From the IMG/VR virus record IMGVR_UViG_3300037467_000627: a stretch of 64,000 nucleotides of DNA. One strand, 5' to 3'. Below are positions 1 through 64,000 of the stretch, one piece after another. Made by a program: the position numbers and the translations under genes. Positions within the stretch are counted from its first letter, which is position 1, and each line of letters starts with the position of its first letter. Under the pieces are notes generated by a model. That model was not told the origin of the DNA. It saw nothing but the letters and a program-made list of their open reading frames with translations, and made no database searches. This DNA is from a virus.

Positions 1-199
1 CCGGCGGAGTCTGTTCTGGGCCTTCCGGCTTGGGCGAAGAGTTTGCAGATCCCTGTACAGACGAGTCTTTTGGGACCGAGGTCTCTTCAGGCTCCTCCTC
101 GACCGCCTTGGGCCGTGCATCCAGCAGGGGGCCGGACTCCTGAGAGCCAGGCGGGAAGAACGCTACCGGGAAGATCTCCCTTGCGTCATCGAGCGACAT
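1..199 (-). CDS. hypothetical protein, N-terminal part (gene continues beyond the left edge)
   Basis: ATG at 199 with AAGGAG 5 nt upstream. Frame stays open to base 1 (MSLDDAREIFPVAFFPPGSQESGPLL...). Not in the ORF track because its stop lies outside the window. Confidence 0.5.
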   Translation of the reverse strand, partial: MSLDDAREIFPVAFFPPGSQESGPLLDARPKAVEEEPEETSVPKDSSVQGSANSSPKPEGPEQTPP

Positions 200-306
200 A
201 TCTTCTCCTTGGGCTTGCGGGCGGTGCTAGTTCGTGGCAATGGTAGCCCAGGGATCGTGCGGCGTAGTACGCTGTAGGTGCGTGTTCTAATATCGACACA
301 GAGTTC

Positions 307-344
307 CTCGAGCCGCCCATCAGTGAGGTGATGGGCGGCTCGAG
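307..344 (-). terminator. stem-loop, putative intrinsic terminator after the 350..973 gene
   Basis: 16-bp perfect inverted repeat CTCGAGCCGCCCATCA / TGATGGGCGGCTCGAG with a 6-nt loop, a few nt downstream of the stop at 350. Confidence 0.55.
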
Positions 345-349
345 CTTTG

Positions 350-973
350 TTACTCGTCTGCGGCGGGCATCCCCTCGGGAAGGGTCTGACCTTCCGCCAG
401 AAGCAGCCCCACCCAGACGACGAACTTGTCCTTGCCCTGCGCCTCGCACTTGGCTGCGATGTTCTCCCCGTCGCGCACGCCGAAGATGTTCGTCTTGCCC
501 TTGCGCCAGCCGTTGATCTTGGTGACCGTCGCCTGGGCGGAATTGCGCTTCGGGTACTCCATGACAGGGTAGTACAGCCCGTACCACTGGTTCTGGCGTG
601 CGTGATTCAGGAAGTCACGCACCTTGTCGGAGGTGACGGGCCGACCGACCGCCGTGTGCGAGGGAGCGAAGTCGTCCTCCTTGCGAGGAGTTGCCTTCGA
701 CCAGTCGATGAAGGTAGCCGTCGTCGGGCCGACTTTCTTCTTGGGCTTCTCCTCTTCGTCCGGCTCGGTCGCAGGCGGCAGCGCATCGAAGGGGTTCTCG
801 GTCGTTGGGTCGTGCACGTCGTCACTCGACAGAGGCTCGTCGGAGTGGTCCGTACTCCAGTTCTCCTCGTCTGGGATTTCTGGAGTACGCGGGTCGTCGA
901 GGTCATCGAGACCGATCATCGCTGGGGCGCCAGGCGCGGCGGGCGGCTGCGGGATAGAGGGCGGTTGAGTCAT
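350..973 (-). CDS. hypothetical protein (Pro/acidic-rich N-terminal half)
   Basis: 207-aa ORF with ATG preceded by GAGGAG. No motif recognised. Confidence 0.7.
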   Translation of the reverse strand: MTQPPSIPQPPAAPGAPAMIGLDDLDDPRTPEIPDEENWSTDHSDEPLSSDDVHDPTTENPFDALPPATEPDEEEKPKKKVGPTTATFIDWSKATPRKEDDFAPSHTAVGRPVTSDKVRDFLNHARQNQWYGLYYPVMEYPKRNSAQATVTKINGWRKGKTNIFGVRDGENIAAKCEAQGKDKFVVWVGLLLAEGQTLPEGMPAADE

Positions 974-1013
974 TCGATTTCTCCTCGGTTGTACTTGTCG
1001 ATGAAGGCCAGGT

Positions 1014-1346
1014 TCATGTTGTCTCGAAGACCGGGGTACGGTCGCTCTCGTTCAAGGGATACGAGGCGAACCATACCAAATGAGTGTCCCCCTGGCCGTG
1101 CTCGTGGATCTTCAAGATCTCCTCGACTGAAGCCCAGGTTGTTGTAGTCGCGATACCACTCGGGCTGTTCACCCAGCGGGTAACCGCAGATCCATCTGGG
1201 AAGACGTAGCCAGACATCACCCAGCCCGTTCCGGACTTTCCGGAGATGTCCTTCGATCGCCAGATACCAAAAGGCTTTCCGACTACGGTGCGCGGGTCTT
1301 CTGGATCTAGCACCTTCGGATCTGGCGGTTGACTTTCTTCTGGCAT
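1014..1346 (-). CDS. hypothetical protein
   Basis: 110-aa ORF with ATG preceded by AAAGGG. Tiles with its neighbours. Confidence 0.65.
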   Translation of the reverse strand: MPEESQPPDPKVLDPEDPRTVVGKPFGIWRSKDISGKSGTGWVMSGYVFPDGSAVTRWVNSPSGIATTTTWASVEEILKIHEHGQGDTHLVWFASYPLNESDRTPVFETT

Positions 1347-1355
1347 GTTGCCCTT

Positions 1356-1508
1356 TCATTCCGGTACGAGCCCAGCGGAGAAGTAGATTGCATCTGGGTA
1401 CTTGTCGGCCAGCGCGGAGATGTCTGGGTTCCACTCCTCGATCACCTGGTCGATTACTCCACCGTTGACCTCGGTCTCGTAGTACACCCAGATCATTTGC
1501 TCAGCCAT
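1356..1508 (-). CDS. small hypothetical protein (50 aa, below ORF-track cutoff)
   Basis: MAEQMIWVYYETEVNGGVIDQVIEEWNPDISALADKYPDAIYFSAGLVPE. Its ATG overlaps the methylase stop as TGATG and it fills an otherwise empty gap. Confidence 0.4.
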   Translation of the reverse strand: MAEQMIWVYYETEVNGGVIDQVIEEWNPDISALADKYPDAIYFSAGLVPE

Positions 1509-2224
1509 CAGAAGAGTCCGTTGCCTGAGCTGTCGAGCTTGGCCTTCGCCCTCTGCCAGTTATGCTCGTCCAGCTCAATCGAAATACCTGACCGATTGCT
1601 TTCGCGGCAAGCACGAGCAAGGCTACCCGATCCCCCGAAGGGATCAACGACAAGGTCGCCGGGACGGGTCGAGTGGGTGACGAGTTGGTTAAGAAGGTCG
1701 GTAGGTTTCTCATGTGGGTGAGTGAGATCCCCTGGTCTGAGCTGAGCGCAATGTAAGACGTTGTTCCTTCGAGGAGCGGTGCCTCGATAGTTCCCTCGCT
1801 TGTAGTAAAGGACAAACTCACATCCCATCCCCCAGGAGTTAAGGTCGCCCATACCTGGGCCATCTTTCTCCCAGACGAGGATGCCCTTTCGTTTGAATCC
1901 GTAGGGCTCGAAGAGCTGTCGTGTGAAGACAAGCCATTCCTCCAGTACCTGATGGGCGGTAAAGACGTAGATGTCTGACTCGGCAAGCATTCCCGGGATG
2001 AGGTTATACATCACCTCGGTGAACACCTTCATGGCCACTTCGGGCGACTCGTCGTTGGCGATCTTGCGGGCATTCTTCTTGCCCTCCGCTGTGACTGCCA
2101 TGTTGGACTGGTTGTCCACGCCGAAGGGCGGATCGGTGACCACTGATCGAACGAGCGCCTTGGTCCAGAAGCGCTTGCAGAGCTCGATCGAATCACCGTG
2201 CCAGACATCCTGAACGACTCTCAC
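1508..2224 (-). CDS. DNA methyltransferase (N4-C/N6-A, beta-class motif order)
   Basis: TDPPFG (motif IV) near the N-terminus and VVDPFGGSGS (AdoMet motif I) near the C-terminus. GTG start overlaps the upstream stop as GTGA. Confidence 0.85.
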   Translation of the reverse strand: MRVVQDVWHGDSIELCKRFWTKALVRSVVTDPPFGVDNQSNMAVTAEGKKNARKIANDESPEVAMKVFTEVMYNLIPGMLAESDIYVFTAHQVLEEWLVFTRQLFEPYGFKRKGILVWEKDGPGMGDLNSWGMGCEFVLYYKRGNYRGTAPRRNNVLHCAQLRPGDLTHPHEKPTDLLNQLVTHSTRPGDLVVDPFGGSGSLARACRESNRSGISIELDEHNWQRAKAKLDSSGNGLF

Positions 2225-2511
2225 GGGATAGGAACCTCCGCGACCTCGACCTTGCGAAACACGGGCTCCTTGGAGTCGTCGATCTCGCAGGTGTGGATGC
2301 TGTTGTGAGCGCAGTTCGGGCAGCCGACGAGCCAGGTGATCGCACCGTTGAGCAGCTCTGTGATGACCAGGGGCTTCATCTGGATCTCGACGCGAACGCC
2401 TTCTGGGTCCGCTTCGATGACGACCAGTTCGACGCCCTTGACTTCCTTGCCGTCCTGCAGAAGGCGAGGCGTCTGGCCGTGGTCATACCTCAGTTCGAGT
2501 GGCACGATCAA
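2221..2511 (-). CDS. hypothetical protein
   Basis: 96-aa ORF bridging the RusA-like gene and the methylase. Start uncertain (TTG 2511 or GTG 2505). Confidence 0.55.
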   Translation of the reverse strand: MIVPLELRYDHGQTPRLLQDGKEVKGVELVVIEADPEGVRVEIQMKPLVITELLNGAITWLVGCPNCAHNSIHTCEIDDSKEPVFRKVEVAEVPIP

Positions 2512-2986
2512 CCAGCTCCCAGATCTCCTTGGGGATCTCGTTCGGATCGAAGCCGACGTACGGCTCGACCTTGACGACGATCACGGGGTGAGTGATGTCA
2601 ACGTCCTGACTGACCATCGTGGACGTGACTCGTCGGTTGTCCTTGTCGTTGTGGTACAGGTACTTCTGGAACGCGTCCTCGATGGCCTTCAGGGCGTTCG
2701 TGGCATCGATCTCGTGCTTGCGAGCCGTCCTGCCCTGGTGTGTGGTGTACGCAGCGCGCTGCCGCCAGAAGTAGCAGGTGAGCTGCAGCTGGGTTCCCTT
2801 CGGCCACCAGAGGTTACCCTCTTCGGTTCCCAGCTGCTCGCGGATGGCCTCCTGGTACGCCTTCAGCTGCAGGTTTGGCCCGATGGCTGCGGCCATGCGA
2901 CCGCCCCTGCGAACGGGGTACGCCTCACCGACAGCCCACGGCTCGGGGTTGACAGGAAAGACGAACCAGCGCGCGCCGTCAGTCAT
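2483..2986 (-). CDS. rusA: RusA-like Holliday-junction resolvase
   Basis: 167 aa. HEIDATNALKAIEDAFQKYLYHNDKD resembles the RusA acidic catalytic core (D-x-x-N-x3-K-x3-D-A). GAGGAG RBS. Confidence 0.7.
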   Translation of the reverse strand: MTDGARWFVFPVNPEPWAVGEAYPVRRGGRMAAAIGPNLQLKAYQEAIREQLGTEEGNLWWPKGTQLQLTCYFWRQRAAYTTHQGRTARKHEIDATNALKAIEDAFQKYLYHNDKDNRRVTSTMVSQDVDITHPVIVVKVEPYVGFDPNEIPKEIWELVDRATRTEV

Positions 2987-3410
2987 CGTTCGGCTCCTCG
3001 GCAGGGTGCTCGTGGTTCCGCTTGGCCATCTGGACCTGAGACATCAGACGCTGGACCGCGTAGCCCGCCGAGTTGAGCGCCATGTCGGCGTCGTAATACG
3101 GTTTGATCTCATCGGGTACCTCGATCGAGATCTCGATCTGAAGGCCGTTGGGGTCGTAGTACCTCACCTCGACGCGAGGGTGATCGGGTGTGTAGCCGAT
3201 CTTCTCGAGAGTTGGCTCCAACTCTGCACCGAGCATCTCATCAGCAACTGACGCGATGCCCCCCGCACGATCGGCGATCCTGCTCAGAAGTTGATCGGTG
3301 ACCTGCTTCGAACGAGGAAGGGTGACACCCTCGACATCCTTGCATGGCTCACCCCAGTGGTTAGTGTGGTTCTGGGCGCAGCCGTCGTAGTGGACCATTT
3401 CTTGGCTCAT
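2979..3410 (-). CDS. hypothetical protein
   Basis: 143-aa ORF, ATGA-coupled to the clamp gene. Confidence 0.65.
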   Translation of the reverse strand: MSQEMVHYDGCAQNHTNHWGEPCKDVEGVTLPRSKQVTDQLLSRIADRAGGIASVADEMLGAELEPTLEKIGYTPDHPRVEVRYYDPNGLQIEISIEVPDEIKPYYDADMALNSAGYAVQRLMSQVQMAKRNHEHPAEEPNDD

Positions 3411-4534
3411 GCTGTTGCCTCTGCTCTTCCTTCTTCTCGGGGGACTCCAACGGCGATGTAACCTGATCCGCCGTCTACCTTCCAGGGTTTGGAGGTGTCG
3501 TCAGGGTTGTAGTAGATGACGACCTTATCGGACGGGCAGTTACTAATCCCGTCGATGATGTTCTGGGGTGTGAACTTCCAGGTCACGCGAGGGTGCGCGG
3601 CCTGGTTGCCGTTGAGCAGGATGCTGTCGCCGAGGAGGCCCATCTCCTGGTCGGCACCCATGGCGGCGAACTCACCCTTACCGACGATAACCGAGATGGT
3701 CGGCACGTCTCGCTCGTTCTGCGTCATGATGACCGCACGCTGCAAGATGTCGAGGATGCCAGACTTGTTGACCTCGATCATCGCCGGTGGCGTGTACTGA
3801 GCGAAGTTGGAGACGTTCGGAAACTGCACATCGTAGATGACTGTGCGGATCTGTGTCGCCTCGTCAGGCATGAGTAGGAGCGTGTTGTCCACCATGCCCA
3901 TCTGGCAGTCAGCCTCGGGCCGTAGTACCGCGCCCAGGATGCCGGACGGGATCGTCACGGGTGCCGGTAGCTCGACAGCACAGGGGATTAGCGCCATCCT
4001 GTAACGATCGGTGGCCGCTATGGCGTGCCCGTTCAAGTGAACGCCCGTTAGTGGTGGCTCGCCACGCTTGGCAGCTGCCCACTCCACCGCCGCGATCAGC
4101 GCGCCGAACTTCTCCACGTTGGACAGCTCGCCAGGCGGGATGGGGTGCCACTGTGGATAACCCTCCGGGCGCATCATGTTGAGGCGACCACGAGAGCGCT
4201 GCTGCGTCAAGTGGACCTGTGCGCCCTTCTGCTCCATCGTCATCGTCTGACCTGAGCCCAGCGGGTACGAGCCGATGATCGAGGCGAGGATGGAAGATGA
4301 CAGGCGCCACACGACAGACTCGCTGGCTGTGACCTCCAAGGCGGGCACCACCTCCAGGTAGAACACCTCCAGGTTGGTGGCCTTGAGGGTGACCTGGTTT
4401 GGGTAGTGAGGGCTGATCTCGAAGATGATTCCAGCCGAGCTGTCCAGTGCCTTGCCCGCCTTCGTGGGTGCAATCCGGCTTGCCTTCTTGATCGCGGAGG
4501 CCAGTGTGGCTACCTCGAACTTGAGCTTCGTCAT
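3407..4534 (-). CDS. dnaN: DNA polymerase III beta sliding-clamp homologue
   Basis: 375 aa, DnaN-like length and N-terminus (MTKLKFEV...AGIIFEIS...VTLKATNLEVFYLEV). Confidence 0.7.
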   Translation of the reverse strand: MTKLKFEVATLASAIKKASRIAPTKAGKALDSSAGIIFEISPHYPNQVTLKATNLEVFYLEVVPALEVTASESVVWRLSSSILASIIGSYPLGSGQTMTMEQKGAQVHLTQQRSRGRLNMMRPEGYPQWHPIPPGELSNVEKFGALIAAVEWAAAKRGEPPLTGVHLNGHAIAATDRYRMALIPCAVELPAPVTIPSGILGAVLRPEADCQMGMVDNTLLLMPDEATQIRTVIYDVQFPNVSNFAQYTPPAMIEVNKSGILDILQRAVIMTQNERDVPTISVIVGKGEFAAMGADQEMGLLGDSILLNGNQAAHPRVTWKFTPQNIIDGISNCPSDKVVIYYNPDDTSKPWKVDGGSGYIAVGVPREEGRAEATA

Positions 4535-4785
4535 CTCTTGTCTGCCACCTTGATGATCATCATGCCAGGGTTGTCACTGTGCTTGATCTGCAAGATAAAC
4601 CTGCTGACATCACGAGCTAGTTCCTCATCTGTAATCACGAACGAGCCACCTTGAGCATGCACCAGGTGACAGATGATCAGCTTGGCAATCTCGACTTCCT
4701 TGACCAGGTCAGCATGAGGAACGCTAGCTCGCATGTTAGCGAAGCCGATCTGATTAGCGAGACTATTGCTCGTGAATAGGCTCAC
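4531..4785 (-). CDS. hypothetical protein
   Basis: The track ORF 4531..4827 was trimmed to the GTG at 4785, which overlaps the exonuclease stop as GTGA. Confidence 0.55.
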   Translation of the reverse strand: MSLFTSNSLANQIGFANMRASVPHADLVKEVEIAKLIICHLVHAQGGSFVITDEELARDVSRFILQIKHSDNPGMMIIKVADKR

Positions 4786-5357
4786 CAGGCGAGATCCTTG
4801 ATCCTCAGGTAGCCGTCCAGCATCCACCGGTAGCGGCTGACAGTGTCCTCGAGGTCGGGGCGCACGCGGTGCATCTCGCGACTCGGAACGTCGGCGTCCA
4901 TCCTGACGTACAGATCGGGGTTGACGATCTTCATCGTCTCGATGATCGAGGTGATGTCGATGTTCCGGTAGTGGAAGCGCTCAACCAGAGGGTCGGGAGC
5001 GTGCCACTCCATGAAGGAGCGATCGAACTGCACCGAGCTGCCGCACATCGGGTGCTTGCTGATGCCGTTCGTGACGACGAAGTGATCGAGCGCCTCCCAG
5101 GCGTGATGCTCGATGGCACCTTCCTTCTTGTTGATGACCGACTGGAACAGGCCGGAGTTCGCGTGCATCTTCTTGACGAACGGATCAGCGCTGACATCCC
5201 AGTTGTACTGCTTGGGGTCGTACTTGATCAGGGTGTCGAACCAGTCCAGCTCCTGCCCCCACTGGTCGGTCACCATACAGCCAACCTCCATGACGATCTC
5301 GGTCCGTGGGTTCAGGCCGCTGGTCTCCAGGTCGATCCAGAACATCTTGTGCATCAT
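4782..5357 (-). CDS. DEDDh 3'-5' exonuclease, oligoribonuclease (Orn)-like
   Basis: FWIDLETSGL (Exo I), CGSSVQFDRSF (Exo II region), HYRNIDITS and MHRVRPDLED (H-x4-D, Exo III). Co-linear with Orn as I remember it. Confidence 0.8.
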   Translation of the reverse strand: MMHKMFWIDLETSGLNPRTEIVMEVGCMVTDQWGQELDWFDTLIKYDPKQYNWDVSADPFVKKMHANSGLFQSVINKKEGAIEHHAWEALDHFVVTNGISKHPMCGSSVQFDRSFMEWHAPDPLVERFHYRNIDITSIIETMKIVNPDLYVRMDADVPSREMHRVRPDLEDTVSRYRWMLDGYLRIKDLAW

Positions 5358-5551
5358 TTCTTGGCGCTCCCGTATGCGTCGTTGACGAGGCGCTCTGCCT
5401 CGCTGTGAGGGATTCTGTAGTCACCGTTCTCGCCGCCGAACTTAGCGGCGTTAATCTTTCCATCGCGGATCCAGGCGCGGATGGTTTGCTGCTTCATCTT
5501 CAGCAACTTGGCGAGCTCGGCAGTCGTGTAAAACTGTTCGATCCCCGTCAC
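5354..5551 (-). CDS. helix-turn-helix DNA-binding protein (excisionase/MerR-like HTH)
   Basis: 65 aa. YTTAELAKLLKMKQQTIRAWIRDGKINAAKFG is a typical HTH_17-type motif. Confidence 0.7.
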   Translation of the reverse strand: MTGIEQFYTTAELAKLLKMKQQTIRAWIRDGKINAAKFGGENGDYRIPHSEAERLVNDAYGSAKK

Positions 5552-7053
5552 GCAGCATCCTCCTCTTCCTGCAGGGCGGCAATAAGCTTCCGCTTGAAGT
5601 CTCCATCATCCTCGTTGACGATCATCCCGAACAGGTTCGTCTTTGTTCGGAGGATAGCCTCTACGCGAGACTCGATCGTGCCTCGACACTGGTACTCGTG
5701 GATCTGGACAGGCTGCGTCTCGTCAGCGCCGATACGGTGCATACGGTCGATAGCCTGCTGGTTCATGCCTGGGGTGAACAACTTGTCGATGAAGAACCCA
5801 TGTCTGGCTGCCGTCATGTTCAGGCCGACGCCCGCGACCTGGAGCATGCAGACGATGACATTGCCTCGGTAGCTGAGGTTCTGCCCACCCCACGCCTTGA
5901 CGATCGCCTGCCTCTCGGACTTGGGAACGTCGCCGTGAAGCTCCCAGATTCCAGTCTCGGGAGCCTCGGCATCTAGGCGCTGACAGAATTGCTCGAGGAC
6001 ATCCCTAAACTGGGTGAAGACGACGCACTTATCGCCGTTCTCCGAGACCTGCAGAACATCGTTGACGACCTGATCGAGCTTGGCTGATATGTCCTTGCCG
6101 TTGAAGCTGAGCGTAGTTCCGCACACCTGCTTGAGCCGGAGGAACTTCGTGAGGGCATTCTCGATCTCCTCTGGCCGGTCAAGGTCAACTCGATCCACCT
6201 GAAGCTCGGTGCGGATCTGCTCGTAGATCCTGCGCTGCTCGGTATGCAAGTCCACGCCATGCTTGATAATCTGAACCTCGGGGAGATTCAGAACCTCAGA
6301 CTTCATGCGACGCAGCATGTACTTGCCGAGGCGACGTTTGAGCTCGGCTTCGTTCTTGACGCCGGTGATCTGCTTGTTCTTGTATCCGCCGAACACACAG
6401 TACCGGCCGACGAAGGTCCAGTACTTCGGGAACTCGTGCGGCGCCACCGAGTACAGCAGTGACCAGAGCTCATCCGGCCGGTTCAGCATCGGCGTACCTG
6501 TCATCGGGAAGGTGCGGGGTGCCCGAAGCTTGTGCCATGCCTTGGTTCGCTCGGCCTTGGGATTCTTGAGCAGGTGCGCTTCGTCCGCGAACCGGTGGCT
6601 GAAATTCATCTGATTGAAATCGTCGACGTGCTTGACGAGCAGCTCATAGTTGACGACCATGAGCTTCGGTCCCTGGATGTCCATGAACGTTGACAGCTGC
6701 TCGTCGCGCTTGGATGGCGACAGCTTGCGAGCTACGCCCTTCTCGTCGTATTCGATTCCGCACAGCATGATGGGGAACCGCGTGAAGTTGTGCGTCTCGT
6801 CGTACCAGTTACCCAGCAGACCTGCAGGGCAGACGACGATGGCATTGTTGGCCCAGGGCTGCTCGGGCGTGGTACGCATGACATCTGCAGCGTAGACAGT
6901 CAGCGCTTGCAGCGTCTTGCCGAGGCCCATGTCGTCGGCCAGGATAATGGACTGCTGGCGCAGCATCCGACGCACACCCTCAAGCTGGTGAGGGTAGTAC
7001 TCGATCGAGTCAAAGAGCCAAGGCTCAAGACTCTTGCGATGCTGCAGGCTCAC
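5548..7053 (-). CDS. SNF2-family helicase / DNA-dependent ATPase
   Basis: LADDMGLGKT (motif I), DEAHLLKN (II), TGTPMLNRPDELW (III), VVFTQF, VAGVGLNMT, QQAIDRMHRIG (VI). Confidence 0.9.
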   Translation of the reverse strand: MSLQHRKSLEPWLFDSIEYYPHQLEGVRRMLRQQSIILADDMGLGKTLQALTVYAADVMRTTPEQPWANNAIVVCPAGLLGNWYDETHNFTRFPIMLCGIEYDEKGVARKLSPSKRDEQLSTFMDIQGPKLMVVNYELLVKHVDDFNQMNFSHRFADEAHLLKNPKAERTKAWHKLRAPRTFPMTGTPMLNRPDELWSLLYSVAPHEFPKYWTFVGRYCVFGGYKNKQITGVKNEAELKRRLGKYMLRRMKSEVLNLPEVQIIKHGVDLHTEQRRIYEQIRTELQVDRVDLDRPEEIENALTKFLRLKQVCGTTLSFNGKDISAKLDQVVNDVLQVSENGDKCVVFTQFRDVLEQFCQRLDAEAPETGIWELHGDVPKSERQAIVKAWGGQNLSYRGNVIVCMLQVAGVGLNMTAARHGFFIDKLFTPGMNQQAIDRMHRIGADETQPVQIHEYQCRGTIESRVEAILRTKTNLFGMIVNEDDGDFKRKLIAALQEEEDAA

Positions 7054-7472
7054 AGTGCCCTGCCTCCGTGGCGGAACGGCCGCGTCCGGTTGTACTCGAT
7101 CTTCCGGCGAGTTTCGGCCATGAGGTCGATGTCGTGGGCGCGGGAGTAGTGAAGCAGGCGGATGAACAGGTCAGCGAACTCGCTGCCGACGCCTTCGGGC
7201 TTGGCGAGGGGAGCTTCGCAGCTGTGCACGTAGTTGCCCTGGTCGACACAGTCCCTGAAGTGCAACATCTCTCCGGTCGCATCGGCGAAGCCGTGGTCCC
7301 TGAATGCCTCGAGTGCCTCACTGATCTCCGAATGGAGTAGGGCGCACTCGTCGCCGAAGGTTCTCTTCTTGTCGGGCTCCCAGCCCTTAGCGCAGTTGAT
7401 CTCGTAGATCTCATCGGACAGCTGCTTCAGGGCAACCGACAAGGTTCCGTCATTGCAGGTGCGGCACATCAC
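7050..7472 (-). CDS. MazG-like nucleotide pyrophosphohydrolase
   Basis: 140 aa. LLHSEISEALEAFR and EGVGSEFADLFIRLLHYS...IEYNRTRP are typical of the all-alpha NTP-PPase (MazG) fold. Confidence 0.65.
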   Translation of the reverse strand: MMCRTCNDGTLSVALKQLSDEIYEINCAKGWEPDKKRTFGDECALLHSEISEALEAFRDHGFADATGEMLHFRDCVDQGNYVHSCEAPLAKPEGVGSEFADLFIRLLHYSRAHDIDLMAETRRKIEYNRTRPFRHGGRAL

Positions 7473-7738
7473 TGCTCCCTTTCGACGGACTCGCCGTCAC
7501 GCTTCTTCCGGCAGTTCTCGCAGCAAACTCCGGTGTTCATGAAGATCTGCATCCTGATCTCGCCCTTGCATTCCGTGCAGCGCTGACCAGGCAGGGCGGG
7601 CACCAGAACGAAGTCACTCTGGTTCTTCGGAACTGGCATCAGGAATGCTCGCTGTACGTTCTCCCCGATCTGCTGCATCGTCTTTCTGATCGCCGGAAGG
7701 TCGATCTGTGGCGTCGGCGGCTTGACTGGCTCGGACAC
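7469..7738 (-). CDS. hypothetical zinc-ribbon protein
   Basis: GTG start with GGAGG 10 nt upstream and high GC3 throughout. CTEC...CCENC cysteine pairs. Confidence 0.6.
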   Translation of the reverse strand: MSEPVKPPTPQIDLPAIRKTMQQIGENVQRAFLMPVPKNQSDFVLVPALPGQRCTECKGEIRMQIFMNTGVCCENCRKKRDGESVEREQ

Positions 7739-7994
7739 TGTTCTCGACCTCCGCGAGTTGGCTCATGAGGGGAGCGTACTTGTTGATGAAGCCCATGGTG
7801 TTGATGAGCTGCTCCGTGAGGGCGCGGAACTTGCTCACGAGCAACTCGACCTCCTCGGGCAGGAGGATGAGGTTCCGGTTCTTCGGGTGCTTCGCGAGCT
7901 TCTCTACCAGCTTGATCCACTTCGGATCGACGGCTGGCTCCTTCGGATTCGCCTCGTCCAGGATGGCTAACTTCGGAGTCTGTCCGTCCATCAC
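7614..7994 (-). CDS. hypothetical protein (3' end overlaps next gene by 125 nt)
   Basis: 126-aa ORF. The first ~85 aa look protein-like. The last 41 codons lie in an alternative frame of 7469..7738 and have poorer GC3. Confidence 0.55.
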   Translation of the reverse strand: MMDGQTPKLAILDEANPKEPAVDPKWIKLVEKLAKHPKNRNLILLPEEVELLVSKFRALTEQLINTMGFINKYAPLMSQLAEVENSVRASQAADATDRPSGDQKDDAADRGERTASIPDASSEEPE

Positions 7995-8206
7995 ACACCC
8001 TCCAGAGGCAGGGGCTCCTGGCCGATGACCTCGACCTTGGCCTTAACGCCATCGCCGCGCACGCAGGCTCCGTGAGCGTACTTCCCGGTAGTCCTGATAC
8101 GCTCACCGTAGGGCATGGTCTTCTTCACCCAGAGCGTGGTCTCCTCGAAGAAGTCCTTGTCATCCTTCGGGATGATCTTCGAGCACAGCGCGCAAAGCTT
8201 CTGCAT
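7991..8206 (-). CDS. hypothetical protein
   Basis: The track ORF 7991..8344 was trimmed to the ATG at 8206, preceded by GGAGAAAG (MQKLCALCSKIIPKDD...). Confidence 0.55.
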   Translation of the reverse strand: MQKLCALCSKIIPKDDKDFFEETTLWVKKTMPYGERIRTTGKYAHGACVRGDGVKAKVEVIGQEPLPLEGV

Positions 8207-8354
8207 GCTTCTTTCTCCTACAAGTACATGTTGGCTTGGAAAGGCCAGCCCGCGCACGAGGTATGTCGATGCAAAGCTCGCACTTGTCGTTCTGGCAGAA
8301 AGTACAGACCCAGGGCTTGCTGGAGACGTCCTTGCGCTGGTCATGGCGCTTCAC
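8160..8354 (-). CDS. hypothetical Cys-rich protein
   Basis: 64 aa (CTFCQNDKCELC...CTC). ATGA-coupled to the upstream gene and overlaps the next gene by 47 nt. Confidence 0.45.
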   Translation of the reverse strand: MKRHDQRKDVSSKPWVCTFCQNDKCELCIDIPRARAGLSKPTCTCRRKKHAEALRAVLEDHPEG

Positions 8355-8920
8355 TGCTTCTCGGGGTCCGGGAAGCGCTGGCCGGTCTTGGTCATCTGGT
8401 GGCAGCCATCACAGTCATCGACGGACTTCATCATCCGATCTTCGAGGGTGATGTAGCGCATGTTGCAGTTCCTGCAGAAGACCGGGTCGGCCTGGTCGCC
8501 CTGAGGCTTGACGTTGAACTCAGCGCACTTCTCGAGGAACTGCGGGTACGTCATGCCGAGCAGGTTCTTCTGGAGAACTTCGCTGAATGCGTCAGCATCG
8601 CCTACCTTGAAGGGAGAGCCCGGAATCGGAGTCCCTTCCAGCGGTGTCGACTTGATGAGGTTCTCGTGTTCCTTCTCGTGGTTGACGCCACAGACGACAC
8701 AGTAACCGAATCGCCGACGCCGCTCGCCCTGGATGATGCCGAGCATCTGCGCGCCCCAGGCTGGGTAGCTGACGCAGGCGTGAACGATCTTCGACAGATG
8801 ATTGAGTTCATCCTCCGTCAGGCCTTCCACCCATGCGTGAACTTCATGAGACACAGACTCGTTCATGAGCTTGTGGATCTCGTACGGATCAGGCTGGTGC
8901 TGCTCGTCCTCTTCGGACAC
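8351..8920 (-). CDS. hypothetical protein with Cys clusters
   Basis: 189-aa ORF with CVVCG...CRNC...CDGC motifs. No family recognised. Confidence 0.7.
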   Translation of the reverse strand: MSEEDEQHQPDPYEIHKLMNESVSHEVHAWVEGLTEDELNHLSKIVHACVSYPAWGAQMLGIIQGERRRRFGYCVVCGVNHEKEHENLIKSTPLEGTPIPGSPFKVGDADAFSEVLQKNLLGMTYPQFLEKCAEFNVKPQGDQADPVFCRNCNMRYITLEDRMMKSVDDCDGCHQMTKTGQRFPDPEKQ

Positions 8921-8991
8921 TTGCTACTCCTAAGAAATGAGGGGGCCGGGAGGGGCATCTCCCGACCCCCTCGGGGAGGGGTGAGGATGGA

Positions 8992-10203
8992 TCAGAAGGG
9001 CAGGTCGTCGTTGTCGTCACCAGGGGCAGCCGCTGGCGAGGCCGCTGGTACTGCAGGGGACGTGGGCACCTGCGCAGACGCAGTAGGAACCGGAGCCGGT
9101 GCAACCTGCGAGGGTGCAGGCTGCGGAGCCGGAGCTGCCGCCTGAGGTGCCGCCGTAGGGGCGGGCTGTGCGGCGGGCGCTGGGGTCGGTGTCGGCACGG
9201 GCGCTGGGGCCGCCACGGGCGCGGGCGCGGGTGCGACCTGGACCGAGACATCCTGCGCGACGGCAGCTGGAGCCTGCATCGGCTGCTGCGCTGGGAAGGT
9301 CTGACCCGCCCACGGGTCAGCCTGCTGGACGACCTCGGCATCCATCACCTGCGCTTGCGGAGCTGGCTGAGCAACCGGCGCGGCCTGAGGCGCTGGCTGC
9401 TGTACGACCACAGGAGCGGCCTGTGGAGCAGGCGCAGCGACGGAAACCTCTTCCTCGAACTTCATGGGATCGCGTGTCAGGTATTCGCGCATCTCCATGT
9501 ACGCGTCTCCCCACTCGCCCCACCGCGCCGAGTCGGTTGGCTCGACGCGCTGAAACATGATGTTCGAGTAGTCGTTGTCCCCCTTCTTCAGGAGCTGCAG
9601 GCTGATGTTCGTGATCGCCGTGAAGGCAGCCTGGTTCGACGCCTTGAAGCCAGCGAGATACCGCCGGGTCGGCGCGAGGTTGGTCTTCGAGAGCGCCAGG
9701 ACCGAAGGGAGGTACTGTCCGGTCTGGTACGGGTCGATGAGGAGGGCCAGCGACCAGACTTCGTTGCACCACGGCGCCTCGCTGTCCGGACGGCTCCCCC
9801 ACTCCTTGAGGAAGCAGTCGGAGCAGTTGAACATCAGCTGGCCGTCCTGGCGCGGCTGGACATGCTCCTGGGTCAGCTTGGACACCTGCCACGGGAACGG
9901 ATGCTGTGGCTGCTCCAGGTTCGGGAAGCCGTGCTGGAAGTCGTTCGACCGACACATCGGCTTCGCAGGCGTGTCGCCGATCTTGGTCGGCCAGAGAGTG
10001 CGCTGCTTGATGAGGCCGAGGATGACGACATTCAGGCTCTGCATCTCGGTGTTCGAGAGGCTGTCCTTGAAGACCCCCTTCTTGTTCACGATCTGCAGCC
10101 GGGGAATGCTGAGATCGGCCTGGGTCATGTCATCGAGACCCATGGCTCCCATGTCGGTCGGGATGGCGACTTCCGCGCCTGGACCAACTGGCGATACCGT
10201 CAT
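8992..10203 (-). CDS. putative ssDNA-binding / replication-recombination mediator protein with SSB-type acidic C-terminal tip
   Basis: 403 aa: a ~255-aa globular N-terminal domain, a ~140-aa Ala/Pro/Gln linker, and a terminal DDNDDLPF resembling the bacterial SSB tip DDDIPF. Confidence 0.5.
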   Translation of the reverse strand: MTVSPVGPGAEVAIPTDMGAMGLDDMTQADLSIPRLQIVNKKGVFKDSLSNTEMQSLNVVILGLIKQRTLWPTKIGDTPAKPMCRSNDFQHGFPNLEQPQHPFPWQVSKLTQEHVQPRQDGQLMFNCSDCFLKEWGSRPDSEAPWCNEVWSLALLIDPYQTGQYLPSVLALSKTNLAPTRRYLAGFKASNQAAFTAITNISLQLLKKGDNDYSNIMFQRVEPTDSARWGEWGDAYMEMREYLTRDPMKFEEEVSVAAPAPQAAPVVVQQPAPQAAPVAQPAPQAQVMDAEVVQQADPWAGQTFPAQQPMQAPAAVAQDVSVQVAPAPAPVAAPAPVPTPTPAPAAQPAPTAAPQAAAPAPQPAPSQVAPAPVPTASAQVPTSPAVPAASPAAAPGDDNDDLPF

Positions 10204-10217
10204 TCTTTCTCGCTTCC

Positions 10218-10661
10218 CTAGGGAGTGTTCTGTTGGGCGACAGCGTCCTGTTGCCAGACCATCGTGAGGTAGGGAAGATACCCACCCAACTCGATCATCC
10301 GAGCGTTCGCGCTGTTGATGCGGTTCTGCTTCGCCTTGATGTCTTGCTCGAGCTTGTCTTCCTGCTTCTGGGTGTCGAGCAAACCCCGTCGCAGTTCCTG
10401 CATTGTCTGATCGACTCGGCGTTCATGCTTCGCCTTGGCGTCCAGAGCGGTTGCCGACAGCTCGGGATGCTGACCTCGTAGATCACGCCAGATGTCAACC
10501 TCGCGGTCGGCCATCTCCTCGGTCATCCTCCGACGCTGATCCCTGACCTCCACCAACTTAACCTGGAGGTCAATCATCTCGCCGTTGGCATCCTGTGCCG
10601 TCTTGTAGACCTCGTGAACACCGAGCTCTTTCTCGGCGTAATCGCGAGCTTTACTGGCCAT
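10218..10661 (-). CDS. hypothetical coiled-coil protein
   Basis: 147-aa ORF, charged heptad-like sequence. Confidence 0.7.
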   Translation of the reverse strand: MASKARDYAEKELGVHEVYKTAQDANGEMIDLQVKLVEVRDQRRRMTEEMADREVDIWRDLRGQHPELSATALDAKAKHERRVDQTMQELRRGLLDTQKQEDKLEQDIKAKQNRINSANARMIELGGYLPYLTMVWQQDAVAQQNTP

Positions 10662-10706
10662 GACGCAAACCTACCATTTCATACGGTGAACGCCAATCGC
10701 CGCCGA

Positions 10707-10961
10707 CTATCGGCGTGCCGGAGGTAGCTTGCCACGCCACACCGACAATTTCGGTAAGTGCTTGAGTGCTTCGTGGTCCTTCGCGTCGTAAATCTCGACG
10801 CCGCTCGGGAGGAAGATCTCGGCCTGCACTTCCTCCTGGATGGTTACAACCGGGACGGTTTCTGGATAGAAGCTCATCTCCGCGTAACCCTCGCCATGGA
10901 GTGGCACTCGCAGGGTGACGCGCTGGAAGCCGTCCTTGTATGTCTCGATGGTGATTCTCAT
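10707..10961 (-). CDS. hypothetical protein
   Basis: 84-aa ORF, ATGA-coupled to the upstream gene. Confidence 0.65.
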   Translation of the reverse strand: MRITIETYKDGFQRVTLRVPLHGEGYAEMSFYPETVPVVTIQEEVQAEIFLPSGVEIYDAKDHEALKHLPKLSVWRGKLPPARR

Positions 10962-11347
10962 AGCTTCTTTCCTGCTCGGTGTTCGACTATCTCGGTCAGC
11001 GAGAATTCGCCGCGTCGCTTCTGACTCTTGGTGTCTCCCAAGAGTAGATTTGTAAGCTCGTCGAAGCGACCGTATGTGCGCTGCGTGCCCTCCTCGATGG
11101 CCTTATCCAGGGCCTCCTTGAAGGACTCGAGGCCAGTGGCGACCGCATCCGAGACTCGAGTATCGACAGCCTCCTGTGCCGCAGACTCCAGCTCTTCGCG
11201 ATACTGCTTCGCCTCGCGCATGACCTCTCGCAAGCCCTGGATGGCCTCGTTGGCTTTGCGCGTCTCGGACTTAATGGCTTCGAGCTTCTTGTCCAGCTGG
11301 ACAAGAAGGCCGTCTGGGTCAACCCCGCCTGGATTTCTGCGCGTCAC
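10958..11347 (-). CDS. hypothetical coiled-coil protein
   Basis: 129-aa ORF. Confidence 0.7.
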   Translation of the reverse strand: MTRRNPGGVDPDGLLVQLDKKLEAIKSETRKANEAIQGLREVMREAKQYREELESAAQEAVDTRVSDAVATGLESFKEALDKAIEEGTQRTYGRFDELTNLLLGDTKSQKRRGEFSLTEIVEHRAGKKL

Positions 11348-11570
11348 TTTGTCTTCGCCTCCACTCCTCTACCCATTCCGGATGATGATCAGGGCAGAAC
11401 GACTTACCGTTCTTCTGGAAGAACCAGCCTTCACCGCCTGCCTTGATCTTTCCCCAGGCGTGATTCTTGATCGTCTTGTCGCACCCGTCGCCGGAGCACT
11501 TAATGCATGAACCCTCGCTCGTAGTACTTGTATCCCTTGTGTCGGAGGAATCTGATGATTTCTCGTTCAC
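11319..11570 (-). CDS. hypothetical zinc-binding protein
   Basis: CIKCSGDGC...FCPDHH. The track start at 11594 was moved to the GTG at 11570 (GGAG 6 nt upstream). It still overlaps the upstream gene by 71 nt. Confidence 0.45.
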   Translation of the reverse strand: MNEKSSDSSDTRDTSTTSEGSCIKCSGDGCDKTIKNHAWGKIKAGGEGWFFQKNGKSFCPDHHPEWVEEWRRRQSDAQKSRRG

Positions 11571-11802
11571 TACATCTCCACTCGGGAAGCGCACCCTTAG
11601 GTGCTATATTGCGAAAGACGATCCTGTCGGGCGACGGAATGCCGATCGAGCGCCCATCGTAGTGAGCGTACTCAAGGTGCACGTAGCTCTCACTAACAGA
11701 CATGAGCATTGCGACCTGATCGATGGTGTACAGGAAAGGTCGAGTAGGGAGTCCGACAGACTTCCGATCGGTCTCGGACTGCCAGCTCGACTTCTCGTCC
11801 AT
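11500..11802 (-). CDS. putative HTH DNA-binding protein
   Basis: 100 aa. LYTIDQVAMLMSVSESYVHLEY looks like an excisionase-type HTH. Confidence 0.55.
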   Translation of the reverse strand: MDEKSSWQSETDRKSVGLPTRPFLYTIDQVAMLMSVSESYVHLEYAHYDGRSIGIPSPDRIVFRNIAPKGALPEWRCSEREIIRFLRHKGYKYYERGFMH

Positions 11803-12410
11803 CAGCGATATCCCCGCTCTGCCTTCGACTTGTTCAGGCGCCGTTGCTGGTCATACTTGTACTTCATGACCTCGAGCCCCTCCTTGCGACCCTCTTGGGT
11901 GTAGCCCGTGAAGGCCAGAGGATCTGATCCCATGGTCGCGTAGCCGTACTTCGCCCAGCGAAGCAGTACCTCGCGAATCGCGCCGACAGACGGGGGAGCG
12001 TCCGGATGAATCTGATTGGCGATGAAGCTCAGCGGGAGTGCGATAGGACCTGACCCGGTATCGAAGCGGTCGCAGATCCTCTTCACTTCATCCTCGAGCT
12101 GCCCGCGCGCCCGGATACCCGATGGCGTCGGATTGAACCGGCGCTCTGCGGGCCGTGACGCGCCATCTAGGCCCCGTTCGATGTCCGCTGGACTAGGGAG
12201 CCTACCCGTGTCATTCGATGCCCGCAGCGCGGCTAGGAATTCGGCATCCGGCATCCAGAACCCAGAATCCTGGCGGACGTATGCAGACACGTCCACTAGC
12301 ATGCGCTCACGTCCGCCGAGCTCGAACATCTCCGTGAGGTCGACGTGGCACTGGCATTCACAGTCTTCCCAGAACTTACATGTAGGAAGCCCGCGTCCAG
12401 ATGGACTCAT
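11802..12410 (-). CDS. hypothetical protein
   Basis: The track ORF 11802..12692 was trimmed to the ATG at 12410 (MSPSGRGLPTCKFWEDCECQCH...), 47 nt downstream of the integrase stop. Confidence 0.6.
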   Translation of the reverse strand: MSPSGRGLPTCKFWEDCECQCHVDLTEMFELGGRERMLVDVSAYVRQDSGFWMPDAEFLAALRASNDTGRLPSPADIERGLDGASRPAERRFNPTPSGIRARGQLEDEVKRICDRFDTGSGPIALPLSFIANQIHPDAPPSVGAIREVLLRWAKYGYATMGSDPLAFTGYTQEGRKEGLEVMKYKYDQQRRLNKSKAERGYR

Positions 12411-12457
12411 CGGTTTGGTACCCTCACACTGTCCTAGGATACAGAATCCGGTACGCA

Positions 12458-13294
12458 CTAAAACTCTACCGCCTTTCGCATGGCTTCCATAGAGGTCAAC
12501 GGATACGCCTGTGTGGTCGTGACAGACGCATGGCCGAGCAGTTCTTTCAGGACAAGGATGTCCTTGGTCTCCGACTGGATGATCGTCGCGTACGTCGCCC
12601 GCAAGTCGTGGCTTGAGATCTCGCGGGACAGCTTGGCAATCTTGCCGAGGCGCGTGACGAGGGCTCGAGCCACGCGATCCGAGAACGGACACAGCAGCGC
12701 GTCAGTCTCGACACACTCCACGAAGGCCGACATGATGGCCGACCAGCACCTTGTGGATACCGGTACGTAGCGAACCTTGTCACCTTTGCCGTGGACAGTC
12801 AGGATCATTGTCTGGAGGTTCAGGTGAGACGGACGCACCCTCCGCGCTTCGTGCACCCGAAGGCCTGCCATGCCACACAGACCGATGATCGCCTCTTCGT
12901 GACAGGTCCTAGAGACCTGGATCAGGAGGAGTAGGGACTGCAGGAGGCCTGGGATAGGATGGGGCTGGGGTGGTGGTGGTGGCGGGGACTTGTACCCCTC
13001 CAGCACTGCCGGGATCCTCGCCCAGGTTGCCAAACTCCGTAGACTCGTAATACGTCGCCTCGTCGTCCTCGGAGATGCCATCTTTCTCTGGATCCCAAGC
13101 CATTCCCGACTCTTCGAATCCAGTTCCTCCGCTGGGAGCATCACTGCCTCGAACGGGATCCTCTGCTGCTGAGCCACCCACTCCAGAAACATCCGGAGAT
13201 CCGTCTCGTACCCCTTCGCCGTGTTCTCCGACAGGCCTGCGTCTAACAATGAGCTGCGGTACTTGGCGATAATTTCTGGAGTCAATGTCGTCAC
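12458..13294 (-). CDS. tyrosine recombinase (XerC/D-like, no arm-binding domain)
   Basis: N-terminal SAM-like core-binding motif (LSENTAKGYETDLRMFLEWV), GLRVHEARR (Arg I), HDLRATYAT (H-x-x-R), LLGHASVTTTQAY (His/Tyr). Confidence 0.85.
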   Translation of the reverse strand: MTTLTPEIIAKYRSSLLDAGLSENTAKGYETDLRMFLEWVAQQQRIPFEAVMLPAEELDSKSREWLGIQRKMASPRTTRRRITSLRSLATWARIPAVLEGYKSPPPPPPQPHPIPGLLQSLLLLIQVSRTCHEEAIIGLCGMAGLRVHEARRVRPSHLNLQTMILTVHGKGDKVRYVPVSTRCWSAIMSAFVECVETDALLCPFSDRVARALVTRLGKIAKLSREISSHDLRATYATIIQSETKDILVLKELLGHASVTTTQAYPLTSMEAMRKAVEF

Positions 13295-13646
13295 CTGATT
13301 CCATCCTTTCTCGGGCTTCCCTATCCCGGAGTTGTACTACAGGCCTCGCCCACTCGAATGCGAGGTTAATAAGCTCCTGAAGAGTGTCGAGCTCCTTCTC
13401 GTTCAGGTTTGTCAGCATGATCACCGAGGAGTGTCGACTCTTCCTCGGGTTGACGACGAGGTGAACATTGTCGCCTGAGCCGAATTCGAGATAGCCAGTC
13501 TGAGCTACTCCGTCATCATCGAAGAGCAGATCCGGATCCTGGACGTAGATAACGAACTCGCCATCTGCGTTGTCTGTCCACGCGTAACGCTGCTCAAGCC
13601 TTTCGCGCGCAGGAATCCGGGGGCCTGGTTTCCACCTTCTGGGCAA
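12909..13646 (-). CDS. hypothetical protein with acidic tail (3' 386 nt overlap the recombinase gene)
   Basis: TTG at 13646 with AGGAG 7-8 nt upstream. The body (EQRYAWTDNADGEFVIYVQDPD...LINLAFEWARPV) looks protein-like. The first in-frame stop is at 12909. Confidence 0.55.
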   Translation of the reverse strand: MPRRWKPGPRIPARERLEQRYAWTDNADGEFVIYVQDPDLLFDDDGVAQTGYLEFGSGDNVHLVVNPRKSRHSSVIMLTNLNEKELDTLQELINLAFEWARPVVQLRDREARERMESGDDIDSRNYRQVPQLIVRRRPVGEHGEGVRDGSPDVSGVGGSAAEDPVRGSDAPSGGTGFEESGMAWDPEKDGISEDDEATYYESTEFGNLGEDPGSAGGVQVPATTTTPAPSYPRPPAVPTPPDPGL

Positions 13647-13656
13647 CAGTATTCTC

Positions 13657-13866
13657 CTACATCTGATATGCGGGCGCGTCGTGCGCGTCGATGTTCCAGT
13701 CTGCATCCTTTACGAGACAAGAAGGACACAGCCACTCCGTCGTGCGCGACTTGATTACCTTCGGTCCGGTGCCTGGCGTTTTGAAGACGGCGTGCTTGAC
13801 TGTCATCTGCTCGCGAGGGATAACCTCGTTGCAGCCCGTGCACCTATACGCCTTCGTGTACGCCAT
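13657..13866 (-). CDS. hypothetical zinc-ribbon protein
   Basis: 69 aa, CTGC...CPSC. TAATG coupling with the upstream gene. Confidence 0.65.
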   Translation of the reverse strand: MAYTKAYRCTGCNEVIPREQMTVKHAVFKTPGTGPKVIKSRTTEWLCPSCLVKDADWNIDAHDAPAYQM

Positions 13867-14474
13867 TAGAGGCTCCCTAGTCCAGAATCATCCGGCCCCG
13901 GAACTACGACTGGCTTGTGTCGATTCCACATGCAGACGACACAAGCGTTCAACGTGAGCTTGCCGACCTTATCCCAGAACTCAAGCATCGGGTATGCGCC
14001 GACTAAGCCGGTCAGCCAGTTGAGGAGGCCTTGGGTCGACATCCGATGGTCGGGGGATTTGCAGCTCCCGAACCGATCTCCTCCGACATAGAACACCTGA
14101 GAGTTGATGAAGTGCTTCAGTGCCGTATAGATCGAGACGATGGCATCCTCGGGGTTCATCGTCATAAGGAAGATGGGATCGGTTGGCGTCACGATACTTA
14201 CCTTGCGAGTCCCGTAGGCATTGATTGCATCACTGACCTGCACCTTGAAGCTACCTAGCTTCTCGCTAGTCAGCTGATCGTTTGGCGCTGCCGGATCAGG
14301 AAACTCGCCAGCCATTGGGAGCGAGGTGATGCCGCTAGGGATCAGCAGATCCTCAGCTGGCGAGGTCATCATCGCATCGACCGTGTGGACGCAGGCGAAC
14401 AGGTCAGCGCATTCCGGCTGATTGCACTTGAGGTACCATATGCCGTTATCTGGCACCCATCCTGTAGAGATCAC
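13866..14474 (-). CDS. hypothetical protein
   Basis: 202-aa ORF. Confidence 0.7.
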   Translation of the reverse strand: MISTGWVPDNGIWYLKCNQPECADLFACVHTVDAMMTSPAEDLLIPSGITSLPMAGEFPDPAAPNDQLTSEKLGSFKVQVSDAINAYGTRKVSIVTPTDPIFLMTMNPEDAIVSIYTALKHFINSQVFYVGGDRFGSCKSPDHRMSTQGLLNWLTGLVGAYPMLEFWDKVGKLTLNACVVCMWNRHKPVVVPGPDDSGLGSL

Positions 14475-14704
14475 AGGTAGCTACTCCAGTCCTCGGGATT
14501 GAGACCCATCCTCCGAAGGGTCCGTTTGAGCCACTCGATGTCACCTTGCATGCGCCGCATCCGCCAATAGTTCCTCACGATCAGCTGGGCTCGGATGGCC
14601 TGCCGGTCGCGGGGAGTAACTCGCTTCTCCGTTGCCTTGTCGAACGAGACGACGTCTTTTCGTTCCATTCGCCGCCGAGGAGTTGGACCCTTGTTAGCGC
14701 GCAT
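14471..14704 (-). CDS. hypothetical basic protein
   Basis: The track ORF 14471..14779 was trimmed to the ATG at 14704 (MRANKGPTPRRR...), which overlaps the upstream stop by 11 nt. Confidence 0.55.
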   Translation of the reverse strand: MRANKGPTPRRRMERKDVVSFDKATEKRVTPRDRQAIRAQLIVRNYWRMRRMQGDIEWLKRTLRRMGLNPEDWSSYL

Positions 14705-15200
14705 TGCGCTCCCTCCAGGCCCGCAGGCGTTGTCGCAGTGTCTTGTGCATCGGTGGGTTGATGTACTTCTTGGCGTCACGCTCCAAGATGAGACCAGCGT
14801 CGAACAGGATCTGCACCGCCTGCTTCAGGTCGGCCTCGTCGCCCGTCATGACCACCGGCTCGACCTCCACAGGTTCAGTGGCATTGAAGTACACGAAGCC
14901 TTGCGTAGCGAATGGCTTCTCGTCAATTCGCACTTCCCTTACAGGAAGCACGACAGTCGGCCGAGCCGCAGGCGGCGGCGGTGGGGGAGTCTCACGGACT
15001 GGGATCGACGGGAGGGGGAACGATGACTGGGGGAGGGGTGACGACTGCTGAACCGGGAGTACTGCCTTCGGGGATGGGAGGGGTGATGTTCCCGTCTCGG
15101 TCGATGACGTAGTCGGCAACTGGCGGCGGGACTTCGACGGCTTGCATGTGCACTCGTTCGGATGGCAGAACATACAACTGTCTGCTTGCTTCTTCGACAC
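14694..15200 (-). CDS. hypothetical Pro-rich protein
   Basis: 168-aa ORF. GTG start with GGAG..GGAGA upstream. The first 209 nt overlap the 3' end of 14992..15432. Confidence 0.5.
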   Translation of the reverse strand: MSKKQADSCMFCHPNECTCKPSKSRRQLPTTSSTETGTSPLPSPKAVLPVQQSSPLPQSSFPLPSIPVRETPPPPPPAARPTVVLPVREVRIDEKPFATQGFVYFNATEPVEVEPVVMTGDEADLKQAVQILFDAGLILERDAKKYINPPMHKTLRQRLRAWRERNAR

Positions 15201-15432
15201 GATGAATCAGTCTCCACTCCTGCTGTCCGGCGTTACGCTTCTCGATCAGCATGACCTTCGTCTTCGGGTACCACTTCTCGACCATCGAGATGTAGTCGAC
15301 GGCAGCCTCGTCTGTCTGGATGGCGCTGGTCACGTGAAGAATCGTGAAGCCGATACTCGTGTAACGGTAGCCAGCCTGGGCGTTCTCGGGCGCTTCGTAG
15401 AGCCTGTCGAGGTAATCGTTGAGGTAGGTCAT
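14992..15432 (-). CDS. hypothetical protein
   Basis: 146-aa ORF with a Pro-rich C-terminal tail. Confidence 0.65.
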   Translation of the reverse strand: MTYLNDYLDRLYEAPENAQAGYRYTSIGFTILHVTSAIQTDEAAVDYISMVEKWYPKTKVMLIEKRNAGQQEWRLIHRVEEASRQLYVLPSERVHMQAVEVPPPVADYVIDRDGNITPPIPEGSTPGSAVVTPPPVIVPPPVDPSP

Positions 15433-15920
15433 CGGAAACTCTCCACTACCTGCACGCTAACCTTATAGAGATCGGCTAGCTCGCTAGCGGGAAACCCAGC
15501 CTTCAGACCGTTGCGAATCTGCTTCTCGGTCTCAGGTGAGACTGTAGGCAACACTACACGCCGACGAGGCTGTGTAGGTTTACGCGTCGCTGCCTTCAGT
15601 TTGTCAGCTCCCGGCGTGATGATGCCAGTCATACCGTGACAGCCAGGTGTGTCAGGGAGTGCCTGACCTTCCTTCTTCGCGTTATAGCGAGCTTTGGCGT
15701 GACGTGAGATTTCCCTCTCGTCTTGGAAGAGCTCGTATCCCCACCACTGACTGCGGCGATACAGGCCCTTGATGGCGAAGGCGAGACCTTTCATCTCGCC
15801 CTTCGCCTGGTCAACTTCGAAGAGCTCGTATGGCTTGGTTGGATCTTCACTGTAGTACCAAGTGACGAGCTCGTCCATCCTCTCCCAGAGGAGGTCGAAC
15901 ATGTTCTTTCCATCTGGCAT
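15429..15920 (-). CDS. hypothetical protein with C-terminal HTH
   Basis: 163 aa. C-terminal SPETEKQIRNGLKAGFPASELADLYKVSVQVV resembles a resolvase/Sigma70-r4-type HTH. First gene after a 350-nt non-coding gap. Confidence 0.6.
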   Translation of the reverse strand: MPDGKNMFDLLWERMDELVTWYYSEDPTKPYELFEVDQAKGEMKGLAFAIKGLYRRSQWWGYELFQDEREISRHAKARYNAKKEGQALPDTPGCHGMTGIITPGADKLKAATRKPTQPRRRVVLPTVSPETEKQIRNGLKAGFPASELADLYKVSVQVVESFR

Positions 15921-15940
15921 TTCGGAGCGGTACCCTTCCT

Positions 15941-15958
15941 GATGATAGTGCTATCATC
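15941..15958. promoter_or_regulatory. 18-bp palindrome GATGATAGTGCTATCATC, putative operator
   Basis: 8-2-8 inverted repeat 21-38 nt upstream of the ATG at 15920. The core TGATAGT(A/G)CTATC recurs at 40127 and 40593. Confidence 0.5.
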
Positions 15959-16274
15959 GAGTCTAACGAAAGGCCAGCTCAACAACTGGGCCTGTCCACG
16001 GCTGCACCGTGCGCTTCTACTGTCGAGCTGGCCTCTCGGTCAGTTTCGAGACCTCCCGGGGGATCTCGTGGGCCGAACTGACAACCCCACCACTATGAGT
16101 TTAACGAGGGGTTACCTCGCTCCCCAGAGCCTCACCATACTCCAGCACGAAGACTGGTGCGTAAATGAGGGCTAGGGCTGGACTGGTGCAGTGGCCATCA
16201 GTCCATCTTACGGCGCTCACGCTCATCCCTCTTGGGGGGCTCGCAGGGGTGGCGAGGGTGAGGTGAGCGCCTGA

Positions 16275-16676
16275 TCAGGCGGCCTTGGCCTCGGCGTCGG
16301 CCTTCTTCTCATGGTCGTGACCCAGCGGCGCGTGGTCGAGGCTGTTGTGCCACTCGAGAGCCTGCTCGGGGCTGTACTTCTCGATATCAGCCACCGCGTA
16401 GCCGTGGCGGTCCACCAGGTGCTGGCGAACGTTCTCGAGGGAGGCTGGCAGGAGGGACTTGCGCGTGATCTTCTTGACCACGGCCGCCGTCTCGATGCTC
16501 TCGATGTCGGTCGGCTCCACGATCACCGAGCCCTTGCCCTTTGGCTTGAAGGCCACGCCGAACGGGCCAGCGGCCTCGACGCGCCCCTCGCCGGACAGGT
16601 TGGCGTACTCGCCGGTCAGCTTGATGTTGACGTTCTTGCCGGAAAACTGAACCAGGCTGTTCGGGTCGACAGACAT
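16275..16676 (-). CDS. hypothetical protein
   Basis: 133-aa ORF directly downstream of tRNA-Met. Confidence 0.7.
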   Translation of the reverse strand: MSVDPNSLVQFSGKNVNIKLTGEYANLSGEGRVEAAGPFGVAFKPKGKGSVIVEPTDIESIETAAVVKKITRKSLLPASLENVRQHLVDRHGYAVADIEKYSPEQALEWHNSLDHAPLGHDHEKKADAEAKAA

Positions 16677-16708
16677 ATTTCTCCTTGGGAAGGCGACGTA
16701 TTACTTCG

Positions 16709-16782
16709 TAGCGGGAGAGGGCTTCGATCCCTCGACCTCCGGAGTATGAGTCCGGCGTTCTGCCAGGCTGAACTATCCCGCA
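16709..16782 (-). tRNA. tRNA-Met (anticodon CAT; could be Ile2/lysidine type)
   Basis: Cloverleaf: D arm GTTC/GAAC, anticodon arm CCGGA-CTCATAC-TCCGG, T arm GAGGG-ATCGAAG-CCCTC, acceptor GCGGGA/TCCCGC. No encoded CCA. Ends accurate to about 2 nt. Confidence 0.8.
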
Positions 16783-16913
16783 TCAGCTAGCCCATTGGAG
16801 GGCGGCTAGGGTAGCCCGCTCCAAACCACCCCAGGCACCCTCCGGGCTAGGGCATCATCATGCACGACATCTACGGCACCCGTCCAGCGTAGGCGCTCGG
16901 CGGGTGCTATCGG

Positions 16914-19901
16914 TCACGCCATGATTAGGCGACGTTCAAGGTGTTTGATGACCTTACCGACGTCGCCCTTGTGGTTGATTCGGACAGTATCCATACCCCA
17001 CTTAGACGGGGAATCCGTCCCGACTCCAACGCCGAGCATGATGATGCCTGCACGCTTGTAAAGGTCGACCTCACGCTGGAGCGTCTCGAGCTCGTCCTGG
17101 TAGTTCGCGGCTGGCATCTCGCCATCGGTGTAGTAGAGCAGGATCTTCGTGGTCGCCTCGGATGCCATCAAGCGCTTGCGGAGGAACTCGAGATTGTGTC
17201 CGTCCAGGTTGGTGTAGACGGGCCGCATCCAAGCCAGACCCTCGCGCGCCTGGTCGGTCCAGGGCTCTCGCCACTCCTTGACGCGGTACATGTCTTGCGT
17301 CCAGGCGTCGTCGTAGTCGGGGTCAAACCCCTTCGGGAGGAGTGAACCCTGGTACTGGTCGGCCGTGTGGAACCAGACTTCGAAGTCAATCCCAATCCGG
17401 TGACACAGCTCGGCCTGCGCTAGCATTGCCTGCTTCTCTACAACAAGCGGACCGTTGTTAGCGGAGGTAGAGGCGTCCCCAGCCATGATGACAGCGTAGG
17501 AGCGCTTAGCGGGCCGCTCCATCTTCTTGAAGAGGCGAGGGTCGTCGTCCGCTTTCCAGGCTCGGCGACCGAGTGCGCGCCCGTCTAGCTTGCCGCGCTT
17601 GAGGTTGCGGTCATACCGCCCGCGCCGATTGTCCGAGAATACGCGTCGCATCTCGAACAGTGCAGGCTGTAGAACTTCCTCGGGCGTCTGGAGTACGCTC
17701 CACTTCTTGTCGCCAATCCGCAGCGTGAGGTTCTCGTTGGAGTAGTACGGCTCCCAGCCTTCGGAGCGCTTGTCGTCCTTCGGCCAGGTGAACACCCTGA
17801 TGTCGTACACTGTGGCCGATGGCTCATCGAAGTGCGAGGCCTGGACGATCGCCTTATCGACGGCCGCCTCGTTATCCTCGTCCTTCGAACCCAGGAGTGC
17901 GGCAACCTCTTCGTTGTCGTCGTGATTGTGACCGCTGAAGTCCTGGATCAGATCCACAACATCTTCAGGGGAACCGGCGTCAGGAAGATCCTCTGGGAAG
18001 GGCTCGTCAGCTCCTCTATCGAGATCGCCTCCGAGTTCATCATCGTCTCCCTGTGCGACGTCTGATCCATCAGGAGTGGCCAGGTCCCCAGTCTCACCGC
18101 CCTCTCCTTCATCGCCAGTTGCCGATCCAGAGTCGCCAGGTTCTGCAGAGTTATCTTCCCCGGCATCCGACTCCCCTTCGGCTTGATCATCATCAGGAGC
18201 ATCTTCACCTCCTGCTCCGCTTCCTTCAGGATCAGACTCTGGTTCAGCATCACTGTCAGGAGTAGATCCAGGGGCAGATAGTCCGGATGATTCCTCTCCT
18301 GAATCAGAGTCATCATCAGATTCGTCAGGTGCTCCCCCCTGTTCGTCACCCAGTCCTCCCTCTGAAGCATCCCCTGACTGTGAGCTATCCTCCTGGCCTG
18401 CTCCATCATCTCCTCTTGGAGAATCTTCTGCTTCATCTCCAGGGTCATCTTCACCCTCCGGATCTCCCACGGAAGATCCATCAGGTCCCGAATCGCCCTC
18501 TCCCCCTCTATCGTCTGCATCCACTCCAGGAGGCTCGGAGTCGAACTCGTCATCCACTCCTTCTTCGTCGCCGGGTTCCAGGTCCCCAGTGGATTGTTCT
18601 CCATCGGATCCAGAGTCATCATCTGCTCCCAGCTCGGACTCGGAAGGCTCTCCTTGTTCAGGATCGTCACCTTCTTCCCGAGCTCCAGGATCTCCTTGGT
18701 CAGGAGATTCGCCGCCTGATTCATCGTCGCCTGATCCGGAAACGTCAGGTTCTGCAGTTTCTGAACCTGTCCCGTCAGGCGCGTCATCTCCTGATTCAGA
18801 GGAGTCATCTGACCCCTGTGGATCGTCGAGTTCAGGCTCATCTGATTCAGAACCTTCCGAATCCTGCTCAGGTGATTCCTCATCCCGCTGAGACTCGTCG
18901 GCGGAACCGGAATCATCTTCGTCTGACTGTTCCACGGACGGCTCATCATCCGGCTCCTCATCCTGGGGCTGCGGCTGGGGTTGCGGGGGAGGTGGGATCT
19001 CTTCGGGAGGGTCGCAGTAGCCGAGCTCCCAGAGTCGAACGAGGGTCTGGATTGCGACAGTAGCCAGGTCGGTTGCGGTGCGAGTCTGCTCCACCTGGAT
19101 GGCGAGATCCGTCAGAACTGGGTCATCGAGGTCGCGCACGATCTTCTCATGAAGGGCCGAGTAGTCAAACCCTTCCGCCTTGCAGAGGAGGCCGATCATC
19201 ATCTGGGCATTGAGGGGCTTCTCGGCCCACGACTGACGCGATCCATCCAGGCGAGTGAACCCTCGCTCCAGAGCTCGCTTCGACACTGACTGGAACATCT
19301 TGCGTGTGCCCTGGCGCGACCTAAACATCTTCAGGTCGATGCGAGCATCCTCAAGCATCATGAGGAGAGTGCCCAGGAAGGGCGACATCCTCTTCATGAT
19401 GATTAAGATGTCTTCTCCCCACTTCGCACTGGCCATCTGCTCCATCAGGAAAGCGCGCGCGATGGGGTTCTGCGCAGCGTTCACGCCAAGGCGCACAGCA
19501 CGCTGCTGCTCCATGGAGCCAGCCTTTGCGAAGGAGCCACCTACGAGGTGGGCTACCTCGTGAGTGATCTGCCTGAGGGCGAATTCACGCACCGAACAGG
19601 CGGGACAGATCAGGTGCCCGTCCGCGTTGCGTCGGTCGCACTGTCCGCCCGCATGTGGCGACGGATCGCCCAGCGCCAGCGGGGGCCGGTAGTAGATCGT
19701 GCGCCCGTCCGTGTGGGCCGTACCAGACGACATTTGTAGGCGCACGGATGGGTCACCCGTCAGAACGCGCGCATACGCCGTCATCGAGTACTCCATGCCC
19801 TGGAATACCTTGATAGCCCTTCGTGCCCACTCGTCACGCTCAGCAGGGGTGAGGTTGACAGTACGATTCGTGAGGTGGACCTCGGTTAGAGCCTCGGTCA
19901 C
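16914..19901 (-). CDS. large HExxH / poly-acidic / von Willebrand A (CobT-like) protein
   Basis: ITHEVAHLVGG (HExxH) near residue 125. A ~330-aa D/E/S/G/P tract in the middle. C-terminal vWA with MIDAS GDASTS (DxSxS) and LLYYTDGE. Start moved to the GTG at 19901 (GGAGGAG RBS, GTGA overlap). Confidence 0.7.
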   Translation of the reverse strand: MTEALTEVHLTNRTVNLTPAERDEWARRAIKVFQGMEYSMTAYARVLTGDPSVRLQMSSGTAHTDGRTIYYRPPLALGDPSPHAGGQCDRRNADGHLICPACSVREFALRQITHEVAHLVGGSFAKAGSMEQQRAVRLGVNAAQNPIARAFLMEQMASAKWGEDILIIMKRMSPFLGTLLMMLEDARIDLKMFRSRQGTRKMFQSVSKRALERGFTRLDGSRQSWAEKPLNAQMMIGLLCKAEGFDYSALHEKIVRDLDDPVLTDLAIQVEQTRTATDLATVAIQTLVRLWELGYCDPPEEIPPPPQPQPQPQDEEPDDEPSVEQSDEDDSGSADESQRDEESPEQDSEGSESDEPELDDPQGSDDSSESGDDAPDGTGSETAEPDVSGSGDDESGGESPDQGDPGAREEGDDPEQGEPSESELGADDDSGSDGEQSTGDLEPGDEEGVDDEFDSEPPGVDADDRGGEGDSGPDGSSVGDPEGEDDPGDEAEDSPRGDDGAGQEDSSQSGDASEGGLGDEQGGAPDESDDDSDSGEESSGLSAPGSTPDSDAEPESDPEGSGAGGEDAPDDDQAEGESDAGEDNSAEPGDSGSATGDEGEGGETGDLATPDGSDVAQGDDDELGGDLDRGADEPFPEDLPDAGSPEDVVDLIQDFSGHNHDDNEEVAALLGSKDEDNEAAVDKAIVQASHFDEPSATVYDIRVFTWPKDDKRSEGWEPYYSNENLTLRIGDKKWSVLQTPEEVLQPALFEMRRVFSDNRRGRYDRNLKRGKLDGRALGRRAWKADDDPRLFKKMERPAKRSYAVIMAGDASTSANNGPLVVEKQAMLAQAELCHRIGIDFEVWFHTADQYQGSLLPKGFDPDYDDAWTQDMYRVKEWREPWTDQAREGLAWMRPVYTNLDGHNLEFLRKRLMASEATTKILLYYTDGEMPAANYQDELETLQREVDLYKRAGIIMLGVGVGTDSPSKWGMDTVRINHKGDVGKVIKHLERRLIMA

Positions 19902-20188
19902 TTCCGCTCCTCCGGGTCGCCGCAGACGATGCACTCATCGCGCAGGTGGTCTTCGTTGCGATACCAGCAGTAACCGTTCGGTGAATCAGGGCACTGCCAG
20001 AAGCCGCCGCCCATTATCGGAGGCTTGTCGAGTTTGAAGAACTCTTGTGCAGCGAGCTCAGCCTTCTCGCGCGTGAGGCGGATATCCTGATCAAGACGAG
20101 TTGTGATGACGCAGCGAGCAGACTGAAGCTTGGCGATCTCGTCTGTGAGGCGCTGAATCTTCTGCTGGCCTGGCTTACTTGGAGGCAT
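19898..20188 (-). CDS. hypothetical protein
   Basis: ATG at 20188 with GGAGGA about 8 nt upstream. CPD...CIVCG cysteines. Confidence 0.6.
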   Translation of the reverse strand: MPPSKPGQQKIQRLTDEIAKLQSARCVITTRLDQDIRLTREKAELAAQEFFKLDKPPIMGGGFWQCPDSPNGYCWYRNEDHLRDECIVCGDPEERK

Positions 20189-20396
20189 CTCCATCCTCCT
20201 CCAGGGGAATCATCACGAACTCGATCTCGAATACTGGCACGACGTACTGATTGCCCTTCTCGTCGACCAGAAGGACGGTCTGTGGGAGCTCGTCAGCCCA
20301 GCGCTGATCGATTTGCTCTGACCACTCTGCGGGAGTCCAAGGCATGATGACCGGGAAGTTATTTCCCGACTTCATGTGCACGAACGCAAGCGCCAT
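20175..20396 (-). CDS. hypothetical protein
   Basis: 73-aa ORF. Confidence 0.6.
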   Translation of the reverse strand: MALAFVHMKSGNNFPVIMPWTPAEWSEQIDQRWADELPQTVLLVDEKGNQYVVPVFEIEFVMIPLEEDGDASK

Positions 20397-20397
20397 G

Positions 20398-20940
20398 TCA
20401 GTCCTCCTGCTCTACGGTCTCGGCCCCTGGCTTCAAGGGCGGCACCGGCACGATGGGTACCGATATCGACTGTCCTGGCGGAAGATCATCCTCCGGTGGA
20501 GCTGACTTCTCGAGCTCCCTGAGCGCGCGTCGATGCTTCGTGCACAGGCCGTCCTTGCCGTTGGCCTTCGTGTCGCAGCCGTTCGCCGGATCGCCGCCGA
20601 CTCCCCACGAGCACTGCGGGCGCTCGATGGCGGCCGCCTTCTTTGCGGGGTTGCCGGAGCGCGCCGCCTTCTTGGCTGGAATCTGCTTGGCGGTCACCTT
20701 CGGAGCAGTGTTCTTCATCTCGCCGGTCTCTGCGACCTGGTCGAAGTAGCGATCAAACTGCTCTGGGTCCTCGTCCAGCAGGCGCGCCATCTCGGCGAGC
20801 TCCCCCCGCGCAGTGCGGAGCTCATCCTCGAGTGCGGCGGCCTGGTGTGGCGCGTCTGGATGTTTCACCTTGCTCAATGCAGCGGCGTTGAGCTGGTTCG
20901 GTGTGGGAGCTGGCACGGCGTTGATACGCTTGGCTCTCAT
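20398..20940 (-). CDS. hypothetical protein
   Basis: 180-aa ORF. Confidence 0.65.
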   Translation of the reverse strand: MRAKRINAVPAPTPNQLNAAALSKVKHPDAPHQAAALEDELRTARGELAEMARLLDEDPEQFDRYFDQVAETGEMKNTAPKVTAKQIPAKKAARSGNPAKKAAAIERPQCSWGVGGDPANGCDTKANGKDGLCTKHRRALRELEKSAPPEDDLPPGQSISVPIVPVPPLKPGAETVEQED

Positions 20941-20952
20941 GGTCTCGTTCTC

Positions 20953-21459
20953 CTAGAACGGTAGGTCTTCGTGATTACTCGTACGGGGAGTGTCTCGCCA
21001 GAACTTGTGACAGTTGCCACAGTACTGCTCGCGTACATCGTTGGGGTTATAGCTGGTCTTGAAGCACTCGGGACACGTGAATGACTCGTGCGAGACAGAC
21101 TCCCAGGCAAGCGTTGTCATCTTGCGCAGGAACCTGGGGTTGCAGTCTGGATGCACACAGTCGACAGCATCGTGAGTGTGATCACTCGGTGGCAGCATCT
21201 CATGCTCCAAGCGCGCAATACTCCATCGCACCTGCGCCCAGGTCATGTCCGTGTTGTACTCGATCTGAAGGGGTGTCCGACGAGGCTTCCGCTGGGGAGG
21301 CATGAGTATCCAATAAAGGCCGGATTTGATGCCATTGAAGATGTCCTCAAAGATGCCCGTGACCTCTTCGAAGTACATGGCGAAGCCTCGAGCGAGCGCA
21401 GCACCTGTTACCACGACACCCGCGCCAAAGAGGATTGTCAGCCAGTCATTAGCCTGCAT
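20953..21459 (-). CDS. hypothetical membrane-anchored zinc-ribbon protein
   Basis: N-terminal hydrophobic segment WLTILFGAGVVVTGAALARGFAMYF. C-terminal CPEC...CGNC. Confidence 0.65.
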   Translation of the reverse strand: MQANDWLTILFGAGVVVTGAALARGFAMYFEEVTGIFEDIFNGIKSGLYWILMPPQRKPRRTPLQIEYNTDMTWAQVRWSIARLEHEMLPPSDHTHDAVDCVHPDCNPRFLRKMTTLAWESVSHESFTCPECFKTSYNPNDVREQYCGNCHKFWRDTPRTSNHEDLPF

Positions 21460-22993
21460 TCGACCTCACAGTATCCAGGAGGATCTCGCGCGTGGTCGGA
21501 TCCAGGTTGTTCGCAACTGCCTGTCGGTATGCCATGACGGGCGAGAAGTACCGGAGGGCTCGTGCCACCTTGATCTGAGGTCGCAGGCCCCACGAGATCG
21601 ACGCGAGCGGGCCGGTCTCGATCAGCCCGCGAATCTCCTCGGCGGCCTTCTTGATCAGGTGAACCTGTGCATCGTTCAGCTGCCAACCGTCGTGGGCCAG
21701 GTGCTTCTGGATGATGCCGAGCTCGATGTCCTCGTCCGGCAGTGGAATCTCGATGTGCATCAGACGGTTCGTGTCCGCGTCGGCCAGCACCTCAGCGCCC
21801 ACGTTGCGCAGGTCCCAGGCGGGGTTCATGGCGAAGCCGAGGTAGGTGTGATCGTGTGGCTTGATCGTCTCGCCGACGTTGACATCCATGATCAGCTGCT
21901 TGCTGTTGTCAATGAGGGGACGAAAGAACTGCTGCACATCCTTCGGTCCAAGGTTCCACTCGTCAACACACAGCCAGCATGCAGTTTGGTATGCCTGCAC
22001 GAAGCGACCGTACGCAAAGAAGGTTCCACGCTCTGGCGAGAAGTGAGGCTTGCCAGCCAGGTCGTCGAGCTCGGATGAGCCGGTGATCGTAAAGCGCTCG
22101 AACGGCAGGCCGCACATCCAGGCCAGATGCCGGAACAGCTCCGTCTTGCCTACGCCAGGCTCGCCCCACACGGCGGGAGCCATCTTCAGCTTGGTGGTGT
22201 GCACCGCAACCGAGTACACGCCTCCGTAGTAGTCGACGTACTCCTCTGGGTGCTCGCGGTCGCCTGTCCTCGGGATCTTCGCCTGGGCGGCCTCGTCGAA
22301 GATGCTGTCCGTGAAGATGGGAAGGTAGACCTCGTGACCGGGGACCTCGATGAAGTCCGGATCTGGATTCTCGATACGCCGCCAGGCGACGATCCCTTGG
22401 GCGCGATCAAGGTCGGTGAGCTCCTTGTCAGAGTCGTACTCGTTGGGGTCGGCTACTAGTAGCGCACCGACCGCAGCTGTGTCCGATCCAAAGCTGTCCA
22501 CCAACTCCGGGAAGAGCGTGATGCCGTGTGTTGTGCGAGTGGCTGAGCCGACTTGACCCTCGGTGCACTCGGATGCCACATCAACCAGCTCGGCACCCAG
22601 GAGGAGCACGCCCTTCTTCTTGCAGAGGGGTGTTGCCCAGCCCAACTCACCAGCGACGATGTCCTCGGGCACGAAGAACTGGCAGCCAGCGCAGGACGGG
22701 GGCTTGACTGTGACTGGCGGCACCGCGCCAGTTGGCGCGGGTGAACTCAGGTCGCCGATGGCCACCGGGAAGACCGTAGTGCCAGCCCTGGTCTTTCGGC
22801 GGTCGCCGTACTCGTCACACAGGCTCGCGTAGTGCTGGGCTAGCTTGGTGATCTCCCGCTCGGTCGATCCCATCTTGCCGAAGACCTTGCCGTGCATGGC
22901 GCATACGGGAGTTCCGAAGGACTTGCCGAAGTGACTCGATGCCTGGGCGGGGGTCAGGAAGTTCGGGCAGTCTTTGCACGAAAGTGCGGACAC
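21449..22993 (-). CDS. AAA+ ATPase, MoxR/CobS-like
   Basis: Walker A WGEPGVGKTE, Walker B LCVDEWN. Downstream pattern AMNPAWD...ADADTNRLMHIEI as in the CobS/MoxR family. ~270-aa Cys-containing N-terminal extension. Confidence 0.8.
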   Translation of the reverse strand: MSALSCKDCPNFLTPAQASSHFGKSFGTPVCAMHGKVFGKMGSTEREITKLAQHYASLCDEYGDRRKTRAGTTVFPVAIGDLSSPAPTGAVPPVTVKPPSCAGCQFFVPEDIVAGELGWATPLCKKKGVLLLGAELVDVASECTEGQVGSATRTTHGITLFPELVDSFGSDTAAVGALLVADPNEYDSDKELTDLDRAQGIVAWRRIENPDPDFIEVPGHEVYLPIFTDSIFDEAAQAKIPRTGDREHPEEYVDYYGGVYSVAVHTTKLKMAPAVWGEPGVGKTELFRHLAWMCGLPFERFTITGSSELDDLAGKPHFSPERGTFFAYGRFVQAYQTACWLCVDEWNLGPKDVQQFFRPLIDNSKQLIMDVNVGETIKPHDHTYLGFAMNPAWDLRNVGAEVLADADTNRLMHIEIPLPDEDIELGIIQKHLAHDGWQLNDAQVHLIKKAAEEIRGLIETGPLASISWGLRPQIKVARALRYFSPVMAYRQAVANNLDPTTREILLDTVRSNAG

Positions 22994-23028
22994 TTGCTAC
23001 TCTCCATTACCTAATGGGTGGTATTGAC

Positions 23029-23577
23029 TCAGGCGGAAATACGGCGGGCGTACTGATCTCGCCTCTCAGAAGCGAGATGGGTCGGGCAGAAGAAGATCGG
23101 CAGGCCGGTCTTGGTGGTGACCAGAGTGAGGTTGGAGTTATGCTGGCAGCGAGCCTCCATGAGCTCTGACCACCAGCCGCATTGGTTACCCGCGCGCTTC
23201 ACGGGTACGTAGATCACCTCACCTGTGCGTTCGGCGTGAGCCTGATCCAGGCGGATCGACCACTCTTGAACGCGCTGAATCTTCTTGAGCTCGGCGCGGG
23301 CGCGCTTGAGATCCATGAACCAGTCCTGCGGTGGATTGTCGCCGACCCTCAGCTGAACTGCGATGAGGCGCGGCGCGTGGAAGGCTGGCTCGAGGGTGTT
23401 GAATCGTCCGACCAGGCCGTAGAAGCGGAAGAATGGACCGTACTGCAACACATTGAAGTCGCCGAACGAGCGTTCTTTGCCTTCTCGGGGGTCCTCGTCT
23501 ACCGTGACAACGAGGTATGGCCTGGCGCGTGTCCCCCAATCCAAGGGGTCCATCACCTGGAACCGCGTGATCTTCAT
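23029..23577 (-). CDS. hypothetical protein
   Basis: The track ORF was trimmed to the ATG at 23577 with a GAGGAG RBS (MKITRFQVMDPLDW...). Confidence 0.65.
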   Translation of the reverse strand: MKITRFQVMDPLDWGTRARPYLVVTVDEDPREGKERSFGDFNVLQYGPFFRFYGLVGRFNTLEPAFHAPRLIAVQLRVGDNPPQDWFMDLKRARAELKKIQRVQEWSIRLDQAHAERTGEVIYVPVKRAGNQCGWWSELMEARCQHNSNLTLVTTKTGLPIFFCPTHLASERRDQYARRISA

Positions 23578-23635
23578 TTCAGACTCCTCAGTCGAGAGGG
23601 ATTGGGGGACACACATTGTACCAGAACCTGATCGA

Positions 23636-24172
23636 TTACTCGACCATGGACCGGAGTTGAGCTGCACGATTCTCCAGCTCTTCAGCCTTGAGCTTCAGCC
23701 ACTCCTCGTCGCCGGGCTCAGGCTTCTCCAGGCCGTCCAGGATGGACTTCCGGCGAGCGACCTCGTACTGCTCCTCGAGGTTCTCCGGGTAGATGTAGTC
23801 CTGCAGGAAGGGCTCGAGCGCTTCGTAGAACGCGGCGACATCGCGCACGGCGTTCTTGCCGCCGCGCTTGTCCTTGGCCTCGTCCCAGCCCGCGTCGATG
23901 GCCGGGAGCAGGTCGGCACCGATCTCGAAACCAGCAGGCGACGGGATGGAGTCCAGACGCGCACCGTACCGCTGGATGCGGACAGTGGCGATGATCACGG
24001 CGAAGCTGTTCGCGTACGCCTCGTACATGCCCCTGCCATACTGGACTCGCTTGTTGAACGCCTGGCCAGACTCATCAGCGTTCTGAACAGGATGCATCGT
24101 CACCATGTCGGCAGTGTAAACGCCGATCATCATCTTGACGGGATCCTGCTTGTTGCTGTAGGTAACTTGCAT
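23636..24172 (-). CDS. hypothetical protein
   Basis: The track ORF was trimmed to the ATG at 24172 with an AGGAGG RBS (MQVTYSNKQDPVK...). Confidence 0.65.
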   Translation of the reverse strand: MQVTYSNKQDPVKMMIGVYTADMVTMHPVQNADESGQAFNKRVQYGRGMYEAYANSFAVIIATVRIQRYGARLDSIPSPAGFEIGADLLPAIDAGWDEAKDKRGGKNAVRDVAAFYEALEPFLQDYIYPENLEEQYEVARRKSILDGLEKPEPGDEEWLKLKAEELENRAAQLRSMVE

Positions 24173-24182
24173 TATCAGCCTC

Positions 24183-24587
24183 CTAGCTGATCTTGCGGAC
24201 GACCGAGACGCCATCCGACTTCGGCATGCTGAGCACCGCCTCGGTGCCGGAGAAGGTGAGGTGGATCTTGTGAGTAGGCTCCCCACCGAGCTCCTCGAGG
24301 TCAACCTCTTCCGGGGTGACCTTCTCGACATCGCGGCTGTAGACACGTCCCCCGCCGATGCCTGGGATCAGATCGTCGATCTGGACATCCCCAGCTGCCA
24401 GCGTCTTCTCCTCGAGCCCGCACGCCATGAGGGCGATCCTCCGGGCGTCGCTCGAGAAGGTCGTGATCTGACTCTCGTTCGTGAACTTGAACCGCTGGAG
24501 GGGTCCACCCTCCGGCAGTACGTCGAGGTAGTAACCCCCCGGCGCAGGAACCAGATCGACGGTCTTGATCTTCTGTGGCTCAGGCAC
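24183..24587 (-). CDS. hypothetical protein
   Basis: The track ORF was trimmed to the GTG at 24587 with AGGAG 5 nt upstream. Confidence 0.6.
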   Translation of the reverse strand: MPEPQKIKTVDLVPAPGGYYLDVLPEGGPLQRFKFTNESQITTFSSDARRIALMACGLEEKTLAAGDVQIDDLIPGIGGGRVYSRDVEKVTPEEVDLEELGGEPTHKIHLTFSGTEAVLSMPKSDGVSVVRKIS

Positions 24588-24603
24588 TACTACTCCTATT
24601 CGG

Positions 24604-25008
24604 TTATTGCCGCTGCCAGTCAGCGGGCAATGGGGCGGACTTGTTTGTGGACAGTAACATGTCCAGATCGGTGTACGAGTCGGTAGCGTTCTGCGCGTGG
24701 ATGCTGGCCTCGTACATGTTCTCATCGTCCAGCGCATCGAGGAGATCGATGGCACACTGGCGAGCCTGACCCAGGATCTGCTCTGCGGTCCTGACTTCGA
24801 CGTACCCAGGGTTGACCTGCCGATCCCGCAGCGCATTCACCTGTCGGTTGATTGTACCGGACTCGCAGGCCACGATCGCCTCGGCCAGCTCGTCATGTGC
24901 GCCCTGCCAGCCGCCCGGGATGTTCATGTGAACGAACCTGTATAGCTCGCGAGCGTAGGACAGAGGAATCGTCCAGACGACAGTCGGCTCACTCGGCGGC
25001 GCAGGCAT
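24604..25008 (-). CDS. hypothetical protein
   Basis: 134-aa ORF, TGATG-coupled. Confidence 0.65.
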   Translation of the reverse strand: MPAPPSEPTVVWTIPLSYARELYRFVHMNIPGGWQGAHDELAEAIVACESGTINRQVNALRDRQVNPGYVEVRTAEQILGQARQCAIDLLDALDDENMYEASIHAQNATDSYTDLDMLLSTNKSAPLPADWQRQ

Positions 25009-25460
25009 CAGACGCTCCTCGGGTGTCGCCAGGGGCCGTCCTTCTGGTAGTCCACTCGTTCGATCTGTGGTCCGCCCCCCTGCATGATGACCCAGTTGGC
25101 GAAGGTCTCGAGATCGAATCGATCCAGGATCTTCACCAGGTAGTTCTCAGCGCCGCCACCGTAGAGGAAGCTCATCCCGTGCGGATGCGGGTAGACGTGC
25201 TGGAAGAAGTCGCCGTACTGATAGTGCTCCAGGCAGACGCTGATCGGCCGAGGCTCGAACGACAGCACCTCCTGTGTGAGCGTGACGTACTTGAGCTCGC
25301 GGATCTGCTCCCATGCCTTGGCCTGGTCGGGAGTAACCCGCATCGGTCCGCCTTGATGCCGTCGCTCTCCACCAGGCATGACCTGGTCAACGGCAATCCT
25401 GATCTCCACCAACTGATCAGGAGGGAAGTTCTCCCTCGGATCAGTCCACTCCTCGATCAC
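25008..25460 (-). CDS. hypothetical protein
   Basis: 150-aa ORF. Confidence 0.7.
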   Translation of the reverse strand: MIEEWTDPRENFPPDQLVEIRIAVDQVMPGGERRHQGGPMRVTPDQAKAWEQIRELKYVTLTQEVLSFEPRPISVCLEHYQYGDFFQHVYPHPHGMSFLYGGGAENYLVKILDRFDLETFANWVIMQGGGPQIERVDYQKDGPWRHPRSV

Positions 25461-25663
25461 TTACACTCCTCATCTTCGTCGTGCACGATGATGAACAAGC
25501 CGCCAGCCAGGTCGACGGACTCTACGGTACGATGGAGGATGCCTGACTCATCCGTGACGACGACAGGAAGTTCTCCTAGCTCGTCGCCGTATTCGAGCAG
25601 GTGCTCGTTTAGAGCGTTGGACAACCCCCGAAAGGTAGTTGCCTTGCGCTCGTGTTGACTCAC
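25457..25663 (-). CDS. hypothetical protein
   Basis: Start moved to the GTG at 25663 (GTGA overlap, AAGGAG upstream). Confidence 0.55.
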   Translation of the reverse strand: MSQHERKATTFRGLSNALNEHLLEYGDELGELPVVVTDESGILHRTVESVDLAGGLFIIVHDEDEECK

Positions 25664-26148
25664 TTGCTCTCCTTTTCGCACTGCTTCCACTTGGACAGGA
25701 ACTGCGGGTAGATGATGGCGTAGTCTTGCTTCGCCTTCAGGGTCGCTGAGTTGAGCTTGCTGATCTTCTCGGACGCCTGGTTCATCTTGTTCTTGTCGCC
25801 GGTTCCAAGCGCAACGCCGACTGCCTTCATGGCATCGATCATCGGCTCGCCCGCGTCGGCCATGTCGACAGCGTTCTGTGACAGACCAGCAGCGAAGGCG
25901 ATTGCATCCTGACAGGACTGAGGCATCTTGACCTCAACGACCTTGATCGGAGGATGCGGCTGGGGAGTAGCGTACACAGTGTGCACCGGCCCCTGCTCGT
26001 GCTTGACGATCGTCTTGGACGGACCGACAGTGCTCATGCCTGCGCCAAAGCAGACGAGCCCAAAGATCGCGCCGACCAGGATGGCGCGCTTGCTGATTTG
26101 AGGTCGAGTGGGCGGTGTGCCTGTCGCCCTGGTCGCTGGGAGGTTCAT
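25660..26148 (-). CDS. hypothetical membrane-anchored/secreted protein
   Basis: N-terminal basic stretch followed by ILVGAIFGLVCFGAGM. Confidence 0.65.
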   Translation of the reverse strand: MNLPATRATGTPPTRPQISKRAILVGAIFGLVCFGAGMSTVGPSKTIVKHEQGPVHTVYATPQPHPPIKVVEVKMPQSCQDAIAFAAGLSQNAVDMADAGEPMIDAMKAVGVALGTGDKNKMNQASEKISKLNSATLKAKQDYAIIYPQFLSKWKQCEKESK

Positions 26149-26327
26149 CGGTTCGAGTAGACCTTTCCATCAGGGCCGACACACTTGTAGCCGAACGTGA
26201 GTGTGGGCTCGCAGCTGTAACCTGTTGGCCCGTTGAAGGTGACGTAGAACCCAATAAAGAAGGTCGCATAGAACACGAAGACGCCAAACAGGATCCAGGC
26301 CAGCGTCAGTCCTACAACGCGCTTCAC
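26145..26327 (-). CDS. small membrane protein
   Basis: Start moved to the GTG at 26327 (GTGA overlap, AAGAGG RBS). VVGLTLAWILFGVFVFYATFFIGFYVTF is hydrophobic. Confidence 0.55.
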   Translation of the reverse strand: MKRVVGLTLAWILFGVFVFYATFFIGFYVTFNGPTGYSCEPTLTFGYKCVGPDGKVYSNR

Positions 26328-26929
26328 TCGTCGGCCTCTTCCTGGCCGTCCACCCACTCGATGACCTCAGGGAACTTCTTCTCGCACTCCGGGCCGATGC
26401 CGTAGTGGATCGAGCGCGCGTCAGTCAGCGCCTTGCCGCATCGACAGCAGTGCTCGAGCTCCTTGGCGTACGCCATACCTGCCGTCAGTGGATCGACCAT
26501 GGCGAGGATGACGTACTTCTCGTACTGCCGCCGCGAGACGCGGAGCCACTCGTCTGAACCCTCCGGCGAATCCAGCGGGCGGTACATGAGAACCTCGTAC
26601 AGAGTTTCGCTCGCCTGGCGCTGGACCTGGATGCAGCCGATCTTGTTGGAGTGCTTCGGAAACTTGCGCGAGATGCGCAGGAATTGGTACGAGTCGTTAT
26701 CGTCCAGACGGACCGCATAGTATCCGTCCGGCGTCTCCGTCAACATGGCCAATGGCACGGACGTGCGGGGTTGCATGGCGTACGGGACGCGCGCTGGGGG
26801 TGCGTCGGATGGTGGGGTGACCCCCGCATCAGCGGACGCGTCTACGGGCCGTGTAGCGCCCCAGCACTTACGGGATTCCTCGACCGTTTGATGCGTGTGC
26901 TCTGGGCCGTTCTTGCAGAGGATAGCCAT
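26324..26929 (-). CDS. hypothetical protein with C-terminal CxxCG...GIGPxC zinc-ribbon (DUF6011-type motif)
   Basis: CCRCGKALTDARSIHYGIGPECEKKF near the C-terminus. Confidence 0.6.
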   Translation of the reverse strand: MAILCKNGPEHTHQTVEESRKCWGATRPVDASADAGVTPPSDAPPARVPYAMQPRTSVPLAMLTETPDGYYAVRLDDNDSYQFLRISRKFPKHSNKIGCIQVQRQASETLYEVLMYRPLDSPEGSDEWLRVSRRQYEKYVILAMVDPLTAGMAYAKELEHCCRCGKALTDARSIHYGIGPECEKKFPEVIEWVDGQEEADE

Positions 26930-27079
26930 GCTCGTCTCATCCTTCCAGGATGGTGAATGAATAACCTGCTAGGGCAGTATGGATCACACTGGTACTGGCG
27001 GGGGGTGGCCAGCCATACGCAGAGCTCGGGGGAGGGCTCTACTCAGCAATCCATACTGCCTTAGCAAGCGATTCACAAG

Positions 27080-27137
27080 TCACGCCAGGCGGGTGACGCG
27101 TGTCCGGACTCCGCTAGTGCGGTCCGCCTGGCGTGAC
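27080..27137 (-). terminator. long stem-loop, putative terminator after 27148..27516
   Basis: 14-bp perfect inverted repeat GTCACGCCAGGCGG / CCGCCTGGCGTGAC with a 30-nt loop, starting 10 nt past the stop. Confidence 0.5.
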
Positions 27138-27147
27138 GACTGTGGAG

Positions 27148-27516
27148 TTACATCAGGGATGCAGGCTTGTTACGGCGCTTGCGCACGGGTCGCGAGCTCT
27201 TCTGCTTGGCGACGTGATCCTTGAGGGCCTCGACAGCCTCTTCGGACTCGGTGAGCTCCTTGACTGACAGACCAGCGATGCGTGCGCGAATCTTCATGGC
27301 CTCCTTGCAGTGGCCAGCGCCGCGCGCCTCGAGCAGCTTGAGCTGCTCGCCGTCGCTACGGGAGTTGCGGGCTGCGAGGCGGATCCTCGCCTCCTCGTCG
27401 CGCCTGATGGTGGCTTGCGACTTCGAGTGACTCTTCACGGCATTACCCTTTCTCGAGAGCCAGACGGGGTATTTTACCCCATGGATGCGATGAAGCTCAA
27501 AACGGCCAAGATGCAT
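27148..27516 (-). CDS. hypothetical basic protein
   Basis: 122-aa ORF. The ATG at 27516 lacks a clear RBS. An alternative GTG at 27438 has AAAGGG upstream. Confidence 0.5.
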   Translation of the reverse strand: MHLGRFELHRIHGVKYPVWLSRKGNAVKSHSKSQATIRRDEEARIRLAARNSRSDGEQLKLLEARGAGHCKEAMKIRARIAGLSVKELTESEEAVEALKDHVAKQKSSRPVRKRRNKPASLM

Positions 27517-27749
27517 ACCGTTAGGACGATGACGGTGATCTCAACTTTGTGACGACGCCAGCTCACTCTAGATCTTTCCCCAGGTTTTTATTGCAGCGTT
27601 TACATACTGTTCGTCCATCGAACTTCGTGGTCAGCGCGTGGTGGAACACATGACAGAAGGTGATTACTATCAGCAAGTACACGAAGCTGAAGAAAGGAAG
27701 GAATGGCCTATCTGCCAACAGCCTAACCATCTCGGATCGATAACTCATG

Positions 27750-27823
27750 TCTGCTAAGAGGGATTTGAACCCCCGACCTCTGGCACCCAAAGCCAGCGCT
27801 CTACCAAACTGAGCTATTAGCAG
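27750..27823 (-). tRNA. tRNA-Pro (anticodon TGG)
   Basis: CTGCTAA-TA-GCTC-AGTTTGGTA-GAGC-G-CTGGC-TTTGGGT-GCCAG-AGGTC-GGGGG-TTCAAAT-CCCTC-TTAGCAG-A. Has the C1:G72 pair typical of tRNA-Pro. Confidence 0.9.
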
Positions 27824-27827
27824 TTGC

Positions 27828-27865
27828 GGCGCTCGCCTCGGGTAGTTCCGGACGAGGCGAGCGCC
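27828..27865 (-). terminator. stem-loop after the small membrane-protein gene
   Basis: 13-bp perfect inverted repeat GGCGCTCGCCTCG / CGAGGCGAGCGCC with a 12-nt loop, between the stop at 27871 and tRNA-Pro. Confidence 0.55.
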
Positions 27866-27870
27866 TGTCT

Positions 27871-28017
27871 TCAGCAGTCGACGACCTTCAGCTGACACAT
27901 GTTCTTGCCCTGCTGTTCCATCTCCTGGTCGGACTTGTGCTGCTCGTAGTTGATCTTGATGACCAGAGCTACAGCGCCGACCACGAGAACTGTCAGGGCG
28001 ATGATCAGCTTCCGCAT
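27871..28017 (-). CDS. small membrane/secreted peptide (48 aa, below track cutoff)
   Basis: MRKLIIALTVLVVGAVALVIKINYEQHKSDQEMEQQGKNMCQLKVVDC. Its ATG overlaps the upstream stop as TGATG. Confidence 0.5.
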   Translation of the reverse strand: MRKLIIALTVLVVGAVALVIKINYEQHKSDQEMEQQGKNMCQLKVVDC

Positions 28018-28889
28018 CAGGACACGCGGTAGATGCGGATGTCGTACGCCACCTTGAACTGCGGAGTCGCGCCGTTGTCCACGCCGCCGAAGCCGGACTC
28101 GTCCTCGTTGTACCCGAAGCCTCGCACGTGGCAGACGCGCCGGTGGTCGGGGTCGCTCACGCCGACCACGCCAGAGGTGTGGCTCGTCAGCTCGATCTTG
28201 CCCTTCTTGCTGATCGGCACGCCCATCGTGGTAGCAGTCGCGTGCTCACCGGCGTCGCCCCACTCGTTCTCGCAGCGCACGGTGAGCTGCGGGTAGGTGT
28301 CGGTGTCCGGCGTGAGGTAGCCCGCCTCGTTGTAGTTGAGGCGATCGAAGACCGCGTTCACTTCCAGGTTGTAGGTGCCAGTGTCGGCGGGCAGGTTGAA
28401 CGCGGTCAGCTCGGTGGCGCGCGTCGCGTAGCTGCCGCCGATGTGCTCGATGTTCTTGTAGTCGCCTGCGACGGACCAGACCAGCTTGCCGAACACGTCC
28501 GGGGTGTTCGCGTCGGTCGTCAGCATGCGCTGCACGTTCGCGTCCAGGGTGTCGAGGTGCACCGAGCCGTCCGCCGGTCCCTGGTTGACCTTGGCGAGCG
28601 CCGCGTTCGAGGTCGTCGTGGCCTTCGTGATCTGGCTGCGGATGTCGGAGCCGAGCTTCGACCAGGGGATCGTGTTGTCGTGGATGTGACCACCCCAGAC
28701 GGAACCGAGGCCGTAGTCGGCAGCGGTGAGGCTGCGGTACTTGACCTGCTCCGTGCCGACCGTGTTGGGGCCTGGCGTGTAGGTGACAGTCGAGGTGGCG
28801 CGTTCGGGCGCGGTGTACGCCTGGGCACTGACACTGCCGCCGAGAATGCAGGCGACCGCCAGCGCACCAGCAATGATGCGTGACTTCAT
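28017..28889 (-). CDS. secreted protein of unknown function
   Basis: The track ORF was trimmed to the ATG at 28889. MKSRIIAGALAVACILGGSVSAQA-YTAP is a classic signal peptide. Visibly higher G+C than the flanks. Confidence 0.65.
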   Translation of the reverse strand: MKSRIIAGALAVACILGGSVSAQAYTAPERATSTVTYTPGPNTVGTEQVKYRSLTAADYGLGSVWGGHIHDNTIPWSKLGSDIRSQITKATTTSNAALAKVNQGPADGSVHLDTLDANVQRMLTTDANTPDVFGKLVWSVAGDYKNIEHIGGSYATRATELTAFNLPADTGTYNLEVNAVFDRLNYNEAGYLTPDTDTYPQLTVRCENEWGDAGEHATATTMGVPISKKGKIELTSHTSGVVGVSDPDHRRVCHVRGFGYNEDESGFGGVDNGATPQFKVAYDIRIYRVS

Positions 28890-29373
28890 GAGGATCTCAT
28901 CTTTCTTGATGGAGCGGAACGGGAAGGTTTGAGGCGATTGCGTCAGCATGGCTCGCCTCGGGCCTACGATTCTTCCTACTGCCCTGGACATTCAGGAGAT
29001 GCCTCAGGGGGTCGTGCCCTAATAACTGGAGTTATTCAGTTGTTTACGAACCAGCCCTCGAGGTGCGAGCTCGATGCTGGTACCCACAGAACTGCTAGGG
29101 CGATACAAGGTCGGCCCAGCAGCCATGCTCGACGCACCTGACGAGGTAGAGATTGCACATCCGAAGAACGCGTCAGGTGTTCCACCGTCTTGCATGGCCA
29201 CTGGGCCAGTTCATAAGGGTGGTCCGTTTACACTCGATCGTACACCTCGTGATCCATGAAGGTGGACCATTCCCTCACGAGGCATCACTGCAAGTAGTTG
29301 CACATTCCTCACAGCTTAGGATTCCATGCCAGGTCTACCCGAAGGTAACCAGTCAGCGGTGCAAATCCCGTCG

Positions 29374-29447
29374 AGCGGCAGGCTGGACTTGAACCAGCTT
29401 GATCCTACACGGGGTGAAGGCGCTCTTTCCATACGAGCATCTGCCGC
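29374..29447 (-). tRNA. atypical tRNA-like gene (anticodon position reads CCC, Gly)
   Basis: Perfect 7-bp acceptor GCGGCAG/CTGCCGC, D arm GCTC/GAGC, T arm GCTGG-TTCAAGT-CCAGC. The anticodon stem has a T:T mismatch and the loop ACCCCGT has C, not U, at position 33. Confidence 0.5.
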
Positions 29448-29799
29448 GCAACAGGTCAGGGTTGGGGGTGAGGCGCCCCTTGCTGACCTGCGCCTGTCCG
29501 AGGGCTGTGAACGACAAAGTCGACCTCGAACAGATTCGTGATCTACCTACCTGCAGTCGCACCCGCCGATCATCGTGTCGTTCGACCGCAAGTCGCCACC
29601 AGGTGGGGAGGGCGGGGTTGGGCGGTGGAGCCCTTGGAAGCACTCCCCACAACCACCTCGATCACGAAGCTTAGCGGAGTGCAGCCCTTCGTTGCACGGC
29701 CGGTAGCGAGTCCCCTTCTGTGATCCCGCACCGTACCCGCAGGCCAATAGGTGCAGCTGGGGTTCATCGCTAGCTGCTAGACTGCACTCCGCCCCTGCC

Positions 29800-30738
29800 T
29801 CAGGCCGCCTTGCGGGCGCCCTTCGGCTGGCCATCGGCGGCGTCCACTGGCTCGACGCCCTCGAGGGTGCACTTGCCGGACTTCGGGAACAGGCGCGCCG
29901 ACACAGCTCCCGGGCTCGGGTGCTCGTCGCCGTACTCGGCCGAGTTGTGCGAGACGATCTGCGCCACGGTCAGGAAGTCGCCGGGGTTCTTGTCCGCGAA
30001 CGCCTCGAGGATGTGCTTGCCGATGTCGCGCCGCGTACCGGTGAACGGCGTGCGAGTGCCGCCACTGGAGCCCTTGCTGACCTTGCCCTGCGCCAGCTTC
30101 AGCGCGCGCCGCGCCAGGGCCGACACCTGCGGCTCCTCGCCCTCGCCGGTGTACTGGGCGAGCTTCTGCACGTCCTGCATCGTCTCACCGGCGAGCTTCT
30201 GCGCCCGGTCGTTCCAGTCCTCGGCGACACCGTCCGGCACGTTCTGCGTGACGTGGCTGTACGCCAGCTGCAGCGCGACGACCTGCTCCACGAAGTTCGT
30301 GGTCGGGTCGGCCGGGGCCTTCGGCTCCTTGGAGCTGCTGCCCTTGGCCTTGGTGATCTCGCCACGGACCGCGTTCAGGGCACGCGCGAGCGGGACGTTC
30401 GGGGTGTCGCCCTCGAGCGCCTCCTTGACGCCGTTCTCGATCCAGGCACGGGCGGCCGCCTTCGGCTTCGCGCCGTCGAGCGACTGGTACGCGGCCAGCA
30501 CGTTGTGCATCTGCTCGGTCGAGAGCGTGCCCGTGGTCGGGTCCATCTCGGCGATGGCCTTCTGGATCGCCTCGTCGAACGCCTTGGTGTCGACGACCGC
30601 CTCGGTCGCCTCGGTGTTCTGCGCCGGGGCCGAAGTCGTCTCGGCTGGCGCGTCGGTCGCGGTGGCAGTCACCGTGTCCTCCTTGGGTTTCGCTGTGGCC
30701 TTCTTGGCCGCAGTCTTGGTAGCGGGCTGACGCGCCAT
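29800..30738 (-). CDS. hypothetical protein, putative winged-helix C-terminus (paralogue A of 36504..37295)
   Basis: Start moved to the ATG at 30738 (GGAGGT RBS). The C-terminus HILEAFADKNPGDFLTVAQIVSHNSAEYGDEHPSPGAVSARL aligns with the 263-aa protein at 36504..37295. Confidence 0.65.
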   Translation of the reverse strand: MARQPATKTAAKKATAKPKEDTVTATATDAPAETTSAPAQNTEATEAVVDTKAFDEAIQKAIAEMDPTTGTLSTEQMHNVLAAYQSLDGAKPKAAARAWIENGVKEALEGDTPNVPLARALNAVRGEITKAKGSSSKEPKAPADPTTNFVEQVVALQLAYSHVTQNVPDGVAEDWNDRAQKLAGETMQDVQKLAQYTGEGEEPQVSALARRALKLAQGKVSKGSSGGTRTPFTGTRRDIGKHILEAFADKNPGDFLTVAQIVSHNSAEYGDEHPSPGAVSARLFPKSGKCTLEGVEPVDAADGQPKGARKAA

Positions 30739-30876
30739 TGCGGATACCTCCTGCGATATCGGGCGTCGGGTGTTCGATCGTCGTTTGACCATCTGAGCTA
30801 TCAGCGAACCTAGCGCTGACACCGCACATGGTCAAGCCGGGGGTGCGTGCCTAGTGTACGAGCCTGCTATCGGAGA

Positions 30877-30930
30877 CCAGCCCTCGCCTGGAACGTTCGA
30901 TTGACTGGGCGAACGGCCTGCGAGGGCTGG
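30877..30930 (-). terminator. long stem-loop between 31096..31344 and 29800..30738
   Basis: 11-bp inverted repeat CCAGCCCTCGC / GCGAGGGCTGG enclosing a 32-nt loop. Confidence 0.4.
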
Positions 30931-31095
30931 CAGCAGTGGTGGGCTATGACGAGTCGAGTCTCACAGATGAGGGCCTCAACCACTGCACTCCGTATGCACT
31001 TGTAGGGTGTTACGGCCGGTACTTCTTGTGAATCAGCCACCCCATTTGTATCACCTCCAGGTGCACTCGCCAGAAGGCATAGCTCGGCTTACTGA

Positions 31096-31344
31096 CTACA
31101 ATACCGACCTGGGGGGCTGTTGGGAAGCATTCGACGGTATGGACTTTGTGAGAGGCGTAGTGAACTGCTGCCCAGGCTTCCACCCATTGGCAAGCGCCAA
31201 GCTGTGACACTTGTCGATGTGCCATGCCCAGGTTGCGTAGTTGGCGAAGTCTTCTTCGAAGCAGTGCGGACACTGCCCCTTGTTGCGTGCGCAGGTGCAG
31301 AAAGCTGCGGCGTGACCGCTGTAGTGCGTAGGTTCCCCAGTCAT
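31096..31344 (-). CDS. hypothetical Cys/His-rich protein
   Basis: MTGEPTHYSGHAAAFCTCARNKGQCPHCFEED...KCH. ATG at 31344 with GGAAGAG upstream. Confidence 0.5.
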   Translation of the reverse strand: MTGEPTHYSGHAAAFCTCARNKGQCPHCFEEDFANYATWAWHIDKCHSLALANGWKPGQQFTTPLTKSIPSNASQQPPRSVL

Positions 31345-31380
31345 GATTCTCACTCTTCCTGAGTGGTAGTGAAGCTGTTG

Positions 31381-31584
31381 TTACTCGACACGTGCTCTGG
31401 TCTTGTTGACCTTGCGAAGAAGGACCTTCTTCTTTTCGATAGCCTCGACCGTTCGCTGTGGCTGGTTCGAGTTCTTCAGTGGCCGCGTCTTGATGTCCCA
31501 GTAGATGTCCCTCGCGATAGAGGCGACAATGTACAGTAGGAACAAGATTGCAATCACTAGCCAGATGTGGCCTGCGAGTGCCAT
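31381..31584 (-). CDS. small single-pass membrane protein
   Basis: MALAGHIWLVIAILFLLYIVASIA followed by a basic tail. AGGGAG RBS. Confidence 0.6.
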   Translation of the reverse strand: MALAGHIWLVIAILFLLYIVASIARDIYWDIKTRPLKNSNQPQRTVEAIEKKKVLLRKVNKTRARVE

Positions 31585-31607
31585 GATTCTCCCTGACTAC
31601 GAGGGGT

Positions 31608-31805
31608 TTACTTCTGGTTCTTGAGGAGACCTTTGCGGATCTCTTGGTACCACGTCATGCCGTACAGGTGGCCAGGCAGGCCGGTTCGCAGGTACCGCTG
31701 GATGCGCGCCTGCATGTTGGGGCTGTGAGCTCGCTGCTCCCAGCCGTTGACGACGACATTGCGGATCTCGACCGGGTCAGGGTGATCCTTCGAATACCTG
31801 ACCAT
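31608..31805 (-). CDS. hypothetical protein
   Basis: 65-aa ORF, TGATG-coupled. Confidence 0.55.
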   Translation of the reverse strand: MVRYSKDHPDPVEIRNVVVNGWEQRAHSPNMQARIQRYLRTGLPGHLYGMTWYQEIRKGLLKNQK

Positions 31806-32071
31806 CAGCGCACCTCATCTACGAGCTCTTCAGCTTCTTCCTCTTCGAGGCCAAGGCTGATTCCGAGCTCGAACACACGCTCATCCCAGAGCATCTCGAC
31901 ATGCCGCTCGTATGCACTGACCATGCTGCGAGCCGCCGCCTTCTGCTCGTCGGTCCACTCGCGCTTCGGCTCGTCTTCGTCTTCATCTCGAGGCGGCTCC
32001 TCGTGGGTGGCCGCATCCTCCTGGAGTTGTTCACGCAGCGCCTTGTCTCCACTCCAGCCCCAGTCACTCAT
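31805..32071 (-). CDS. hypothetical acidic protein
   Basis: Start moved to the ATG at 32071 behind GAGGAGGAGG. Confidence 0.6.
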   Translation of the reverse strand: MSDWGWSGDKALREQLQEDAATHEEPPRDEDEDEPKREWTDEQKAAARSMVSAYERHVEMLWDERVFELGISLGLEEEEAEELVDEVR

Positions 32072-32190
32072 GACCTCCTCCTCGTAGGACAGGCCGGGTA
32101 CTTGTACCAACTGGCGATGACCTGATCGATGTTCCAGTTAAGTACCGGCCAGAGGAGCAGACCTCGGATCGTGCGGACTCCGTTAGTCAT
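32068..32190 (-). CDS. possible small ORF (40 aa)
   Basis: MTNGVRTIRGLLLWPVLNWNIDQVIASWYKYPACPTRRRS. It bridges two genes with overlaps at both ends (ATGA at the 3' end). Confidence 0.3.
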   Translation of the reverse strand: MTNGVRTIRGLLLWPVLNWNIDQVIASWYKYPACPTRRRS

Positions 32191-32683
32191 ACTGGATCAC
32201 CTTGCCGTTGGACCTGATCTCGGCGATGTCGTTGTCGCGCAGCACCCGCTCCTGGAGGCCAGCCTGGCGGAACACGTACTGGCCATCGTCGCGGTAGATC
32301 AGGCCTGGGTGGGTGTTGTAGGCGGACAGGTAGAACCCCCTGAAGCCGTCGTCTCCGTCCGTGTCGTACGGGCGCAGCCACGAGAGGAACAGAGGAATCT
32401 CGTTGCCGTAGTGCTTGAATGAGGTGTCCACGATCAGCTCGTAGCGCTCGGAGATGGTGTTCCAGGCGAACTCCGTGTGCCCAGTGATGTGGGCCTGTGA
32501 CTCCGGACCGTGGATCAGGAAGTGCTTGTGGCGGTTGTTCTCGTTGAACAGCGCATGGTTCGGCCGGTTGCCAGGGTGCGTCCTGCGCGGCGACTGCGGA
32601 TCCACGAGATACTGGATCCAGGGCACAGCCTCGTTGTCCTCGCGGAACTCGGCGACGAAGTGGAACCAGGTGTAGTCACCCAT
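32183..32683 (-). CDS. hypothetical protein
   Basis: 166-aa ORF. Confidence 0.7.
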   Translation of the reverse strand: MGDYTWFHFVAEFREDNEAVPWIQYLVDPQSPRRTHPGNRPNHALFNENNRHKHFLIHGPESQAHITGHTEFAWNTISERYELIVDTSFKHYGNEIPLFLSWLRPYDTDGDDGFRGFYLSAYNTHPGLIYRDDGQYVFRQAGLQERVLRDNDIAEIRSNGKVIQYD

Positions 32684-33033
32684 CAGGACACCAGCTTCCA
32701 GTCGCGATCGTCGTAGGGGTTGTGCTTGACGTAAGTACCCTCGACGAAGGACTGCGTGACGAGGATGATCTGGAGGGCGATCTCGGTCTCCTTGTGGATC
32801 TTCTCCAGCTTCTCGCAGGCATCCTCGTATGCGTCCTGATCGAAGTCGTCGTCATCCTCGTTGGGGAGGTCCCAGCCCAGGATTTCGGCGATGTCCGACT
32901 CAACGAAGGAGTTGCCGTAAGGACGCTTGGGGTTGATGGCAGGTGCGCCATACTCACAGGCATCCCAGGTGACATACATGCGCTGGATCAGCTTCAGGTG
33001 ATCCTCGGTCAGTGTGAATTCAGTGGTGATCAC
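32683..33033 (-). CDS. hypothetical acidic protein
   Basis: The track ORF was trimmed to the GTG at 33033 with AGGAG 8 nt upstream. Confidence 0.6.
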   Translation of the reverse strand: MITTEFTLTEDHLKLIQRMYVTWDACEYGAPAINPKRPYGNSFVESDIAEILGWDLPNEDDDDFDQDAYEDACEKLEKIHKETEIALQIILVTQSFVEGTYVKHNPYDDRDWKLVS

Positions 33034-33043
33034 TGAGGTACTC

Positions 33044-33292
33044 CTAGGTAAGTGTGATATTCTGCGGGTAGTGCTGGCGGCAACGAAACAGAGTCTTGCG
33101 CAACTCCTTCGTTGCCATGCGACCCTTCTTGCTCGGGTCAGGTACTCGGGCGACGTAGATGAATCGGTGAGATGCGATCTCACCGCACTTGACGAACGTC
33201 CAGGTGCAGGGGTGACCACTGACCATGAGTGCTATGTAGTAACAGCATCTCTTGTTGCTCGGGGCGAAGCCGTCAGTAAGGATCTCGAACAT
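33044..33292 (-). CDS. hypothetical protein
   Basis: 82-aa ORF, TGATG-coupled. Confidence 0.55.
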   Translation of the reverse strand: MFEILTDGFAPSNKRCCYYIALMVSGHPCTWTFVKCGEIASHRFIYVARVPDPSKKGRMATKELRKTLFRCRQHYPQNITLT

Positions 33293-33552
33293 CAGTCCCT
33301 GACCTTGTCCTTCGGGATGTAGAAGCGCTTGCCGTTCTCGTCGGGAGATCCGACATACACGCCCGCCTCGCCATGCAGAATCGGGAAGGAGAACTTCTCG
33401 CCCTCGGGGGTGTAGATCTGCACGCCGCGCGACAGGATCTCGATGGTGGCCACCTTTCCAGCAACGTGCATGAACATACAGACCTCGCTGTGCGGGAGCT
33501 CGACCTTCACCTTGTCGCCGACTTCGTAGCTGTTGTGCGTCTCGCTGGACAT
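33292..33552 (-). CDS. hypothetical protein
   Basis: ATG at 33552 with a GGAAGG RBS. The track start at 33582 lacks an RBS. Confidence 0.6.
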   Translation of the reverse strand: MSSETHNSYEVGDKVKVELPHSEVCMFMHVAGKVATIEILSRGVQIYTPEGEKFSFPILHGEAGVYVGSPDENGKRFYIPKDKVRD

Positions 33553-33628
33553 CTTCTCAACCTTCCTAGTTGGTTTGATCATGCACCGAGCGAGTACAGC
33601 AGGGCGGGCTGCACTCGTCGGAAGAAGA

Positions 33629-34060
33629 TCAAGCCTTGCGCTGGCGCACTATCGGACCTGTGTAGGTCGTGGGCATCGCCGAGAAGATGAGGTTTGTCTC
33701 GCGAGGGTAGTTAGCCTTCACCTCCTCTTGGGTCAACCATCGCGTCTCGCCAGTGTTCTCAGTCTTGTAGACCGAGTCATCCTTCCACTCGATGACCTTC
33801 CGGACCTCGAACAGCATCTCAACCTCGACTTCGGGCTTCTTCGGCTGCTCTCTCCAGGGCCAGTTGCCGTGGCGAGTCCAGGGCCAGTTGCCGTGGCGGA
33901 TGCCGTCCGAGATGTACCCCGCGAGGGTGGCATCGATCTCGCGAGTCGTCAGGCCGTCCTTGAACATCTCGCCGATCAGCTCGCCGCACCTTGCCTGGGC
34001 GGAACCTGTCGGCGCGTAGTCCTGTAGGACTGCGAGCAACTTCTGTGCGTTACTACTCAT
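33629..34060 (-). CDS. hypothetical protein with internal RHGNWPW duplication
   Basis: 143-aa ORF containing a 24-bp tandem duplication at 33853..33900. Confidence 0.65.
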   Translation of the reverse strand: MSSNAQKLLAVLQDYAPTGSAQARCGELIGEMFKDGLTTREIDATLAGYISDGIRHGNWPWTRHGNWPWREQPKKPEVEVEMLFEVRKVIEWKDDSVYKTENTGETRWLTQEEVKANYPRETNLIFSAMPTTYTGPIVRQRKA

Positions 34061-34542
34061 GACCAGTGCCTCTCCATCTGCGGTGTGGTGTAGCCCTCGG
34101 CGGTGCGTTGGGCGTTGTCCATCGGGAACCTGGACGCGCCAGGCCGGTAGCAGTCGCCCTCGAACATGCGGCGCTCGCGTTGCGCGGCCTCATCACGGTG
34201 CTGGCTGGCTGCCTCGTGTACGGTGTGCGGCATGAACGTGTCGTCAGGGGCCTCATAGCGGTCATGGAACGACCATTCATCGTTGACACAGGCGTACACG
34301 TCAGCCACGACCCAGGCTGCGTTGTAGCGCGTCTCACGGGCCAGCCGTGTGGCGTCGTAGCGGTAGTACTTGATGATGACCTGGTAGTCATCGATGACGA
34401 CTGCCGTCACCTTCGAGTGATACGGGAGCTTGAAGGGGATACCCATGTGCATCTTCGCGGCCATCTTCAGATGAAACTCGGTGATCTTATCATCTGCGAT
34501 GTGGTGGCCACGCTCGACGGTGACCAGGGGGTTCTTGGCCAT
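34057..34542 (-). CDS. hypothetical protein
   Basis: 161-aa ORF. Confidence 0.7.
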   Translation of the reverse strand: MAKNPLVTVERGHHIADDKITEFHLKMAAKMHMGIPFKLPYHSKVTAVVIDDYQVIIKYYRYDATRLARETRYNAAWVVADVYACVNDEWSFHDRYEAPDDTFMPHTVHEAASQHRDEAAQRERRMFEGDCYRPGASRFPMDNAQRTAEGYTTPQMERHWS

Positions 34543-34543
34543 G

Positions 34544-34861
34544 TCAGATCAGCTCCACACCGACGATACCGGCGATGTCGCGATACATCTGCTCGGCCCA
34601 GTCGATCATCTGCTGGGCCTGGTAGGCGCCCTGCTGGTTGCCAGCTGCGACTGCCTCGTGGCGGTAGTCCGGCACCGACTCCATGATGTACTCGAGCGCG
34701 TTGAGCAGCATGGTCATGTCCGACAGGTTCCAGCTGGTGTGGTACACAGTGCGCGCCATGTGACTGCCTCCGGCAACCTGGACGGGCACTGTCAGGTACT
34801 TCATCATGGCCTCGTGAACGGCATCAATGCCTTCATCCGAGCCAAAAGTCTTGGTGATCAT
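34544..34861 (-). CDS. hypothetical protein
   Basis: 105-aa ORF. Confidence 0.65.
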   Translation of the reverse strand: MITKTFGSDEGIDAVHEAMMKYLTVPVQVAGGSHMARTVYHTSWNLSDMTMLLNALEYIMESVPDYRHEAVAAGNQQGAYQAQQMIDWAEQMYRDIAGIVGVELI

Positions 34862-34884
34862 CTCGTCCTCCTGGACGGTAGGTG

Positions 34885-35022
34885 TTACAACGGCCTCGTC
34901 AGGTACATGATGACTGCGCGCGCCACAGGGCTACCAAGGATAGCCAGGGCGACGAGCGTGCGAGCTGCGTACCAGCAGATCTGATACAGCACGCCTAGCG
35001 GCAAGATGGTGATCGGCTCCAT
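34885..35022 (-). CDS. small membrane protein (45 aa, below track cutoff)
   Basis: MEPITILPLGVLYQICWYAARTLVALAILGSPVARAVIMYLTRPL. Its ATG overlaps the upstream stop as TGATG. Confidence 0.4.
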   Translation of the reverse strand: MEPITILPLGVLYQICWYAARTLVALAILGSPVARAVIMYLTRPL

Positions 35023-35375
35023 CAGTGCCCTTGCCTCCCGTCAGGTCCCCAAGGACCCCACTGCTGCGCTGCACTCGTCGGGCCGAGATCGAAGTCGCTA
35101 TCCGACTCCTCGGCCTGCTCGAGGGGTGCGTTGGCGACTGACGCGAGGTTGCACATCTCGATGTGCATCCGCACCTTCTCCGAACGCAGGGCTGCGTCCA
35201 TCAGCAAGGACTGCACTGCGTCGCCGATCTCCTCGCCGTTCTCGTCGAGCTCCTGCGGCGACTTGTAGCCAGCGTGATAGAGGAACTCGACACACAGACC
35301 TGATGCTTCATCGATCCGACTCTTTTCCAGCTCGGTGAGCCTCGTCCACTGGGACGGCAACTTCGGTAACTTCAC
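35022..35375 (-). CDS. hypothetical acidic protein
   Basis: GTG at 35375 behind GGAGGGG. Alternative starts at 35414 and 35486. First gene of the leftward train after the divergent gap. Confidence 0.5.
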   Translation of the reverse strand: MKLPKLPSQWTRLTELEKSRIDEASGLCVEFLYHAGYKSPQELDENGEEIGDAVQSLLMDAALRSEKVRMHIEMCNLASVANAPLEQAEESDSDFDLGPTSAAQQWGPWGPDGRQGH

Positions 35376-35519
35376 CCCAACCCCTCCGTATCTCGTTATC
35401 GGCGGCCAGGTCATACGTCTGGCCCACATGCCCATTCTACGCCGCACTGGGTGGGGAGAACTAGCAATTGATAGCACACACTTCACTGTCGGTAATCAGC
35501 CGAACAAAGGTATATGGTC

Positions 35520-35556
35520 GTTGCCCTCGGCAACAATACTGGTTGCCCTAGGCAAC
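35520..35556. promoter_or_regulatory. two copies of the 15-bp palindrome GTTGCC-N3-GGCAAC, putative operators
   Basis: GTTGCCCTCGGCAAC (35520-35534) and GTTGCCCTAGGCAAC (35542-35556), 22 bp apart, in the divergent gap between 35022..35375(-) and 35681..36010(+). Confidence 0.55.
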
Positions 35557-35680
35557 ATTCTCTGGCTCGCTTGGAATCCTCTGCGAAAGTAGTTCACCAA
35601 GATCACCCAGAGTGTCGTGAGTTTGGTACAATGGATGTAGTCGGGATGGCCCCGACTGACGCACTAGGAAGGTGTAGACC

Positions 35681-36010
35681 ATGACTAAACGAGGTGGACT
35701 AGCGTCCGGACTATGGATTCACCCTGATGACCCCTGGGGAAAGGTGCATCACCTATCTGGGTATGCCTACGTGCCTATGCGACTGAATGACGACGAGCTC
35801 GGTTGGGGATTCCAATCGACACCTATCCGCACACCTCGCCGATGCGAACACGGGTACACCTGTTGTATCGAGTGCGTTGATTCGTGGGCGCTGGACTATG
35901 AGGTCAATTGGGGCGCGACGGCTGGCGGTAGAAGGTTGCGCCAGGCAATCATCGATCGATACGCCACGGACCCCAACGCGCCCGATGTGCGAGGCGTGCC
36001 TAGGCCGTGA
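35681..36010 (+). CDS. hypothetical protein (only plus-strand gene in the early arm)
   Basis: 109 aa. ATG with GGAAGG upstream. CEHGYTCCIEC cysteine cluster. Followed by its own hairpin terminator. Confidence 0.55.
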   Translation: MTKRGGLASGLWIHPDDPWGKVHHLSGYAYVPMRLNDDELGWGFQSTPIRTPRRCEHGYTCCIECVDSWALDYEVNWGATAGGRRLRQAIIDRYATDPNAPDVRGVPRP

Positions 36011-36040
36011 CGGCACGCGCTAGCTAGCACAAGGCATGAT

Positions 36041-36072
36041 GCGCCCGGACCCCGGTAGGTGGGTCCGGGCGC
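36041..36072 (+). terminator. stem-loop terminator after 35681..36010
   Basis: 12-bp perfect stem GCGCCCGGACCC / GGGTCCGGGCGC with an 8-nt loop, 30 nt past the stop. Confidence 0.6.
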
Positions 36073-36452
36073 ATTGTCGTAGGTGGGCCTGACTGGGCCG
36101 TAATGGGGCCTAGAACGCGCGTTCAGGCGGTCCGGGTAGGTGGGTGTGGGTGCGGGGGTTCAGGCCGTCAGAACGGCACACACGGCGTGTGGCGCGCGGG
36201 CCGTGGTCGGCGCGGGCCGGTAGCGGGCTAGGACTCGCTACGCGCGGGCCGTAGACGGGCCGTAGGCGGGCGCTGGGCGCGTGATGCGGTGTCGGGTGTA
36301 GGTGGCATCTAGCGGGCCGTTAGAACGGCACACACGGACGCGCCACGAGGTATGTAACACAGGCGGTGTCACATGGCGTGTCGGCACGGGATTGTCGACT
36401 GTATACAGCTGATCGTCGGCGGCATGCCGGATACTGTATACAGCAGGTAGCA

Positions 36453-36494
36453 AAACAAACCACCGACCAGGTTGCCCTGATCGGTGGTTTGTTT
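36453..36494 (-). terminator. intrinsic terminator after 36504..37295
   Basis: 14-bp perfect inverted repeat AAACAAACCACCGA / TCGGTGGTTTGTTT with a 14-nt loop. On the minus strand the stem is followed by TTTTG. Confidence 0.75.
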
Positions 36495-36503
36495 CCTACG
36501 GGG

Positions 36504-37295
36504 TCACGCGGCCAGGCGGAACCCCTTGACCTTGCTGGCGTTCTCGGTCGACTCGATGCCGTCCATCTCGCGACCGTGCGCCGCGCCGATGGCACCGACC
36601 GAGGGGGCCTCGTCCGGGCCGTACGCGTCCGACCGGTGGTTGTGGATCTGCGCGCAGGTCAGGATGGTGCCCTCGGGTGCGGCCTCCAACGCGGAACGGA
36701 TGTGCGCCTCGACGGACCGCTGCGGGCCGGTACGCCGGTTGCCGGACTTGACCGTGGCCAGCTTCGTGGCCAGCGCGTCACGGGCCTCCGTCTCCTGGTC
36801 ATCCAGGCCACCGTTGACCCGTTCCACGAGTGCGGCGTACGCGTCGGCACCGTGCGCCTCCTTGAACGCGTTCAGGGCGATCTCGCGCGCCGACTCCAAC
36901 GCGGCCAGGTGGATGACGTACGCGTCGGCGGGGTCAACCTCGACCGTGGGCCGTGACGTGACCAGCACCGCGTTGACGTCACGAACCAGGGCCAGCTTGC
37001 CCATGTCCAGGTCGTTCAACGCGTCGGACTGGAACTTGGCCCAGGCGGCCCGCATGGCGGCCTTGGTACCCTTGTCCGCGTTGCGGTACGCCGCGCCGAC
37101 CGACTCGACGTAGGCGGCCTGGTCCGTGTCGGCCGACCAGTCCGGGATGACGTACGCGGGGGCCTGGGTGGTCGGCGCGGCCTTGTCGGTGCCCGTGTTG
37201 GTGTCCGTGGCCTGGACGGGCGCGGGGGTCGGCGCGGGCGCGTCGGCGGTCTGGGCGGTCTTGCGGGTGCGGCGGGTGTTGGTGTTCGTGGTCAT
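36504..37295 (-). CDS. hypothetical protein, putative winged-helix C-terminus (paralogue B of 29800..30738)
   Basis: 263 aa, AGGAGG RBS. The C-terminus HIRSALEAAPEGTILTCAQIHNHRSDAYGPDEAPSVGAIGAAH...KGFRLAA aligns with 29800..30738. Confidence 0.65.
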   Translation of the reverse strand: MTTNTNTRRTRKTAQTADAPAPTPAPVQATDTNTGTDKAAPTTQAPAYVIPDWSADTDQAAYVESVGAAYRNADKGTKAAMRAAWAKFQSDALNDLDMGKLALVRDVNAVLVTSRPTVEVDPADAYVIHLAALESAREIALNAFKEAHGADAYAALVERVNGGLDDQETEARDALATKLATVKSGNRRTGPQRSVEAHIRSALEAAPEGTILTCAQIHNHRSDAYGPDEAPSVGAIGAAHGREMDGIESTENASKVKGFRLAA

Positions 37296-37387
37296 GATTC
37301 TCGGCCTCCTAGCCGGGTAGTGCGGCGGGCACGGTGCCCGCCTAGATCCAGAATGGGTGATGGGTAGGTGCGTGTCAATAGGTGGGC

Positions 37388-37422
37388 GGGTAACGATCTC
37401 GGCGAGTCCGGGATCGTTACCC
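37388..37422 (-). terminator. stem-loop after 37435..37830
   Basis: 11-bp inverted repeat GGGTAACGATC / GATCGTTACCC with a 13-nt loop, 12 nt past the stop. Confidence 0.5.
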
Positions 37423-37434
37423 GACTATGGGTGA

Positions 37435-37830
37435 CTACGGGGTCACTCGGTGCCAGTCGTAGGTGCGCCCGTTCCACACGGGTAGGCACGAGTCCTCGGT
37501 GGGGCACTCGGCGGAACGGACGTAGGCGGGGGTCGGCGGGGTGTCGAGGCGGTCCGTGAGGCGTGTAGCCGTGTAGGCCGACGCCATGACCGATACGACG
37601 ATCACGCTGGCCACCAAGGCGGCCCATGCGGACGCGCGGCCCATGATGCGGAAGGCGGCCCGAAGGTGTGTGCGCCGTACGTGGCGACGGTACGCGCGGG
37701 CCGAACGCGCCTCGGCCTCGGCGGTACGCGGGTAGGTGGGCCGGATACGGGTGATACCTGACTGGTCCGTGATGCATACGCGTCCGTTGCGTGTGACGGT
37801 GCGTACGTTCGTGTAGGTGGGTGTGCGCAT
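37435..37830 (-). CDS. hypothetical single-pass membrane protein
   Basis: The track ORF 37435..38097 was trimmed to the ATG at 37830 (GGGAGG RBS). ASAWAALVASVIVVSVMASAY is hydrophobic. Contains PTY/RTY motifs. Confidence 0.55.
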   Translation of the reverse strand: MRTPTYTNVRTVTRNGRVCITDQSGITRIRPTYPRTAEAEARSARAYRRHVRRTHLRAAFRIMGRASAWAALVASVIVVSVMASAYTATRLTDRLDTPPTPAYVRSAECPTEDSCLPVWNGRTYDWHRVTP

Positions 37831-37963
37831 GGTGTCTAGCCTCCCAGGCCGTGTGTAGCGGTGTGTGTGCCCGTGTGCGGGCCGTTCAGGTGTGTGTAGG
37901 TAGGTGGGTGTGGGTGGGCACCTACGAGGCGTGTAGGCGGCATAGGTGCCCGTGTAGCGCGTG

Positions 37964-39586
37964 CTAGCGGATGGCGTAGTGCGCGTCGAGTGTGTCGGCC
38001 CATGCGGTGTAGTGCGCGCGGGACGGTTCGTAGGTGCCGAGCTCCATCTCGCGCACCAACGATGCGTACGCCGCGCCGACCGTGGGGAACGCGACACCCA
38101 CCCACATGGCCCATGTGCGGCGGAACTCGTCCACCATGGCCGCTACGTCGTCGCGTAGCACGGTGCGGTAGGTGTCCCGCTCGAACGGCACGCGCGTGAC
38201 TACGCGGGTGTAGGTGTCGGGCGCTACGGGGCCGTAGGTGCCCGCGTAGCGTGCGTTGGCGCTACCGGTGAACGTGTGCCCGTTGGCGTCACGGTGCGCG
38301 CCCGCGTGACCGATAGGTGCGATGCATGCGCCGTACGCGCCGTGATCGTGTAGGCACGTGGCGACCATGGGCCACGATGCCGACGACACGCGGTCATAGG
38401 TGCCCTCGGCAACTTCCTGCCAATAGGTGCCCTCGGCAACTACGTAGGTGGTGGTGCGACCGGACTCGTCGGTGTACCACATGTGGTTGACGTCCGCGCG
38501 GGTGACCGTGCCATCCGCGTAGGTGCGCGTGGTGACCGTGCCATCGGTGGTAACGGTGTAGTCGGTGCCGTGTCGGGATGTGCCCGTGTAGGTGCGACCG
38601 GGGATCATGCCGACCCACGGCGCGGGGTCTACTACGCCCATGGCGCGCGCTACGTGGGCGCGTACGGGCCGACCGAACACGGACACGTAGGTGTCGGTGT
38701 CGGCGGGGTCCGTGGCGTCTACGGGCGCGCTAGGTGTCGCTACGAACGGCACACCGAACGCGGATACGGCGTCGGTGTCATCGGCGGTAGGTGCGTCGTT
38801 GGTGTCGGTGGCAACGTGCACGATGTAGTCACTACGCGGTGTGGTCCATGACCCGTTGTCCGTGATGATGCGAACAATGGTCCAACCGTCATCGTCGGTG
38901 TCGGCATCGATGGTGTCGTGTTCCACGGTGCCCGCGATGGTGCGGGTGATCGTGCGCCCGGTGCCGTCACCCGTGTGCATGTGCAACGTGACGTAGGTGC
39001 CGGGCGCAACGGTGTCTAGCAACACGCCGTGTTCCCCGCACGCGATGCACACGGGTGCGTCGGTGCCGGTAGGTGCGTAGGTGTCGGTGTCGGCACCGTG
39101 TACGTCTAGGTAGGACATGCCCGTTTCGGGGTCGGTGTCCGCGTCGGTGGTGTCACGGTCGAACCACGGCGTAGCGTCGGTTGCCGGAACCGTAGGTGCG
39201 CCGTAGGTGTTCGTGCCGGTAGACGCGTAGCCCATGCCATCGGCGGTACCCACGTAGCTACGCGCGGGGTCAACGGTGGTGATGGGCACGCCGTAGCGGG
39301 TAGCTAGCACGGTGGGTTCGTCGGTGTAGGTGTGGTCGGTGTGCGGGGGGGTGGGCATGTAGGTGCCGAACACATCCGCACCGGACGACAACGGTGCACA
39401 CCACACGGCGTAGCCATCGGTGTAGGTGTCGGACCCCACGTAGTAGCCCCATCCCGTAGGTGCGGTGTCGCGGTGCGCGTCGAACCACCGGGTAGCGCCC
39501 GCATGGGTGCGGTAGCCACTACGGATGATGTGTGCGGTCATGTCGGTGTGGTCGGTGTGTGCGTGGGTGCGGATGGTGTTCGTCAT
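37964..39586 (-). CDS. orphan 540-aa Thr/Tyr/Asp/His/Gly-rich protein
   Basis: ATG at 39586 with AGGGG upstream. At least 15 (G/D/P)-T-Y tripeptides, encoded by the recurrent CACCTAC heptamer. No domain recognised. Confidence 0.6.
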   Translation of the reverse strand: MTNTIRTHAHTDHTDMTAHIIRSGYRTHAGATRWFDAHRDTAPTGWGYYVGSDTYTDGYAVWCAPLSSGADVFGTYMPTPPHTDHTYTDEPTVLATRYGVPITTVDPARSYVGTADGMGYASTGTNTYGAPTVPATDATPWFDRDTTDADTDPETGMSYLDVHGADTDTYAPTGTDAPVCIACGEHGVLLDTVAPGTYVTLHMHTGDGTGRTITRTIAGTVEHDTIDADTDDDGWTIVRIITDNGSWTTPRSDYIVHVATDTNDAPTADDTDAVSAFGVPFVATPSAPVDATDPADTDTYVSVFGRPVRAHVARAMGVVDPAPWVGMIPGRTYTGTSRHGTDYTVTTDGTVTTRTYADGTVTRADVNHMWYTDESGRTTTYVVAEGTYWQEVAEGTYDRVSSASWPMVATCLHDHGAYGACIAPIGHAGAHRDANGHTFTGSANARYAGTYGPVAPDTYTRVVTRVPFERDTYRTVLRDDVAAMVDEFRRTWAMWVGVAFPTVGAAYASLVREMELGTYEPSRAHYTAWADTLDAHYAIR

Positions 39587-39774
39587 GGTGTGCCCCTAGG
39601 TGTGATCGGTGGGTGGTAGGTGGTGCATGAACAACGTACGTGTAGGCGCATCGTAGGTGTAGGGGTAGGTGTGGGTTTCGGGATCTTGTTACCATACTGC
39701 AATGTACGCACCGTGATAAGGCGTCACAAGGTGTAGTCGTGTGATGTGTGCGTGTAGGTGTGGCATGAGTGGTG

Positions 39775-40046
39775 GTTGCTAAGGGCAACAAAGCGCCGAA
39801 CGAGTGCATGACTTCGTTGCCAAAGGCCCCTATTGAGTCATCGTTGCCTCGTGCAACCTTTGCCATGGGCAACAATACACCTTTGTTGACCTCGGCAACG
39901 ATTACGTTGCCATCGGCAACTGATGCCAAAGGCAACCGATAACGTACATTATCGGTCGGCATATCGATGCCTGACGCAACGAGTTTTGTTGCCAACGGCA
40001 AACACCTTTGATGCCCTCGGCAACTAAACCGATTGCCCTTGGCAAC
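39775..40046. repeat. phased array of 11 copies of the 15-bp palindrome GTTGCC-N3-GGCAAC
   Basis: Sites start at 39775, 39816, 39843, 39859, 39885, 39906 (perfect), 39922, 39966, 39988, 40010 and 40032. The last four are exactly 22 bp apart. No convincing ORF. Confidence 0.85.
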
Positions 40047-40124
40047 AAAGAAAATTCCGACCCCCCCTCGCGTGGCGCGCCTCTGAGCGCTTTTCGTACC
40101 TGACAAATTTTTTGGGTACCTAAG

Positions 40125-40142
40125 GATGATAGTACTATCATT
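40125..40142. promoter_or_regulatory. palindrome GATGATAGTACTATCATT (perfect core TGATAGTACTATCA)
   Basis: Same core as the 15941 operator-like palindrome. Confidence 0.5.
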
Positions 40143-40199
40143 AAGAGCCCTACAAGCTACGCCCTCTGCACCCATGAAGCCGACCATGGACAAGACGAG

Positions 40200-40795
40200 G
40201 ACACCTGACACCCTACAGAGTATATATACTATATATATACTTTAATTACTGTATAATATACACGAGCTATTCACGGGCGGTCCACCTGTAGCGTTTGCCC
40301 ACGTCACGGGCCATCTTTGGGGTTTGTGCGGGTTTCCTGACCCCCATTCCGTCCCCCTCTGTGCGGCATGCCTCACTGACACCGACCGTTTTGTACCATG
40401 TCTCCCCTTGTAGCGTTGTACCATCAGTCTCCCCTTCTCCTCCCTTTTGGGCCTATATAAGGACCCCGTATTAATTAATTCCCCGACGATCGCCAAAGAT
40501 GCCCCGTGACGTGGGAAAACACACCAGGGGATTAGTTTTTCGGCCGCTGGCGTTTATCCCATGGACGGAATTAATCCGAGTGACCTGCCTGGTGATAGTG
40601 CTATCCATTGTCAGACCCTACTCCACAAGTTTTGTACCAAGTCTAGCCTATTCTAGACCGTTTTGAATAAACACGAGCGGTATACTCACCAAAATTATCA
40701 GAAATCCGGATTAATTGCCCTGATATGACAAGTCTAACGCGAAACCGTCCACTTCGGCCACGTTCTGGCGCCTTTTTAGACTGAAAGTAGACACG
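40200..40795. other. AT-rich, ORF-free, repeat-dense segment (candidate origin / regulatory hub / ncRNA locus)
   Basis: TATATATAC x2 (40221-40240). Three copies of TTGTACCAnnGTCT (40388, 40413, 40629). 13-bp long-range inverted repeat CCCACGTCACGGG (40298) / CCCGTGACGTGGG (40503). TGATAGTGCTATC at 40593. ATTAAT-containing motifs. Confidence 0.6.
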
Positions 40796-40839
40796 AAAAA
40801 GCGCCCACTCAGCGCCTGTTTTGCAGGTCTGAGGGGCGC
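40796..40839 (-). terminator. intrinsic terminator ending the replication-gene transcript
   Basis: On the minus strand: GCGCCCCTCAG...CTGAGTGGGCGC stem (one bulge) followed by TTTTTCG, 15 nt past the stop at 40854. Confidence 0.75.
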
Positions 40840-40853
40840 GATTTCGACGCTAG

Positions 40854-41102
40854 TTAGACGACTTTGATCTCGTGGCGTAGGTGTCCGCGCCCGTCGATGA
40901 CCGACTTGTGGCCGATGCAGAGCACGCGATGGAACGAAGCAGCGGACTGAATGAGCCAGATGAAGTCGATTTCCTCTTGAACTCCTAGGCCAGATTCGCC
41001 CAACTTGCGCTCTTTCCCCTCCTCGCGCAGAAATGCGTTGAGTTTGCCATCGATGCGCTCGATGACGATTCTTGCGTCCTCACTTAGCGGTGTAGCAGTC
41101 AT
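40854..41102 (-). CDS. hypothetical protein
   Basis: The track ORF was trimmed to the ATG at 41102 (MTATPLSEDARIVIERIDGKLNAFL...). Confidence 0.55.
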   Translation of the reverse strand: MTATPLSEDARIVIERIDGKLNAFLREEGKERKLGESGLGVQEEIDFIWLIQSAASFHRVLCIGHKSVIDGRGHLRHEIKVV

Positions 41103-41109
41103 CAGCTTG

Positions 41110-41430
41110 TCACTTCCTGGTCCAGTACCCACACTGGCCGGTCGACGAGAACGTCTGGTTTTTGGACCCCGTGCCGAGGATGATCGACGGAGTTTGGTTC
41201 TTTCTGGAGTACTTTTGGCGCCAGATCAGGGTGCCGTTGATGTTCTTCATCGAGTACGTGCAGCCCGGTGAGGCGCTCTTTGCGTACCAGATTCCGTAGT
41301 ACGCGGGGGTGACTTTGCGATTACCTGAGCCCATGGACTCGGCCGACCCGACATCGTCGGGACAGCCAGTCAGGGCCACAGTTGAGGCGGCGACAGCGAG
41401 TACAGCTAGTACTTTTCGTGCAGAATTCAC
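41110..41430 (-). CDS. putative lipoprotein
   Basis: MNSARKVLAVLAVAASTVALTGC: signal peptide ending in the lipobox L-T-G-C. Confidence 0.7.
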   Translation of the reverse strand: MNSARKVLAVLAVAASTVALTGCPDDVGSAESMGSGNRKVTPAYYGIWYAKSASPGCTYSMKNINGTLIWRQKYSRKNQTPSIILGTGSKNQTFSSTGQCGYWTRK

Positions 41431-41876
41431 AGTGATGCAACCTTGTCAGCGAAGTGGACATGACCGATGATCTCGTTGGGAAGAATGCGGGACTCGGCTT
41501 CGGTGATGAGCTCGTCTAGAACCTCGTATCGTGCGTTGGCGGACTTGGCTTGCTGGCTGCGGACGGCCAGCCGATGGGCGCGGCGGCACAGCAGGCCACG
41601 ACAGCCTTGCATGTACCCTGCGCGCCTACCGTGCTGGCCGGAGAACTGAGGCTGGGCTACCTCGGCCATGAAGTGAGCGATGAGCTTGGTGATCAGCTCG
41701 GTCCGCGTGCCGTCTAGCACCGCGCCGAGGTCGCGCACTGGGCAGGGAGTGCCCGCGACGTCGGCAACGTGCATCTTCAGCTGGGCGTCCCAGTAGACCG
41801 GGCCGTGCTCCATGTACTCCAGGCACTGCTTCGTGAGATTGGTCGCTTCTTCGCCGACCGGGTAGGGGTTAACCAT
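41427..41876 (-). CDS. hypothetical protein
   Basis: The track ORF was trimmed to the ATG at 41876, which overlaps the primase-helicase stop by 8 nt. Confidence 0.6.
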   Translation of the reverse strand: MVNPYPVGEEATNLTKQCLEYMEHGPVYWDAQLKMHVADVAGTPCPVRDLGAVLDGTRTELITKLIAHFMAEVAQPQFSGQHGRRAGYMQGCRGLLCRRAHRLAVRSQQAKSANARYEVLDELITEAESRILPNEIIGHVHFADKVASL

Positions 41877-43974
41877 GCTGGACACTCCTGAGACGGACGG
41901 GGGGACGACCAGCCTTACCGGTCTGAACCTTGACTTCCTCGATGAATCCAGCCTTGATGAGCTCATTGATGGCCTCGTTGACCTGCTTGGTTCCGATGTT
42001 CTTGGTCTTCATCGCGTCATACAGCATCGAGCGGTTCGGGCCGAGTCCGTTGCCGAATTCAGCCTCCTTGCGCTTGATGTAGTTCAGCACACGATCGATG
42101 AACTCCTGCTGCTGCGACTTGCCGATCTGAGCGCCGACGAGCCTGAGATTCGCGAGGATGTAGGGGTGGAGCTTCTCGATGAACGCTACGTCGAGCTCGC
42201 TGACTTCGGTCGCGCGGCGGTTGATTGCGTGACACAGCATGAGCTTCTTGTAGTGGATCTCGAGGCGGGCGATCATGTCATCGTCGGACCGCTTGATCAT
42301 CAGATCGACCGGAGCGAAGAACTCCTTGAACGCCTGGCGACCCTCGGGGGTTACCTCGAGGATGACCGGGGCGTCTGTGGGGTTCTTCCTCTGCGAGGCA
42401 ATCGCGATCCCGCTGAGCGTATTGAGTGCCTGCTGCAGATTGATCGCCACTCCACCGAAGTAGTCGTCGCGCTGCTTGGTCGGCCCGGATACATACAGCC
42501 AGCGGTTGAGGTAGCCCGACGCCTGATCCTGGCTGTCGAGGAGCTTGCGGAGCGCCCTCGGCTGGCTGGAAGTGCTGAACGTGGCGAACGCATCGCGGGC
42601 AGCCTTGCGTCCGTGCGTCTGAGAGGAGTTGGTGATGATGTGACGCCCGTCGATGAAGTCCATGATCTTGGTCTTCAGCGTAGACCCTTGGATGGATGAC
42701 TTCGCCAGGATGGTCGACAGCTCCGAGAACTCGACGTAACCCTTGATTGGCCTGGGTGCGGCTACACCCTTGAGGGTTCCCTCGAACTCTCCGATCAGCG
42801 CTTCGCCGGACGCTACCTCGCCGACGTAGCGAGCTCCCTCAACCATCACGCCGATGTCATTCTCAGGCATCGCGTAGCCGATGGCCTTTGCGATGTAGTT
42901 CTGTGCGGTCGACTTACCCGAGCCCGTCTTGCCGAGGTAGCAGATCGGCAAGTTCGCCATGACCGGTCGGTCGCCACCCATCAACACATCCCTGCCCGCC
43001 GCCAGGCCAAGCAGGAGAAGCCCGCTAAACAGGTGATACTCCTCCGGACTGTAGTCGTGGCTCGTTGCGTCGCACCACTGATACAGGAAGGTGTCCTGGT
43101 AGTCCTTCAGAGCTTCCCGCCACGGAAAACTTGGAATGTTTGCGTCTGAGTCAAGTTCCGGGTCGTAGGCGTCGACTTCCGGATCGATGGAGATAACCTC
43201 CGCGAGAGGCTCATCAGGCTCCGGAGGTATGCCCGTTGCAAGCGGAACAAAGCCGAGCTGTGTGGGCGGCGGCACAAGATGCAGTGCTGGGGGTGTGGCC
43301 CCATCCTCCACCGGCTGCACGCCTGGAGAATCAGGCGCAACTGGCTGTACCGCACTGGGTCGCGGCGCGGGTTGCAAAACCGGAGGGGGTGGAACAGGTG
43401 TAGATACAACGACCGGCGGTACGAGGTCATACCCGCCTCCTACTTTCTCGTTGAACGAATAGCCCAGATCTTCGCCCATGGCGCGCCTGAGCTTGTGGAA
43501 CATGGCACCCTCTTTATATCCGGGCACCGGGAATCCGTGGTGGTATGCAGCGATGTCGTAACCATCGCCGCCCTCCTGGCAGCCTCCGCAGAACCAAGTA
43601 TTCTTCTCGGTATTCAGCCAGGCGGAAGGGTTAGCGTCCTTATGACTGGGCTTCGGACAGGACACCATGATCGACTCGGTGCGGCCGGACGAAACCTTTG
43701 GCTTCATCTTTCCGCACCACTTCGCGTACGCCTCGAGGATGCCGATTCCGTCGAGGATCCTGTCCAGCTCGATGTCCTCGTCTGTACGCGTGTGAGACGA
43801 GTCTGAGTCAGTGTCCGGAATGAGTGCAGGGTCAAACTGAGGTGTAGGCGGCGACGCCGGAGCTACAGCTTCTTGTTCAGCTGCGCGCTTGGCGTTCGCC
43901 GCCGCCTGAAGCTGACGAGCCCTCTCCAGAAGCGAGAGAGGCTGGTCAGTCACGGAATGGGTCTCCCATCTCAA
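41869..43974 (-). CDS. DNA primase zinc-finger / P-loop helicase fusion protein
   Basis: CPKPSHKDANPSAWL...WFCGGCQEGGD (CHC2-type zinc finger of DnaG-like primases). Walker A LGKTGSGKST about 330 aa downstream. 701 aa. Confidence 0.7.
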   Translation of the reverse strand: MRWETHSVTDQPLSLLERARQLQAAANAKRAAEQEAVAPASPPTPQFDPALIPDTDSDSSHTRTDEDIELDRILDGIGILEAYAKWCGKMKPKVSSGRTESIMVSCPKPSHKDANPSAWLNTEKNTWFCGGCQEGGDGYDIAAYHHGFPVPGYKEGAMFHKLRRAMGEDLGYSFNEKVGGGYDLVPPVVVSTPVPPPPVLQPAPRPSAVQPVAPDSPGVQPVEDGATPPALHLVPPPTQLGFVPLATGIPPEPDEPLAEVISIDPEVDAYDPELDSDANIPSFPWREALKDYQDTFLYQWCDATSHDYSPEEYHLFSGLLLLGLAAGRDVLMGGDRPVMANLPICYLGKTGSGKSTAQNYIAKAIGYAMPENDIGVMVEGARYVGEVASGEALIGEFEGTLKGVAAPRPIKGYVEFSELSTILAKSSIQGSTLKTKIMDFIDGRHIITNSSQTHGRKAARDAFATFSTSSQPRALRKLLDSQDQASGYLNRWLYVSGPTKQRDDYFGGVAINLQQALNTLSGIAIASQRKNPTDAPVILEVTPEGRQAFKEFFAPVDLMIKRSDDDMIARLEIHYKKLMLCHAINRRATEVSELDVAFIEKLHPYILANLRLVGAQIGKSQQQEFIDRVLNYIKRKEAEFGNGLGPNRSMLYDAMKTKNIGTKQVNEAINELIKAGFIEEVKVQTGKAGRPPVRLRSVQHG

Positions 43975-44773
43975 GAACCCGAGCCTGGTCGGCGTGAGGC
44001 CGAAGGTCGACAGGACGTCCCCCCATGTCGAGGAAGAAGGTCGGGTCTGTGGTCTTACGATTGCGGCCTAGCGGTAGACGCATGAGATTCCCCAGATCTT
44101 TCCCGTCGAGCGTGTCCTGCTTAGGGAACACCTCGATCTGGAAGTTCTTGTAGCCTGTAGTTGGCTCTTCGCTGACGTGCCTGTAGAAGTTGTCTCCGCG
44201 ACTCGGCGTGAATTCCCCGGTCGCCTGTAGTGCGATCTTTGCTACCTCTCTGACCTCGGCGGCGGGCATCTCGCCAGTGAAGCCGTAGACATGGATGCCC
44301 TTGCCGCCGGTGTAAGCCACGGCGCAGGGCAGCTGAAGGTCTCGCGTGATGACCTTGGCAAGCTTCGAGCCAAGCATCTTCATCTGGTACTTATACCAAT
44401 CCCGCGACGGATGACGCCGATCGCGCCACTCCTCGCGGGGATTACCCTTGTAGATCTGGAAGTTCTCGCCATGCTGGAACGAGATCCAGGTGCCTTCCTT
44501 CTCGAGATCGATATCGAAGGCGAACAACTTGCAAGTGCCCTCAGGGCTCAGCATGTAGTGGCCATAGGTCTTGTCTCCGGACAGGTGATCACGGAGGTGG
44601 GTCATCTTGAAACCCACTGGACCGTAGGGGGCGAGGCGATTCGTGCCTTTTTCTGCATCGATCTCTGCAAGGCGAGTGTCTGGGCAGTAGCTGCCGTCGT
44701 CGAACTGGATCGCCTTGACATCTCGCCGAACGATGAATTTCTTGGCGAGCTGAACAGCGAGATCTTCTGCCAT
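43946..44773 (-). CDS. archaeo-eukaryotic-type primase-polymerase (AEP / prim-pol)
   Basis: Start at the ATG at 44773 (AGGAG RBS). FAFDIDLE (DxD), YTGGKGIHVYGF (GxGxH), later MRLPLGRN, all typical of AEP catalytic motifs. Confidence 0.7.
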   Translation of the reverse strand: MAEDLAVQLAKKFIVRRDVKAIQFDDGSYCPDTRLAEIDAEKGTNRLAPYGPVGFKMTHLRDHLSGDKTYGHYMLSPEGTCKLFAFDIDLEKEGTWISFQHGENFQIYKGNPREEWRDRRHPSRDWYKYQMKMLGSKLAKVITRDLQLPCAVAYTGGKGIHVYGFTGEMPAAEVREVAKIALQATGEFTPSRGDNFYRHVSEEPTTGYKNFQIEVFPKQDTLDGKDLGNLMRLPLGRNRKTTDPTFFLDMGGRPVDLRPHADQARVLEMGDPFRD

Positions 44774-45076
44774 CTGTACTCCTGGGAAGAGGCGACCGAT
44801 ATTACATACAGCTGTTACAGTGGAAACATTAGCCGCACGGGCGTCTACGGTCAATCATAGGTGTTATCCTATGCTTGACTATCGGCGAGCTGGCTCGCTA
44901 CTCTGTGTGCACCTCCTTGTATCTGCGATCGGGCGACGGCAGATGAGGGCAGTAGGCGACGACCTGGCACCTGGTCTGGGAAGAACCGGTGTCGGGTCGT
45001 CGCTGCTTCTCCACGCGCGCCCGCGTCGTGTACCGTAGCTGCACGCCCGTAGCTACGAGAGATATCGGATACTTTC

Positions 45077-46414
45077 ATGGAGCGAGTCTGGTTTCGCGAA
45101 CCCGGCCGTATCGCCGGTGAGATTGGCGAGGTAGGTCATCTTTATGTGACCTGGGATCGTACTGATCTCAACAGGACGAAGACCGACCCTAAGGCGTTCG
45201 GCAACCTCCACTGGGGGCAGAGCTCCAAGTGGCAGGGCCTGGTTATCGGAGCTGGTAACGCTATCCACGTGGACGGCGAGCACGGCCTCGATGAACCTCG
45301 CGCCGTGTACCCGGTCTGGGAGTTCGGTGACAACTGGGAGATCCTCGAGGAGCTTGCCTCGAGTCCGATCGGGCAGGATGAGGAAGTCTGCTCTGATCCA
45401 GTGATTGATCAGGCTTATCGGCCTGTCTACGGCCAAGAGCACGTGATCGTCATCACCGGACTTCCCTCGTTTGGAACTGGCGTCGGCAAGTCGATCGTCC
45501 GTCGACTGGTCGAGTTCCAGAACGACTATCCCGAGTGCTGCGTCTTCATGGACGGGATGACCTCGTATAATGCACTGTTTGGGATGAACTTCCAGGCGTG
45601 CAACATCGACCCGCTGAATCTCGCCAAGAATGACGCCGTGATGCTCCCCTCCGGCCGACAGGCGAAGACACATTCTTTTCCGCAGCACTCGCAGTGGATT
45701 CACCTGCTCGGGTTCTCGCTGCCGGACCTGCGCGAGCAGGGTAAGCGCGTCAGATTCAACATTAAGTCAGCGCTCTGGGCTGCCGAGAACTATCAGAAGG
45801 ACATCGCCTTCAAGACGCGGCAGCCATCCCAGCCTGTCGATCCTAACGCCTTGGTTCACGTCCCGGAGCAGACGATACTGAGCGTTGGCGTCGGCCAGGA
45901 GGGCGACAAGGTTAACTGCGACACCTGCTCCCTGCAGCTCAGCTGCAAGGTATACAGGGAGGGTTCCGTGTGTAATCTCCCGAAGAGCGAGGGCAAGAAC
46001 CTCGCCAAGATGTTCGGCACTCGTGACGCAGATACGATCGTGGACGCCCTCGGCGTCCTGGTTGGCAAGCAGGCGGATCGAGTGCAGCGTGGAATGGCCC
46101 AGGAGGAGATCCTCGGGGAACTGGACCCGGAGGTCGGCAAGCAGCTGAACTCCACGATTGATAACGGGATCAAACTTGCGAAACTCATCGACCCATCGCG
46201 GGCCGGGGGCGCCAAGGTTCAGGTCAACGTCGGGCAAGGGTCGGCGGCGGAAATCAAGCTGGCTAACCCGCAAGTTGTCATGGGTCAAGTCATTCGTGAG
46301 ATCCAGCAGCAGACAGGAATCCCGGCATCGCAGATCACGCCAGACATGATCGCTAACCAGCTGCGGATGATGGCTGGCGGGCAGGACGTCGTGGCGGGAG
46401 AGATCATGCCATGA
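45077..46414 (+). CDS. hypothetical protein immediately upstream of the large terminase (possible small-terminase/packaging role)
   Basis: 445-aa ORF with good GC3. ATGA-coupled to the terminase gene. Near-Walker-A VITGLPSFGTGVGKS. No family recognised. Confidence 0.55.
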   Translation: MERVWFREPGRIAGEIGEVGHLYVTWDRTDLNRTKTDPKAFGNLHWGQSSKWQGLVIGAGNAIHVDGEHGLDEPRAVYPVWEFGDNWEILEELASSPIGQDEEVCSDPVIDQAYRPVYGQEHVIVITGLPSFGTGVGKSIVRRLVEFQNDYPECCVFMDGMTSYNALFGMNFQACNIDPLNLAKNDAVMLPSGRQAKTHSFPQHSQWIHLLGFSLPDLREQGKRVRFNIKSALWAAENYQKDIAFKTRQPSQPVDPNALVHVPEQTILSVGVGQEGDKVNCDTCSLQLSCKVYREGSVCNLPKSEGKNLAKMFGTRDADTIVDALGVLVGKQADRVQRGMAQEEILGELDPEVGKQLNSTIDNGIKLAKLIDPSRAGGAKVQVNVGQGSAAEIKLANPQVVMGQVIREIQQQTGIPASQITPDMIANQLRMMAGGQDVVAGEIMP

Positions 46415-48264
46415 GTAACCCGATGTTCAGTTACGACGACATCAAGAGGAACCTGGAGTTTATCCAGAAGTACCCTTGGTTCGCCGAGCGGCCCGCCAGT
46501 ATCATGGAGTTTCTCGGCCCTCAGTATCTGAACATCGAAAAGGGTGTGCGACCTGGCATCAAGGAAGAGCTACTGACGATCTTCGGCACCGAGCCGAACC
46601 CTAAGCGTGTCGCGCTGTTCGAAGAGGCGATGTTTACTGGTGCTATCGGCATCGGCAAGACGACCATGGCCTCGATCGTCATCCCTTACATGGTGCATCA
46701 CACCTTGTGCTTGGAAGATCCCCAAGACTTTTACGAGCTCCTGCCTGGGTCGCGTATCGCCTTTATGCAGATGTCCACGTCGGACTCGCAGGCCAAAGAG
46801 ACGCTCTTTGGTGACATCAAGGCCCGCATTCAGTACTCGCCGTGGTTCATGCAAGGCTGGATGTACGACAAGGATTACAAGAACCAGCTGCGATTCCCCA
46901 AGGAAGTCTGGGTCTTGCCTGGTAACAGTCAAGAAACGACTTTCGAGGGTTACAACATCCTCGGCGGCATCCTCGACGAGGCTGACTCGCACAAGGTGAC
47001 CGAGGAGAAGGATTACGCCGACCAGGGCTTTACGACGATCGACTCTCGTATTCGATCTCGCTTCCAGGATCGCGGCTTCCTGATGGTCGTCGGGCAGATG
47101 AAGAAGTCTGACGGCTTCGCTGCTCGCAAGTACAAGGACATGCAGAAGAAGGCGAAGGCCCACACCGTCAGGATGACGATCTGGGAGTCGCTGGGTTGGC
47201 AGAAGTTCACGCTGCCTGACGGTACTCGGGACAGCTTCTTCTACGACACGCACCGGAAGGTCGTCGTCCCGAGGGAGGCTGTGCCTCTTCTCAAGAACAC
47301 CGAATACTTGATCGAGATCCCTCGTGTCTATCAGGATCCATTTGAGAACGCGCCCGAGAAGGCACTCCGGGACCTGGCTGGCATTCCGCCTGCGATCGAT
47401 GATCCGTTCATCTCGCTCGTGGACCGCATCACTGCCGCTCAAGATAAGTGGGTTGAGATCTTTGGACAAGAGACGCCGGTTGACCGTGGACTTTACCGTC
47501 CTCAGTTCCATGACTGGTTCACCGCAAAAGACGGCCTTAAGCGCGCGCTTGCCATCGATACAGCTGTCTCCGATACTGGGGACGCCTTGGGTATGGCAAT
47601 GGGCCACGTTCGGGAAGTCGTTGACATCGATGGAGAGCTCAAGCCCTTCATCGTCTACGACTTTCTCATGCGGATTAAAGCCGCCCCCGGCACTGAGATC
47701 ATTCTCGCTGATGTCCGGCAGATCGTCTACCACCTCATCGATGACCTCAATTTCAAGATCAAGACGGTCACGATGGACGGCTTCCAGTCGACCGACACGC
47801 TCCAGCAGTTCCGCAAGAGGCGCATCAATGCCGACTACCTCTCGGTCGATCGCCAGAAGCTTCCGTACGAAGATCTCCGCGAGGCGATCTACGAGTTCCG
47901 TTGCGCCTTCCCGCGCTACATGGTGAACCTTATCAAGGGCGACAATGACGCAACCAACATTGCCTTCAAGGAGCTTTCCGAACTCCAGGATACTGGCAAA
48001 AAGATCGACCACCCGCCTTCGGGTAGTAAAGACGTTGCAGATGCGATGGCGGCTGTTGCGTACATGCTAATGGGTGACAGGAGCTTCCGGAAGGGAGTAA
48101 CGTCCATATCGTTCGCGCAACCAGACGAACAATCTCAACCAGTTGGCGCAGCTGGTCCGGGCGGTAACCTTCTGCATCCAGCCCTCGGCGGCTTCGGTAG
48201 CTTGACAGCTCCCGTCCCTCCATCGGCAGAGCTTGTCGGTTTCTTCCCTCTCCCGAAGCGCTAA
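46411..48264 (+). CDS. terminase large subunit
   Basis: Walker A FTGAIGIGKTT, Walker B ILGGILDEADS, C-terminal nuclease-like part (VTMDGFQSTD...DHPPSGSKDVADA). 617 aa, followed by the portal gene. Confidence 0.85.
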   Translation: MSNPMFSYDDIKRNLEFIQKYPWFAERPASIMEFLGPQYLNIEKGVRPGIKEELLTIFGTEPNPKRVALFEEAMFTGAIGIGKTTMASIVIPYMVHHTLCLEDPQDFYELLPGSRIAFMQMSTSDSQAKETLFGDIKARIQYSPWFMQGWMYDKDYKNQLRFPKEVWVLPGNSQETTFEGYNILGGILDEADSHKVTEEKDYADQGFTTIDSRIRSRFQDRGFLMVVGQMKKSDGFAARKYKDMQKKAKAHTVRMTIWESLGWQKFTLPDGTRDSFFYDTHRKVVVPREAVPLLKNTEYLIEIPRVYQDPFENAPEKALRDLAGIPPAIDDPFISLVDRITAAQDKWVEIFGQETPVDRGLYRPQFHDWFTAKDGLKRALAIDTAVSDTGDALGMAMGHVREVVDIDGELKPFIVYDFLMRIKAAPGTEIILADVRQIVYHLIDDLNFKIKTVTMDGFQSTDTLQQFRKRRINADYLSVDRQKLPYEDLREAIYEFRCAFPRYMVNLIKGDNDATNIAFKELSELQDTGKKIDHPPSGSKDVADAMAAVAYMLMGDRSFRKGVTSISFAQPDEQSQPVGAAGPGGNLLHPALGGFGSLTAPVPPSAELVGFFPLPKR

Positions 48265-48277
48265 GAAGGGAACAGAG

Positions 48278-49960
48278 GTGGGTATCGAGGTTTTCGGTAA
48301 GAATAACCAGCCTCTCGGGAACAGCGACAACCTGTTCAGGAAGGCTAAGCCGCCCACCATGGGCGAGAAGTACGGCAACTGGTCAGGCGACAATCACCTG
48401 ATCACGAACTTCCCCGGAGGCGGCGCTCTCGTTTTCAACCTGGATCGTCTGACGCTCCAGGACTTCCGGTCGATGCGCGATCACTACCAGATCAACGCGT
48501 CGCTGTCGGTACTCACGTTCATGCTGCACCAGCTGGACTGGCACCTCGAGTCCGAAGAGAAGAAGATCGCTTCGACTTGCGAGGACATCCTCCGTGACGT
48601 CTGGACGCGGCTGGTTCGCGCCAAGTCGCAGGCGTTCTGGGCGGGGCGCTCGCCCAACGTTCTCCAGTGGGAGAACAACGCGATCAAGGGGCGCGTTGAC
48701 CTCACGAAGATCAAGGACCTTTATCCAGAGGACTGCACGGTCAACTGGAAGAAAGTCGAGGGTGCGAAGAGCTCTGGAGGTGCAACTCAATGGATCAAGA
48801 TCTACGACGGGATTCGCCAGGTCGGCTGGACGGACCCGATCCCTGTCAAGGCGACGTACTGGTACCCGCTCCTGATGGAGAACGGGAACTACTACGGGAA
48901 GAAGATCCTTCGGAGTGCGTTCGTTCCATGGTTTTTTTCGAACCTGATGCATCTCTACTCGAACAGGTACTACGAGAGGTTCGGGGAGCCCCTCCCGGTG
49001 GGTCGAGCTCCATTCGACGAAGAGGTTGACATCGACGGCAAGAAGGTTCGCGGCAACATCATGATGGGGAACATTCTCCAGCAGATCCGCAACCGTGCCG
49101 CCGTCGTTCTCCCGAACCAGAAGACGCAGGTCGGCCTCAACGACTCGAACCCTGACTTCGACTACCAACTCGAGTATCTCGAGTCTCAGATGCGTGGCGT
49201 CGACTTTGACCGCTACATCACGCGTCTGGATGAGGAGATCACGCTTGGCCTGTTCACGCCGCTCCTGGTGACTCGCACCGCTGACGTTGGATCTTATAAT
49301 CTCGGCGTCGGGCACATGCAGACTTACCAGTGGATGCTGAACGCGATCGCCATGGACTGGACGGAGTACATCAACAAGTACATCCTCGGCCCGATGGTCG
49401 ACTTCAACTTTAGCGAGAAGGCTCCGCGCGCCAAGATCGTCTTCCGCAAGCTCGGCGCAGAGTCTGCTGACACTATTCGGGCGATCGTCACGGCACTGAT
49501 CGGCAACGGTTCGATCAAGCCTGACATCACCGAGCTCGGCGAGATGGCGGGCTTGACCCTCAAGGAGGTCCAGCAAGTAACCGAAGATCCGGCCGACCCT
49601 GCTGATTCCGGCCAGGATCCGGCCGACCGACGACGCAGCGGCCCGCGTGGCACCGACGAACCGCGCGCTACTGCCAAGGATGTGACCGCACGTGTCAGGA
49701 AGCAGGCTGAAAAGGCTTTCAAGGCCGGGACGTTCGGGCCTGGCCTCACGCTTAAGTTCGGCTACGAGCGCCAGCTTGAGCAGAGTCTCAGCGCTGTTGG
49801 CGTTGACGATGCAGCGAGCACCGTCCGAAAGCTGTATGACCGAGTCGGTGCGTGGTCTGCTGAGGTAGCTGAAGCCAGGATCTACAACTCGGCTGATGAC
49901 TTCATGAACGGCTTCGAGAAGGTATTGGATTACCAGCTCGAGGAACTGGCGGCGGCGTGA
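48278..49960 (+). CDS. portal protein
   Basis: 560 aa from the GTG at 48278 (GAAGGGA RBS, just past the terminase stop). Call rests on position and size between the terminase and the protease/scaffold. Confidence 0.7.
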   Translation: MGIEVFGKNNQPLGNSDNLFRKAKPPTMGEKYGNWSGDNHLITNFPGGGALVFNLDRLTLQDFRSMRDHYQINASLSVLTFMLHQLDWHLESEEKKIASTCEDILRDVWTRLVRAKSQAFWAGRSPNVLQWENNAIKGRVDLTKIKDLYPEDCTVNWKKVEGAKSSGGATQWIKIYDGIRQVGWTDPIPVKATYWYPLLMENGNYYGKKILRSAFVPWFFSNLMHLYSNRYYERFGEPLPVGRAPFDEEVDIDGKKVRGNIMMGNILQQIRNRAAVVLPNQKTQVGLNDSNPDFDYQLEYLESQMRGVDFDRYITRLDEEITLGLFTPLLVTRTADVGSYNLGVGHMQTYQWMLNAIAMDWTEYINKYILGPMVDFNFSEKAPRAKIVFRKLGAESADTIRAIVTALIGNGSIKPDITELGEMAGLTLKEVQQVTEDPADPADSGQDPADRRRSGPRGTDEPRATAKDVTARVRKQAEKAFKAGTFGPGLTLKFGYERQLEQSLSAVGVDDAASTVRKLYDRVGAWSAEVAEARIYNSADDFMNGFEKVLDYQLEELAAA

Positions 49961-50274
49961 CTGGCCTTCGAGCGGTAGGCAGACGAGCAGGTAAGAAGAC
50001 AACGCATGATCTGCGTTGTACTTGCCGCCGTCGCCCACTGCTCGCAGTGTACGGGGTGGACGGCAAAGGTCACCGCTACATCGAGGTGAAGGTCTACAAG
50101 CAGCGCTCTGTCTATGGCCACATTGTGGTTAACCTTCGAGACGGAGATGTCAAGTTGTTCTGTCGCGAGTGTCACCGATGGTACGTCGTCATGGTGCGAC
50201 CTGACGACATTGCTGTCCTGCAGGAAGTGGTGAGTCCGGTCCCAGAAGAGGCATCGGATAGCGAAAATCCGTAA
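49957..50274 (+). CDS. hypothetical zinc-ribbon protein
   Basis: 105 aa, CTC...CRECHRW. ATGA/GTGA-type overlap with the portal gene. Confidence 0.45.
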   Translation: MTGLRAVGRRAGKKTTHDLRCTCRRRPLLAVYGVDGKGHRYIEVKVYKQRSVYGHIVVNLRDGDVKLFCRECHRWYVVMVRPDDIAVLQEVVSPVPEEASDSENP

Positions 50275-50317
50275 TGCTTGCCGGGGATACAACCTACCGA
50301 GTAAGGTATGCGATGAG

Positions 50318-51553
50318 ATGAGTACTGCAACCCTGAGCCGAAACGACCGGATGAACGTAGCCCTGTTCTCCGGGCCTTCTTTCGCGCCTGCCTCCGTGGG
50401 CATGGAGTGCTTCAAGAAGGATAACGGCGTCGTCGTCGTCAAGCGGAAGCCAGTCTTCCGGTCGGGCACCTTCCGTGACAGCATGGGCATTCAGTCGACG
50501 TGGGAAGCTCTCCACATCGACATGATGAAGAACCACTTCGACATGCTGCGAAACCGCAACATCCTGACGGACGTGCCAGTTCGCGACGGCCACCCCGGCT
50601 GGCTGATCCATGGCCTTCCGGGAACCGGTCAGGTGATCGGTTGGCACACAGACGTGACCTCGGAAGAGATCGAGATCGAGCAGGGGAAGTTCCAGTTCCT
50701 GCTCGCGGACTACGAGATCACCGACGAGGACGCGAAGGTCAAGGAGCAGAACGGGACCTACCGCAACAGGTCTTCCGAGATCGGTGAGTATCACACCAAC
50801 GACGAGGCGATGTTCTGGCCTGTCTACATGGGAGTCGCGATGGTCGACTTCTCTGCAGTCGAAGGTCTGAACTTCTCCAAGTTCGGTGCGAATCTCCAGA
50901 GCCCGGAAGGCAGAGTTTTTCATGTGTTCATGGACGAGAAGGAGGCACCAGCAGTGAGCGGCGCCCAGACCCCCCCGAACCAGGCGACGCCTCCTGCGGC
51001 GCCTGCTGTTCCAGCAGTTCCGGCGGTACCGGCTCCACCGGCCGCCGACCAGCAGCACGCGCAGGCTCCTCAGCAGCCTTCGTTCCAGTTTTCGATCAAC
51101 GGCCAGCTGACCACCGACTTCGCGGCGGTCCAGACTCACATCACCGCGCTCGAGGGCTTCCGTCGCGAGACGGAGGAGTCGGCGGTTGAGAACTTCGTTC
51201 GCAGCCTGGCGACGCCTGCGGGTGGCAACAAGATCCTGGCCTCTCAGATCGACGACACCCTCGTCTGGGCCAAGACCCAGACGCCGGAGCAGTTCGCCGC
51301 CTGGAAGAAGCTCCAGGAAGGTGCCCCGGCGCACCCGATCGTCGGCCAGTCGTTCGGCCAGACGCCGACCGAGGGTCAGACGCCGACCGGCAGCCAGGCG
51401 ACCAACGTGCTCGACGAGTACAACATCGCCAAGGAGCAGGTCGCGATGCACACTCGGGCCGGTGTCAAGCCGGAGCAGCTCGAGAAGATGGCCTCCTACC
51501 AGAAGATGAAGGCCCTCGAGCCCCAGGTCCAGGCCGCGCAGGCCCAGAGCTAG
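50318..51553 (+). CDS. Mu gpI-like prohead protease / scaffolding protein
   Basis: VPVRDGHPGW...GQVIGWHTDV...LLADYEITDEDAKVKEQNGTYRNRSSEI follows the Mu-I pattern (vPvd..H....GW....L.a.v.wT.....G.YryrS.e). Ala/Pro-rich linker and helical C-terminus. Confidence 0.55.
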   Translation: MSTATLSRNDRMNVALFSGPSFAPASVGMECFKKDNGVVVVKRKPVFRSGTFRDSMGIQSTWEALHIDMMKNHFDMLRNRNILTDVPVRDGHPGWLIHGLPGTGQVIGWHTDVTSEEIEIEQGKFQFLLADYEITDEDAKVKEQNGTYRNRSSEIGEYHTNDEAMFWPVYMGVAMVDFSAVEGLNFSKFGANLQSPEGRVFHVFMDEKEAPAVSGAQTPPNQATPPAAPAVPAVPAVPAPPAADQQHAQAPQQPSFQFSINGQLTTDFAAVQTHITALEGFRRETEESAVENFVRSLATPAGGNKILASQIDDTLVWAKTQTPEQFAAWKKLQEGAPAHPIVGQSFGQTPTEGQTPTGSQATNVLDEYNIAKEQVAMHTRAGVKPEQLEKMASYQKMKALEPQVQAAQAQS

Positions 51554-51565
51554 GAGATCTGATCC

Positions 51566-52051
51566 ATGCCAGGATTCACTAAGCAGGACGTGGCTGACCG
51601 GTCCCCGTTCGGCATCAACGAGTACCTTCGCAGCACGAAGGGAATCCGGTTCGAGCACTACACCCTGTCGGCGGCGACGATCCTCAGCCAGACGATCGAC
51701 GGCGTTTCGGGGCTCAAGATCGTCAAGCGCGGTCTGGTGCTCGCCAAGATCACGTCGGGCGCGGAGTCCGGCAAGATCGGTCCATTCGTCGCCGGTGCGA
51801 CTGACGTCGTGGACGGTCGGCAGACGACCTCCAACATCGTCGGCCTCAACGACACCTTCCTGCCGTGGCAGACGATGGACCGTGACGTCGAGGTCGCCGT
51901 CGCGTACGACGCGGCTGCGGTTCAGGCCTGGTGCTTCGAGTACAACGGCAACGCGGCGACTCCGTCGCAGGTCACCCTGTCCAACGGCACGGCCACTGCC
52001 ATGCAGCCCGGTGGGGCAGCTGGCAAGGGCGTCGCCATCCTGTGGAAGTAA
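51566..52051 (+). CDS. head protein, possibly decoration protein
   Basis: 161 aa with an AGGAG RBS. Sits between the scaffold and the major capsid gene, like lambda D before E. Confidence 0.45.
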   Translation: MPGFTKQDVADRSPFGINEYLRSTKGIRFEHYTLSAATILSQTIDGVSGLKIVKRGLVLAKITSGAESGKIGPFVAGATDVVDGRQTTSNIVGLNDTFLPWQTMDRDVEVAVAYDAAAVQAWCFEYNGNAATPSQVTLSNGTATAMQPGGAAGKGVAILWK

Positions 52052-52066
52052 GGAGGTAGCCGAAGC

Positions 52067-53344
52067 ATGAGCGGCACCACTCTCAACCCCAACGCCTTCC
52101 AGGCGGCCCTGGCTGCCTTCTCGGCGGCTGGCGGCGATGTGAACCAGCTGCAGCACTTCGCGCCGAGCCTGATCGGCCAGGATCGTCTGGTTCGCAAGGA
52201 GGTGGCTCTCGGTGTCATCCGCGAGATCCTGCCTCCCGACGAGCACATCGGCCTGAGCCTCGTCCCGTGGCTGTCGGTCGCGTCTGACGACGTGATCTTC
52301 GCGTACGCCAAGGGTCTCACGGATGGTCTGGCCCCGGCTCGCGCCGAGGACAGCGAGTCCGAGCTCGCGATGAAGGACGACATCTTCCCTGGACAGGGTC
52401 GGGCGTCCATCATCGACTGGGCGCACAAGACTCGGTACTCGGCGTCCGACGTCACGCGCTACCGCGAGATGAACCGCATTCTCGAGCAGATGCGGGACAC
52501 CAACTCGCTGCCACTGACCATCGGCTCGATGACGGAGGACTGGGCGTCGAAGGTCGCTCGGGACACCGCGCTGCGTCGTCGGAAGCTCGACAACCGGATC
52601 GAGTGGATGATCATGACCTCCTTCGGGACCGGTCAGCTCGCCTACAACGACGGCAAGATCAAGTTCACTGTCCCGTGGGGTCGTCCGGCTGCCCAGGAAG
52701 CTGGCAACGCCGCCAACGACATCGCAGGCTTCGTCGTGGACGGTGCGGTCGACTGGTCCACCACGACCTTCGACCCGATCGGCTTCATCCTGGCCGTTCA
52801 GGAGATGATGTACGACCTCTACTCGGTCCACATCACTCGGGCGATCACCTCGCGGCGTGTTCTCAACCGGATCGTCGCGAGCGACAAGTTCGCTCAGCGT
52901 TCCGGTCTGATCGTGCCAGGCGCTACGGCGGGCAGCATCGCGGCAGCTGACCCCAACTACGTCATGGACGGCTGGGGACCTCGGGCGGCGATGCAGGTCG
53001 TGGAGAACGCGACCAACCTGAAGTTCATCGAGTACGACTCGGTGTACCGCACCCGCGCGGTCGGCTCCACCTCGGTGGTCACGACTCGGTTCCTCCCGCA
53101 GAACGAGATCATCTTCCTGCCGGACGAGTCGGAGATCGCGCAGTTCGACGACACCGAGATCGGCTTCGGCAAGATGCTCACTTCGCCGCACCCGGAGGGC
53201 CAGTGGCAGTCCGGGTTCTACGAGTGGGAGCAGGAGCGGATGGACCCCTGGGGTTACGACGTCGGAACTGGCGTCAAGGCCTTCCCGGTCCTTCCGCACA
53301 TGGACAAGACCTACGCGGTCAACGTCACCGGCGTTGCCCCGTAA
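52067..53344 (+). CDS. major capsid protein (gpE-like family)
   Basis: 425 aa with a strong AAGGAGG RBS. Position after the protease/scaffold and decoration-like genes. Overall resemblance to E-type capsid proteins. Confidence 0.7.
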   Translation: MSGTTLNPNAFQAALAAFSAAGGDVNQLQHFAPSLIGQDRLVRKEVALGVIREILPPDEHIGLSLVPWLSVASDDVIFAYAKGLTDGLAPARAEDSESELAMKDDIFPGQGRASIIDWAHKTRYSASDVTRYREMNRILEQMRDTNSLPLTIGSMTEDWASKVARDTALRRRKLDNRIEWMIMTSFGTGQLAYNDGKIKFTVPWGRPAAQEAGNAANDIAGFVVDGAVDWSTTTFDPIGFILAVQEMMYDLYSVHITRAITSRRVLNRIVASDKFAQRSGLIVPGATAGSIAAADPNYVMDGWGPRAAMQVVENATNLKFIEYDSVYRTRAVGSTSVVTTRFLPQNEIIFLPDESEIAQFDDTEIGFGKMLTSPHPEGQWQSGFYEWEQERMDPWGYDVGTGVKAFPVLPHMDKTYAVNVTGVAP

Positions 53345-53358
53345 GATCGGAGTCTGAC

Positions 53359-53544
53359 ATGGCACGCAACAAGGCTACGAGTCGCGGCGGAGGCGTTGTC
53401 ATCCGTCGCACCCAGGGCCGCCCGGACGGTACTCGCACCTCTCTCGGGAAGAACGCGACGGCGAAGGCCATCGGCGGTCCGACCTCGAGCAAGGCGAGCA
53501 TCCCGAAGAAGACGACCGTGGTGCCGCGTCGCATCGCGGACTGA
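53359..53544 (+). CDS. small basic protein
   Basis: MARNKATSRGGGVVIRRTQGRPDG... 61 aa from the ATG at 53359 (GGAG upstream). The track start at 53203 would overlap the capsid gene. Confidence 0.45.
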   Translation: MARNKATSRGGGVVIRRTQGRPDGTRTSLGKNATAKAIGGPTSSKASIPKKTTVVPRRIAD

Positions 53545-53552
53545 CACGACGA

Positions 53553-53588
53553 AAGGGGGAGGCTGGAGATGTCTCCAGTCTCCCCCTT
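53553..53588 (+). terminator. stem-loop after the capsid block
   Basis: AAGGGGGAGGCTGGAGA / TCTCCAGTCTCCCCCTT (one mismatch) with a 3-nt loop. Confidence 0.55.
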
Positions 53589-53612
53589 CGCTTCGAGAAA
53601 CGAGAGAGGCAA

Positions 53613-54110
53613 ATGGCACGAGGTCAGAGGCAGCAGAAGGCTACCGAGGCGGACGAGACTCCGGCCGTGGAGGAAGAGACGCAGGATGTCTCGGCCTACA
53701 TCGGAGTCGACCCTGTCTACATGAACTACTCGGACGAGCGCAACAAGCCCTACAAGGCCGAGCTCGAAGAGGACGAGGACGGCAACGACAACTCGCACGT
53801 CGTGGAGGCCGAGGAGACGGCGTACGCCCATCAGGCGGCGATCCGAGAGAGCTCCGGCCAGGACCCCGAGACCGGCGAGGCGATCGCCGCGAGCCCGGAC
53901 GAGGAGTACGAGACGAAGCGTGGCGCGTACACGCACGAGGCTCAGTGGTCCCCGAACCAGGCCACCTCGAACAACACTGGCGTGGGCGTGGCGACCATGG
54001 ATCAGGGCACCGGCAGCACCGAGACCGTGAACCAGGACGGCACCACAGGCGACAAGTCGGACGACGGCACTCCGTCGAACCCAACTCCCCCGGCCCCTCC
54101 GGCCAGCTGA
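53613..54110 (+). CDS. hypothetical acidic protein
   Basis: 165-aa ORF with a GAGAGG RBS. Confidence 0.6.
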   Translation: MARGQRQQKATEADETPAVEEETQDVSAYIGVDPVYMNYSDERNKPYKAELEEDEDGNDNSHVVEAEETAYAHQAAIRESSGQDPETGEAIAASPDEEYETKRGAYTHEAQWSPNQATSNNTGVGVATMDQGTGSTETVNQDGTTGDKSDDGTPSNPTPPAPPAS

Positions 54111-54123
54111 CAAGGAGCTAGGG

Positions 54124-54627
54124 ATGGCCTACTGCACTGCAGCAGATCTCCTTAAGGGAGACATTCCCCTCGCCGCACAGTACGGCGATGGTACGGGGTT
54201 CGTGAACACTGCTGCGGACGAGATGGACGTGGTACTCGGTCAGCTGTACGTGACGCCGATCGAGCTTCTCGACACGCCCGAAAACAGGCCATCCCTGCTC
54301 TGGCTGAAGACGTGCAACAAGTTCATTGCTAGTGGCCGTCTCATTCTGGACATCGCCATAGCCGCCGAGGATGACAACCTGAACGCATACGGGCTTAGTC
54401 TGTTGAATCAGGGTCTCGACATGCTGAAGGCGATCCAGAGCGGGGCAGCTTCTATCACTGGAGCAACTCCACTGGATCCAACCGCCGGTACTCACGCAAC
54501 CGGCCCGATGATCTACAACGAGGACTCGGTGAGCCTAGTTCAGGCTGGCTACGAGTTCTTGCTTGATCCGCTAGCCCTTCCTGGCTGGCCGCCGATCGTC
54601 GGCTCTGAAGTAAGGCCGTACAACTGA
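54124..54627 (+). CDS. head-tail connector protein (DUF1320 / Mu gp36-like)
   Basis: MAYCTAADLLKGDIP... N-terminus and size typical of this adaptor family. AAGGAG RBS. Confidence 0.5.
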   Translation: MAYCTAADLLKGDIPLAAQYGDGTGFVNTAADEMDVVLGQLYVTPIELLDTPENRPSLLWLKTCNKFIASGRLILDIAIAAEDDNLNAYGLSLLNQGLDMLKAIQSGAASITGATPLDPTAGTHATGPMIYNEDSVSLVQAGYEFLLDPLALPGWPPIVGSEVRPYN

Positions 54628-55154
54628 TGGCGGGCGGAGCCAAGGGCTACATCGACATCGAGCTTACTGGCGATGCCGATTATGTCGAGAAGTTGCTTGA
54701 CCATCTGGATCAGAAGTTGGGTCCACAGGGCTTGACAACCTTCTTGTCGATGACGGTTTACCCTTACCTTCTGAGGCGCGCGAAGGAGCGGTTCCAGAAT
54801 GAAGGCGATGACGTGGTTGGCAAGTGGGCTCCTCTGGCGCCTGCTACGGAGGTCATCCGCCAGACGATGGGCTACGGGGGGGCGCATCCCATCAACGTCA
54901 GGACAGGGGAGCTCGAGCGCTATATTACTCAGGGAAGTATCACCTCTTCCGTGCAGGCCACTCCTGTCGGAGCTTTCCTGCAGCACCCCTCCAAGGCGCC
55001 AACAGGGAAGTTGAAGAAAAAGCTGAAGGGCGCCCAGCAGGGTGATCCGACTTCAGGGTTTCGCGGAGCGCCACCTCGTCCGGTCCTCGGCATGGATGAG
55101 GTTGACCTCGGCTTCGTCATGGCTCAGCTAGCTTTCTTTGTGGGGACGCCATGA
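54627..55154 (+). CDS. virion morphogenesis / head-tail joining protein (Mu gpG-like)
   Basis: FQNEGDDVVGKWAPLAPATEVIRQ...INVRTGELERYI resembles the virion-morphogenesis family motif. TGATG coupling. Confidence 0.45.
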   Translation: MAGGAKGYIDIELTGDADYVEKLLDHLDQKLGPQGLTTFLSMTVYPYLLRRAKERFQNEGDDVVGKWAPLAPATEVIRQTMGYGGAHPINVRTGELERYITQGSITSSVQATPVGAFLQHPSKAPTGKLKKKLKGAQQGDPTSGFRGAPPRPVLGMDEVDLGFVMAQLAFFVGTP

Positions 55155-55642
55155 TTACAGCGGATCCGACTGTTTTTCCGAACAACATTGTCCAGATGAT
55201 CGTAACAAGAGTTCCAGTTGCGGTTGATGTGGACCTTACGATTCTGCGTCGTGCACTTCGTCCGACTGACCCAAATCAGTCGATAGGAGTCTACCCAAAC
55301 GTCTGGGGTCCAGAATCCCTGTCGTTCGAGATGGCTCCGAACATGAAGAACATCCCGACGATGCAAGACTATCGAGTCTTCGTTCAGTCGTTCGTGAAGC
55401 ATCAGGACGAGGAAGAGGCGATCAATACTCATGCTGTCCTCGCTCAGCGTATTCGCTCAATGCTTTACGCCGACGAACTTCTCCAGCTAGCATTCGCAGA
55501 TCTGGTCTATACGAGTAACGGGAAGACTGAGAGAGCAATGCGCTGGGGGCCTCAAGCCCAACGCTTCATGTCGAATGAGGTTCAGGGCTCGTTCCTACAG
55601 AGTTCGATTACCGAATTCTGGCTGCAGACCGTTACTCAGTGA
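55151..55642 (+). CDS. hypothetical structural protein
   Basis: 163-aa ORF, ATGA-coupled. Confidence 0.6.
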   Translation: MITADPTVFPNNIVQMIVTRVPVAVDVDLTILRRALRPTDPNQSIGVYPNVWGPESLSFEMAPNMKNIPTMQDYRVFVQSFVKHQDEEEAINTHAVLAQRIRSMLYADELLQLAFADLVYTSNGKTERAMRWGPQAQRFMSNEVQGSFLQSSITEFWLQTVTQ

Positions 55643-55654
55643 GAAGGAGATGAG

Positions 55655-56074
55655 ATGCCAACCAGCGAGCAAGACCTCGAAGCCCTGCACGAAGGGAACG
55701 AGGAACTTCGCACCCAGATCGCCGAGGCGCGGGCTGCCCGAGAGCAGGTCACGAACCAGGCCGAGAACGATGCGCGCGCCGCCGCACTGAAGGAAGAGCA
55801 GGCTCGACTGCAGGCCGAGCTCGAGGCCGAGCTCGCGGCTGCAACAGAGGGCCAGGCTGCCGCCGACGAGCTCGCGGCGAAGGCCGACGAGCCGGTCGAG
55901 ACTCCGTACCAGCGCATGATGCGCGAGGCGGAGGAGGCGAACGCTGCCGCCCAGGCTGCTGCGGACGAGGCGGCGGGCGTCAAGAAGAAGTCGAACGGCA
56001 GCGGCAACGGTGGCCAGACGCCTCCGACGACGCCGACGCCAACCTCGGCTCCAACCGGGAACGGAGGACAGTAA
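55655..56074 (+). CDS. hypothetical coiled-coil protein
   Basis: 139 aa, Ala/Glu-rich, GAAGGAG RBS. Confidence 0.6.
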   Translation: MPTSEQDLEALHEGNEELRTQIAEARAAREQVTNQAENDARAAALKEEQARLQAELEAELAAATEGQAAADELAAKADEPVETPYQRMMREAEEANAAAQAAADEAAGVKKKSNGSGNGGQTPPTTPTPTSAPTGNGGQ

Positions 56075-56077
56075 GTC

Positions 56078-57088
56078 ATGGGGTACTCATCGCAGGCAGG
56101 TAGCGTTGCCTTCATGACGCAGGGCACGCCCGACACCTTCCCGGCGGCGTTCGACACTACGTCCCTGGCAATGAAGCTTCGGTCGGGGCAGCTGTCCCCG
56201 AACCGCGAGCTTCTCACCACCGACCCTGAGATCGGCGGCGGGCGCGACACTGTCGACGCCTACCTCGGTGCGGTCTCGTTCTCGGGTGAGTACGAGGCGT
56301 ACGTTCGCCTGAACACGCTGTGCACGCTCCTCAAGGCTGGCTTCGGCTCGGCCGTGACCGCCACCGTGACTGGTGTGACGACTCACACTTTCACGCCGCT
56401 CGACTCCGCGACCCTGCCCTTCGTGGCTGTCCAGGAGAACATCGGCGGCGGCCTGGAGAAGTTCAACTACACTGACGGTGTGGTGAACACCCTGCACTTC
56501 GAGTGCGACGCCAACGGCTACATGATGTGCACCGTGGGCATGATCGCTCGCAAGCAGGTCGCGGGCGTGACTGTCGACCCCACTCCCACGTGGGACGACA
56601 CCTTCATGATCGTCGGCACCAACATCAGCATCACCTACGGAGGCGTGACGCTTCCGGCGAAGTCGTTCTCGTTCGACATGACGAACAACTTCGAGGACGA
56701 CGACTTCCGGCTGGGCTCGTTCTACATCGGCGACCTGACGGCGAAGTCGCGGGAGTTCAGCGGCTCGATCAACATCCGCCCACAGGACTCCAGCCTCTGG
56801 CGGAAGGCTGTGTACGGTGCGGCTGCTGCGACCGCCCCTGGTGGACTCACCAACAAGGAGCAGCTGGTCATCACCGCGACGACCTACGAGGACATCCCGG
56901 CCAGCAGCCCGCTGACCAAGGAGTCCATCACGTTCACCCTGCCCAAGGTCGCGTTCGAGCCGTACGCCCTGGAGCAGTCCGGTGACGACGTCATCGAGAA
57001 CGACATCAACTGGCGCGGTCTCCGGCCGGTCTTCGCGACGCCCGCCTGCACGGCGGTCGTCAAGAACGGCCTCGCCGCCATCGCGTAA
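56078..57088 (+). CDS. major tail protein
   Basis: 336 aa with a GGAGGA RBS. Directly precedes a strong hairpin and the G/GT chaperone pair and tape measure gene. Confidence 0.65.
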   Translation: MGYSSQAGSVAFMTQGTPDTFPAAFDTTSLAMKLRSGQLSPNRELLTTDPEIGGGRDTVDAYLGAVSFSGEYEAYVRLNTLCTLLKAGFGSAVTATVTGVTTHTFTPLDSATLPFVAVQENIGGGLEKFNYTDGVVNTLHFECDANGYMMCTVGMIARKQVAGVTVDPTPTWDDTFMIVGTNISITYGGVTLPAKSFSFDMTNNFEDDDFRLGSFYIGDLTAKSREFSGSINIRPQDSSLWRKAVYGAAAATAPGGLTNKEQLVITATTYEDIPASSPLTKESITFTLPKVAFEPYALEQSGDDVIENDINWRGLRPVFATPACTAVVKNGLAAIA

Positions 57089-57092
57089 GACC

Positions 57093-57145
57093 GATAGCAC
57101 ACCGGCCCAGGGTCCGCCATCGCCCTGGGCCGGTGTTGTGCTATC
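57093..57145 (+). terminator. long stem-loop after the major tail gene
   Basis: GATAGCAC-ACCGGCCCAGGG / CCCTGGGCCGGT-GTtGTGCTATC: 13-bp core stem plus an 8-bp extension, 10-nt loop. Confidence 0.6.
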
Positions 57146-57186
57146 ATCCGCAGTCAAGATCCATACGCCTTAGAAGGGGCACCAGG

Positions 57187-57753
57187 ATGCCAAGCAACGA
57201 TTACGACCCGACCTATCCCAACGAAGAGCAGCCGACTCAGCTCGATCACAGCGGGCACACGGTGGTGAGTCAGGGTACCGATGTCGACGAGGTCATCATC
57301 GAGGACTACTGGGGTACGAGCGAGACCACGAAGTACTTCATGCCGGACGGCGTGCAGTGGTTCGAGATCAAGAAGATGAACGAGGGCGACCGGTCTCGCT
57401 ACCAGTACGAAGCTCAGCTCAAGATGACCACGAAACGCAAGACCGGCGACACCGAGATCGACCTGGACCAGGCGAAGGATCGCCGCGCCCTGATCATGAA
57501 CTCGGTCGTCAACTGGCACATGCGCAAGGAAGGCGTCTGGCTGCCGTTCAATCGGCAGGCCCTCGGCGCGTGGATCGTCGCGACCAACCCGAACTACGTG
57601 GACAACCTGATCTCCAAGATCCGGAAGTTCAACCCCTTCCTCCAGGAAGACCTGTCGTCGGCCGACATCCGCGAGCAGATCAAGGACCTCGAGGAGATGC
57701 TCGTGGTCGCCGAGAAGCGCGAGGCCGAGGCGGATTTTTCACCCGCCAAGTAG
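57187..57753 (+). CDS. tail assembly chaperone (gpG-like)
   Basis: ATG at 57187 (GAAGGGG RBS). Located between the major tail and tape measure genes, with a -1 frame ORF overlapping its 3' end. Confidence 0.7.
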   Translation: MPSNDYDPTYPNEEQPTQLDHSGHTVVSQGTDVDEVIIEDYWGTSETTKYFMPDGVQWFEIKKMNEGDRSRYQYEAQLKMTTKRKTGDTEIDLDQAKDRRALIMNSVVNWHMRKEGVWLPFNRQALGAWIVATNPNYVDNLISKIRKFNPFLQEDLSSADIREQIKDLEEMLVVAEKREAEADFSPAK

Positions 57754-57992
57754 AGCTGTTCGTTGACGACAAGCCCATCCCTGGGCAGTGGCACGGCGCT
57801 CTCGAGCTGATCAACTGGATGATCCTGTCCCAGTTCACAGTTTGGCCTGAAGCCGGAGGTCTCCTCGATCAGGATCCACTCTTCCTGCGTCGACTGGGGC
57901 AGTACACAGTCCTCAAGTCACGGGCGGACGAGAGGAAGAAGGCGCAGGAGAAGAACAAGAGCCCCAACGTGAGGCGTAGGGGCAGGCGATAG
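57187..57992 (+). CDS. tail assembly chaperone, -1 frameshift product (gpGT-like)
   Basis: ORF 57357..57992 is in the -1 frame relative to 57187..57753. A T5 run (57735-57739, G GAT TTT TCA) lies 4 codons before the G stop. Confidence 0.6.
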
Positions 57993-57994
57993 AT

Positions 57995-58130
57995 GTGCCC
58001 AGTCGTTTAGCGGCCTAGGACGCTCCGGGGAAGTCGAAACCGACTGAGTAGGACCACCGGTTAGTGCGGTAGGACTCGGAGAGGTCGGCCAGCCGGAGAA
58101 ACACTGGTTCAAATCCAGTCGGGCACGCCA
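57995..58130 (+). ncRNA. 136-nt tRNA-like gene with encoded CCA and a ~64-nt insertion in place of the anticodon loop
   Basis: Acceptor GTGCCC(A)/CGGGCAC, discriminator G plus CCA. D arm CGTT-TAGCGGCCTAG-GACG. Stem TCCGG (58024)...CCGGA (58093). 5-nt variable GAAAC. T arm ACTGG-TTCAAAT-CCAGT. Confidence 0.55.
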
Positions 58131-58163
58131 TCCCCCATTGCTTGACGAAGCGATGGGGGATGG
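58128..58163 (+). terminator. stem-loop following the tRNA-like gene
   Basis: 11-bp perfect inverted repeat CCATCCCCCAT / ATGGGGGATGG with a 14-nt loop, followed by CTTATCTTAT. Confidence 0.5.
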
Positions 58164-58236
58164 CTTATCTTATGCCTGCACTCGGGCACAGTGGAGGCCC
58201 ATGACTGGACCTTAAGGTCAGCGAGGGAGATTCACT

Positions 58237-61200
58237 GTGCAAGGCTACATGAACATTACTGTTCGTGTTGCGGCAGCTCGAGCTCAGCAGCAGATCAAGC
58301 AGCTGCAGAGTCAGGTTGCAATGCTGGAGCGTGAGTTGGGCCGCGCCAGCGCTGCCGGTGGTTCTTTCATCGGAGACAAGCACATCTCCGCGATGGCCAA
58401 GTGGGGTAATCAGGTCCAATGGACCGGCAGACAGATTACCTATAACTTCACTCTGCCCTTGGCGATCGCTGCCGGTGCGGCTACGAAGTGGCAGCTAGCG
58501 AACGAGAAGGCCTTCACGCAGGTTCAGAAGGTCTACGGTGACACTCAGGCGGCGGCCGCCTTCTACATGAAGACCCAGAAGGGTCTCACGCAGGAGATGG
58601 CTAACCAGAAGGCCACCGAGACGTTCAATCATGAACTTGAGGCTCTCCAAAAGAACTTCAAGGCGCTGAGTAACTACTACGGCGTACAGCAAGACGAGGT
58701 CATCAACGTCGCCGCAGCCTGGGCTGCCGCTGGAGCATCCGGCAAGGATCTCGCGGTCGCGACAGATGCCACGATGAAGGCCATCATCCTGGGCGATATG
58801 AACGCTGCCGATGCTACGCAGGCGCTCATCTCGATCCAGTCGCAGTATCAGCTGAACAGCGAAGAGTTGATGAAGACTCTGGCGCAGCTGAACGCAGTTG
58901 AAAACCAGACCGGCATCTCGATGCAGGGTCTGATTGAAGGCTTTGAAAGAGCCGCTGGGACGGCGCGCACCGCTGGAGTCTCTACTCGCGAGCTCGCCGC
59001 CATGCTGGCCGCACTCACACCTGCCACTGGTTCCGCCGCGAACGCTGGTAACGCCCTCAAGACCATTCTGTCTCGCCTCATGGCTCCGACCAAGCAGGCT
59101 GCAGACGTCATGGCCGAGATGGGCATCAACGTCACCGACATGAGCTGGAAGTCGGCCAACGGCGCTGAACGCCTCAAGATTATGGAGCAGCGCTTCGATA
59201 AGCTGTCTGACTCCGGCAAGGCGTTTGTCAGTTCGATTATCGCCTCGCGCTGGCAGGTGAACAAGTTCGACGTCCTGATGCGAGAACTCGGTAGCTCGAC
59301 TGGGTTCTATCAGAAGGCTCTCGATGCCACATCGTCGGACACCAAGGTCTTCCAGATTGCTAACCAGGAGCTCCAGAAGGTTCTTGACAGCAATCCGCGC
59401 AAGCTACAGATCATCTGGGCCACACTTCAGAACGGCGCGGCAGATGTAATCCAGCCGCTCATCCCGTACATCATCTATCTGGCCGGTGTCATCAAGGATG
59501 CCGTCCTGGCCTTCCAGGACTTGCCGCCCGTCGTACAGAAGGCTGCTCTGGCGCTGGCGATCATGGTCGCCCTGTTCGGACCACTTCTGAAGTACTTCGG
59601 TTCGACTGCAACACTTATTGGGCAGCTAGGACTGTTCTTCGGTAAGTTCCTGGTGCTCCCGGTACGGGCCGCTTCATTGGCGCTCGGGGGATTGGGGTTC
59701 GTCCTATCCAGCGTCGGTACGTTGTGGGGTGCAACGGTCGGCATCCTAGTCCGTGGCGGCGCGGCCGTAGCTACCGGCATCGGAGCAATGGCTGCTGGCG
59801 TAGTCAGGTCGTTCGGTGCCGTCGTCGTAGGCGCTCGCGTTCTCGCGGGCATCCCTGCGGCAGTCTTTGCTACCTGGCGCGGAGCCATGGCGGCGATGAT
59901 GGGAGCCTGGGTCGCCTTCGGTGCGGCAGTCCGTGCGGCATGGCTTGGCGTGCAGCTCGGAATGATCGCTGCGACGAGGATGGGAGCTATTGCTCAGGCT
60001 GGCCTCCAGGCCACCATGATGCGCTCCTGGATGATCTTCCTCGGTGCGTGGCGTACGACTGGCATGGTGATGTTCGGCGCAGCTGGCATCGGCATGCGCA
60101 CCGCCCTACTGGCCGCCCTCAGTCCAGCGAAGTTGTTCGCAGCGATCGGCGCAGGTCTTTCGCGCCTCGGTCCGCTCCTTCTTCGGTTCATCACTGGTCC
60201 GGTCGGCCTAGTCGTCACGGCAGTTATCACCCTGCTCCTTCTGTGCCGCAAGCAGATCGAGCAGATCTGGACAAACATCTCTGACTGGTGGAACAGCAGT
60301 AACAACAACCTAGTCGAGAACATCATCAAGGCTTGGTACGCCCTCCCAGAGGGTGTGCGCAACGCGCTAGTCGCGGTCGCTAAGATCGTCGAGACTGTCG
60401 CGATGAAGATCTACGAACTCTTCAGCTACATCAACCCCTTCGCGCATCACTCGCCATCTCTGGTCGAGAACGTCACGCGAGGCATGGCGGTCATTAAGAA
60501 GGAGTTCGCAGGTCTTGGCTCTATTGAAGGCGACATCAAGGGCGCCTACCGAGCTATCAAGGCTTTTGGTGGAGCAGCTGCCGCCCTCGGTCTGGATGAC
60601 TTCAGCCGTGACCTAGCGCAGATGAAGGAGTTTGCTCCTTCGCTCGTTCCAGGCTTCATGGCTCTCCATGGCGTGCTCGGAGTCCTGAACAAGGATCTCG
60701 CCGTCATGGAGCAGCGCATCGCTGCCCAGAAGGCTGTTGTAGACAGGTGGTCTGCTGCGCTGGACGCAGCCAACGCTCGCCTCGACGCGGCGCAGGACAA
60801 GCTCGACGCGCTCCAGAAGATTTCGCAGAATTACTCGGATCTTCTTGACGCCGCGAAGAGCAGGCTTCAGGACTGGGCTGACACGCCCATTCAGGGCATG
60901 CAGGCGATGTCCGACAAGATCTTTGCCAACGAGATGGCGCAGAAGAAGCTCCGTCTCGAGATGATGAAGATGGAGGACGTAGTCGGTCCTCTGGATGACA
61001 TCAAGGGCAAGATTGACGCGATCAACGGCTCGCAAGAGTTGCTGCGCGGACAGCAGGCTGACCTCCGATCTGCCGGTGCCGGTTCCGAGATCCTCAAGGT
61101 CTACGACCAGGAGATCGGCAAGCTTGAAGAGCAGAAGAACACGTACGGCGACGCGTCTGAAGCACTGCAGAAGATGCAGGATCAGCTCGACGCATTGCAG

Positions 61201-64000
61201 CGCGCAGGTGAGCGTCTCGACCTTGAGAACTCCCTGAAGTTCGACCCACTGACTCGTCAGATCCAGCAGGCGTCCAACGCTATGCAGGAGATGCCCTTCG
61301 ATGTCATCATGGCGGGCATCAAGGGGTCGAAGGCTGATGTCGACAAGTACACCAATGCACTCAACACTGCCAACGCGGCAGTCGACAAGCAGAAGCAGGT
61401 CGTAGATCAGCTGACGGCTGCCCGCGACGCGACAAGTAAGCAGCTTGACGTAGAGAAGGCGAAGCTTGACAAGCTGAACGACGCTTACTCGGCACTCAAG
61501 GATGCGATCAACGACGTCGAGTCTGCGATGCGCGACATGTCAGCTGCCGCCCAGGCTGCTGAGTCTGCACAGAAGGCGAAGAAGGCAAAGGAGGGTGGTC
61601 CCCTCACTCTAGCCGACATGCAGGGTGGAGACTTCGCCGATGTCGGCGGTACTGGTGTCCAGCTTCGCAAGGACTGGAATGACCAGTCTGCTTTGATCGA
61701 TCAGCTCACGAAGGATTTGCAGACTAAGGCTGCGAACGCCTTCAAGGGTATCGACATGTTCGGTCCGATCAAGCAGAAGTGGAACGAGTTTAAGGGCTGG
61801 TGGACCGCCAATATCAGCCCAATCTTTGCGACGATCGGCGATTTCCTCAGTCACATCTTTGACAATGTAGACTGGGGTGGAATCTTTGAACCGTTCCAGA
61901 AGGCGGCAGGCTTCATCGCGAAGGTCGGCAAGGCCTTGTGGGCTCTGTTCAGTCCAGCGTTCAAGGAGATTGTCGACGGAGTCAAGAAGGGTATCAAGCA
62001 GTTCTGGGAAGAGGTCGGCCCTGCACTGTCTGGCCTGAAGGACATCGTTGAGCCAACCAGGAAGGCTTGGGCTACGCTTTGGCCAGCCCTCAAGGGTTTG
62101 TTCGGTCTCATCATCGGCGCAGTCCTCCTCGTCCTGACTACCGTCTTTAACATCCTCGGCAACATCATCGGACCTGTCCTTCAGACGATCGGTGCTGTTC
62201 TTAACGGCATCATCGACATCATCAAGGGCGTTATCATGGTCGTCGCTGGAATCATCAGCGGCGACTGGAAGACGGTACTTGATGGCCTCTGGCAGATCCT
62301 CAAGGGCGTTGTTCAGATTATCTGGGGTATCCTCAAGGGTGCCGCAAAGGTAATCTGGGGAATTGTTAAGGGCATCGTCGAAGGTATCGTAGACTTCTTT
62401 ACCTGGCTCTGGGACGTCCTGGTCGGACACTCGATCATCCCAGACATGGTGAACGCCATCATCGCAGTCTTCAAGTGGCTTAACTCGATTCCGAAGTGGA
62501 TCTGGGACAATGTACTGAAGCCGATTGCCAACTTCTTCAAGTCCATCTGGGACAACTTCCTGAAGCCTGGCGTAACAAACATCGCCAAGGGTACGATTGC
62601 GATCTGGCAGGGCATCAAGGCGATTGTTCAGTGGATCTGGCTTAATGTACTTCTTCCGATTGCAAATTACTTCAAGGGAGTATGGACCGGTTATCTGTCG
62701 CCAGCGATCAATACGATCAAGGACGGCATCATCACAGGGTTCCAGAAGATCGGAGCTCTGATCAAGTGGGTCAACGACAAGTTCATCACTCCACTGAAGA
62801 CCGCGTTCTCGCTGTTCACTGACGCCGTTGGCAAGATCTTCGACAAGATCAAGGACAAGATCTCCGGGCCGATTGACAAGATCAAGGGCTGGATCAACAA
62901 CAACCTGATCGACCCACTCAACAAGGTCGTGAAGTTGTTTGGCATCACTATCCCGAAGTTCAGCACGGGTGGTGGGATCAGTACCGAGGGTCACGGGCAG
63001 AATTCTGCGGGTCGTCTGGCTACCGGTGGACCGGTGCGTGGGTTCTCGTCGTCATACAAGGCGGACAACATCCCAGCCTGGCTTACGGCTAACGAGTACG
63101 TGCAGCCGGTGTCAGCTGTTAGACACTACGGCGTCGGTTTTATGGACGCGATCCGCCGTAAGCAGATTCCGAAGGATGCGTTCAGCACTGATGGATTCTT
63201 CCTCGGCGGTCTGATTGACAAGGGCATGAAGACGGTTGACTCCTGGATGGAGAAGGGTCCGGAGTTTGCTGTCAACAAGATTCTCAACCCAGCTATCGGA
63301 ATGCTTAACCGTGGCTTCCCGACGCCAGAGTTTGTGAACAAGATTGCAACCGGAGTTCCAACCTCACTGCGCGACTCCATCATCAAGTGGAGTAAGGGCA
63401 AGTTCACTGCCGATGGTCCAGCTGGTCCTCCCGGAAACGTTGTCAATTATCGAGGTGTGCGACTTAACGAGCGCACCATTCAGATGCTCCTGGCGGCCGA
63501 GAGGATTCTTGGTAAGCAGTTCCACATCACCCAGGGGTCGTACTCCACCAGTGTTGCCGCGTCGGGTTCCACTCACGCAGGCGGCGGCGCGATGGACACC
63601 AACGATGCTGGAGCAGGCTGGGAGCGCGCGCAGAACGCTTTGCGTCAGGTTGGCTTTGCGGCCTGGTGGCGTCACCCGTGGCAGGGTCCATGGAATGATC
63701 ACATTCACTCGATCGCACTTGGCGACCCGACCGCCTCGCAGGCAGCCAAGAACCAGATGGCGGCTTACAAGCGTGGTGGAGATGGACTGGGGCACGGCAT
63801 GTTCGGCGGTGGACTTGTTCCTACCAAGAACGGCGTGATCTCCAGCCTGCGCGGCCTCCAGAGCGGTGCGATCATCAAGGGTGGCCAGGGTGGCACTCAG
63901 GTCGTGATTGGCGAGGGTACGCGAGACGAATTGGTACAGCCGCTGCCGAAGAACTGGAAGAACAACACGGATAGCGGTTCGGGCAAGACCGAGATCCATA
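58237..64000 (+). CDS. tail tape measure protein (5' 1921 codons; continues beyond the right edge)
   Basis: GTG at 58237 behind GAGGGAG (ATG at 58249 in frame). Frame open to the window end, so absent from the ORF track. TP901-type TMP core (TPATGSAANAGNALKTILSRL), hydrophobic Gly/Ala-rich block, W/F-periodic repeats, C-terminal peptidase-like motif. Confidence 0.85.
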   Translation, partial: MQGYMNITVRVAAARAQQQIKQLQSQVAMLERELGRASAAGGSFIGDKHISAMAKWGNQVQWTGRQITYNFTLPLAIAAGAATKWQLANEKAFTQVQKVYGDTQAAAAFYMKTQKGLTQEMANQKATETFNHELEALQKNFKALSNYYGVQQDEVINVAAAWAAAGASGKDLAVATDATMKAIILGDMNAADATQALISIQSQYQLNSEELMKTLAQLNAVENQTGISMQGLIEGFERAAGTARTAGVSTRELAAMLAALTPATGSAANAGNALKTILSRLMAPTKQAADVMAEMGINVTDMSWKSANGAERLKIMEQRFDKLSDSGKAFVSSIIASRWQVNKFDVLMRELGSSTGFYQKALDATSSDTKVFQIANQELQKVLDSNPRKLQIIWATLQNGAADVIQPLIPYIIYLAGVIKDAVLAFQDLPPVVQKAALALAIMVALFGPLLKYFGSTATLIGQLGLFFGKFLVLPVRAASLALGGLGFVLSSVGTLWGATVGILVRGGAAVATGIGAMAAGVVRSFGAVVVGARVLAGIPAAVFATWRGAMAAMMGAWVAFGAAVRAAWLGVQLGMIAATRMGAIAQAGLQATMMRSWMIFLGAWRTTGMVMFGAAGIGMRTALLAALSPAKLFAAIGAGLSRLGPLLLRFITGPVGLVVTAVITLLLLCRKQIEQIWTNISDWWNSSNNNLVENIIKAWYALPEGVRNALVAVAKIVETVAMKIYELFSYINPFAHHSPSLVENVTRGMAVIKKEFAGLGSIEGDIKGAYRAIKAFGGAAAALGLDDFSRDLAQMKEFAPSLVPGFMALHGVLGVLNKDLAVMEQRIAAQKAVVDRWSAALDAANARLDAAQDKLDALQKISQNYSDLLDAAKSRLQDWADTPIQGMQAMSDKIFANEMAQKKLRLEMMKMEDVVGPLDDIKGKIDAINGSQELLRGQQADLRSAGAGSEILKVYDQEIGKLEEQKNTYGDASEALQKMQDQLDALQRAGERLDLENSLKFDPLTRQIQQASNAMQEMPFDVIMAGIKGSKADVDKYTNALNTANAAVDKQKQVVDQLTAARDATSKQLDVEKAKLDKLNDAYSALKDAINDVESAMRDMSAAAQAAESAQKAKKAKEGGPLTLADMQGGDFADVGGTGVQLRKDWNDQSALIDQLTKDLQTKAANAFKGIDMFGPIKQKWNEFKGWWTANISPIFATIGDFLSHIFDNVDWGGIFEPFQKAAGFIAKVGKALWALFSPAFKEIVDGVKKGIKQFWEEVGPALSGLKDIVEPTRKAWATLWPALKGLFGLIIGAVLLVLTTVFNILGNIIGPVLQTIGAVLNGIIDIIKGVIMVVAGIISGDWKTVLDGLWQILKGVVQIIWGILKGAAKVIWGIVKGIVEGIVDFFTWLWDVLVGHSIIPDMVNAIIAVFKWLNSIPKWIWDNVLKPIANFFKSIWDNFLKPGVTNIAKGTIAIWQGIKAIVQWIWLNVLLPIANYFKGVWTGYLSPAINTIKDGIITGFQKIGALIKWVNDKFITPLKTAFSLFTDAVGKIFDKIKDKISGPIDKIKGWINNNLIDPLNKVVKLFGITIPKFSTGGGISTEGHGQNSAGRLATGGPVRGFSSSYKADNIPAWLTANEYVQPVSAVRHYGVGFMDAIRRKQIPKDAFSTDGFFLGGLIDKGMKTVDSWMEKGPEFAVNKILNPAIGMLNRGFPTPEFVNKIATGVPTSLRDSIIKWSKGKFTADGPAGPPGNVVNYRGVRLNERTIQMLLAAERILGKQFHITQGSYSTSVAASGSTHAGGGAMDTNDAGAGWERAQNALRQVGFAAWWRHPWQGPWNDHIHSIALGDPTASQAAKNQMAAYKRGGDGLGHGMFGGGLVPTKNGVISSLRGLQSGAIIKGGQGGTQVVIGEGTRDELVQPLPKNWKNNTDSGSGKTEIH

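Follow-up and report, generated by a model that had tools for sequence, protein, structure and literature searches.

The window, by which we mean the whole 64-kb stretch of viral DNA that was analysed, carries a tRNA-like RNA gene with a cloverleaf fold at 57995–58127 (133 nt, including the discriminator G58127) on the + strand, to which all of the features described here belong. The gene as a whole corresponds to the full-length match of a covariance model (R1, see below), and ARAGORN called it as a tRNA only with introns allowed. It is preceded by chaperone G (57133–57753, phrog_3096) and the frame with the extended, frameshifted tail assembly chaperone (57357–57992, phrog_3096), and is followed by the tape measure protein gene (58237–63999, phrog_5448, E = 0), which has a GTG start and runs off the end of the window. 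The stop codon of the GT frame (TAG, 57990–57992) ends 2 nt before the first base of the element. Frameshifted chaperones are also annotated in the relatives Mbo2 and Orchid, and the hosts are actinobacteria, judged from the hosts of relatives. The tail operon around the element has no integrase nearby. Contigs with the identical window sequence were found in at least five different samples. The locus DNA gave no similarity match among GenBank phages, and relatives of the chaperone protein were not found in IMG/VR but instead in a large protein database. A stretch of 8–9 nt, TCGGGCAC(A), is shared with the tape-measure leader; it was rejected as the mark of a recombination site, since it does not flank the element.

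The acceptor stem of the element is formed by GTGCCC (57995–58000), which pairs with GGGCAC (58121–58126). Its 5' strand, together with A58001 and G58002, occupies 57995–58002, and its 3' side, assigned from the sequence and the relatives, consists of C58120, GGGCAC and the discriminator G (58120–58127). A58001 lies opposite C58120, either bulged or as an A:C mismatch, in agreement with the six base pairs plus A:C of the original prediction (GTGCCC(A)/CGGGCAC), and G58002 is able to pair with C58120. Compared with ordinary tRNA-Glu, the window has one extra 5'-side nucleotide at the acceptor/D junction (A58001, G58002), and so do six relatives (L003, L040, L049, L054, L031 and L057); in L062 the extra nucleotide is paired (A-U), which results in an acceptor stem of 8 bp. 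The acceptor pair 3:70 in the window is G-C. The U8-C9 linker, the D arm GTTT-AGCGGCCTA-GGAC and G26 follow at 58003–58022, and this D arm is the same as that of ordinary tRNA-Glu. By homology, the D stem is GTTT/GGAC (58005–58008 with 58018–58021), enclosing the 9-nt loop AGCGGCCTA; comparison with the relatives thus replaced the CGTT/GACG pairing proposed at first. The stem at the anticodon position, predicted as TCCGG/CCGGA, is present but has 6 bp instead of 5, its 5' strand CTCCGG (58023–58028) pairing with its 3' strand CCGGAG (58093–58098), as read from the sequence and the alignment of relatives. The variable loop, which had been taken as the 5-nt GAAAC, is the 4-nt AAAC by the same comparison and, together with the T arm ACTGG-TTCAAAT-CCAGT (58103–58119), occupies 58099–58119; its C could make the G15:C48 Levitt pair. 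The nucleotides of the L shape that are kept in the window are U8, A14, G15/C48, G18-G19 and those of the T loop.

The anticodon loop is replaced by a 64-nt insert (58029–58092), as delimited by RNAfold and the R1 alignment. RNAfold predicted a hairpin A, GUCG-AAAC-CGAC (58033–58044), and a second, long hairpin (about 58045–58079) with the 7-nt loop GUUAGUG at 58060–58066; the 3' strand of the insert is AGAGGUCGGCCAG (58080–58092), and the direct repeat GTAGGAC occurs in two copies. The features described originally, namely the sub-hairpins AGTCG-AAAC-CGACT and ACCG-GTTAGTG-CGGT, the repeat, the T arm, the CCA and the upstream stop, are all present in the sequence. The stability of the fold compared with that of shuffled sequence is modest (z = −1.5 to −1.9), and a search for an antisense target of the insert within the window gave matches of 10–11 nt at or below the shuffled-sequence rate. 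The loop of hairpin A in the window has 4 nt (AAAC) and is not the 7-nt T-loop-like [A/U]UCG[A/U]R[U/G/C], which is found in L003, Gaia, EvePickles and the other listed members, and R1 aligns the window hairpin to the T-loop-like hairpin of the family with a 3-nt deletion in the loop. In Gaia, hairpin A is GUCG-AUCGAAG-CGAC, its stem GUCG/CGAC being identical to that of the window. The window AGGUCGGCCAG is similar to the family AGUGGCCCC, AAUGGCCCC or GUGGCAGAG (the R-K-GGC(C) strand directly ahead of the closing stem), with an extra C and a moderate alignment posterior. Given the lost T-loop-like loop, as judged from the sequence, the window insert may be partially decayed, and the payload of the window, with its 4-nt hairpin A loop, may be defective or different.

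Downstream lies a terminator-like hairpin of 17 pairs (58127–58164) with a U-rich tail, the whole feature extending over 58127–58171 and including the promoter-like hexamers TTGACG (58142–58147) and TATCTT (58166–58171). It had been described as an 11-bp hairpin. Because a hairpin with a covarying stem is also present in relatives without the tRNA-like element, we assign it to the phage backbone, outside the element. The CCA (58128–58130), which had been regarded as the encoded end of a tRNA gene, is indeed there, but it sits in the stem of this next hairpin and is not conserved among the relatives; in the sole syntenic relative that carries the element, CCG is found at its position.

The element was missed by ARAGORN in default mode, which called only tRNA-Met and tRNA-Pro in the window, and by Rfam at the gathering threshold. 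With introns allowed, ARAGORN gave tRNA-Pro(agg) with a 40-nt intron and a long variable arm. Of the tools suggested for checking the original prediction, ARAGORN yielded a tRNA call in the intron mode, and the Rfam tRNA model (RF00005) matched the T arm only, with 13.7 bits against a gathering score of 29. The intron calls for the various members (Pro, Thr, Gly and others) were taken as forced fits; the identity varies per member. When the insert was swapped in silico for a 7-nt loop, ARAGORN called tRNA-Glu, and the D arm of the window also occurs in an ordinary metagenomic tRNA-Glu(CTC) gene (L048, 293–365). The synthetase identity is not conserved, the discriminator being G, A, C or T and the acceptor sequence being different in nearly every member. 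No usable anticodon loop was found in any member, and a U33-type 7-nt loop could not be rebuilt at the junctions. Inspection of the predicted folds and the family sequences revealed no bulge-helix-bulge motif (asymmetries of 0–2 nt and 2–4 further pairs, with no paired 3-nt bulges). No group I core was found, with no Rfam group I intron match even at E up to 10, and no Rfam intron or ribozyme family matched. Similarly, ARAGORN -m found no tmRNA even at a relaxed threshold, and there was no match to RF00023. Thus, tRNA finders in default mode under-report such genes.

Using four independent patterns and BLAST, we gathered 19 distinct relatives, which are located on metagenomic and IMG/VR actinophage or prophage contigs and in the cultured Mycobacterium phage Gaia/Nebkiss and Arthrobacter phage EvePickles; the cultured phages were the only hits when the members were compared with GenBank phages by BLAST, and the element is unannotated in their GenBank records. 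A pattern of the insert motifs alone gave eight new loci, all of which had the full tRNA scaffold (84–95 bits). Most of the pattern matches in metagenomes were false positives, being ordinary tRNA pairs in tandem. Two pattern scans of a genome contig collection, in which tRNA genes may be masked, gave 0 matches; as tandem ordinary tRNAs in metagenomes do match this pattern, the result was not read as absence from cellular genomes. All members have a tRNA-Glu-type body, and in nearly all of them the insert (40–98 nt across the family) has the order of a T-loop-like 7-nt hairpin, one or two variable hairpins and a GGC-containing strand. The proposal of a tRNA mimic, or of an insertion-bearing tRNA-like RNA, is supported by the recurrence of this architecture of scaffold and insert in 19 distinct sequences with compensatory changes. 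In the literature searched, such RNAs were not described.

The element starts 2–12 nt past an upstream stop codon in the window, L003, Gaia, EvePickles and L061–L068, and this spacing fits co-transcription with the upstream gene. The copies of the EvePickles clade have the portal and protease genes upstream and the scaffold and capsid genes downstream, so that the position in the tail operon, which had seemed unusual, is an instance of a recurrent location in late structural operons; the capsid genes of this EvePickles-like clade were the only proteins common to the family loci. As for other locations, L015 has its own terminator and lies beside a prophage integrase, and the Gaia copy is located at the genome end. 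The distribution is patchy among close relatives within two separate phage clades. R1 found no element at the protease/scaffold junction of Seahorse, RadFad, Auxilium, Persistence, Eileen, Brevibacterium phage AGM4 and the fecal contig MT836167, nor any in Rhodococcus phage Mbo2 or Gordonia phage Orchid. Because its presence is patchy among close relatives, the RNA is dispensable for the phage life cycle. In relatives, this locus carries no such element or holds the same scaffold around another insert; an ordinary 75-nt tRNA was never found there. The idea that the acceptor stem was a pre-existing intergenic hairpin, into the loop of which the core had been inserted, was rejected, as the element-free relatives have no such hairpin. 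No TROVE/Rsr, RtcB or CCA-adding enzyme (nucleotidyltransferase) domain was found among the 20 large window ORFs scanned.

The covariation of the homologous loci, proposed as a check on the original prediction, bore it out: in the scaffold alignment, 96.3% of the cells were paired and 12 of the 21 pairs had changes on both sides, a result as high as which was not obtained in any of 500 shuffles, whereas 35–50% were paired in the slid controls. When the insert hairpin A was included (full alignment), 94% were paired, with both-side changes in 14 of the 25 pairs, and such changes were found in pairs of the insert hairpin C as well. Across the family, both-side changes occur in six of the seven pairs of the acceptor stem and in three to four of the five pairs of the helix at the anticodon position. 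One stem was changed on both sides in L016, the window and Gaia while the D loop was constant, and this was the ground for overruling a tool result. The preservation of every stem through compensatory changes points to purifying selection acting on the RNA fold, not to decay. In the alignment A2, U8, A14, G15, G18, G19, A21, C48 and the T loop are invariant, as are the columns T9, A15, G16, G18, G19 and A23 on the D side and C46, T52, T53, C54, A56 and A57 on the T side, the apparent invariance of the D and T loops being partly built in because many members were found with patterns fixing these loops.

Neither the window nor L003 was used in building the covariance model R1, which gave one match in the 64-kb window, at 57995–58127, with 64.7 bits and an E-value of 2.8e-15. 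The scores were 81 bits for L003, 65.5 for L015, 90–111 for the training members and 41–54 for ordinary tRNA-Glu genes. The window thus stands only about 10 bits above plain tRNA-Glu (64.7 vs about 54), a small margin that results from the 4-nt loop of its hairpin A, which is not T-like. Each of the scaffold halves occurs once in 64 kb, compared with expected numbers of 0.02 and 0.00. The element is a real RNA gene, far beyond chance. Between the window and L003, the flanks are 82–89% identical and the inserts are unalignable, whereas the scaffold halves are identical at 58 of 58 positions, indicating selection on the scaffold.

Among known RNAs, bacterial tRNA-Glu (class I) resembles the element in the acceptor, D and T arms, the 4-nt variable loop and the nucleotides of the tertiary contacts; the window differs from it by the 64-nt structured insert in place of the anticodon loop and by the extra nucleotide at the acceptor/D junction, and the acceptor sequence and discriminator are unconserved among the relatives of the window. 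In tmRNA, too, a tRNA-like domain (acceptor and T arm) is combined with a large structured domain at the site of the anticodon arm, and some phages encode a tmRNA; however, tmRNA has about 350 nt, pseudoknots, a tag reading frame, the G3:U70 alanine identity and no D stem, whereas the window has G3-C70. The small stable RNAs C and D of phage T4 (species 1 and 2) have about 120–140 nt, are co-transcribed with the T4 tRNA cluster and are processed by the tRNA machinery. They are likewise phage-encoded small stable RNAs tied to tRNA genes, with a function that is not known; to our knowledge, they have no sequence relation to the window RNA, and the host belongs to another phylum. In the eukaryotic-viral tRNA-miRNA chimeras of MHV68 and in the man-made 'tRNA scaffold' for expression in E. 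coli, a non-tRNA payload relies on a tRNA body for its processing and stability; the engineered scaffold carries this payload in place of the anticodon stem-loop, which is the same topology as that of the window RNA. Neither Rfam nor the literature searched yielded a natural example of this topology from bacteria or phages. YrlA, a bacterial Y RNA-like RNA, is non-decoding, has tRNA-like D and T arms and is also present in actinobacteria and mycobacteriophages; that of M. smegmatis is an RNase P substrate to which CCA is added (Chen et al, 2014, PMC4201824). YrlA is circularly permuted with a loop-closed acceptor, and the Ro-binding stem, which carries the motif GNCGAAN0-1G, is built from its 5' and 3' ends; its gene lies next to rsr (Ro60/TROVE), within a few kb (PMC4201824). 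On the sequence level, the order within the family insert (stem, T-like hairpin, stem-loop, G-rich strand, stem) appears to resemble the permuted domain order of YrlA. In contrast to YrlA, the window RNA has an open acceptor and an unpermuted topology, the Rfam Y-RNA models gave no match, the 20 large window ORFs scanned contain no TROVE domain, and the window GUCGAAAC does not fit the motif GNCGAAN0-1G.

Taken together, the element is probably a tRNA look-alike and not a working or broken tRNA. With confidence slightly better than even, we consider the window RNA to be a non-decoding tRNA-like RNA that is excised from the late transcript and is a diverged-insert member of a tRNA-Glu-derived family of actinobacteriophages and prophages. 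It would be transcribed as part of the late tail-operon RNA, as suggested by its start 2 nt after the chaperone stop, the lack of an own promoter for the window element and its position upstream of the terminator-like hairpin. Its release could be tRNA-like, with a cut by RNase P at G57995 and trimming of the 3' end to the discriminator and CCA. The tRNA body may then ensure correct processing and stability, with the insert as a variable 'payload'. More speculatively, the mature RNA could be a trans-acting tRNA-body mimic that never enters translation but binds or titrates a host factor reading tRNA shape; candidates would be a defence or toxin directed at tRNA, or an enzyme that processes or modifies tRNA.

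The element could instead act in cis, as 'tRNA punctuation'. RNase P cleaves tRNA-like structures within bacterial operon mRNAs, and together with the 3' tRNA-processing enzymes it might cleave the polycistronic late mRNA at one defined site, uncoupling the stability and expression of the upstream genes (chaperones; portal and protease) from those of the downstream genes (tape measure; scaffold and capsid), with the RNA being a by-product. This role would suit intercistronic gaps of late operons that begin 2–12 nt after a stop codon and separate genes needed in very different amounts, and the same junction in close relatives has a different hairpin-rich cassette or the terminator-like hairpin alone, as for interchangeable processing or stability elements. 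However, an acceptor/T-arm minihelix suffices for RNase P, so that the conserved D arm, the tertiary nucleotides and the multi-hairpin insert, with its T-loop-like hairpin and GGC strand, in unrelated contexts are left unexplained, and some members lie outside operon gaps (L015, with its own terminator by the prophage integrase, and Gaia, at the genome end); we hold this explanation to be unlikely. It is rather improbable, in our estimation, that the element is selfish or decaying, that is, tRNA-derived, spreading by recombination or mobility with little benefit to the phage, and degenerating in the window copy with a non-working insert, even though the patchy distribution among close relatives in two phage clades, the hairpin A without a T-like loop, the R1 score near that of plain tRNA-Glu and the unconserved CCA and discriminator would all agree with this. 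Neither a mobility gene travelling with the element nor terminal repeats or target duplications were found; moreover, compensatory change preserves every stem, the scaffold is 58/58 identical to that of L003 against 82–89% for the flanks, and the identical window sequence recurs in at least five samples. The decayed tRNA that had been considered originally is opposed by the absence of an ordinary 75-nt tRNA from the same locus in relatives, although the lost T-loop-like loop of hairpin A may reflect partial decay of the insert.

A working tRNA with a short anticodon-loop intron, which after splicing would decode as tRNA-Glu or as the tRNA-Pro(AGG) of ARAGORN, is very improbable. The extra sequence in the anticodon-loop region is a likeness to intron-bearing tRNAs (group I; archaeal bulge-helix-bulge), and the intron search does return tRNA-Pro(agg), with other identities for other members, but the amino acid differs member by member and ad hoc variable arms are needed. 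The junction nucleotides are unconserved and lack U33, and the insert is conserved as a structure of its own. Group I introns, at more than 200 nt and with a conserved core (P1–P9), are far larger than the 40–98 nt of the family insert; archaeal introns have a bulge-helix-bulge (3-nt bulge, 4-bp helix, 3-nt bulge), of which there is none in the window; and Rfam intron and ribozyme families gave no matches. We know of no tRNA-splicing endonuclease in bacteria. The suggestion of an intron-bearing tRNA is thus not borne out, as there is no rebuildable U33 loop, bulge-helix-bulge, group I core or Rfam intron match. Least probable of all is a remnant of attP/attB, with pieces of a tRNA gene left by site-specific recombination. 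Three members (L015, L054 and L057) do lie at the borders of prophages or integrative elements, by an integrase, tRNA 3' fragments or an FtsK-like gene, and L054 has tandem repeats of the 3' acceptor strand; however, no integrase lies near the element in the window, which is situated in a tail operon, its cloverleaf is complete and compensated and not a 3' fragment, and a 5' half, D arm and structured insert would not stay conserved across unrelated genomes in such a remnant.

Within the favoured reading of a non-decoding tRNA-like RNA, a more specific version is put forward tentatively and held to be possible but doubtful. The RNAs could constitute a previously undescribed 'two-domain' class of actinobacteriophages and related mobile elements, in which a complete tRNA-Glu body has a tRNA-elbow-like module (T-loop hairpin and GG strand) in place of its anticodon loop, and which, excised from the late operon, would serve as a decoy or sponge with a swappable payload for a host factor that recognizes tRNA shape, such as a tRNA-targeting antiphage toxin. 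If true, this class would be a natural counterpart of the engineered 'tRNA scaffold'. Non-decoding tRNA look-alikes are rare, and the known cases, such as tmRNA and YrlA, have each led to new biology. The present family is compact, strongly covarying, missed by standard annotation and located in phage structural operons, and its insert changes rapidly on a constant tRNA body. Should it titrate a tRNA-recognizing host factor, it could represent a new RNA device for counter-defence or host takeover in actinobacteria, including mycobacteria; if it is an RNase P punctuation mark, it could represent a new means by which phages set late-gene stoichiometry. Two carriers are available in culture collections with tractable hosts, namely, Gaia on M. 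smegmatis mc2155 and EvePickles on A. globiformis.

Re-reading of the window sequence bore out the features at 57995-58130 from which a tRNA-like gene had been predicted. The element (57995-58127, +, 133 nt) starts 2 nt downstream of the stop codon (TAG, 57990-57992) of the extended tail-chaperone frame (57357-57992), and the tape measure gene begins with GTG at 58237. It comprises a 6-bp acceptor stem (GTGCCC/GGGCAC, with A58001 opposite C58120), a D arm, an anticodon-position stem, a T arm (ACTGG-TTCAAAT-CCAGT), and the discriminator G58127, which is followed by CCA (58128-58130). The anticodon-position stem was present as predicted, although it extends from 5 bp to 6 bp (CTCCGG 58023-58028 with CCGGAG 58093-58098), and a 64-nt insert (58029-58092) lies between its two strands. 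The halves of the scaffold, which is the tRNA body without the insert, each had one match in the 64-kb window, with 0.02 and 0.00 expected by chance. ARAGORN in default mode and Rfam at gathering thresholds reported only a tRNA-Met and a tRNA-Pro in the window, leaving the element uncalled. At permissive thresholds, the Rfam tRNA model matched the T arm alone (13.7 bits), and no other Rfam family gave a meaningful match. The ARAGORN intron search, a check suggested with the original prediction, returned a tRNA-Pro(agg) with a 40-nt intron and a long variable arm, which we regard as a forced fit; when the insert was swapped in silico for a 7-nt loop, ARAGORN called the element tRNA-Glu.

No DNA similarity to this region was found in GenBank phages. 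Tail-tube protein matches placed the phage among Gordonia, Rhodococcus, and Tsukamurella phages at ~50% identity, and two of those relatives have a chaperone-tape measure gap of ~95 nt without an RNA gene. Syntenic contigs were reached via homologues of the tail assembly chaperone gene (57133-57753, +) in a large protein collection. Five of them were identical to the window at the element, and one, L003 (81% chaperone identity), carried an element at exactly the same place. The scaffold halves of the window and L003 were identical (58/58), whereas the flanking DNA was 82-89% identical, the 40-nt insert of L003 could not be aligned with that of the window, and the anticodon-position stem differed by compensatory changes, indicating that the scaffold is under selection and the insert is replaceable. 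An ordinary 75-nt tRNA occupied the site in none of the relatives compared.

Six more distant lineages (60-85% chaperone identity) lacked the element and had directly after the stop codon the hairpin that had been placed at 58128-58163; because of this, we consider the hairpin to be a feature of the phage backbone. In the window it covers 58127-58171, in the gap that separates the chaperone genes from the tape measure gene, and has 17 pairs followed by a U-rich tail; it is kept in all relatives with or without the element. Since its stem covaries among relatives while its loop TGCTTGACNAAGC and the following TATCTT stay constant, forming a promoter-like TTGACG-18-TATCTT, it looks like a terminator and a sigma-70-type promoter at once. 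The predicted encoded CCA is present at 58128-58130 but belongs to the stem of this hairpin, and it reads CCG in L003.

Relatives of the element were collected by scanning public collections with patterns from its different parts and then by BLAST with members. The pattern of D loop and T loop with a long gap recovered the loci L015/L017, L016, L031, L040, and L049, that of the 5' junction recovered L054, that of the 3' half only recovered L055-L057, and that of the insert motifs only recovered L061-L068. BLAST added copies, unannotated in their GenBank records, in Mycobacterium phages Gaia and Nebkiss (NC_026590 89765-89875) and in Arthrobacter phage EvePickles (with the capsid maturation protease on one side and the scaffolding protein on the other), and the family amounted to 19 distinct sequences, with identical copies counted once. 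All 8 new loci found by insert motifs had the full tRNA scaffold (84-95 bits on R1, a covariance model of the family built without the window and L003); thus, insert and scaffold travel together. The family scaffold is, by sequence, of the tRNA-Glu type, and the D arm of the element (GTTT-AGCGGCCTA-GGAC) was also that of an ordinary tRNA-Glu(CTC) gene that turned up incidentally. Rfam 15 holds no family for the element beyond the partial tRNA match, and full-text literature searches found no description of such RNAs, which does not by itself prove that they are unpublished.

The covariation check proposed at the outset showed pairs changing on both sides in the scaffold and in the first insert hairpin (hairpin A), in alignments that were small (9-10 sequences). 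With the inserts reduced to a spacer, 96.3% of cells in nine scaffolds were standard pairs and 12 of 21 pairs had changed on both sides (shuffles, 0/500; slid, 35-50%); in ten full-length members, excluding the window and L003, the values were 94% and 14 of 25 (shuffles, 0/500; slid, 37-52%). The changed pairs included 6/7 acceptor pairs in the former, with acceptor positions set by distance from the D and T arms and not by pairing ability, and 3/4 hairpin A pairs in the latter. The nucleotides of the tRNA L-shape (U8, A14, G15 with C48, G18-G19, A21, and the T loop) were invariant, in part as a consequence of the search itself, since the D and T loops were fixed in several of the patterns, biasing loop conservation. 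Seven members, including the window, have one additional nucleotide on the 5' strand where the acceptor meets the D arm (A, then G). Two interpretations fit, namely a bulged A next to a G-C pair, or an A:C mismatch with a 3-nt linker after it. The A of L062 is paired with U, giving an 8-bp acceptor, and the extra nucleotide is absent from L063-L068, L016, and L056. On the window, R1 gave a single full-length match at 57995-58127 (64.7 bits, E = 2.8e-15; E-values are rough owing to quick calibration), and the genuine tRNA-Met and tRNA-Pro were unreported up to E = 10. Training members scored 90-111 bits, L003 81 bits, L015 65.5 bits, and ordinary tRNA-Glu genes 41-54 bits. From these scores, the window element can be securely assigned as a tRNA-Glu-type scaffold with an insert at the family position, sister of the clear member L003, and its insert matches the family module weakly.

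In nearly all members, the insert first lengthens the closing stem by 2-4 bp and then forms hairpin A, whose 7-nt loop fits the T-loop consensus [A/U]UCG[A/U]R[U/G/C]; next come one or two more hairpins, the single-stranded R-K-GGC(C)CC, and the 3' strand of the closing stem. The hairpin A stems (GGGG/CCCC, CCGG/CCGG, GUCG/CGAC, and CUG/CAG) covary across members, and the further hairpins covary within the EvePickles-like clade (by eye; hairpin C computed). A T-loop hairpin plus a GG-containing strand form the tRNA elbow, and for this reason the family insert may form a second elbow-like knot; its order of elements resembles that of the permuted tRNA-like domain of YrlA (PMC4201824). The window insert follows the same plan, with hairpin A, a long second hairpin, and the 3' strand AGGUCGGCCAG, and its hairpin A (GUCG-AAAC-CGAC) shares the stem of that of Gaia (GUCG-AUCGAAG-CGAC), although its 4-nt loop is not T-like, unlike the 7-nt loop of the family. 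The Gaia loop AUCGAAG also recurs as the T loop, with A at position 54, of the window tRNA-Met(CAT) (16709-16782, minus strand), in which pair 1:72 is mismatched.

The element lies between the tail chaperones and the tape measure gene in the window and L003. In EvePickles and in six distinct viral contigs, some of which come from isolate genomes (protease identity 33% to 79%), it starts 8-12 nt beyond the gene for the capsid maturation protease and precedes the scaffold gene. Other copies lie near a portal gene (L040), among odd tRNA-like genes that are clustered ahead of the small terminase (L016), 8 nt beyond gene 183 at the right end of the genome (Gaia), and, with its own terminator, beside a prophage integrase (L015). 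Presence is patchy among close relatives: EvePickles has the element and RadFad, Auxilium, and Persistence do not, and L063 has it and a contig with an 85.6% identical protease does not. Relatives without it have at the protease/scaffold junction a different GC-rich, hairpin-rich cassette of ~55-65 nt with a common motif GCATCTTCCC (L070 2700-2822, L071 2682-2805, L072 2700-2821, and L075 ~2830-2885; carried by RadFad, Auxilium, Persistence, and the fecal contig MT836167), which may be another small structured RNA alternating with the tRNA-like one. No mobility gene accompanying the element was found at the family loci examined.

Taken together, the comparisons show, at the level of sequence, that the element derives from tRNA-Glu, is conserved and structured, does not decode, and has a modular insert. 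A decoding tRNA is ruled out by the missing anticodon loop and the variable discriminator and acceptor. The intron-bearing tRNA of the original prediction fails, as an anticodon loop cannot be rebuilt, a bulge-helix-bulge motif is absent, a group I intron would need a larger insert, and Rfam gave no ribozyme or intron match; a tRNA decayed in the simple sense, also suggested there, disagrees with a scaffold conserved beyond its flanks. A tmRNA was rejected by ARAGORN and Rfam searches of the element, YrlA by its different topology, an rsr gene not being found among the 20 large window ORFs scanned, and the lack of an Rfam match, and an attachment-site remnant by the complete, compensated cloverleaf inside the tail operon.

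Because the element lies 2 nt after a stop codon and upstream of a terminator-like hairpin, with no promoter of its own found at the window locus, and from general knowledge of tRNA processing, we propose that it would be transcribed as part of the late operon RNA, freed through RNase P cleavage at G57995 and trimming of the 3' end, and given stability by its tRNA fold. More speculatively, the RNA might then act in trans as a tRNA-body mimic, serving as decoy or sponge for some host factor that recognises tRNAs. The leading alternative is a role in cis as an RNase P "punctuation" site setting the relative stability of the flanking cistrons, which fits the operon positions of the element and the alternative cassettes but leaves the conservation of the D arm, tertiary nucleotides, and elaborate insert unexplained. 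A selfish or decaying element ranks next and is most relevant to the window copy, whose hairpin A loop is degenerate.

Several loci had further features. At L054 (1355-1400), the element is directly followed by ~2.5 tandem copies of a 15-nt unit (GTGGAACCACGGAGC) made up of the 3' acceptor strand and 8 further nt, and an FtsK/SpoIIIE-type gene ~1 kb away suggests an integrative conjugative element of actinomycetes. In L015 (4290-4500), a tRNA 3' fragment (minus strand) and a 70-nt tRNA/tmRNA-like 3' end (GGGGTTCGAGTCCCCTTAGCTCCACCA), both between the element and a tyrosine integrase gene (4796-6073), look like stacked attachment-site remnants. The 1076-aa portal protein ORF of L040 (808-4038, minus strand) contains a LAGLIDADG domain, suggesting that the portal gene harbours an intein. 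Ahead of the small terminase gene, the prophage-like contig L016 (700-1340) shows a series of aberrant tRNA-like sequences, with several successive T arms, a tRNA match (702-768) with a truncated anticodon arm, and overlapping or undetermined ARAGORN calls. In the viral contigs L018-L027, several of which are ~310 kb long (jumbo phages), there are tRNAs that combine a D arm of the Glu type with an enlarged anticodon arm or loop, 30-60 nt separating the D arm from the T loop (for example, L019 7034-7112, L022 1624-1709, L026 5065-5170, and L027 2630-2723, the last with encoded CCA). Most of these tRNAs are missed by default ARAGORN, and their inserts do not follow the actinophage family plan. 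Another unannotated tRNA-like sequence, in Arthrobacter phage Bridgette (L060 ~1141-1229; MH834603 ~34600-34691) and, by BLAST, in Judy, Peas, Eileen, and others, has a T arm, the acceptor 3' strand AGGCCC, discriminator A, encoded CCA, and a poorly tRNA-like 5' part (21 bits on R1). In the window, the tape-measure leader (58172-58239) is ~92% conserved with L003, and its stretch TCGGGCAC(A) at 58182-58189 is identical to the 3' acceptor strand of the element 65 nt upstream. CACAGTG (58187-58193) and CACTGTG (58233-58239) form an inverted repeat that would hold both the Shine-Dalgarno GAGGGAG and the GTG start within it and, hence, may control tape-measure translation.
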